Shown: positions 1-23,416 of the stretch, piece by piece
Numbering within the stretch: the stretch's first letter is position 1
Layout of the letters: each line of letters opens with the position of its first letter
NCBI GenBank assembly: GCA_030668875.1
Contig: DAOVER010000045.1
Coordinates: forward strand, 1 to 23,416
Direction of reading: 5' to 3'
DNA: 23,416 nt
From: Candidatus Heimdallarchaeota archaeon
GTDB taxonomy: Archaea > Asgardarchaeota > Heimdallarchaeia > Heimdallarchaeales > Heimdallarchaeaceae
Translations under genes and position numbers: made by a program
Notes under the pieces: generated by a model
The model's database searches: none
What the model saw: the letters and a program-made list of their open reading frames with translations, nothing else
Told to the model about the DNA's origin: nothing

Positions 1-1041
1 AGTAAGGAAAATCTTCTTAGAACGTTTGGTAGGGTCGGCGATAGGAACAGCGGAGATAAGGGCTTTGGTGTAAGGGTGCATCATGTTTTCGAAGATTTCA
101 TCAGAATTACCGGATTCCATGATTTTGCCGAGATACATAACGTTGGTTTCGTCACAGAGAATCTTGACGAGGGAGAGATCATGAGCAATGAAAAGGTAAG
201 TAAGACCCATCTTGTTCTGGAGCTCGAGAATGAGCTGGATGATAGCTGCACGGACGGAAACATCAAGATTACTTACTGGTTCATCCATTACAATAAAGTC
301 TGGTTCAAGTGCTAGTGCTCTTGCTATACCTAATCTTTGTCTTTGTCCGCCTGAGAATTCGTGTGGGTATCTGTACGCATGATGTGGTGCTAATCCTACA
401 TCTTTTAGCAGTGACAACACTTTGTAACTTGCTTCATCTCCTGATGCTACTCCGTGTATTGCGAATGGTTCTATTATTATGTCATGTGCTGTTGCTCTTG
501 GATTCAGCGATGCATAAGGATCTTGAAATACTATTTGCAGGTGTCGTCTTATTTCTTTCATCTCTACTGATGTTAGACGATTTATGTCTATTCCTTTGAA
601 ATATACTGATCCTGCTGTTGGTTCTAGTAATCTTATTATTGTTTTTGCTGCTGTGCTTTTTCCACAACCTGATTCTCCTACTAGTCCAACTATTTTTCCT
701 TTACGAATACGTAAATCTATTCCATCAACTGCTTTCAAATGTGCAACTTTTGGTCTCTTATTGAATGGTGGGACATTTGGTAATAAAAAGTAAAGAATAA
801 CCACTCCAGCCATTAGAGATAATCCAACTGTTGTTGAGAAAGCAAATACTACAACTGAGGCTACGAATGCTAACATGAACCAAGTAGTTTCAAAAGGAAT
901 CGGAATGTTAAAGAATTTCTTGAGGTTGATAACTTCCAGAACTACATCTTCTTCCATTTCTTTTGTTCTGATTCTGCTAGATATTAGCCCTTTTTCTTCT
1001 TGTTGTCTTCCTATTTTTTCTATAAATGACTCTGAACTCAT
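1..1041 (-). CDS. dppF: Oligopeptide/dipeptide ABC transporter ATP-binding subunit (DppF/OppF type), 3' end runs off the window; carries an unusual ~34-aa hydrophobic insertion
   Basis: Not in the ORF track; translated by hand from ATG at 1041 (AGGTG upstream), open to base 1: MSSESFIEK...VLEVINLKKFF...HLKAVDGIDLRIRKGKIVGLVGESGCGKST (Walker A)...QIVFQDPYASLNPR...RYPHEFSGGQRQR (signature)...FIVMDEPVSNLD (Walker B)...FIAHDLS...HPYTKALISAVPIADP. Confidence 0.93.
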   Translation of the reverse strand, partial: MSSESFIEKIGRQQEEKGLISSRIRTKEMEEDVVLEVINLKKFFNIPIPFETTWFMLAFVASVVVFAFSTTVGLSLMAGVVILYFLLPNVPPFNKRPKVAHLKAVDGIDLRIRKGKIVGLVGESGCGKSTAAKTIIRLLEPTAGSVYFKGIDINRLTSVEMKEIRRHLQIVFQDPYASLNPRATAHDIIIEPFAIHGVASGDEASYKVLSLLKDVGLAPHHAYRYPHEFSGGQRQRLGIARALALEPDFIVMDEPVSNLDVSVRAAIIQLILELQNKMGLTYLFIAHDLSLVKILCDETNVMYLGKIMESGNSDEIFENMMHPYTKALISAVPIADPTKRSKKIFLT

Positions 1042-1053
1042 TTTCTTTTACAC

Positions 1054-2115
1054 CTAACCTGCTATAGCCTTTTTAGGCATTGTTGAGATTTCGCGTTTCT
1101 CACCATGTTGCTGCATCCAAGCTTTACCTTCTTCAGTATAAATGTGGCATCTTACATCATGGCCTGGTTCAATTTCTACAATACTTGGAAGAATTCTCTC
1201 GCATAACCCTTTCATCCAATAATCACATCTGGGATGGAAACGACAGGCTGATGGAGGATTAATAAGGTTTGGAATAGCTCCACGAATAATCGTGAGATCC
1301 TCACGCGCTGCATCAGGTCGAGGGATAGCTCCTAGTAGACCTCTAGTATAGGGATGATAGGGTGATTTGAAGATGATCATAATATCTCCAACCTCACATA
1401 TGAAACCAGCGTACATAACAGCAACGCGGTCGCACATTTCAGCAATTACACCCATGTCATGGGTAATTAGAATAATACTCATATCGAACTCTTCACTAGT
1501 AGCCTTCAGAAGCTCAAGAATTTGGGCTTGAATGGTTACGTCAAGAGAAGTGGAAGGTTCATCTGCAATCAATAATTCAGGATTACAACTTAAGGCCATT
1601 GCGATCATTACACGTTGGCGCATACCTCCAGAGAATTCGAAGGGATAGTTATCAACACGCTCATCAGCACTTGGAATACCGACAAGGGACATTATTTTGA
1701 TAGATTTTTCACGGGCTTCTTTCTTCGAAACTTTTTGGTGAAGAATAATAGCTTCACTGATTTGGTCACCAACAGTAAAAACTGGATTAAGACTTGTCAT
1801 TGGGTCTTGGAAGATCATAGCTATTTGGTTACCACGAATCTTACGCATTTCAGCGTCACTGAGTTTGCGGAGATCTTGACCATGGAAAATAACTTCACCT
1901 TCAAGAATTTTTCCAGGTGGATCAGGTACAATTCCTAGTATAGAGAGGGCTGTTACGCTTTTCCCGCTTCCACTTTCCCCTACGAGTCCTAGTGTTTCTG
2001 ATTTATGGACAAGAAGGTCTATACTTTCTATTGCTTTTACTACTCCTTCTTCTGTAAAAAAGTATGTTTTTAACCCTTTTATTTCTAATAGAATATCTTC
2101 TGGCGGTCTACTCAT
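1054..2115 (-). CDS. dppD: Oligopeptide/dipeptide ABC transporter ATP-binding subunit (DppD/OppD type)
   Basis: GESGSGKS Walker [44 protein letters not shown] and C-terminal CRFHPRC...C...VRCH oligopeptide-ABC domain. ATG 2115 preferred to the GTG at 2124 used by the ORF track. Confidence 0.95.
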
Positions 2116-2168
2116 ACAATTCACTTACTGTAATTTTTACAAACGCTTAATTCTGTTGTTCGTTATAC

Positions 2169-2181
2169 TTTTATAAGTTTG
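2169..2181 (-). promoter_or_regulatory. Putative BRE-TATA promoter for dppD-dppF
   Basis: Minus strand CAAAC-TTATAAAA about 54-66 nt upstream of ATG 2115; the same AAAC-plus-TATA pattern recurs at several other gene starts. Confidence 0.5.
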
Positions 2182-2303
2182 TCTGTCTTGTTCTACTAAA
2201 AGAACTTCTGTTTCTACGGGTTAGTTACAGTTACATCTGTTGTACGCACTGATTATAAAACCTCTAAAAGAGAAAGAGAACGTAGTGAAGGGATTCATTT
2301 ACT

Positions 2304-3086
2304 CTATATTAATTCAAATAACTGCAATCTTTCTTGATATCTTTTCACTCTTTTACGTAGAGATGTTAAATCAACTTGAAAATCTCTTCGTAAATTCAAC
2401 AAAACAACTAATCTTGCAGCTGGAAGATTGATATATGATGGGAAAAATGCCACTATCATTGTTAAAGCGGATTCGCGTAGATTAGCATAGGGTATAATTT
2501 TTCTTTCTGACAATCCTAACACTTTATCTTTCAGCATCTCAAGTTTCTCGTGTCGAGTCTGCAGAAGTTCTTCTAGATATGTAAGCCACTGGAAGACCTT
2601 CGCTTGCAGTTCCTTAATGCAGCAGTCCAAGCTGATTTTAAGTAGATCAGCATTTTCGAGATTCTGTTTAGCCAGTGAGATTTTCTTCAAGAAGGATTCA
2701 TGATCTTTATCCATTCCCCAGAATCTAAGTATTCTTGAGATATTTTTCTCCTGAATCTCTTTGCCGTTCATGATAAGATTGTATTCTAAAACAGCTAAAA
2801 AGTAGGCGAGAATATCATCATTCTGAAAACCAGTGTCATTTTGATGACTTTCTAGTAACAGCGTGTATATATTTTGAAAATGTAGAACAGAGTCAGTGAA
2901 TACTCTTTCAGGAATATTTTTGCGAAGAAGCTTAGATGTTATCTCTAGAAATTGGAAAAAATGATTGTGGTTTTTTTGCCAGTCAAATTTTTCTAGTTTT
3001 CCATTAATTAAAAACTCAGGAATAGTAACCTTGTCTTTGGGACTTTCTAATGGTTTGAAGTCAAGCTTTTTGATGACAGTGGTCAT
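2304..3086 (-). CDS. Divergent TFB/TFIIB core-like protein (two cyclin-fold repeats plus C-terminal helix-turn-helix; no N-terminal zinc ribbon)
   Basis: NIPERVFTDSVLHFQNIY and DDILAYFLAVLEY...KEIQEKNISRIL resemble TFB repeat 1; C-terminal VDLTSLRKRVKRYQERL resembles the TFB VTEVTIRNRYKEL helix. Recognised by eye only. GTGAGG RBS upstream. Confidence 0.5.
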   Translation of the reverse strand: MTTVIKKLDFKPLESPKDKVTIPEFLINGKLEKFDWQKNHNHFFQFLEITSKLLRKNIPERVFTDSVLHFQNIYTLLLESHQNDTGFQNDDILAYFLAVLEYNLIMNGKEIQEKNISRILRFWGMDKDHESFLKKISLAKQNLENADLLKISLDCCIKELQAKVFQWLTYLEELLQTRHEKLEMLKDKVLGLSERKIIPYANLRESALTMIVAFFPSYINLPAARLVVLLNLRRDFQVDLTSLRKRVKRYQERLQLFELI

Positions 3087-3113
3087 TTTGCCTCACTAAT
3101 ATATAATTAAATT

Positions 3114-3121
3114 CATATAAA
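3114..3121 (-). promoter_or_regulatory. Putative TATA box for the TFB-like gene
   Basis: Minus strand TTTATATG 28-35 nt upstream of ATG 3086. Confidence 0.4.
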
Positions 3122-3321
3122 TACCCAATAAATTTTAAATGATAAGCCAGAAACTACTATCCTTTAGAAGAGAGTAACTCCCTCCCAAAATAGTCTACAC
3201 CCGATTTTGGAGTTACTAAATCTATGTTTAGTAAACGATAAGCTTCCACTAGCTTACCAATGAAATAATACTGTAAATACTTAATATACCTAAGAAAATA
3301 TAATTGCATTTTAATTGCATG

Positions 3322-3341
3322 AAAAATGAAAAAAGAAAAAA
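3322..3341 (-). terminator. Oligo-U terminator candidate after dppC
   Basis: Minus strand TTTTTTCTTTTTTCATTTTT starts about 15 nt after the dppC stop; U tracts are the usual archaeal intrinsic terminator. Confidence 0.5.
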
Positions 3342-3355
3342 GATTGAGAGAAGGA

Positions 3356-4420
3356 CTAATCCTTCAATCTTGGATCTAATGCATCTCTTAAAGAGTCACC
3401 GAGTAGGTTGAAACCTAAAACGGTAAAGAATATGAAGAGCGCAGGAAACATCGGCATCCATGGATAATCCAATAAATTGTTTTGCCATTTATTTAGATCA
3501 TCACCCCATGAAATTGCGTTAGGATCTCCGAAACCGAAGAAAGCTAAAGCTGCGAATGTAAAGATTACATTAGCTATACCCAACGTGATAATAATAATCA
3601 GTGGGGCTAATGAGTTAGGCAGAATGTGCCTAAAGATAATCCTCATATCCGAAGCGCCTAACGCGCGTTCTGCTTCTACGAAATCTTGTTCTTTTAGAGA
3701 GAAGAAATTGGACCTTATAATCAATGCAGTTCCTCCCCACCCGATAAGTGAGAAGAAAACTATTACTACAGCGTATTTTCCACCCGGTATTTTCACATCT
3801 TCAAACAGTACGATGATAAAAATCATCAAGATAAATCCAGGCATTGAGTATAGTATCTCTATTACTCTTTGCAAGACGTTATCTACAATACCACCATAGA
3901 AACCTGCGATCGAACCTAGAACTGTACCTATAATTACTGTGGTCATCTGTCCGATGAACCCTAGTGCTAAAGATACTGATGCTCCAAAGAATACTCTGGA
4001 AAGCATGTCTTGTCCAAGACGATCAGTTCCAAATGGGTGTTCCCATGAAGGTGGCAAGGTTGATTGATCTGCGAATTGATACCTAGGATGTTGGAAAAGC
4101 ACAATCGGATTTGATGTATCCATACCAGGGTACCACAATTCTATATACAGGTTGTTTAAACTTGCTGGATTGTTAGGGTCTCCAAGGAGTAAATTAGCAT
4201 TTGTCAACCAATCATCTACCAGAAGCAGTATCCAAGAAACTAGGGCCATCATAATTAGGAAGAGTACAATATACAATCCTAACATACCCATTTTATCTTT
4301 CTTAATACGTCTCCAGACAATTGACCATTGACCGGCTCCTTTCATTGTTTCGATTTCTCTTAACGTTTTTTCGTCAAGGAGAAATTCTTCTTTTTCTACT
4401 TTTTTATCTATAGTTGCCAT
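3356..4420 (-). CDS. dppC: Oligopeptide/dipeptide ABC transporter permease (DppC/OppC)
   Basis: HPFGTDRLGQDMLSRV, EAA loop FVEAERALGAS..RIIFRHILPN, C-terminal FNLLGDSLRDALDPR. Confidence 0.95.
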   Translation of the reverse strand: MATIDKKVEKEEFLLDEKTLREIETMKGAGQWSIVWRRIKKDKMGMLGLYIVLFLIMMALVSWILLLVDDWLTNANLLLGDPNNPASLNNLYIELWYPGMDTSNPIVLFQHPRYQFADQSTLPPSWEHPFGTDRLGQDMLSRVFFGASVSLALGFIGQMTTVIIGTVLGSIAGFYGGIVDNVLQRVIEILYSMPGFILMIFIIVLFEDVKIPGGKYAVVIVFFSLIGWGGTALIIRSNFFSLKEQDFVEAERALGASDMRIIFRHILPNSLAPLIIIITLGIANVIFTFAALAFFGFGDPNAISWGDDLNKWQNNLLDYPWMPMFPALFIFFTVLGFNLLGDSLRDALDPRLKD

Positions 4421-4431
4421 TTTTTACCCCT

Positions 4432-5439
4432 CTAGTATTTAATCCTTGGATCGATAAACACGTACGTGATGTCCGTGAGTAGACGCGCTATTAAGAACAA
4501 CAATGGAAAGATTGTGTTCGTTGCCATCATTAAAGGATAATCCCTGAACAGAGCACCTTCAAGGAAGAGTGTTCCTAATCCTGGCCATCCAAATACTGAT
4601 TCAACCATAACACTTCCACTTAACAATCCTGGTAATGAGTTACCTATGATTGTTACTATTGGTAGCAGTCCGTTTCTGAACGCGTGCTTGTAAACTACCG
4701 CACGATTATCTAATCCTTTAGCTTTTGCTGTTGTTACATAATCTTGCCTCAAAATTTCGAGCAATTGTGATCTTACTAATCTGGCCATAAACACTAGTCC
4801 ACCTAGCGTCAACGCCAGCGTCGGCAGTATCAGATATTTATAGAAATTCGGGTTAAGAAATAGTGGTGTCTTAAATGCATCTTTGTTCGCTACTCCAGTA
4901 AAGTTGAATAACGAGTAGGATAGCAACATGAGTAGTTTTGCTAGCCAGAAAAGAGGCATAGAGTAACCTAATAACATAGCAACAGTTAACGATCGATCCC
5001 AAATTGAGTTTTGCCTGGTTGCTGAAACAACACCAATTGCTGTAGCCAGCAATAGTGAGAAAATGAACGATAAAATATTTAGTGTAATTGTATACACTGC
5101 ACGTTCACTTATCAGTTGCGAGATAGGTATACCTAACCCAGCTTGCGTGTTATACCAAGATCGACCCAAATCGAAATGTAATAAATCATTTACGAAATCA
5201 ACATATCTTTCAAACCATGGAACTGTGTACATTTCATTGTTCAGCAGTCCCATTTGTATTGCTTCTTTGTTATATGCCGTGTTGTAACACTCTGGTGTCT
5301 CACACTTTAATAATCCCAACCTTACGAGAACTGGGTCTCCAGGGCTGACATTAATCAATGTAAAGTTCAATAGAGTGATACCTAACATAACAGGAACGAT
5401 ATAAATGACTCGTTTTACTATATATCCTTTTAAAGACAT
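4432..5439 (-). CDS. dppB: Oligopeptide/dipeptide ABC transporter permease (DppB/OppB)
   Basis: YIVKRV...SPGDPV, FDLGRS, EAA loop DYVTTAKAKGL...YKHAFRN, VESVFGWPGLG, C-terminal DPRIKY; GGAG RBS. Confidence 0.95.
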   Translation of the reverse strand: MSLKGYIVKRVIYIVPVMLGITLLNFTLINVSPGDPVLVRLGLLKCETPECYNTAYNKEAIQMGLLNNEMYTVPWFERYVDFVNDLLHFDLGRSWYNTQAGLGIPISQLISERAVYTITLNILSFIFSLLLATAIGVVSATRQNSIWDRSLTVAMLLGYSMPLFWLAKLLMLLSYSLFNFTGVANKDAFKTPLFLNPNFYKYLILPTLALTLGGLVFMARLVRSQLLEILRQDYVTTAKAKGLDNRAVVYKHAFRNGLLPIVTIIGNSLPGLLSGSVMVESVFGWPGLGTLFLEGALFRDYPLMMATNTIFPLLFLIARLLTDITYVFIDPRIKY

Positions 5440-5509
5440 AATATATACTCCGTGAATTATTTTCTCGAAATCTATTATATTCTAACTAATTCGGACAGTC
5501 AAAGATGCG

Positions 5510-5523
5510 TTTATTAAGTTTTT
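5510..5523 (-). promoter_or_regulatory. Putative BRE-TATA promoter for dppB-dppC
   Basis: Minus strand AAAAAC-TTAATAAA about 71-84 nt upstream of ATG 5439. Confidence 0.45.
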
Positions 5524-5645
5524 TGCCGCGGAATTTTTTATTTTTTGACCCTTAAATATAAAACCTAAAAAAATAGGTCTAAGTGTTTCCAATTAGTTGT
5601 AAGATATTTAAATTGTTTCTATGGAAAAAAGTTTGATTCACTTGG

Positions 5646-6359
5646 TTAAATACCTTCTTTTATCATCTCTTCTATCTTCATATCAAAAGTAATTTTCCCA
5701 TCATGCATGTGAAGAGTTCTATTCGCACGTTTGGCAGCAGAAAGATCATGTGTTACTAGCAAAATTGATGTTCCTCTTTCTTTGTTCAAGTTATCAAATA
5801 ATTCTAGCACTGTTCTTCCTGTCTTTGAATCTAAATTTCCCGTCGGTTCATCTGCAAGTAGTATAATTGGGTCATTTACTAGTGCTCTCATAATTGATAC
5901 TCTTTGTCTCTCCCCAGAGCTTAATTCTTCTGGAAATTTGTTTCTAAGATATCCTAATTTGAAGTCTTGAATTAATCCCTCGACTGCATGTTTTCTTTGC
6001 TCATATGGTACTGAGTCAAAGATTAAAGGTAGTTCGATATTTTCGTAAGCTGTCAATCCCTCGATCAGGTTAAAGAACTGAAACACGAATCCTAGATTCT
6101 TCCTTCTGAAATTGGTTAGTTGCTCTTTTGTAAAATGGCTTAAATCTGTTCCATTGATTATTATTCTTCCTTCTGAAGGTATTTCTAATGTTCCTACTAA
6201 ATTCAACAATGTTGTTTTACCTGAACCTGATGGACCAACGATGGACGAAAATTCCCCCCTCTCAAAGTTTATGGATACATTATCAACTGCCCTCACTTCA
6301 CTGTTTCCTACAACGAAGTTTTTCGAAAGGTTTTCACAGATAACGATTTGCTCTTTCAT
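5646..6359 (-). CDS. ABC transporter ATP-binding protein, LolD/MacB/FtsE-like family; no cognate permease adjacent
   Basis: GPSGSGKTT, LGFVFQFFNLI, LSSGERQRV, ILLADEPTGNLD, VTHD. ATG 6359 (MKEQIV) preferred to the ORF-track start at 6380. Confidence 0.92.
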   Translation of the reverse strand: MKEQIVICENLSKNFVVGNSEVRAVDNVSINFERGEFSSIVGPSGSGKTTLLNLVGTLEIPSEGRIIINGTDLSHFTKEQLTNFRRKNLGFVFQFFNLIEGLTAYENIELPLIFDSVPYEQRKHAVEGLIQDFKLGYLRNKFPEELSSGERQRVSIMRALVNDPIILLADEPTGNLDSKTGRTVLELFDNLNKERGTSILLVTHDLSAAKRANRTLHMHDGKITFDMKIEEMIKEGI

Positions 6360-6424
6360 CTGTATGGTACCACAAAACAAGCACTAATAAAGTTGTTCAA
6401 ATGATTATTTCTTCTAGTTCTATT

Positions 6425-7912
6425 CTAGTTAATAGAAGGTTTCAGAAATTTAGTTTCTCCAGTTGGTTCAAAATAGAGCAACTTTCCTTCCATATCCTGA
6501 TTAGCTTGTTTTGCAGAAAAAGTAACAATATTTACCGGTACATAAATAACGTGAACAATTATTGCCTCTAGAACAGATGTAATTCTCGCTGTTTCATCTA
6601 GAACCGTCTCAATATTCTGATTCTGAATTGCTTCCTCTAATATTCTGATTATTGAATTCTCAAAGTAAAAGAGCAATTTCTCGTTGATTTCCGACATACC
6701 ATCGGCTGAAAATATTTCTATCCATTTTTCAAGAGCATCTTCTTGCTTTTTGGTTTCTTTAATTGTGTCTTGAATCGTTTTCTTATTTGCTTGGAATCTT
6801 CTTAATTGATTGATCAAATCTTCCTTTTGTTCCCTTGTTGTCTTTTTACCTCTTCTTTCATCTATTTGTAGTCTCTTTGTTCTTGCGTCGATTTTTTTTT
6901 GCGTTCGTTTTAGTTTGATGAAGTTAACTTGAGCATCTCTCCCCTTTGTAGTATATTCCACTTGTTTTGCCTTCAATTGGGGTCTAACCTCTTGAAGTGC
7001 CTTTTCAAGATCAGTTTCATTCCAAATTTGTTTATCATTCTCAATCATTTTTTTAAGTCCATTTAGAAATAATATCAGTTCTGAATGATAGCTGTGTGTT
7101 TTGTTCATTTTATCCTTATAATCTGTGATATAGTCATGTATCACTTTTTCATCAAATTCGATGATTTTGGATTTTTTGACTTCCTCTTTGCTTAACCTTT
7201 CTTGAGAATCTCTATTCAGTAATTTAACTAGATTCATCTGGATTTTGTTTATCGCTTGAATCAGATTCTCTCTTTCTTTGGTGTCTATTTCTTTGAATTC
7301 TTTTTTTCCCACAGCTAGCATTTTTAATTGCTTCTTCTCCCCTGAGAGGAATGTGGGTAGTGAAATTTCATCTAAATTCAAAGGAAGTACTGCTTTGAAA
7401 CTATTATCGAGTTTGCAAAGTGCAAAGGGATAACTCATCGTTTCTTGATGAGTTATTTTTATTTTTTCTAGTGACTGTAATCTCCCCTTAATTCTTTTAA
7501 TTATGTCTTCATTATCTACTTCTTTGGTTAAATAGTAAAAATCATTTATTGTAATGCTTGTTTTCTCAAACAGCTGTGAAAGTGCATTCTCTATTTTGAT
7601 TATATCACCCAATCGTTTTTCTTTTGATACTTCAACTGATTTTTTCTGAACAACATCTATTTGTTTTTCTAGATCTGTTGCTTGTTTCTCAACGTCATCT
7701 ATCTCTTGTTCACTTTCACTCTTCAGCTGTTCAACTTCAACTGATTCAATACTCTCCGTATCTTCTTTTGTCTCTTGTTTTACTTCTTCTACCTCTACAT
7801 TGTCGTTTTCGAGAGTAATATCTGGTGTTTGATCCACTATTTCCTCGATTTTGTTTGTCAGAGCTATAAATTCAGAAAATGTTTGAGAATCATCCTTAGG
7901 CTTTTCACTCAT
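6425..7912 (-). CDS. Hypothetical 495-aa coiled-coil protein (acidic N-terminus, basic coiled coil, beta-rich C-terminus)
   Basis: Long uninterrupted ORF, E/K/Q-rich heptad-like sequence, TATA box upstream. No family recognised. Confidence 0.85.
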   Translation of the reverse strand: MSEKPKDDSQTFSEFIALTNKIEEIVDQTPDITLENDNVEVEEVKQETKEDTESIESVEVEQLKSESEQEIDDVEKQATDLEKQIDVVQKKSVEVSKEKRLGDIIKIENALSQLFEKTSITINDFYYLTKEVDNEDIIKRIKGRLQSLEKIKITHQETMSYPFALCKLDNSFKAVLPLNLDEISLPTFLSGEKKQLKMLAVGKKEFKEIDTKERENLIQAINKIQMNLVKLLNRDSQERLSKEEVKKSKIIEFDEKVIHDYITDYKDKMNKTHSYHSELILFLNGLKKMIENDKQIWNETDLEKALQEVRPQLKAKQVEYTTKGRDAQVNFIKLKRTQKKIDARTKRLQIDERRGKKTTREQKEDLINQLRRFQANKKTIQDTIKETKKQEDALEKWIEIFSADGMSEINEKLLFYFENSIIRILEEAIQNQNIETVLDETARITSVLEAIIVHVIYVPVNIVTFSAKQANQDMEGKLLYFEPTGETKFLKPSIN

Positions 7913-7945
7913 TTACTGTAACCAACTTATTATCGATTTTTCACT

Positions 7946-7953
7946 TATTTAAA
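7946..7953 (-). promoter_or_regulatory. Putative TATA box for the 495-aa gene
   Basis: Minus strand TTTAAATA 34-41 nt upstream of ATG 7912. Confidence 0.45.
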
Positions 7954-8080
7954 CCACTCGAAATTTTAGAAGTTATTGCAAGAATGTCTTTTTACAGATA
8001 TATTTGTTTCAATTATTTGTTCTGAGATATCACGTGGGTATTGCGGAGTTATAAAAGACAATGTAAGAAGCTGTTTCTAG

Positions 8081-9364
8081 GTGAGTCCTATTTCCACAAA
8101 GAAATGCCCTATTTGTTATTCTATACTACCTCACAAAGTTGTCTTTTGTCCAGTTTGTGGAACTGAACTTCAAACTAACATTGAAGAGGTTCCCATTGAA
8201 CCTGAAACAGCCATTGAACAAACTTATAATTATCCTACTACTAGACGTTTGTACGGGAATGAACCATTAGAGACATCTAATACTGATGGACCTAATCACT
8301 CTAGCGGAAATCAATTTGCATGGAAAGTTTCTGACTCTGTTCTACCAATTAAAACAAAGAGTCATACCAATTATTCCGAAATGTTTGATCCTCCAAAGAT
8401 TAATTTGCGTTTCATTAAAAGCCTTACTTTAATGGAAATTCTATTATTTTCGGTTTTAGGTCTATCATACACACTACTGTTAATATTTCAAATAGGTCTT
8501 TCAAGCTTATTGATATCTGCCTCTCTTACTTCTTCTTGGATCTACATTACAGTTCTTGTCGTGTCACTTATTCCATCTTCATTGTTACTGTATTTCCTTA
8601 ATCATAAAATAGCTAAAACCTTAACTAAACAAAACACTGAAAACTTGGAATTGCCAAAACGCCAGCTGTTTTCATTCCTTTTCGTGCAAGGAACCCACCT
8701 CTTATCAGTAGGATTAATAGCTGCTGGATTATTGGCCACACTACTGCCGTTAAGGTTTTCAATAGGTTCTATCGCTGTTATTTATATTTTCATAGTAGTT
8801 ACTGCTCTACTAGTTTCTATAATCTCTCCACCTTTTAGAATTGCTAAATTGTTCAATTTTGTAAGAGAATCAGGATCAATACAGAATTATCAAGATTCTT
8901 TTCAATTCCCGAAAATATGTGTGAAAAGATATGTACTAATTAGTGTTTTCTCTTATCTCATTCCCGCGGTTCTATTGGTTTTAGGTCTCCAACATTTTAT
9001 CAATATTTTATCATCAGTTTTTATTCTAAACTATGGAATAAGTATTACCGGTTGGGATATATCTTTAGGAATTCTGCTATGGTTACTATTCACAGTCTCG
9101 ATACTCTTCTCTAGCATAGAAGATGTGAAAACAACTTCATTTTACGAGGCCTTATTACAGAAATTTGTTAATCCTCCATCTCTTAAATGGATAAATCAAG
9201 GCCATAATTCAAATGCTTCTGGTAGATCTGCAGAAATAGTTAATTTCAAAACTGATTCTTCACTGTCGTTCGATTCTAGAAAAGAACTATGTTCAACTTG
9301 CTCGGAGCATCTAGTAGAAGGAGCTGAATTTTGTACTCATTGTGGAAAAAAAATAGTGAGATAG
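8081..9364 (+). CDS. Polytopic membrane protein with double zinc ribbons at both termini
   Basis: N-terminal CPIC...CPVCG, C-terminal CSTC...CTHCG, about 6 long hydrophobic segments between them. Confidence 0.88.
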   Translation: MSPISTKKCPICYSILPHKVVFCPVCGTELQTNIEEVPIEPETAIEQTYNYPTTRRLYGNEPLETSNTDGPNHSSGNQFAWKVSDSVLPIKTKSHTNYSEMFDPPKINLRFIKSLTLMEILLFSVLGLSYTLLLIFQIGLSSLLISASLTSSWIYITVLVVSLIPSSLLLYFLNHKIAKTLTKQNTENLELPKRQLFSFLFVQGTHLLSVGLIAAGLLATLLPLRFSIGSIAVIYIFIVVTALLVSIISPPFRIAKLFNFVRESGSIQNYQDSFQFPKICVKRYVLISVFSYLIPAVLLVLGLQHFINILSSVFILNYGISITGWDISLGILLWLLFTVSILFSSIEDVKTTSFYEALLQKFVNPPSLKWINQGHNSNASGRSAEIVNFKTDSSLSFDSRKELCSTCSEHLVEGAEFCTHCGKKIVR

Positions 9365-9372
9365 AGAGAGAA

Positions 9373-10116
9373 TTACTTTAGTTTTTTGACAATTTGTTTC
9401 AATATTGTTTGTACAGTACTCAACTTGTCTTCAAGTTTTTCCATTCTTTCTACTAATTCGTCAAATTCATCACGAGAAACAGTTTCCGTACTCGCTGGAG
9501 TTTCTGTTATCTGTTTTGTTCCCATTGCTTCTTTAACATCAATAATTCCATCTGTTTCTTCTGGTGCTAAAGCATCTTGAACATTATTTGCTAATAGCAA
9601 TCTGTAAGCAAGAAAATCAAATGTCTCTTTTATATTTTGACCAGTTAAAGCGCTTGTTTCACAATAGAAAAACCTAATTCCGGTTTCGATTTCCAAGCGG
9701 TTACAAAATTCAAGAGCCATATCTCGTGAAACTCTTCTGCTTTCTTCAAGATCGACTTTATTGGCTATCACAAAGTAGGATAAGATACCATTATCCGACC
9801 CTTCTATTGCTTCTTCAATCCAGGTAGAAAGATTAGTCATAGATTTAGCATCTTGACAATCGAAGACCATAATTGCAGCAGTTGCACCTTTGTAGAAAGT
9901 TTTCCGAACAGCTTGATAACTGTCTTGACCTGCTAAATCCCATATTTGGTATGTTATATGATTTTCATTAGTTTCGACTTTTTTTGTAGCGAAATCAGCT
10001 CCTATGGTTTTAAGATAACTAGATTGGAATCCTTTTCCCATGTATCTCTCTCTGATAGAAGTTTTACCTACTGCTCCATCACCAGCTAAAATGAGTTTGA
10101 AGTTCCATTTTTTCAT
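9373..10116 (-). CDS. Rab-like small GTPase (Ras superfamily) with C-terminal linker and coiled coil
   Basis: G1 GDGAVGKTS, G2 YLKTIGADF, G3 WDLAGQ, G4 NKVD, G5 ETSA; RabF-like motifs IGADF, YQIW, FYKGA, MVFD. Confidence 0.95.
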   Translation of the reverse strand: MKKWNFKLILAGDGAVGKTSIRERYMGKGFQSSYLKTIGADFATKKVETNENHITYQIWDLAGQDSYQAVRKTFYKGATAAIMVFDCQDAKSMTNLSTWIEEAIEGSDNGILSYFVIANKVDLEESRRVSRDMALEFCNRLEIETGIRFFYCETSALTGQNIKETFDFLAYRLLLANNVQDALAPEETDGIIDVKEAMGTKQITETPASTETVSRDEFDELVERMEKLEDKLSTVQTILKQIVKKLK

Positions 10117-10128
10117 GATGATACCCCT

Positions 10129-10818
10129 CTAATTATCTTTGTAGCTAGCTAACTCTTCATCTAATTCATCGATGCGAGCTTGACTTTCCAATAGTTTTTT
10201 CTGGAATGTTTCACCAACTTCTGTTTGAGTTTTCTCAAAATGCTCCTTGGCTTCTTCTAGCTCTTTTTTCATCTTGTCTCTCTCTTCCTTTGCTTTCTTA
10301 ATCTCTTCACTCTCTCGTGCCTCTTGAACAGCTTTTGCCATTAGTTCATCAACACTCCCAGAGGAAATATCATATTTAGACGAAACAAGCATTTTTAGAC
10401 TTTCCAATTCTTCTGCACTAATTATCGGTCTGTTAGCTGTCATATCGCTTATTTTTTCTGCTAATGCTTTCTTCTCAATTAATAAATCAGCAACTTGAGC
10501 TTTTAATTTCCTATTTTCATCTGATAATTCAGATGAGTTGCTCAATTCAATGTCGAGTGATCGTCGAAGATGGTCAAGATCATCTGTTCCTTCTCCGAAT
10601 TTATTAACATATTTTACAATCATGGTCGTATATTCTCTAACAATTGGATGCAAGAGATCCCAGTATTCGATTAATTCTCTTTCAACATCCTTCAACCTTG
10701 AATCCTTTGTATCTGGAGGTAGTTTAACAAATACAGGATTGTCTACATTGAATGATGGTAAATAGTCTGGAACATAATTGAAAATTGTTTCTCCTTTATG
10801 CTTTTTTGGCTTTGACAT
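10129..10818 (-). CDS. Hypothetical coiled-coil protein
   Basis: Open frame with E/K-rich heptads over the C-terminal two thirds. Start uncertain: ATG 10818 (MSKPKK) or 10830; the ORF track extends to 10878. Confidence 0.85.
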   Translation of the reverse strand: MSKPKKHKGETIFNYVPDYLPSFNVDNPVFVKLPPDTKDSRLKDVERELIEYWDLLHPIVREYTTMIVKYVNKFGEGTDDLDHLRRSLDIELSNSSELSDENRKLKAQVADLLIEKKALAEKISDMTANRPIISAEELESLKMLVSSKYDISSGSVDELMAKAVQEARESEEIKKAKEERDKMKKELEEAKEHFEKTQTEVGETFQKKLLESQARIDELDEELASYKDN

Positions 10819-10886
10819 AGAATAACCCATGTAAGTTAAATTGTTCGCCAAAATAAACATTACTAAACTGATAAACAAAAAAAAAC

Positions 10887-11183
10887 TTATGATTCTGCTC
10901 TTGATTTCGCTTTACCTTCTTGCTGAAGCAGCGTTTTGTCTAGTTGTAGAAAGCCTTTGAGGATTTCTCTATCGAAAATGATCTCACCAAAATTACAATA
11001 ATTGTCAATTAGTTTTCTAATAGTTTTGTCACTTATACCTTTATCAGTGAATTTACCTATTAAGAAATTCTTAATAGATCCTCGTTTTTTCTTCTTTTTT
11101 CTGGAATGCCATGTGAATTTTGCTCTAAAAATGATTCCATGATAAAGTGTGATTAATGGATTAAATATCGTCATTATACCCAA
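10887..11183 (-). CDS. Small basic hypothetical protein
   Basis: TTG start with GAGGTG 5 nt upstream; co-oriented with small gaps in a four-gene run; shares a helix-G-helix motif with the upstream gene. Confidence 0.7.
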   Translation of the reverse strand: MGIMTIFNPLITLYHGIIFRAKFTWHSRKKKKKRGSIKNFLIGKFTDKGISDKTIRKLIDNYCNFGEIIFDREILKGFLQLDKTLLQQEGKAKSRAES

Positions 11184-11202
11184 AGTTGCACCTCAGAATG
11201 TG

Positions 11203-11550
11203 TTATTTATTTTCATTCTTCTTTAACATTGAAGCAAACCGATCTAAATTGGCTGAATATTCACAGATGATTTTTTCTGCTGTAGTTTTGGTAATTCCTT
11301 CTTCCAATAATTTCTTGTAAATTGTTACAATAGCATCTGCAAAACTGTCAGCTAAATCAACATCATAAATTGCATTTAGAAATTGTTCAACAAGAGTGCC
11401 AACTTCTGCTGAGAGAACTTTAACAATTTCTTTTGTCTGTGAAAAATCTTTTATAGATTTTTTATGTTTTTCTCCCTTTTTATCATTAATATTCTTCTTA
11501 CTCTTCTTGTTAACATAGTTGTTGCTAGCCACCAAATCACCACGTTTCAT
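11203..11550 (-). CDS. Small helical hypothetical protein
   Basis: ATG start directly below a BRE-TATA; C-terminal IYKKLLEEGITKTTAEKIICEY helix-turn-helix-like segment. Confidence 0.8.
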   Translation of the reverse strand: MKRGDLVASNNYVNKKSKKNINDKKGEKHKKSIKDFSQTKEIVKVLSAEVGTLVEQFLNAIYDVDLADSFADAIVTIYKKLLEEGITKTTAEKIICEYSANLDRFASMLKKNENK

Positions 11551-11569
11551 TCTCTTCTCTCGTATAGAA

Positions 11570-11582
11570 TTTAAAATGTTTC
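11570..11582 (-). promoter_or_regulatory. Putative BRE-TATA promoter of the four-gene GTPase operon (likely leaderless)
   Basis: Minus strand GAAAC-ATTTTAAA, TATA 20-27 nt upstream of ATG 11550. Confidence 0.5.
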
Positions 11583-11651
11583 CCCTCTGGGCTATTGTTC
11601 ATAGATAGCACATTTTTGCAATAAAAAACTAGAATAGTTTAAGAAAAACAG

Positions 11652-12314
11652 CTATTTGCTAATTTCTTGAATGGGTTCACTTTTCTTTAGCTGAACGGAG
11701 ACATAAACGAATCTTTGAATTACAGTTATAACACAAAGACCTGTTAGTGCCATATAGCCAATTGAGAAACCAGTTATTTCAAAACCTAGACTTGCGATAG
11801 CAAGATTGCCAACTTGTTCTCTGAATGTAGGCACTAGAAGATAGACGAACATTAAAACCATTAAAACAAGCCATCTTTCAGCTCGCTCCATGATACCCAT
11901 AGCCATCTTCTTTACTCCAACACTTTCCCCTTTTGCTCTGATATAGCTGATCAGAAGGGAAGCTGTTACCATTATTATTCCTGTAACTAGATCAACTTGG
12001 CTGCTAAATATTATCCCTCCAAAAACGCATACATCACTTACTCGGTCAAAAATACTATCGAGGAAAGAACCTTGTTTGGATTCAAGTTTTCTGTATCTAG
12101 CCACTCCTCCATCTATGAAATCCATCGCTCCTCCAAACCATATAAGTATGAATGCTACTAGGAAATTATCTAAAGCTAGAAATACTCCCGTAGATATTGA
12201 CAATAGCAATCCAATTACAGTGTATACTGTTGGATGAAGACCTAATTTAGCAAAGAAAATGATTACTGGCTGAACTATTCGAGTTAATGGTTCACGGATT
12301 TGGGAAATTACCAT
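11652..12314 (-). CDS. pgsA: CDP-alcohol phosphatidyltransferase, archaetidylinositol-phosphate synthase / PgsA-like
   Basis: Family motif DFIDGGVAR...SKQGSFLDSIFDRVSD; SYIRAKGES...GIMERAER typical of the inositol-phosphate-using subgroup; multiple TM segments. Substrate not proven. Confidence 0.9.
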   Translation of the reverse strand: MVISQIREPLTRIVQPVIIFFAKLGLHPTVYTVIGLLLSISTGVFLALDNFLVAFILIWFGGAMDFIDGGVARYRKLESKQGSFLDSIFDRVSDVCVFGGIIFSSQVDLVTGIIMVTASLLISYIRAKGESVGVKKMAMGIMERAERWLVLMVLMFVYLLVPTFREQVGNLAIASLGFEITGFSIGYMALTGLCVITVIQRFVYVSVQLKKSEPIQEISK

Positions 12315-12339
12315 TGCAAGTCAAATTCCGCCTCCTCAC

Positions 12340-12352
12340 TTTTTAATGTTTC
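12340..12352 (-). promoter_or_regulatory. Putative BRE-TATA promoter for pgsA-like gene
   Basis: Minus strand GAAAC-ATTAAAAA, TATA 26-33 nt upstream of ATG 12314. Confidence 0.5.
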
Positions 12353-12491
12353 TGTAACCATTACTTACTATTTTTTTCTGCAGATTTTGTAAGATTGATA
12401 AGTTAAATCTTTTTCTTAGTTCCATCTGGAAAATTATTATAAAAGCAAACTTTTCAATCTGAATGAGTTTCCTAAAAATGCTTATATAGGT

Positions 12492-12863
12492 TCAGATTTT
12501 CAAAATTTCATTCATTTCTTCCATTTTAATAAGGAATATTCGCTTGTTGCCTCTCTTATTAGAGGAACTTACCATGTCATATGAATTTTGTGAAAATCTA
12601 TTTCCGATGATTATTGCCCCATCACAGTTCATATCTTCTAACTTGTGCTCTGTTCTTATGATAGTGTTGGTACCTATGCTTTTCTTCCAATGAAAGGCAA
12701 ACACTGCGAATTTTTGATCTTCATTTTCAACAATATATGGTAAAATTCTATTATTTTCATCTAAATTTACTTCACTTAATACCTTTACTTTACCATATCG
12801 ATCGAGAAACTTACCAACTTTCTCCTCAAACATTTTACTTTCCATCTTCTTCATTAAAGACAT
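12492..12863 (-). CDS. Stand-alone Mrr-like PD-(D/E)XK fold protein, catalytic residues apparently missing
   Basis: FEEKVGKFL helix, SIGTNTII, DGAIIIGNRFSQNS and RIFLIKMEEMNEIL follow the Mrr_cat pattern (FE..., vg...v, giivt...Ft..A, i.Lid..el). Confidence 0.6.
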   Translation of the reverse strand: MSLMKKMESKMFEEKVGKFLDRYGKVKVLSEVNLDENNRILPYIVENEDQKFAVFAFHWKKSIGTNTIIRTEHKLEDMNCDGAIIIGNRFSQNSYDMVSSSNKRGNKRIFLIKMEEMNEILKI

Positions 12864-12947
12864 TTTTGTCGGAATATTTGATTGTTGGTAACTCTAAAGT
12901 ATTACACTTTAAGAAAAAACAGAGAAATTCCCAAAAATGAAGAGAGT

Positions 12948-13265
12948 TTAACGCCTTCGCATCTTTAAAGTGTCGCTGTTCTCTTCTTCTTCCTCAGCAT
13001 CCTTTGTTGGTGCTGAGTGCTTATATGTTGTACGAGATGTAAAAAGAATAATCGCTAATCCCATAACACCTAAACCTGCAAAGAAACCATATTCTCCATA
13101 CTCAACCTCGATTAATGTGAACACTAGAATTAAGGTCATTCCAATTACGAAGAGTAGAATAATGATGCCTGTATATATTAATTTGAATTTCTTCCTATCA
13201 ACCATATCTGCTTTCTTCTTCGATTCATCTATTTTTTCAGGAATCTTCTTCTTCCTTAAACTCAT
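12948..13265 (-). CDS. Small two-TM membrane protein with charged termini
   Basis: Hydrophobic segments LIYTGIIILLFVIGMTLILVFTLI and YGFFAGLGVMGLAIILF; basic N-terminus, acidic then basic C-terminus. ATG 13265 or GTG 13274. Confidence 0.8.
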   Translation of the reverse strand: MSLRKKKIPEKIDESKKKADMVDRKKFKLIYTGIIILLFVIGMTLILVFTLIEVEYGEYGFFAGLGVMGLAIILFTSRTTYKHSAPTKDAEEEEENSDTLKMRRR

Positions 13266-13322
13266 ATTTTCCACAACTCTTTACAATTTAAGAATTTATT
13301 TATTTAATGAAAAGGAATGAAG

Positions 13323-13700
13323 TTAAAAAACATAAACAAATTCTGTTACTGGAGTACCACCGTTCATCATCCAGATAATTGTCCATACAGCAGTCATCGT
13401 TACGAAATATTGAAACATTGCTGATGTGAAATATGACCTGATTTTAATCCCTGGTTCTTTCTTTCTATATAGTAACGTCCAAGCTGAAGAGACCGTTAAG
13501 AAGATGAGAAGCATTGTTAATCCAGCTGGCCAATGTTCAAAGCGAGTAAATCCAAAAATTGTGCCGGCTAAGAAAGCTAAAACAACTTTTGACCAGTATA
13601 CCTTGTTCATTAAAGCCATATTCTTTATCTTTTCAAGAATATTCTTTGGTTTCAAACTATTTTTAACCTTATCTGTAAATTTTAATTTATCTGTGGACAA
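13323..13700 (-). CDS. EMC6/OPTI (Rab5-interacting protein family)-like three-TM protein
   Basis: VYWSKVVLAFLAGTIFG ... second TM ... FTSAMFQYFVTMTAVWTIIW matches the family layout (YW-x-R/K-x-x-a-hhh-G-hh-G; final F...W.h.y helix). Start ambiguous: TTG 13700 with GGTGA RBS, or ATG 13619/13610. Confidence 0.6.
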   Translation of the reverse strand: MSTDKLKFTDKVKNSLKPKNILEKIKNMALMNKVYWSKVVLAFLAGTIFGFTRFEHWPAGLTMLLIFLTVSSAWTLLYRKKEPGIKIRSYFTSAMFQYFVTMTAVWTIIWMMNGGTPVTEFVYVF

Positions 13701-13720
13701 TTCTAATCACCGTGATCGAC

Positions 13721-15736
13721 ATGAAAACTTCATTATCTAGTATTGACATATCTGCTTTAGTTTATGAGTTACAACCAAAGTTAATTGGAAGTTGGGTTAA
13801 TAATATATATTCAATATCGAAAAATCGAGTTATATTAAGATTTCGTAAGTCAACAGAAAGTCCTATGGAGCTTGTTATAGAGCTTGGGAAACGCTTTCAT
13901 CTTACGAAATATGTCAGAAAAAAGCCCGCATCACCCAATAACAAAATAATGACCTTAAGAAAGCATATTAGAGATCTACCTGTAAACAAATTTTACCAAA
14001 GGAAACTTGATCGTGTTATAGTTTTCGAGATTGCTTATAAAGATGGTTTCTACAAATTAGTCATTGAGTTGTTTGGGGATGGTAATTTCATTCTAGTCGG
14101 GCCAAATAATAAAATTATACTTGCTTATCATTATAGAAGGATGAAGGATCGTGACATTCATCCTGGAAAGTTCTACAAGTTTCCTCCTTCTCCTAACGAA
14201 AACATCACCACATTAACTCATGAGATGTTTGAAGAAAAAATTAAAACATCTGAAGGCAAAATTGTAAATTTTCTAAATGATATTCTTGGGCTAGGACCGC
14301 TATACTCAAAGGATGTTCTAACTAAATCAGGTGTTCAAACAAAAAACCTTGTAGATTTAGATGATGAATCCAAGGAATTGATTTACAATCAGGTTACTGT
14401 ATTAAAAGAACAGATTACTGGAAGAAACTATACTTACGCTAAGTATATCGATGAAGATGAAGTCGTTGATATTACTCCTGTAGATCTCTCAAAGCATAGG
14501 GATTTAGACAGAGTTGAGGTTGAATCATTCAATGATGAACTTGATGATTTCTTCTCAAATCAAGAAGAAGAGCCTGAGTATGTTGAAGATAAACAAGTAA
14601 CAACTGGGAAAATAACAAAATACCAGAAAACACTTCAGAGTCAGGAAAATCATTTAGGAAAACTGATACAGCAAGAAGAAGAAGAGAAACATAAAGGAGA
14701 TTTGTTCTATGCACATTTTGCTCTAATTGATGAGCTATTAACAACTATAGTTACTGCAAGACAGAATGATGTTCCTTGGGATAATATTATTGAGAAGCTA
14801 GAAGAAGCTCGAGATAAAGATATCCCATCAGCTGCAATTCTTGAGAAGATAGACCCCAAAACTAAACAATTATGGTTAAACCTCCTTAATGAGAAAACAG
14901 GAGAAAAAGAAATTATTGAACTAGATTTTACATTAACCTTGGTGGAAAGTGCTAATCTATTTTATGAGAAATCAAAGAAGGCTAGAAGAAAAATCCCTGG
15001 AGCTAACGCGGCAATCGCAAGATCAAAGAAACTGATTGAAGATGTAGAATCTACTAAAGAGGAAATCATTGAGAAAGTAGAATCAACGCCTATGGTAATT
15101 AAAAGAAAGAAGCGATGGTATGAGAAATTTCATTGGTTCTTATGTGGTGATAATCTAATAATAGGTGGTACAGACGCTAATTCTAATGAGAAAATACTAA
15201 AAACCTATCTCGATGATAATGATTATTTCTTCCATGCAGACGTTCATGGTGCTCCATATGTTGTAGCAAAAGATGGTGTGTCTAATCTTTCAGAAGAAGA
15301 TTTTCAAGAAATAGCTGTATTCGCTTTAAGTTACTCTAGTTTGTGGAAGGCTAATAAACTTGTAGGGGATGTTTATCGAGTTCTTCCTGATCAGGTTAGT
15401 CTTACTCCTCCATCTGGGCAGTTCTTAGCTAAAGGTAGCGTTATGATATATGGTGAGAAACATTATTTCAAGAATATTGAAATCAACCATGCAGTTGGAC
15501 TAATAATTTTTGAGAACTATGCTCAGATTATAGGCGGACCAGTAAACAGCGTTGATCAAAGAACAAATATGTATGTTGAAATCAAACCCGGAGATGTCCC
15601 CAAAGGTAAGATAGCAAATCAGATTAAAGCAAAACTATCAAAACAGTGTCCTTCTGAGGAGCTTTACAAATTAGCTGCGTTAACCATCAACGATTTATTA
15701 CCATTCATACCGGGTGATGCAGAGATTATTGAATAA
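13721..15736 (+). CDS. rqc2: Archaeal Rqc2/NEMF/RqcH (NFACT family) ribosome-quality-control protein
   Basis: NFACT-N start LSSIDISALVYEL, LDRVI (conserved DR), IELFGDGNFILV, LGLGPLYSKD H2TH, coiled coils, ANLFYEKSKK, WYEKFHWF, FFHADVHGAP (NFACT-R), GQFLAKGSVMIYG. ATG 13721 preferred to GTG 13712. Confidence 0.95.
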   Translation: MKTSLSSIDISALVYELQPKLIGSWVNNIYSISKNRVILRFRKSTESPMELVIELGKRFHLTKYVRKKPASPNNKIMTLRKHIRDLPVNKFYQRKLDRVIVFEIAYKDGFYKLVIELFGDGNFILVGPNNKIILAYHYRRMKDRDIHPGKFYKFPPSPNENITTLTHEMFEEKIKTSEGKIVNFLNDILGLGPLYSKDVLTKSGVQTKNLVDLDDESKELIYNQVTVLKEQITGRNYTYAKYIDEDEVVDITPVDLSKHRDLDRVEVESFNDELDDFFSNQEEEPEYVEDKQVTTGKITKYQKTLQSQENHLGKLIQQEEEEKHKGDLFYAHFALIDELLTTIVTARQNDVPWDNIIEKLEEARDKDIPSAAILEKIDPKTKQLWLNLLNEKTGEKEIIELDFTLTLVESANLFYEKSKKARRKIPGANAAIARSKKLIEDVESTKEEIIEKVESTPMVIKRKKRWYEKFHWFLCGDNLIIGGTDANSNEKILKTYLDDNDYFFHADVHGAPYVVAKDGVSNLSEEDFQEIAVFALSYSSLWKANKLVGDVYRVLPDQVSLTPPSGQFLAKGSVMIYGEKHYFKNIEINHAVGLIIFENYAQIIGGPVNSVDQRTNMYVEIKPGDVPKGKIANQIKAKLSKQCPSEELYKLAALTINDLLPFIPGDAEIIE

Positions 15737-15761
15737 ATATAGGAAAAAAAGCAGAAAATGT

Positions 15762-15775
15762 AAAACCTTTAAAGG
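15762..15775 (+). promoter_or_regulatory. Putative BRE-TATA promoter for CBS / Mut7-C / AMMECR1 genes
   Basis: AAAACC-TTTAAAGG, TATA 34-41 nt upstream of ATG 15809. Confidence 0.45.
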
Positions 15776-15808
15776 CACGAGAATCATCTATTGATATAAG
15801 CAACTAGG

Positions 15809-16408
15809 ATGGTTTACAAAGTGAAATCAATATTCGATAGAAAAAAATTCGAACTTGCTCTCAGTGAGATAATGACCACCAAGGTTATTTCTATATCTCT
15901 TGAAACTTCTGCTGAAGTTTGCGCAAAATTAATGGTTGAAAATAATATAGGTTCAATAGTTGTTCTTGACCAAAATAACAAAGCACTTGGTATTATTACA
16001 AAGGAGAACTTAATCAAGAGTGTTATTGCTGCAAACGCGGATGCATCAACTATTCTAGCTTTAGACTTAATGTCAAGTCCTGTTATTACAGCTCCACAAA
16101 CTATGACAATAATACAAGCAATGCAACTAATGTCAAAACAAGGGATAAGACATTTAGTCATTCTTAAAGAAGGTAAAGTTGCTGGAATGTGTTCTGATAC
16201 AGATATTTTCAAGGTTGTTCCTCAGCTTATTATGTTGGAACAGGAATATTTTAACGTATTAGGAGAATCTCAAATTACTGAGGAACTTCCCGACCTAGCG
16301 GGCTACTGTGACGACTGTAAAGAGTTTAGAGAGAAACTCATCTTCCATGAAGGTTCTTATATCTGTTATAATTGCGCCCCTGAAGGGTTGTTAGAGAGTG
16401 ATGAATAG
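15809..16408 (+). CDS. CBS-pair protein with C-terminal zinc-ribbon-like domain
   Basis: Two CBS repeats (EIMTTKVISI...NIGSIVV...LGIIT; DLMSSPVIT...GIRHLVI...GMCSDTDI) followed by GYCDDC...YICYNC. Confidence 0.93.
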   Translation: MVYKVKSIFDRKKFELALSEIMTTKVISISLETSAEVCAKLMVENNIGSIVVLDQNNKALGIITKENLIKSVIAANADASTILALDLMSSPVITAPQTMTIIQAMQLMSKQGIRHLVILKEGKVAGMCSDTDIFKVVPQLIMLEQEYFNVLGESQITEELPDLAGYCDDCKEFREKLIFHEGSYICYNCAPEGLLESDE

Positions 16409-16868
16409 GTTCTATGCAGATGCAATGCTTGGCAAGTTGGCTCGTTTCCTAAGATTTCTTGGTTATGATACTCTTTATCGTAGTGAAGAATCGGTTGAGA
16501 AAATGTTAGAGACCTCTTTTGAGAATAATCGGATTGTTTTATCAAAATCAAAAGACATTGTAAATAAATGCAACAAATTAAGTGTGAAATCTTTATTTAT
16601 AACTACTAATGATATTGGATACCAACTTAAAACGTTGAAAGATGTTTTACATTTAGAAATATCTGTTCCCCCGCTAAACACTAGATGTAGTATGTGCAAC
16701 AATGAATTAATCGAAAAAAATAAACAAGAAATCATTGGTCTTATTCCTAAGGGTACAGAAAGACACCATGATCGTTTTTGGCAATGTTCTTCATGTGGAA
16801 AAATTTATTGGATAGGTAGTCATTGGAAAGCTATTGAAAAGATAATAACTGAAGCAGAAGTTGGTTGA
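16401..16868 (+). CDS. Mut7-C RNase domain (PIN-like fold with zinc ribbon) protein
   Basis: RFYADAMLGKLARFLRFLGYDT, RIVLSK, TRCSMCNNEL, FWQCSSCGKIYWIGSHW. Confidence 0.92.
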   Translation: MNRFYADAMLGKLARFLRFLGYDTLYRSEESVEKMLETSFENNRIVLSKSKDIVNKCNKLSVKSLFITTNDIGYQLKTLKDVLHLEISVPPLNTRCSMCNNELIEKNKQEIIGLIPKGTERHHDRFWQCSSCGKIYWIGSHWKAIEKIITEAEVG

Positions 16869-17490
16869 AGTTATGGAAGTAAAGGATGATGTTGGTACTT
16901 ATTTAGTCAAATTAGCTAGATATTCCGCTGAAAGTTGGGTCATAAATAATAAAAAACCTAAACCGATTGAACCCATTCCTGAGCAAGCAAAATTTACAAC
17001 AGGGGCATTTGTTACAGTAAAAGTAGTTGAAAACGGAGAAACTAATCTAAGAGGTTGTATAGGTTACCCATTAGGTATAAAATCATTATATGAAGAAGTA
17101 ATTGATCTCTCAAGAGAATCTACACTTAATGACCCTCGATTTCCTCCTGTTAAAGAACATGAATTTTCCTCTTTGGTTTTTGAGGTAACCGTTCTAACTC
17201 CACCTATTGAAATTGAGTATTCTGATTCTGAGGATTTGCTCAATCAGATCAATGTACCTGGAGATGGTTTAATTGTTAAGTTTGATAGATTTCAAGGACT
17301 ATTATTGCCTCAGGTACCTGTAGAACAGAATTGGGATAATGAGGAATTCCTTTCGTATACTTGTAGGAAAGCTTACCTGCCTGTTGATATATGGAAAAAC
17401 AAGAAAATTTCTGTAAAGAAGTTTCAGGGAATAGTTTTCAGTGAAATAGAGCCAAGTGGAGAAATTAAACGCTTACCTTTGGACCACTAA
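16861..17490 (+). CDS. AMMECR1-domain protein
   Basis: GAFVT, LRGCIGY, NDPRFPPV...E...L..EVTVLTPP, DGLIV, GLLLPQVPVEQNWD.EEFL...C.KA.L. TTG 16861 or ATG 16873. Confidence 0.95.
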   Translation: MVEVMEVKDDVGTYLVKLARYSAESWVINNKKPKPIEPIPEQAKFTTGAFVTVKVVENGETNLRGCIGYPLGIKSLYEEVIDLSRESTLNDPRFPPVKEHEFSSLVFEVTVLTPPIEIEYSDSEDLLNQINVPGDGLIVKFDRFQGLLLPQVPVEQNWDNEEFLSYTCRKAYLPVDIWKNKKISVKKFQGIVFSEIEPSGEIKRLPLDH

Positions 17491-18446
17491 TTATAGAAAA
17501 TTGAAATCTCCTCTTCTTTCAGATTTTCTACTAAATATGGAACAAAAATTGGAATTGTAGTTGGAAGTTTCATAGACAAATCCTCAAAGACAGTTTTTGA
17601 CATAGCAATACTCAGACAGTGTGATTCTTGATAATAATTTAGAAGCTCTTCAACTTGAAACTGTTTATCCTTTGAAAAAATAATTCTTTCAGTTTTCTTG
17701 AGATTTGGTTGCAAATCAAGTAATTTCGAAATTGCTTCTTGGTATTCATTTGAGTATTGGGAAAATTGATTCATTGAGTAAATTATTGTGATTGCTCCTC
17801 TTTTGTATAGTTGTAATATATTTGCTATATCTTCATTTTCACCAGAAATCACAACTAAAACTCTACCTTGACATCCAGCAGGTAGTCCTCCCAAACCCTT
17901 AGAAACCTGATCATAAACATATGTCACTCCTTCACGTATTTCCAAGAATAGATAATACTCGGGATCAGTTAGATTGACCTTTAAATCATTATCATTAATA
18001 TTATCTAGAATGAACTCTCCTACGTCAGCTGCTATTTCTACACTCGAAAAAGAATGCTTTCCTATGCGTTTAACTTTTACAGCAAATGTAGAGTGATTGC
18101 GTAACCTCTCAAAAAATTGTTCCCGTATTATTCCTGTGAATTCTTGAAAATCAGTTTTGCAACCATATACTTTGCTGATGCTTGCTATTCCTGGAACGAA
18201 ATTACTCAAAAGACGTACTATTTTGTCTGTTTCTTCTGAAAAAATGAATATTCTGCTAAACCTGTTTTCTATTTGAAACTCTTGAATACCATTATTCTTC
18301 AGAACAAATTCAATATGTGATATTAATTTTCTTGTTAACCATTTTCTGGTTTTAGGGCTTTTAATGCCTATTTCAGAAAATCTTATCAAAATTATTTGAC
18401 GTTGTTCATTTAGTCGAAAGTTGTCACTTTTATTACTCTGTTTCAA
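17487..18446 (-). CDS. THUMP-domain ThiI-like protein with degenerate PP-loop ATP-pyrophosphatase domain
   Basis: IRFSEIGIKS (ThiI N-terminus), THUMP TFAVKVKRIGKHSFSS...VNLTDPE...LEIRE, GLGGLPAGCQGRVLVVISG then ENED in place of GIDS; YKRG retained; C-terminal PIFVPY...KEEEI. Confidence 0.85.
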   Translation of the reverse strand: MKQSNKSDNFRLNEQRQIILIRFSEIGIKSPKTRKWLTRKLISHIEFVLKNNGIQEFQIENRFSRIFIFSEETDKIVRLLSNFVPGIASISKVYGCKTDFQEFTGIIREQFFERLRNHSTFAVKVKRIGKHSFSSVEIAADVGEFILDNINDNDLKVNLTDPEYYLFLEIREGVTYVYDQVSKGLGGLPAGCQGRVLVVISGENEDIANILQLYKRGAITIIYSMNQFSQYSNEYQEAISKLLDLQPNLKKTERIIFSKDKQFQVEELLNYYQESHCLSIAMSKTVFEDLSMKLPTTIPIFVPYLVENLKEEEISIFYN

Positions 18447-18693
18447 AGAAATCTATACCTTCTATGTATCTCTCGCGTCTAGCTTCAATTTCAGCTTCTG
18501 TAAGTTCATTTTCTCCTTCAGAGTCGATGACTTCTATAATGTCTGAAGCTTTATGTTCAATTTCATCAGATACCTCATAGGCATTTTTTTCTTCAAGTTT
18601 AGATTCATATCCACACTTAGAACACGTTAAAATTTTTGATTTTCCCTTCTTCTTTGGGACTAATAATTTTCCACAATCTTGACAAAATTCCAT
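18433..18693 (-). CDS. TFS/RpoM (Rpb9-like) N-terminal zinc-ribbon protein lacking the C-terminal ribbon
   Basis: MEFCQDCGKLLVP...LTCSKCGYE is the RpoM/TFS N-ribbon; the remainder is an acidic linker ending RRERYIEGIDFFETE with no further cysteines. Confidence 0.85.
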   Translation of the reverse strand: MEFCQDCGKLLVPKKKGKSKILTCSKCGYESKLEEKNAYEVSDEIEHKASDIIEVIDSEGENELTEAEIEARRERYIEGIDFFETE

Positions 18694-18803
18694 TTCAAAC
18701 CCTCAACTTGTGATTTTTTTCCTATATGTTCGTTCACCCTTTTGAACATTTCTGTTTGATACAAAATAGACGGAATCTTCCATAAGTAAATTATTTCAAA
18801 CTA

Positions 18804-18816
18804 CAAACTTTTTAAC
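18804..18816 (+). promoter_or_regulatory. Putative BRE-TATA promoter for fni (likely leaderless)
   Basis: CAAAC-TTTTTAAC, TATA 22-29 nt upstream of ATG 18838. Confidence 0.5.
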
Positions 18817-18837
18817 CAAGGTTTACAAATTAATTTT

Positions 18838-19893
18838 ATGGATAAAAATTTCTCTTCTAATACTTCCTCAAGGAAAGATGAACATCTTAAGATTTGTATT
18901 GAAAAAGATGTAAAATACGAAAATGTTACTTCTGGATTTGATAATTACAGTATAAAACCAAATATTCTTACAACTATATTACCTGATGATGTAGATTTGT
19001 CTACCATGTTATTGGACAAATCGATAGATTCTCCTTTATTGATTGCAGGAATGACTGGAGGTTCAGAGAAAGGGAAAAAAATAAACAAAATCATTGCTAA
19101 GGTGTGCGATGAATTTAATATTGGTATGGGAGTAGGTTCTCAAAGAGCTGCAATTGAAAATCCAACTTTGATTAGTAGCTTTCAAGTTAGGGATAACGCT
19201 GAAAACATTCCATTACTAGCAAACTTAGGAATAGCTCAATTCTCTTCTGGATATTCAGTAAAAGAAGCAGAAAAAGCAATTGAAATGATAAATGCAGATG
19301 GACTAGCCATTCATGTAAATCCTTTACAAGAATTCATTCAGTACGATGGAAATAAAAAATTGATAAATGTTCAACAAAATCTCATAAATTTAGTGAGCGA
19401 GTGTAAATACCCTATTATCGTAAAAAGTGTAGGAACTGGTTTTTCAAAAGAAGATGTGAAGTTATTATCTTCCCTCAAAATAGCTGCGTTAGACATAGCA
19501 GGTGCTGGAGGCACTAATTGGAAAAAAATTGAAATGTATAGAAATCCGTCTCTGTCAACTCTTTCCTCTTCTCTTATTAATTGGGGAATACCTACAGCTG
19601 ATTGCTTAGTAAATGCTGTTGACGTTATCTCTGATTCTTCAAAGAAAATTATAGCTTCTGGCGGGATCTGGAATGGGATGGATGCTATAAAAGCTCTAAT
19701 GTTGGGAGCAGATTATGTTGCGTTTGCTTTACCTGCTTTGTTAGCAATCAGCAAAGATTCTGAAGCAGGATTGAGAAAGTTTGTTCACAATTATATTTTA
19801 GAAATGAAAATAGTTCTAACAATGCTAGGTATAATAAATCTTGAGGAACTAAGAAAGAAAAAAAACTTGTTAATGAGAAAAACTCCTCATTAA
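18838..19893 (+). CDS. fni: Type 2 isopentenyl-diphosphate delta-isomerase (FMN-dependent)
   Basis: RKDEHL, AGMTGG, MGVGSQR, AIHVNPLQE, AGAGGTNW, IASGGI...D..KAL.LGA. Confidence 0.96.
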   Translation: MDKNFSSNTSSRKDEHLKICIEKDVKYENVTSGFDNYSIKPNILTTILPDDVDLSTMLLDKSIDSPLLIAGMTGGSEKGKKINKIIAKVCDEFNIGMGVGSQRAAIENPTLISSFQVRDNAENIPLLANLGIAQFSSGYSVKEAEKAIEMINADGLAIHVNPLQEFIQYDGNKKLINVQQNLINLVSECKYPIIVKSVGTGFSKEDVKLLSSLKIAALDIAGAGGTNWKKIEMYRNPSLSTLSSSLINWGIPTADCLVNAVDVISDSSKKIIASGGIWNGMDAIKALMLGADYVAFALPALLAISKDSEAGLRKFVHNYILEMKIVLTMLGIINLEELRKKKNLLMRKTPH

Positions 19894-19906
19894 TAATTCA
19901 GACTAA

Positions 19907-19934
19907 CTATGATTCGTCATAGAGTATAAACTCT
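19907..19934. terminator. Two small adjacent hairpins between convergent genes; possible terminator
   Basis: CTATGA-TTCG-TCATAG (19907-19922) and AGAGT-ATAA-ACTCT (19921-19934), starting 14 nt after the fni stop. Confidence 0.3.
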
Positions 19935-20012
19935 CAGCACTCATTTTTCATCCTTTAGTTATAATGATTATTCGTATAATTATCTCTTTTGATAGCCACT
20001 AAAAAACTTACG

Positions 20013-20951
20013 CTAGAAAAGTCCGGGATTAAGTATAAACGATGGAATGACTATTGCAACATTGATAGCCACAATTGTAGCGAAAACTTTCCAGTCCCAT
20101 TTCAGTATTTTTGCTCCATCTAGTTGCCAAACGGGTAAACAATTGAATAGAGCAATTAACGCGTTAAATTGTGCTACTTGTATGAAAATGTTTGGTGATG
20201 ACATTATCCCAGTAAATGGTATTATTCCAAAACTCGAAGTTAATAAACCTATTACTAAACTAATAGCTCCAATAACTGCATTCATCGCTGGTCCTGCTAA
20301 AGCTACCATACCTAGATCTTTTTTGTTCATTTGCCTACTCAAGGGTACAATTGCGACAAATCCTGGTACAATTAATCCAATACCTATTATCAAGGTAAAT
20401 AAAGTGTAAATTATCCCTCTCGTCCAGAGTATATATCTCGCAAATTGCCCTCTTCGCTGAGCGACAACCTTGTGAGCCATCTCATGTGGAAGAAACGCTG
20501 TTGTTATCAAAATTGCAGAAATTAGAAAACCCCACCAATCCTTAAAGAAAATCAGTCGAGAAAAACCAAAAACTAATACTATGAGGGTGAAACCTATGAG
20601 AATATCAACCAATTCACTACCAAAAGAGAGTAAACCTCTGGATTGCTTCAATCGTTGTTCAATGAGTTTCTTCCTAGTTTCCTCATCAGCATAAGCATAT
20701 GGGTCTTGTTGTTGTGGTTGTTGTCCCATTGCTTGTTGAGCCATTTTCATGGCATTCTGGGCCATTTGACGAATTACTTCTGCATTCGCTGGGGTGCCTG
20801 TAGCTGCAAAAGGTTGTTGAGCTTGACCATGTACTGCAGGACAACGATGAGCTTCTGGATCTCTATGTTTCTGACAAAATGAACCTCTACAGTAACGACA
20901 GTAGAAAAGTATGTCTTCTTGAGCTCCACAATTAGGATATTCACATCTCAT
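20013..20951 (-). CDS. AN1-type zinc finger fused to M50 (site-2 protease) intramembrane metalloprotease
   Basis: N-terminal CEYPNC...FYCRYCRGSFCQKHRDPEAHRC; Gln-rich linker; HEMAH zinc motif, ALAGPAMN, FNCLPVWQLDG. Confidence 0.93.
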   Translation of the reverse strand: MRCEYPNCGAQEDILFYCRYCRGSFCQKHRDPEAHRCPAVHGQAQQPFAATGTPANAEVIRQMAQNAMKMAQQAMGQQPQQQDPYAYADEETRKKLIEQRLKQSRGLLSFGSELVDILIGFTLIVLVFGFSRLIFFKDWWGFLISAILITTAFLPHEMAHKVVAQRRGQFARYILWTRGIIYTLFTLIIGIGLIVPGFVAIVPLSRQMNKKDLGMVALAGPAMNAVIGAISLVIGLLTSSFGIIPFTGIMSSPNIFIQVAQFNALIALFNCLPVWQLDGAKILKWDWKVFATIVAINVAIVIPSFILNPGLF

Positions 20952-21251
20952 CTATTTCATTTTGCACAGAACACGGGCATTTTAGAAGCTATCTATTTAA
21001 CATGATTTGTTTTTGTCATAAAGCAGTAACACGATTTTTCTTAGAGTTTCGTTACTCTTATATTCTATTTTCTTTTTACTCTGTTCTGTTAAATTTCTAT
21101 GGTAGTGTATAGTGTTCCAGGAAGTGATTCGAACCTGATAGCTTTGAAAACCTCATAAACTTCTATTTCCTCTTAGTTAAGTCCTATTTCACTTAAACAA
21201 GTTTTGGGACACGCCGTATTAAGAAAATAAAAGGTGAATAATACTAACAAT

Positions 21252-22307
21252 CTATTGTAATTCAATAGTTTTTACCCTCTTTTTTTTCCTATTTAGTATT
21301 ACTAATGCAAAAATAAGAGCAGGTAAACCAATTACTAAGAATGGGAAGTCAGCATTGTTACCACAATAAGCAAGTCCTATGAAATTATTAACATACCAAT
21401 TACTGGCAATAATCGTGTCAAAGATTTTATGAACTATCTTCATTTCATCTTCAGTGAGACCAGATTTATAATAGATTTTTATAACTATCACTCCTAGATC
21501 AAAACATTCTGAATAAAAAGAATATGTTTCATTAAAGACTAGTGGTTCTGAAAGATTAAGAAGAGGAAAATCTCCTTCCTCAGCCCAATTTGATTCTGGC
21601 CAATTTATGCTAAGATTATCAATTTTAAATATCATATCTTTTAGTGAGAGAATGCTAGAAATGAGAATTTCATGAAATTCGTTGTTTTCTATCCATTTTT
21701 CACCATCATTGATGAAATTTGATGCTATAATCCCATCCTTTGATCGGAAGTCTAAAATAGTCTCGTTGCTTGTAGAATGGCTTTCATTAAATGTACAAAA
21801 TTCTGTGAGATCAAGCGGTGCTAGATATTCTGCAAAAGCATAACCGTAGTTAGGTCCATCTGGAGGGATAATTGAAGGAGTTACTGTCTCTATGTACCAC
21901 CAACGGTTATTATCAGAGTCAATCATAGTAGATAGCTGTTCATACACGCTTTTTTCATCATGAGAGACATTTGCTAACAAGAAGTCTACTTTACCAGGTA
22001 ACACAGTATCATTAAAATTATAAACTAAAATGTCATCTAAACCAGAGATTTGATGAGATAACCAGTTCAAATCCTCAACAATTCTAATTTTTAATATTTC
22101 ATTTTCCTCATATGTTTGGCTAGTTTCATTGAAAATTAATAGTTGGGCAGTAAGATCCTCCTTTGTCAATCCATTTAGTTCTATCGAAATTAAAGAGTAA
22201 ATAGATGGAGTATCTGTACTACTCACTAGATTTATATTGGGAACAGAGAAAGAAACAAGTAAGACCAAGAACAAGCAAATGAGAGATTTTCTTTTCTTTT
22301 TCATCAT
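21252..22307 (-). CDS. Hypothetical exported protein with signal peptide and C-terminal membrane anchor
   Basis: MMKKKRKS plus hydrophobic LICLFLVLLVSFSV; acidic mature region; C-terminal FPFLVIGLPALIFALVIL followed by NRKKKR. Confidence 0.85.
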   Translation of the reverse strand: MMKKKRKSLICLFLVLLVSFSVPNINLVSSTDTPSIYSLISIELNGLTKEDLTAQLLIFNETSQTYEENEILKIRIVEDLNWLSHQISGLDDILVYNFNDTVLPGKVDFLLANVSHDEKSVYEQLSTMIDSDNNRWWYIETVTPSIIPPDGPNYGYAFAEYLAPLDLTEFCTFNESHSTSNETILDFRSKDGIIASNFINDGEKWIENNEFHEILISSILSLKDMIFKIDNLSINWPESNWAEEGDFPLLNLSEPLVFNETYSFYSECFDLGVIVIKIYYKSGLTEDEMKIVHKIFDTIIASNWYVNNFIGLAYCGNNADFPFLVIGLPALIFALVILNRKKKRVKTIELQ

Positions 22308-22329
22308 TTAACTTCCTATTTAATTATGG

Positions 22330-23415
22330 TTAATGACATAGGTAAAGCGCCGTCTGTAAATTGTTGAAATCCATTGGATGGAATCCATAAAGAGCTGTAA
22401 CGTAATTATAAGCAAAATCAAAAGCTGTGTCTGTATCAGAATAATAATCATAGAACTTTTCACACATTTTTCGTAGAAAAGGACTATACATCTGATCTAG
22501 TCTGTCTGCTAGTGAATCACTAGGATCATAACTCTTTAGCTCATGAACTGAAGTTTCGTCCCACTCACAAGCTACCATCAAATGCTTTTTGTTGGTTAAT
22601 TCTTTTCCTCTGTAGAGAAAACCTTCTGAATGGCAACTATCCATGATATATATTAAGTTATCAGTTTCTAAATCAGATAACCAACCTTTCAGTTCAATAG
22701 CAGCAACACCCATAAAATAAGGTGTCCACTCCCATTCATGAAACCAAGTGGTTGTATGAGAATGTGTCCATGCATCCCAGTCTGGTGGTGCACCCACAGC
22801 ATGTCCATGTGCTGAAAATAGGACTACTACAATATCTTTTTGTTTTTCTTTTGTATCTAAAGTATCTAATATGCTACTTACATTATCATCTTTCCAATCA
22901 TAATGAGTTGCGAAATATCCAGGGATGTATTTCGCCCTATCACTTAGAAGCATATCCCTAAATGGTTCTATATTGCTTCTCCATCTTAAGGGCCAAGAAT
23001 ATTCATCATAGAAATCAAATCCAAAACCAACGAAATGGCACATGGGTGGATCTACTGTGAATGATACGCTATCCATAACAACACTTCTAGTGGTCATGCT
23101 AAAAGGACTAGGACCCCCACCAACTGATACTGAAACAGTAAAAGAATGTACTCCTCTACCATACATATCTATAAAGTTCTTTGCATCGTATTGAATATTT
23201 ACTCCTACATGATGGAGAGAGTGATCTAACTGTCCATCAATATATGTTTTATATGATTCATATGAACCAATGATGATGAATTTGAAAGTGATATAATCGC
23301 CATTTAACAGACTGTTAAATTGTTGCCCATTAGTAGGTTTCTGGATAGTGGTTGATGTAGCTCTTACTTCTTTCATGAACATTGTACTACTAAAAAGTAC
23401 AATTGTAAAGAAAAC
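22330..23415 (-). CDS. Secreted caspase-fold (clan CD, C14/C13-like) cysteine peptidase with N-terminal beta-sandwich-like region; 5' end lies beyond the window
   Basis: VVLFSAHG (His codon 22807-22809) and IYIMDSCHS (Cys codon 22633-22635) dyad motifs. The frame stays open upstream of ATG 23382 to the window edge, reading VFFTIVLFSSTMFMKEVRA, which looks like the end of a signal peptide. Confidence 0.8.
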   Translation of the reverse strand, partial: VFFTIVLFSSTMFMKEVRATSTTIQKPTNGQQFNSLLNGDYITFKFIIIGSYESYKTYIDGQLDHSLHHVGVNIQYDAKNFIDMYGRGVHSFTVSVSVGGGPSPFSMTTRSVVMDSVSFTVDPPMCHFVGFGFDFYDEYSWPLRWRSNIEPFRDMLLSDRAKYIPGYFATHYDWKDDNVSSILDTLDTKEKQKDIVVVLFSAHGHAVGAPPDWDAWTHSHTTTWFHEWEWTPYFMGVAAIELKGWLSDLETDNLIYIMDSCHSEGFLYRGKELTNKKHLMVACEWDETSVHELKSYDPSDSLADRLDQMYSPFLRKMCEKFYDYYSDTDTAFDFAYNYVTALYGFHPMDFNNLQTALYLCH

Positions 23416-23416
23416 A

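What the first reader, a model, noticed from the sequence alone, without database searches (positions are those of the whole stretch)
781..882. Membrane hairpin inserted inside the nucleotide-binding domain of DppF
Seen: between the first NBD strand (VLEVINLKKFF) and the KAVDG strand before Walker A, the protein reads NIPIPFETT-WFMLAFVASVVVFAFSTTVGLSLMAGVVILYFLL-PNVPPFNKRPKVAHL. The central 34 residues contain no charged residue. Established: in DppF/OppF ATPases this loop is normally short and polar, and the NBD is a soluble subunit. Inference: a two-helix or re-entrant hairpin tethers this ATPase directly to the membrane, which would be an atypical importer architecture. The partner DppD in this window has no such insert. 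The gene is absent from the ORF track, so it is easy to miss.
Basis: partly seen in the sequence, partly recalled or inferred. Interest (0 to 1): 0.72.

Follow-up and report, generated by a model that had tools for sequence, protein, structure and literature searches.

The report
Membrane hairpin inside peptide-importer ATPase
In one family of Heimdall-group Asgard archaea, the normally soluble ATP-burning subunit of a peptide-type ABC importer carries a conserved 44-residue insertion predicted to form two membrane helices, a built-in membrane anchor I found in no searched paper or solved structure.

Summary
Window 781-882 (minus strand) encodes 34 uncharged residues inside an OppF/DppF-like ABC ATPase. 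They lie right after strand beta1 and the A-loop aromatic residue, and before the KAVDG strand.

The beta1-beta2 connection is 58 residues here. In 67 non-family relatives it is 8-19 residues (mode 14), so the net insert is 44 residues.

- **Distribution:** the insert has the same length in 44 distinct sequences. It is present in 26 of 29 genomes of one family (Heimdallarchaeaceae, five genera) and was found nowhere else in 370 genomes of the phylum or among 1.84 billion protein representatives.
- **Selection:** purifying (dN/dS 0.13, against 0.04 for the ATPase core).
- **Structure:** AlphaFold2 predicts two helices (53-68 and 70-89, pLDDT 83-95) projecting from a normal OppF fold.
- **Assembly:** independent DNA contigs and one RNA-library contig bridge the region, so it is not a misassembly.

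My best reading is a membrane-inserted helical hairpin that anchors the ATPase beside the permeases.

This scan found the same hairpin before on other DNA (e1-548466 and others). I also found Loki-group OppF genes with N-terminal membrane helices, so anchoring of this ATPase recurs in Asgard archaea.

Verdict: new variant of a known kind. Membrane insertion itself remains untested.

The parts
1..1041 (-). OppF/DppF-like ABC ATPase gene, cut by the contig end (residues 1-347 of about 406)
   Evidence: PF00005 E 2.4e-32 and PF08352. Orthologues are 401-409 aa. The AF2 model matches E. coli OppF 8z21_D with Z 41.6.
952..1041 (-). N-terminal extension of about 30 residues, conserved in the family, with a predicted helix at 6-16
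   Evidence: Alignments A1/A3; AF2 helix H6-16 at low confidence.
910..945 (-). Strand beta1 and A-loop aromatic residues (VVLEVINLKKFF, residues 33-44)
   Evidence: F44 is invariant. AF2 strand E33-47 has pLDDT 93. Position is analogous to Wzt Tyr11 (PMC6379404).
736..909 (-). The 58-residue beta1-beta2 connection (residues 45-102); relatives have 8-19 residues here, so the net insert is 44
   Evidence: Loop-length count. 44 distinct inserts, all 58 aa, 24 invariant positions. dN/dS 0.125.
838..885 (-). Hydrophobic helix 1 (residues 53-68, TTWFMLAFVASVVVFAF)
   Evidence: AF2 helix H53-68, pLDDT 83-95. KD15 2.5. T52, T53, W54, F55, A58, F59, F66 and A67 are invariant; F68 is nearly invariant (43 of 44).
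826..837 (-). Tight turn (residues 69-72). It is the most variable part, always has a polar residue, and is charged in 25 of 44 orthologues.
   Evidence: Entropy 1.9-3.0 bits. AF2 breaks the helix at residue 69 only.
775..825 (-). Hydrophobic helix 2 (residues 73-89, GLSLMAGVVILYFLLPN)
   Evidence: AF2 helix H70-89. KD15 2.4. Conservation shows 100-degree periodicity.
748..780 (-). Proline-rich basic return linker (residues 88-98, PNVPPFNKRPK); net charge of the C-flank about +3
   Evidence: P88, P91, P92, F93, K95, R96 and P97 are invariant. FNKRPKVA aligns with F-KRKVA of the ancestral loop.
721..735 (-). Strand beta2 motif KAVDG (residues 103-107)
   Evidence: Invariant. AF2 strand E99-113.
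652..678 (-). Walker A GESGCGKST (residues 122-130)
   Evidence: Invariant columns.
1054..2124 (-). OppD/DppD-like partner ATPase, with no insert
   Evidence: Pfam, NCBIfam OppD subfamily, alignment A1.
3356..4420 (-). OppC/DppC-like permease. By the E. coli pairing, this is the expected partner of the F-type ATPase.
   Evidence: PF00528 and PF12911. DppC pairs with DppF in E. coli (PMC12136057).
4432..5439 (-). OppB/DppB-like permease
   Evidence: PF00528; NCBIfam.

Best explanation
The gene encodes the F-type ATPase of a PepT-family (Opp/Dpp-like) type I ABC importer. In it, 44 residues have been added to the connection between strands beta1 and beta2, directly after the A-loop aromatic residue that stacks on the adenine of ATP.

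The added residues form a tight helix-turn-helix of two short hydrophobic helices (about 16 and 17-20 residues). I read this as a hairpin inserted in the cytoplasmic membrane with both ends inside. It would permanently anchor the ATPase next to the permeases DppC/DppB, and probably pack against them as two extra membrane helices.

The polar, variable tip most likely reaches the outer head-group region. That would make the hairpin a full but thin span rather than a half-membrane wedge.

Because the hairpin hangs on the strand pair that carries the A-loop, ATP binding at this site should move it relative to the permeases.

**Shown:** the sequence, its site, its conservation and selection, its restriction to one family, the predicted helical hairpin outside a normal OppF fold, and its presence in independent assemblies.

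**Inferred:** membrane insertion, topology, contact with the permeases, and any regulatory effect.
For: - **Hydrophobicity.** 34-43 uncharged residues; KD19 up to 2.15; Wimley-White octanol free energy down to -10 kcal/mol per 19 residues.
- **Charge distribution.** The C-flank carries net +3, and KK precedes the insert, as expected for cytoplasmic flanks.
- **Structure.** AF2 on a deep alignment gives pLDDT 87.7 and pTM 0.82, with beta1 at 33-47, helices at 53-68 and 70-89 (pLDDT 83-95), and beta2 at 99-113.
- **Fold.** The rest of the model is OppF: 8z21_D Z 41.6, 325 residues aligned, 44 unaligned.
- **Length conservation.** No length change in 44 distinct inserts; 24 of 58 positions are invariant.
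- **Selection.** dN/dS is 0.125 for the insert and 0.04 for the core.
- **Distribution.** 26 of 29 genomes of the family in five genera; 0 of 370 elsewhere in the phylum with this query. Orthologues are at least 78% identical, while the next-best OppF is 55% identical with a normal 14-residue loop.
- **Possible docking site.** Dpp permeases leave a V-shaped lateral opening (PMC10954201).
- **Convergence.** OppF-type genes of a Loki-group family carry 3 to 7 N-terminal membrane-like segments before a normal beta1 and loop.
Against: - No experiment and no dedicated topology predictor was available.
- I could not read coordinates or model the four-subunit complex, so the direction in which the hairpin points is not shown.
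- The helices are short (15-17 strictly hydrophobic residues), which also fits a re-entrant wedge.
- The AF2 return linker (residues 91-100) has only pLDDT 66.
- dS is near saturation (about 1.4), so the dN/dS values are rough.
- The RNA-library contig is from a relative at about 91% identity and may be DNA carry-over.
Confidence: 0.62

Rival explanations
1. The hairpin is a re-entrant (monotopic) wedge. It dips into the cytoplasmic leaflet, or into the lateral cleft between the two permeases, without crossing the membrane.
For: The strictly hydrophobic runs are only 15 and 17 residues, and the aromatic belts W54/F55 and Y84/F85 are 12-14 residues from F66/F68 and G73. AF2 gives a one-residue turn. 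A lateral opening exists in Dpp translocators (PMC10954201).
Against: The tip (69-72) is the most variable part, always polar, and charged in 25 of 44 orthologues. That is costly in the middle of a bilayer unless the tip faces protein or water. AF2 helix 2 is 20 residues, a normal spanning length.
Confidence: 0.22
2. The hydrophobic hairpin is not in lipid at all. It is buried in a cytoplasmic protein-protein interface, for example with the conserved downstream proteins or another copy of the ATPase.
For: 24 invariant positions and a conserved face on helix 2 suggest specific packing rather than a generic anchor. Two conserved genes of unknown function follow the operon in L009 and L011.
Against: 34-43 residues with no charge and KD above 2 match the membrane segments of this genome's own fused exporters. 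The flank charges follow the positive-inside pattern. The site faces the membrane in Wzt.
Confidence: 0.08
3. The hairpin is a tolerated passenger. It anchors the ATPase but changes nothing in transport or regulation.
For: CFTR carries a 32-residue insertion between the same two strands that is dispensable for gating (PMC4101494). The other Opp system of the same genome works without an insert.
Against: No length change in five genera, dN/dS of 0.13, and invariant motifs at both helix ends argue for a constrained role. So does the absence of any orthologue that has lost the insert.
Confidence: 0.07
4. The insert is an artefact: a misassembly, a fused pair of ORFs, or an untranslated intervening sequence.
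For: The gene lies at a contig end. One public annotation (P0041) starts at Met56, inside helix 1.
Against: Contigs from three samples and one RNA library bridge the region with no indel in the insert. Two closed genomes carry it. Beta1 and the A-loop lie upstream in the same frame and are needed for the fold. Selection acts at the protein level.
Confidence: 0.01

Closest known systems
E. coli OppF and DppF of OppBCDF/DppBCDF (PDB 8Z21, 8Z1V; PMC12136057)
   Same: Same fold (Z 40-42, 43-46% identity). All ATPase motifs are shared, as is the C-terminal oligo_HPY domain with four Cys at the spacing of the [4Fe-4S] site in orthologues. The operon also has B, C and D subunits.
   Different: The solved proteins are soluble peripheral subunits with a 14-residue polar beta1-beta2 loop. 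Here 44 hydrophobic residues and a 30-residue N-terminal extension are added. Scores fall below NCBIfam's DppF/OppF equivalog cut-offs. No binding-protein gene is adjacent.
Gate helix of Wzt/TagH-type exporter ATPases (PMC6379404)
   Same: [quoted passage not shown]
   Different: The gate helix is one short interfacial helix in type V exporters, and it is thought to bind the lipid-linked substrate. Here there is a 34-residue fully apolar two-helix hairpin in a type I importer ATPase, with no sequence similarity.
Regulatory insertion of CFTR NBD1 (PMC4101494)
   Same: [quoted passage not shown] This shows that the site tolerates insertions.
   Different: The CFTR insertion is polar, disordered and cytosolic. 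This one is apolar, predicted helical with high confidence, and constrained in length.
LptC transmembrane helix in LptB2FGC
   Same: An extra membrane helix that sits at the seam between the two membrane subunits of an ABC transporter and modulates ATPase activity. This is the functional model for the novel reading.
   Different: LptC is a separate protein, not part of the ATPase, and it belongs to an exporter-type machine.
Loki-group OppF-type ATPases with N-terminal membrane segments (L073, L074, L076-L079)
   Same: The same ATPase type in the same phylum is also given its own membrane-like segments.
   Different: The segments (3 to 7) precede beta1, and the beta1-beta2 loop is the normal 14 residues. 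This is an unrelated sequence and a different architecture.

Membership tests
ABC ATPase domain (PF00005) | Walker A, Q-loop, signature SGGQ, Walker B with catalytic Glu, D-loop, H-loop | tested here: met
   GESGCGKST 122-130, FQDP 172-175, FSGGQRQR 229-236, FIVMDEP 249-255, SNLD, H287. PF00005 E 2.4e-32.
PepT-family OppF/DppF-type ATPase | C-terminal oligo_HPY domain (PF08352) with four Cys for a [4Fe-4S] cluster | tested here: met
   PF08352 starts at residue 308 in the window copy, which is cut by the contig end. It is complete in orthologues. C360, C366, C373 and C391 are conserved, with spacing like E. coli DppF C293/299/306/323. Cluster binding itself was not tested.
PepT-family OppF/DppF-type ATPase | Fold matches solved OppF/DppF better than other ABC ATPases | tested here: met
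   Z 41.6-38.2 for 8z21_D and 8z1v-y_D, against 32 or less for MetN and others.
DppF or OppF equivalogs (NCBIfam NF043071, NF011659) | Score above the curated cut-off | tested here: not met
   325 bits against a cut-off of 660, and 351 against 540. The subfamily NF008453 scores 364.5 against 408. The substrate should therefore not be named.
Opp/Dpp-type importer operon | Two permeases plus D- and F-type ATPases in one cluster | tested here: met
   Genes at 4432-5439, 3356-4420, 1054-2124 and 1-1041, all on the minus strand. The same order is seen in L009 and L011.
Opp/Dpp-type importer operon | Adjacent cluster C substrate-binding protein (PF00496) | tested here: not met
   None next to the operon in the window (neighbours not all scanned) or in the flanks of L011. 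At least 17 PF00496 genes lie elsewhere in the genome.
Integral-membrane helical hairpin | Two apolar helices long enough to enter the bilayer, with basic cytoplasmic flanks | tested here: met
   KD15 2.4-2.5 for each half. AF2 helices of 16 and 20 residues. C-flank net +3.
Integral-membrane helical hairpin | Demonstrated membrane integration and topology | not testable with these tools
   Needs fractionation, accessibility labelling or a structure. No topology predictor or complex modelling was available.
Wzt-type gate helix | Extended beta1-beta2 connection directly after the A-loop aromatic residue | tested here: met
   The insert starts one residue after F44. Definition taken from PMC6379404.
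Wzt-type gate helix | Single short interfacial helix with a conserved Tyr in a basic pocket, in a type V exporter | tested here: not met
   Here there are two apolar helices of 16-20 residues in a type I importer ATPase.
CFTR-type regulatory insertion | Polar, disordered segment between the first two strands | tested here: not met
   Same site, but apolar and confidently helical.

The most novel reading that the evidence does not exclude
The hairpin is more than an anchor: it transmits nucleotide state. It is attached one residue after the A-loop aromatic residue of the F-site. In E. coli DppBCDF, the F-site is the one that binds ATP even at rest. The hairpin would therefore shift with ATP binding, as the Wzt gate helix does, and wedge into the lateral opening between DppB and DppC. 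There it would gate or tune transport on one side only, much as the LptC helix does in LptB2FGC. On this view, membrane-embedded ATPases of peptide-type importers are a recurrent and so far undescribed archaeal design, solved differently in the Heimdall and Loki groups and possibly in other archaea.
Probability: 0.2. Interest if true: 0.78.

Novelty: new variant of a known kind. Interest (0 to 1): 0.57.

Why it matters
ABC importer ATPases are textbook soluble, peripheral subunits. Their only link to the membrane is the groove that holds the permease's coupling helix. An ATPase with its own pair of membrane helices changes three things:

- how the complex must be made, because an otherwise cytosolic enzyme has to be inserted co-translationally;
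- how stable and how asymmetric the complex is;
- how directly ATP binding can act on the membrane part, since the attachment point is beside the A-loop.

The feature is strictly conserved in a family of Heimdall-group archaea, the closest known archaeal relatives of eukaryotes. It appears to have counterparts of different build in Loki-group OppF genes. This points to a general selective pressure to tether these ATPases in Asgard archaea.

It also has a practical consequence. Gene callers can start the protein inside the hairpin (P0041), which loses strand beta1.

Tried and rejected

Gene context came from the search for related loci and the genome search instead.
- The ESM Atlas held neither P0002 nor P0010 and could not read new sequences.

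**Computations that failed or were replaced**
- The first AF2 run, on 37 near-identical sequences, gave pLDDT 44 for the ATPase and was discarded, although it already showed the two helices.
- An HMM scan of the own genome for inserts failed, because local alignments simply start after the insert. I replaced it with a Walker A-anchored hydropathy scan.
- A phylum-wide search with the normal paralogue gave a list too long to show insert-bearing hits; 541 rows were unlisted.

**Leads that came to nothing**
- Three weak phylum matches to the hairpin (L041-L043, E about 5e-4 to 8e-4) are chance. L043 is an ORF with no plausible start and an unrelated sequence, and the other two contain stops.
- An intron or intein reading is rejected. 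The insert is under protein-level selection and is kept in an RNA-library contig.
- A donor for the hairpin was sought with a profile against 1.84 billion representatives. Only the family itself was hit.
- Five literature searches found no description of a membrane hairpin in an importer ATPase. The library lacks most subscription journals.
- Long mycoplasma OppF/OppD forms (NCBIfam models of 649 and 561 positions) were considered as a precedent but not examined.
I found N-terminal membrane segments there instead.

Full report
**1. What is in the window**

The window is the first 23,416 bases of contig C52 of a 3.2-Mb, 92% complete metagenome-assembled genome. Names attached to near-identical proteins and contigs place it in Candidatus Heimdallarchaeaceae, Asgard archaea.

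The minus strand carries a cluster of four transporter genes plus one ORF of unknown function:
- an OppB/DppB-like permease (4432-5439);
- an OppC/DppC-like permease (3356-4420);
- a 260-aa ORF with no Pfam match (2304-3086);
- an OppD/DppD-like ATPase (1054-2124);
- an OppF/DppF-like ATPase (1041 down to 1), starting 13 bases after the DppD stop.

The last gene runs off the contig end. It holds 347 of about 406 codons, which explains its absence from a track of closed ORFs.

**2.

Residues 54-87 (window 882-781) read WFMLAFVASVVVFAFSTTVGLSLMAGVVILYFLL, with no charged residue. The whole uncharged run is 43 residues. Mean Kyte-Doolittle hydropathy reaches 2.15 over 19 residues and 2.4-2.5 over 15 residues for each half.

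The segment lies between VVLEVINLKKFF (strand beta1 with the A-loop aromatic residue) and KAVDG (strand beta2), 19 residues before Walker A.

The connection from F44 to K103 is 58 residues. In 67 related F-type domains outside this family it is 8-19 residues, with a mode of 14. It is 16 residues in the genome's own paralogue on contig C38. The closest OppF of sister families has PLEAGYLFKRKVAD, 14 residues.

The end of the insert, PPFNKRPKVA, still aligns with F-KRKVA of that ancestral loop. The net gain is therefore 44 residues.

DppD in the window has no insert. Among 64 Walker A sites in this genome, eight have a membrane-like segment within 110 residues upstream. Seven of these are ordinary 580-660-residue fused exporters. 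The eighth is this stand-alone ATPase.

**3. It is real, conserved and restricted**

A search with the 81 residues around the insert found 32 proteins, all of this kind, mostly 401-409 aa.

Across 399 genomes of the phylum, the 77-residue query matched:
- 26 of 29 other genomes of the same family, in all five of its genera and including two closed single-contig genomes;
- none of 370 genomes of other families, apart from two chance-level hits that contain stops.

The three family members without a match are 72-82% complete.

Orthologues are 78-95% identical over the full length. The next-best OppF in any genome of the order is 55% identical and aligns only from residue 96-99 on. The family also keeps a normal OppF paralogue.

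A profile of the 58-residue connection, searched against 1.84 billion cluster representatives, hit only the family's own representative and one fragment of it. I therefore see no donor and no distant homologue.

Among 44 distinct inserts there is no length change at all, and 24 of 58 positions are invariant: I46, P47, P49, T52, T53, W54, F55, A58, F59, F66, A67, G73, F85, P88, P91, P92, F93, K95, R96, P97 and others.

Pairwise dN/dS (Nei-Gojobori, 26 genes) is:
- 0.125 for the connection;
- 0.19 for its apolar core;
- 0.04 for the ATPase core.

dS is about 1.4 and hence rough.

Logan contigs from three samples of one marine-sediment study cover 569-900 or more without a difference. One of these may be the source sample. 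A 1,622-base contig from a metatranscriptome library of another study spans 500-1398 at about 91% identity, with no indel in the insert. It may be DNA carry-over.

Misassembly, a fused ORF pair and a spliced intervening sequence are thus excluded.

**4. Structure**

With a shallow alignment, AF2 folded only the hairpin with any confidence. With 84 sequences, including diverse relatives, the model reached pLDDT 87.7 and pTM 0.82. Its elements in this region are:
- beta1 at 33-47;
- helix at 53-68;
- one-residue break at 69;
- helix at 70-89 (the four 10-residue blocks spanning 51-90 average 83, 95, 95 and 83);
- a less certain proline-rich return (91-100, pLDDT 66);
- beta2 at 99-113.

Beta1 and beta2 are each about five residues longer than needed for the core sheet. 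The hairpin therefore sits on a two-stranded stalk.

Structural alignment puts E. coli OppF first (8z21_D, Z 41.6, rmsd 1.9, 325 of 328 residues aligned over model residues 29-397), followed by DppF (Z 38-40). Exactly 44 model residues are left unmatched. The insert does not fold into the core.

**5. How it most likely works**

[quoted passage not shown] CFTR NBD1 carries a 32-residue insertion between the same two strands (PMC4101494), so the site is permissive.

*The flanks fit a cytoplasmic position.* KK precedes the insert and the return linker carries net +3. The tip (69-72) is the most variable part, always contains a polar residue, and is charged in 25 of 44 orthologues.

*Conservation pattern.* Conservation is concentrated at the two cytoplasmic entries (IPxPxETTWF and YFxLPxxPPFNKRPK) and around the turn (FAF....GL). 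The middle of each helix is generic I/V/L/A/G. Helix 2 shows a conserved face.

*My reading.* A thin but complete membrane hairpin with both ends inside, anchoring the ATPase and probably packing on the permeases. By the E. coli pairing, the partner would be DppC (PMC12136057). A V-shaped lateral opening between DppB and DppC exists in the M. tuberculosis complex (PMC10954201) and is a candidate docking site.

*What is inferred.* Insertion, topology and contacts are all inferred. I could not model the complex or read coordinates. A re-entrant wedge is the main rival, because the strictly apolar runs are only 15 and 17 residues.

**6. Comparison with the known**

The protein is a PepT-family F-type ATPase by motifs, by the oligo_HPY domain, by the four-cysteine [4Fe-4S] pattern in full-length orthologues, by fold and by operon. 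It scores below NCBIfam's cut-offs for DppF, OppF and the dipeptide subfamily.

No binding-protein gene is adjacent, although the genome has at least 17 elsewhere. "DppF" is therefore a convenience name and the substrate is open.

No solved Opp/Dpp ATPase has the insert. The five literature searches that bore on this found no description of it.

**7. Earlier notes of this scan, and a test of my own**

The scan has met this same hairpin on other DNA at least eight times. One case was followed up and reached the same conclusion (e1-548466).

Other notes claim membrane helices inside PepT-family ATPases of Marine Group II archaea, Thermoplasmata and a Loki group, and inside an RND-fused ABC domain. 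I did not test those claims.

I did test Asgard relatives myself. In 61 sampled genomes of a Loki-group family, 19 OppF-type matches were listed, and seven of them had unusually long open frames. Of these seven:
- three carry three membrane-like segments upstream of the ATPase domain;
- three carry five to seven such segments;
- one looks like non-coding read-through.

In the six with membrane-like segments, these lie upstream of a normal beta1 and a normal 14-residue loop, and the pattern is conserved between genomes.

Giving OppF its own membrane segments has therefore happened more than once in this phylum, by different routes. That supports a functional anchor, and it makes the Heimdall hairpin one variant of a wider, apparently undescribed theme.

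**8. Verdict**

It is a new variant of a known kind: an OppF-type ATPase with an internal two-helix membrane hairpin at the A-loop. It is family-specific and under purifying selection.

It is of real interest to ABC-transporter structural biology, but it has already been seen by this scan, and its membrane topology and functional effect are untested.

Noticed in passing
L073, L074, L076 (3 segments); L077, L078, L079 (5-7 segments); Loki-group family f20: OppF-type ATPase genes with N-terminal membrane-like segments in frame before a normal beta1 strand and a normal 14-residue loop. The pattern is conserved between genomes. This is a different way of anchoring the same ATPase.
   Followed up: partly
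window 2304-3086 (-): A 260-aa ORF sits between dppC and dppD and has no Pfam match. A 257-aa counterpart is present in L009 (5872-6645), but L011 has only a 356-base gap there. It is therefore a lineage-specific addition to the operon.
   Followed up: partly
P0009 (417 aa, from a 1,615-base Logan contig): The N-terminus, hairpin and Walker A of the F-type protein are joined, right after GESGCGKST, to an OppD-like body. This is either an assembly chimera at the most conserved stretch or a real recombinant.
   Followed up: no
P0041 (351 aa, named by NCBI): This public annotation starts at Met56, in the middle of helix 1. It thereby loses strand beta1, the A-loop and the N-terminal extension, so gene callers can mis-start this family.
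   Followed up: yes
window 1-5439 and L009, L011 flanks; genome-wide PF00496 hits: No substrate-binding protein gene lies next to this translocator, while at least 17 SBP_bac_5 genes are scattered over other contigs of the genome.
   Followed up: partly
L011 9274-10792 and L009 9363-10880: Two conserved genes follow the ATPase gene: one of 250 aa with no Pfam match, and one of 254-258 aa with only a sub-threshold Pfam match to the intermediate-filament family (PF00038, 22 bits against a cut-off of 40) and so possibly coiled-coil. A glutamate dehydrogenase gene comes next. The window ends before them.
   Followed up: no
window 952-1041 (-): A 30-residue N-terminal extension (SFIxKL..KQ..KG....RIRTKEM) is conserved with the hairpin across the family. 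AF2 predicts a helix at 6-16 with low confidence. Its role is unknown.
   Followed up: no
window 1193-1198 (dppD), run X21: The RNA-library contig of a related strain has one base put in at 1193 and one left out at 1198. This shifts the dppD frame over five bases only.
   Followed up: no
window 5646-7912 (-): Upstream of the operon lie a 244-aa ABC ATPase and a 495-aa ORF. The ATPase-plus-ORF pair recurs in L009 and L011. The L011 counterpart of the 495-aa ORF has no Pfam match.
   Followed up: no

Follow-up and report, generated by a model that had tools for sequence, protein, structure and literature searches.

Four small co-oriented genes, the last of them encoding a Rab-like GTPase, raise the question of whether they form one functional module or only share an address in the genome. 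In the window (the whole stretch of DNA analysed, 23,416 nucleotides), they correspond to minus-strand open reading frames that we call gene A (11203-11550, 115 aa), gene B (10887-11183, 98 aa), gene C (10129-10818, 229 aa) and gene D (9373-10116, 247 aa). An earlier note on this DNA had described four co-oriented genes, with gaps of 19, up to about 68, and 12 bp and with sequences resembling ribosome-binding sites before internal genes, and this layout was borne out. The A/B, B/C and C/D gaps measured 19, 68 and 12 nt. A Shine-Dalgarno-like GAGGTG (11188-11193, minus strand) was found 4 nt 5' of the gene B start codon, and a second such site, GAGGGGT (10123-10129, minus strand), overlapped the gene C stop codon 6 nt 5' of the gene D start. 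Gene B starts with TTG where its orthologues have ATG, there too preceded by a Shine-Dalgarno-like GAGGTG/GAGGTA, and the conserved N-termini of its homologues fixed the start of gene C as the ATG at 10818. On one side the four genes were flanked by a pgsA-like CDP-alcohol phosphatidyltransferase gene (11652-12314, minus strand; Pfam PF01066, 7.2e-15). On the other side, a convergent gene (8081-9364, plus strand) encoded a multi-pass membrane protein with N- and C-terminal zinc ribbons, assigned to Pfam zinc-ribbon families; a T8 run (9346-9353, minus strand), a possible terminator, lay within its 3' end, 20 nt past the gene D stop. The explanation that we consider probable, with some reserve, is that two independent two-gene units stand head to tail at this locus, an ancient C-D pair and an A-B cassette, and that gene C is the partner of gene D.

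The claim that gene D encodes a Rab-like GTPase was upheld. Gene D was of the Ras/Rab type both by its match to Pfam Ras (7.6e-41; 139.8 bits, against a cut-off of 21.6 bits) and by its nearest solved relatives, which in the similarity ranking were the Thorarchaeota Rab 7EZB (3e-35), followed by Rab7 and Rab9. The G domain (residues 1-175; 9592-10116, minus strand) carried a complete motif set: G1 GDGAVGKT, T37 of switch I, G3 DLAGQ, G4 NKVD and G5 ETSAL. The hallmarks of the Ras superfamily (P-loop, switch I Thr, DxxGQ with the catalytic Gln, NKxD and SAx) were therewith all present, and the G1-G5 core residues were invariant or nearly so across alignment A5. By eye, the segments IGADF and FYKGA look like RabF1 and RabF4. 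No Cys prenylation motif (CC, CXC or CAAX) was found in gene D, since its last 77 residues, ending in KKLK, are free of Cys; a C-terminal motif of this kind was equally absent from the orthologues in alignment A5. About 40 aa of variable, flexible linker separated the G domain from a heptad helix at the C-terminus (residues 215-247; 9376-9474, minus strand). This helix spanned 4.5 heptads, with hydrophobic residues at 9/9 a/d positions in the best register, and was kept in every gene D orthologue, including those of lineages f3 and f4 and of the Helarchaeota. Sub-threshold Pfam matches of the tail to DASH_Dad3 and MtrG were set aside. Judged by its sequence, gene D encodes a Rab-like GTP switch whose catalytic residues are intact and which has no lipid anchor.

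Gene A was predicted to consist of a Lys-rich N-terminus, probably disordered, and a four-helix domain of about 75 aa (AF2 pLDDT 63). It had no Pfam or NCBIfam match, its model retrieved nothing significant in Foldseek PDB, and the PDB profile search with its family hit nothing but generic coiled coils and designed helical-repeat proteins. The first 19 residues of gene B were hydrophobic or aromatic (hydropathy 0.9-1.8), and 9 Lys/Arg followed in the next 15; beyond this polybasic run lay a helical domain marked by the motif G-I-S..K..R-K-L-I..Y (alignment A2). Gene B was fast-evolving, with an orthologue identity of 35-86%, and a match to Mitofissin (17.7 vs 27 bits) was set aside. From the hydrophobic N-terminus and the polybasic stretch we infer that gene B probably sits on the membrane.

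A paralogue of gene A, here A', was present elsewhere in the host genome. It belonged to a cassette that also comprised B', a small TM-plus-basic protein, and a coiled-coil winged-helix protein, the third gene of which starts with a short coiled coil. The cassette was conserved in the genus and also occurred on distant Asgard contigs, being widespread in Asgard archaea; no GTPase was found in those of its contexts that were read. In an hhalign comparison, gene B and B' were not significantly similar (E 0.13), and because the alignment covered the G-[IVM]-[PS]..R-K..Y motif region alone, their homology is unsupported.

The distribution of the four genes separated them into two pairs. Searches for genes A and B found them in the Heimdallarchaeaceae (f1) and in no other family; there the gene order pgsA-A-B was constant in all five genera. 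In four of the five, A-B abutted C-D in the order A-B-C-D; in the fifth, g11, the order was pgsA-A-B-SIR2-like, with C-D about 6 kb away. A-B and pgsA thus occurred without C-D in g11, and C-D occurred without A-B in g11, in a second Heimdallarchaeia family (f6), in the Helarchaeota (f30, so named at NCBI) and in lineages f4 and f2. The four genes were not inherited together wherever the system occurs. A gene-neighbourhood comparison across Asgard genomes, which the earlier note had proposed as a check, therefore gave a divided answer: the linkage of C and D recurred, but A-B was unlinked from C-D in g11 and absent outside the one family. On gene content and order, A-B is a separate cassette that neighbours C-D, not a GTPase regulator pair, and it is best described as a family-specific duplicate of the widespread Asgard cassette; A-B itself follows the pgsA-like gene.

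A BRE/TATA-like element, AGGGGAAAC-ATTTTAAA (11570-11586, minus strand), was located about 20 nt 5' of the gene A ATG; it had the same form in most orthologous loci with readable upstream sequence, and a related variant was seen in three others. This element is real, but the statement that all four genes lie under one BRE-TATA was not confirmed: between B and C there were also a T9 run (10877-10885, minus strand), immediately 3' of the gene B stop codon, and a TATA-like GTTTATTTT (10850-10858, minus strand), about 32 nt 5' of the gene C start. T-runs were found at the position of the gene B 3' end in most loci of the genus, and GTTTATTTT was kept in 12/12 genus loci while the intergenic sequence around it varied. 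The T9 run resembles an archaeal oligo-T terminator. Given this run and the conservation of the TATA-like box, C-D probably has its own promoter, for which GTTTATTTT is the candidate. A sequencing-run search for the stretch listed no RNA runs, only DNA runs from marine sediment.

Where A-B abuts C-D, a lineage-specific functional link between the two, or read-through transcription, could still operate. One form of such a link would be that A-B was recruited in the Heimdallarchaeaceae as a membrane adaptor of C-D, in which B is the anchor, A forms the bridge and D (or C) is caught by its heptad helix, so that the adaptor replaces the missing prenyl anchor. The hydrophobic N-terminus of gene B with the 7-9 Lys/Arg in the 15 residues after it, the abutment in four of five genera and the short coiled coil at the start of the third gene of the paralogous cassette would suit this idea, as would the long gene C branch of the Heimdallarchaeaceae in the C tree (1.29 changes per site). 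We nevertheless consider it unlikely: the units are apart in g11, the similarity of B and B' is not significant, and the likeness between short coils is generic.

Somewhat less probable still is the explanation in the sense of the earlier note, that of one operon and one machine, with A and B as a new GAP/GEF-like regulator, C as the effector and the whole as a self-contained GTPase switch. The co-orientation of A-D with their short gaps and Shine-Dalgarno-like sites, the A-B-C-D order in four of the five family genera and the conserved promoter-like element before A speak for it. Against it, A and B are confined to one family and C-D is far older, A-B stays by pgsA in g11 and C-D stands alone, the A family usually goes with a small TM protein and a winged-helix protein and not with a GTPase, and the T9 run and the conserved TATA-like box part B from C. 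The same restriction to one family, the attachment to pgsA in g11 and the A' cassette without a GTPase also tell against A and B as a new type of regulator. What survives of the self-contained switch is that gene D has a dedicated, co-encoded coiled-coil partner in gene C, as argued by recurrent adjacency and a single GTPase clade; a share of A and B in it was not supported.

The family of gene C is small and unnamed, with only 25 representatives among 1.84 billion (1.84e9) proteins. Of 300 Asgard genomes, 56 had a member; they came from f1-f4, f6 and f30, whereas families such as f5 and f11 lacked it. The gene was single-copy in 38/40 genomes of the order; gene C of the stretch matched the C-family model at 1.2e-88. 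The AF2 model (pLDDT 77) was all-helical, with helices at residues 58-128 and 171-228, and residues W53, H57, P58, Q198 and F205 were invariant in alignments A1 and A4, making up a W..HP and a Q..F motif. No recognisable GTPase-binding domain was found in gene C with Pfam, Foldseek PDB or Atlas. The shape search with the model against Foldseek PDB and Atlas gave no significant match, and its rows for SH3BP5-Rab11a (E 9.9) and APPL BAR-PH were chance coiled-coil matches. In the PDB profile search, the matches of the family were confined to designed helical repeats and coiled coils of a generic kind, none below E 0.01, and ESM Atlas feature searches with genes A and C returned no informative cluster. 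Two Pfam candidates were set aside, namely DUF730 for gene C (23.6 bits vs a 32-bit cut-off) and a sub-threshold Mod_r match of a long f3 paralogue. Rab11-FIP3 was rejected for the family as well: it matched 4/22 members, the two examined reached 21.9 and 27.6 bits vs a cut-off of 31.9 bits, and these matches stood mixed with many other coiled-coil families. As the earlier note had remarked by eye, the companions of the GTPase bore no likeness to roadblock or longin proteins; genes A, B and C were without a Robl_LC7 or longin Pfam match, and the models of A and C were all-helical.

A C-family gene adjoined a GTPase gene in all five Heimdallarchaeaceae genera sampled. In f6, a GTPase stood beside the C-family gene in 11/11 loci, divergently oriented and about 230 bp apart, and in the Helarchaeota the two lay 3 nt or about 70 nt from each other. 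Second, paralogous C-D pairs were present in f6, f4 (4-nt overlap) and f2 (2-nt gap). The spacing often suited translational coupling, being a 4-nt overlap or a gap of 2-12 nt. Altogether, about 40 linked pairs were identified. The primary C-D pair of f4 was 2.7 kb apart and in separate transcription units, and in f3 gene C and the gene D orthologue were on different contigs, in one case within a genome of 10 contigs that is 93% complete. A single clade (SH-aLRT 97) took in every linked GTPase, together with the f3 orthologues that are not linked to C and one host-genome paralogue; it was set apart from 17 other paralogues of the host genome, which has about 27 Ras-like paralogues. The C tree was compatible with the GTPase tree. 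Gene D was placed within this clade and gene C lies 12 nt away, so the stretch fits the pair of a C-family gene and a tailed GTPase. A GTPase 1.6 kb from C in f2 (L013) was rejected as a gene D orthologue because it fell outside the clade. Host contig C89 carried a GTPase of the linked clade with no adjacent C-family gene, and the host genome has one C gene in total; such a GTPase can therefore occur with no C gene at its side or of its own.

The convergent zinc-ribbon membrane protein gene adjoined gene D in loci L001-L012 and L085-L088 and was not found beside C-D in lineages outside the Heimdallarchaeaceae among the loci compared. At L086, in genus g11, C-D stands without A-B upstream. A complex prediction for C and D scored 0.01, below the mark, a value that weighs neither for nor against binding. 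Literature searches found no description of the C-D gene pair; a Heimdall SNARE preprint was on a subject unrelated to genes A-D. Gene order and phylogeny together indicate that C-D is an ancient Asgard gene pair. That C and D are neighbours by inherited synteny or common regulation and do not interact physically, gene C being a general cytoskeletal or structural coiled coil that shares no more than a promoter with the GTPase, is very unlikely. In its favour, f3 keeps both genes unlinked and a GTPase-binding domain is not recognisable in gene C. Against it, the linked GTPases belong to a single clade, and the adjacency recurs in co-directional, divergent and overlapping forms, both across lineages that lie far apart and between paralogues, which is unexpected from passive synteny.

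If gene C is the partner of gene D, as we favour, gene D would be held in a coiled-coil assembly with gene C through its tail helix, and the conserved W..HP and Q..F patches of gene C would read the nucleotide state of the G domain or regulate it. Gene C would then be a stoichiometric partner of gene D, whether as its scaffold, its effector or its regulator. Physical contact between C and D, a function of C as GAP, GEF or effector and the part played by the tail are all putative; what the data show is how the genes are built, conserved, linked and related, and that the motifs are intact. It is a long shot that gene C founds a dedicated regulator or effector family for lipid-free Asgard Rab-like GTPases that dock by a coiled-coil tail and not by a prenyl group, with A-B co-opted in the Heimdallarchaeaceae to bring the machine to the membrane beside the lipid synthase. 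If true, such docking with A-B co-option would represent a forerunner of the recruitment of Rabs to membranes that needs no prenylation.

Small GTPases number in the dozens in Asgard genomes, and almost none can be assigned a partner by genome layout. In both Heimdallarchaeia and Helarchaeota, C has stayed next to one clade of GTPases, also where the genes were duplicated; this offers a concrete two-protein system to assay, and the coiled-coil tail may attach a Rab-like switch without the help of a lipid. Setting A-B apart spares work on a four-way complex and highlights a second widespread and unexplained Asgard cassette, that of A', B' and the coiled-coil winged-helix protein.

Eukaryotic Rabs act with coiled-coil partners such as Sec2/Rabin8-type GEFs, Rab11-FIP3 and golgins, and the lipid-free Rab-like GTPases IFT22 and IFT27 are held in coiled-coil complexes on IFT74/81. 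These systems resemble C-D in combining a Rab-like switch with an elongated coiled-coil protein, and the IFT Rab-likes share with gene D the lack of a lipid anchor. MglA/MglB and related GTPase-Roadblock pairs likewise place a Ras-like GTPase beside a dedicated partner and are often translationally coupled, but their partner has the Roadblock/longin alpha-beta fold, whereas gene C is an all-helical coiled coil. In the cultured Lokiarchaeon MK-D1, small GTPase genes generally do not share an operon with a candidate regulator, as stated by Tran et al. 2024 (PMC10933270); gene D, in contrast, has a conserved adjacent partner gene. The Thorarchaeota Rab 7EZB (Tran et al. 2024, PMC10933270) has the same G domain as gene D, with Rab-type switch and interswitch sequences, and also lacks a C-terminal Cys. 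It ends directly after the G domain, whereas gene D adds the linker of about 40 aa and the conserved heptad helix. Gene C shows no sequence or fold membership in Rab11-FIP3, Sec2/Rabin8 or the golgins and, unlike the eukaryotic coiled-coil partners of Rabs, is short (229 aa) and without a membrane anchor, while gene D, unlike the Rabs that those partners serve, bears a coil of its own.

Genes A (11203-11550, 115 aa), B (10887-11183, 98 aa, TTG start), C (10129-10818, 229 aa) and D (9373-10116, 247 aa) lie on the minus strand of a 3.23-Mb assembly (99 contigs, 92% complete), with A/B, B/C and C/D spacers of 19, 68 and 12 nt, respectively. The TTG start of B was supported by its orthologues, which carry ATG there, behind GAGGTG or GAGGTA. 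The start of C at 10818 was set by the conserved N-termini of its homologues (M-x-x-K-K...). A BRE/TATA-like element upstream of A (11570-11586, minus strand) recurs at orthologous loci. The earlier note had placed all four genes under this element. The genes, their gaps and the upstream promoter were confirmed, but a single transcription unit is doubtful, since a T9 run is located immediately 3' of the B stop codon and a TATA-like GTTTATTTT approximately 32 nt upstream of the C start. This box was kept in 12 of 12 loci of the genus, the remaining B/C spacer being variable. Its conservation, together with the occurrence of C-D without A-B in front in g11, one of the five genera of Heimdallarchaeaceae, argues, at the level of sequence, for a promoter of C-D's own, separate from A-B.

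Gene D encodes an intact GTPase of the Ras/Rab type (Pfam Ras, 7.6e-41). Motifs G1 to G5 are all present, with core residues invariant or nearly so across orthologues, and the nearest solved structures were the Thorarchaeota Rab 7EZB and then Rab7. There is no C-terminal cysteine in D; the protein ends in a helix after a variable linker, with hydrophobic residues at 9 of 9 a/d positions, and this helix was kept in every orthologue found, distant ones included.

C was predicted to be all-helical (AF2 model, pLDDT 77), with long helices at 58-128 and 171-228 and the family-specific invariant residues W53, H57, P58, Q198 and F205. Searches of Pfam, NCBIfam, PDB and a fold library with C gave nothing above noise. 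When 1.84 billion representatives were searched exhaustively with a profile, only 25 family members were retrieved. Among 300 Asgard genomes, the family occurred in all four families of the order to which Heimdallarchaeaceae belongs (f1-f4), in f6, a further family within the class (11/11), and in f30, the members of which bear the NCBI name Helarchaeota; it was not found in the genomes searched from f5 (0/21) or f11 (0/76). Of 40 relatives within the order, 38 carried C in single copy.

D lies 4-12 nt downstream of C in each of the five Heimdallarchaeaceae genera. In f6, the C homologue is divergent from a GTPase gene approximately 230 bp away (11/11 loci); the encoded GTPase, of 390-440 aa, has a coiled-coil tail and ends in a zinc ribbon. 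In Helarchaeota, C precedes a 300-aa GTPase whose linker is proline-rich and whose terminal helix is of the same kind as that of D. Second, paralogous C-GTPase pairs were present in f6, f4 (4-nt overlap) and f2 (2-nt gap). Exceptions were f3, which retains both C and the D orthologue on different contigs, and f4, in which the primary C and D are 2.7 kb apart. A G-domain tree was constructed with the C-linked or orthologous GTPases and all strong paralogues of the Heimdallarchaeota genome under study. One clade (SH-aLRT 97) united all C-linked GTPases with the f3 orthologues and with a single paralogue from this genome, encoded on contig C89; the 17 other paralogues fell outside it. The C tree was compatible with the GTPase tree, its base being poorly resolved. 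Gene order and phylogeny thus indicate that C-D is an old pair, retained repeatedly. The proposal of a GTPase with a coiled-coil partner holds, given the recurrence of the pair across lineages and paralogues and the single clade of linked GTPases.

A GTPase near C in f2, considered as the D counterpart, was rejected as an unrelated paralogue by the G-domain tree. The C89 GTPase (C89:19574-20308; locus L028:2575-3309) is 34% identical to D and has a C-terminal helix; the gene before it is not of the C family and shows a weak, sub-threshold likeness to archaeal type IV pilin N-termini. In f3, a conserved 205-218-aa protein without a Pfam family always precedes the unlinked D orthologue (L097:3422-4078, L098:3050-3667, L099:372-998) and may be a different partner of it; a 32%-identical homologue is encoded on contig C99:2704-3231 of the genome under study. 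In place of the GTPase, C is followed in f3 loci L015, L016 and L019-L023 by a 360-440-aa protein in which an N-terminal helix-hairpin-helix domain (HHH_5, 2.2e-10) is combined with a long low-complexity region. Long C-family paralogues of f3 (499-744 aa; L092:2606-4840, L093:3681-5369, L094:2217-3716) combine the W..HP N-terminal module with extended coiled coils and have no adjoining GTPase. Two tandem C paralogues in Helarchaeota (L042:67-1540, L084:4021-5488) likewise have no GTPase beside them; the same genome also carries a C-GTPase pair at another site. The zinc ribbon of the f6 GTPase (L043:1465-2631, L072-L082) reads CPNCG...CYHC, and the conserved convergent neighbour of D in Heimdallarchaeaceae (8081-9364) is a multi-pass membrane protein with both termini bearing zinc ribbons; this may be coincidence or a hint of a shared zinc-ribbon function.

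Searches recovered A and B from Heimdallarchaeaceae only. A has a lysine-rich N-terminus and a predicted four-helix domain (pLDDT 63), and domain, profile and structure searches assigned it to no known family. B is fast-evolving, with 35-86% identity among members of the genus; its 19 N-terminal residues are hydrophobic and aromatic, and the next 15 hold 7-9 Lys/Arg. In the complete one-contig genomes of g11, the gene order is Mrr-like, pgsA-like, A, B, SIR2-like, and C-D lies with the zinc-ribbon membrane gene approximately 6 kb away. A-B therefore stays linked to the pgsA-like gene rather than to the GTPase. A 123-aa protein with an Mrr_cat-like restriction endonuclease fold is encoded at 12492-12863, and its gene adjoins the pgsA-like gene in all five family genera (L100-L104).

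A paralogue of A (A'; 30% identity, 7e-14), small and helical, is encoded in a conserved Asgard cassette on contig C29:96956-99594 (L027:2957-5595; also L108, L110, L112 and L113). It is followed by the 104-aa B', which has one clear transmembrane segment as well as a basic stretch, and by a coiled-coil winged-helix protein (HTH_24, ~150 aa). The cassette is conserved across the genus and preceded in Heimdallarchaeaceae by an MFS transporter gene. A profile of A and A' matched 301 proteins. In the distant contexts read, including one from f6 and one from a genome named Thorarchaeota, the A-like gene was always accompanied by small transmembrane-plus-basic and coiled-coil winged-helix proteins, and never by a GTPase. 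B and B' share a common layout and a short motif; their profile comparison was not significant. Most likely, A-B arose from the winged-helix cassette and is a pair associated with the membrane.

Two juxtaposed units, A-B and C-D, are the best-supported account of the locus, with C-D read from its sequence as a dedicated GTPase-partner pair. A lineage-specific link of A-B to C-D is possible but unsupported. The earlier idea that A and B regulate a four-gene switch is not supported, in view of the g11 arrangement and the A-like cassettes without a GTPase. Tight spacing or overlap points to co-production of C and D at a fixed ratio. The pair might assemble via coiled coils, given the tail helix of D and the elongated helices of C, of which the conserved patches are candidate contacts with the G domain. 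C could act as a GAP, GEF, effector or scaffold, among which its sequence does not discriminate.

Neither the C family nor its pairing with D was found to be described in the literature searched. The wider distribution of C-D, its paralogous pairs, the GTPase clade and the exclusion of A-B are new here. The pair gives experimenters a good entry point into Asgard GTPase biology. In MK-D1, a Lokiarchaeon in culture, genes for small GTPases are reported to be generally without operon partners (Tran et al. 2024, PMC10933270). C-D follows the known theme of a small GTPase co-encoded with a partner, but differs from it in that the partner belongs to a new family and a coiled-coil tail replaces the lipid anchor.
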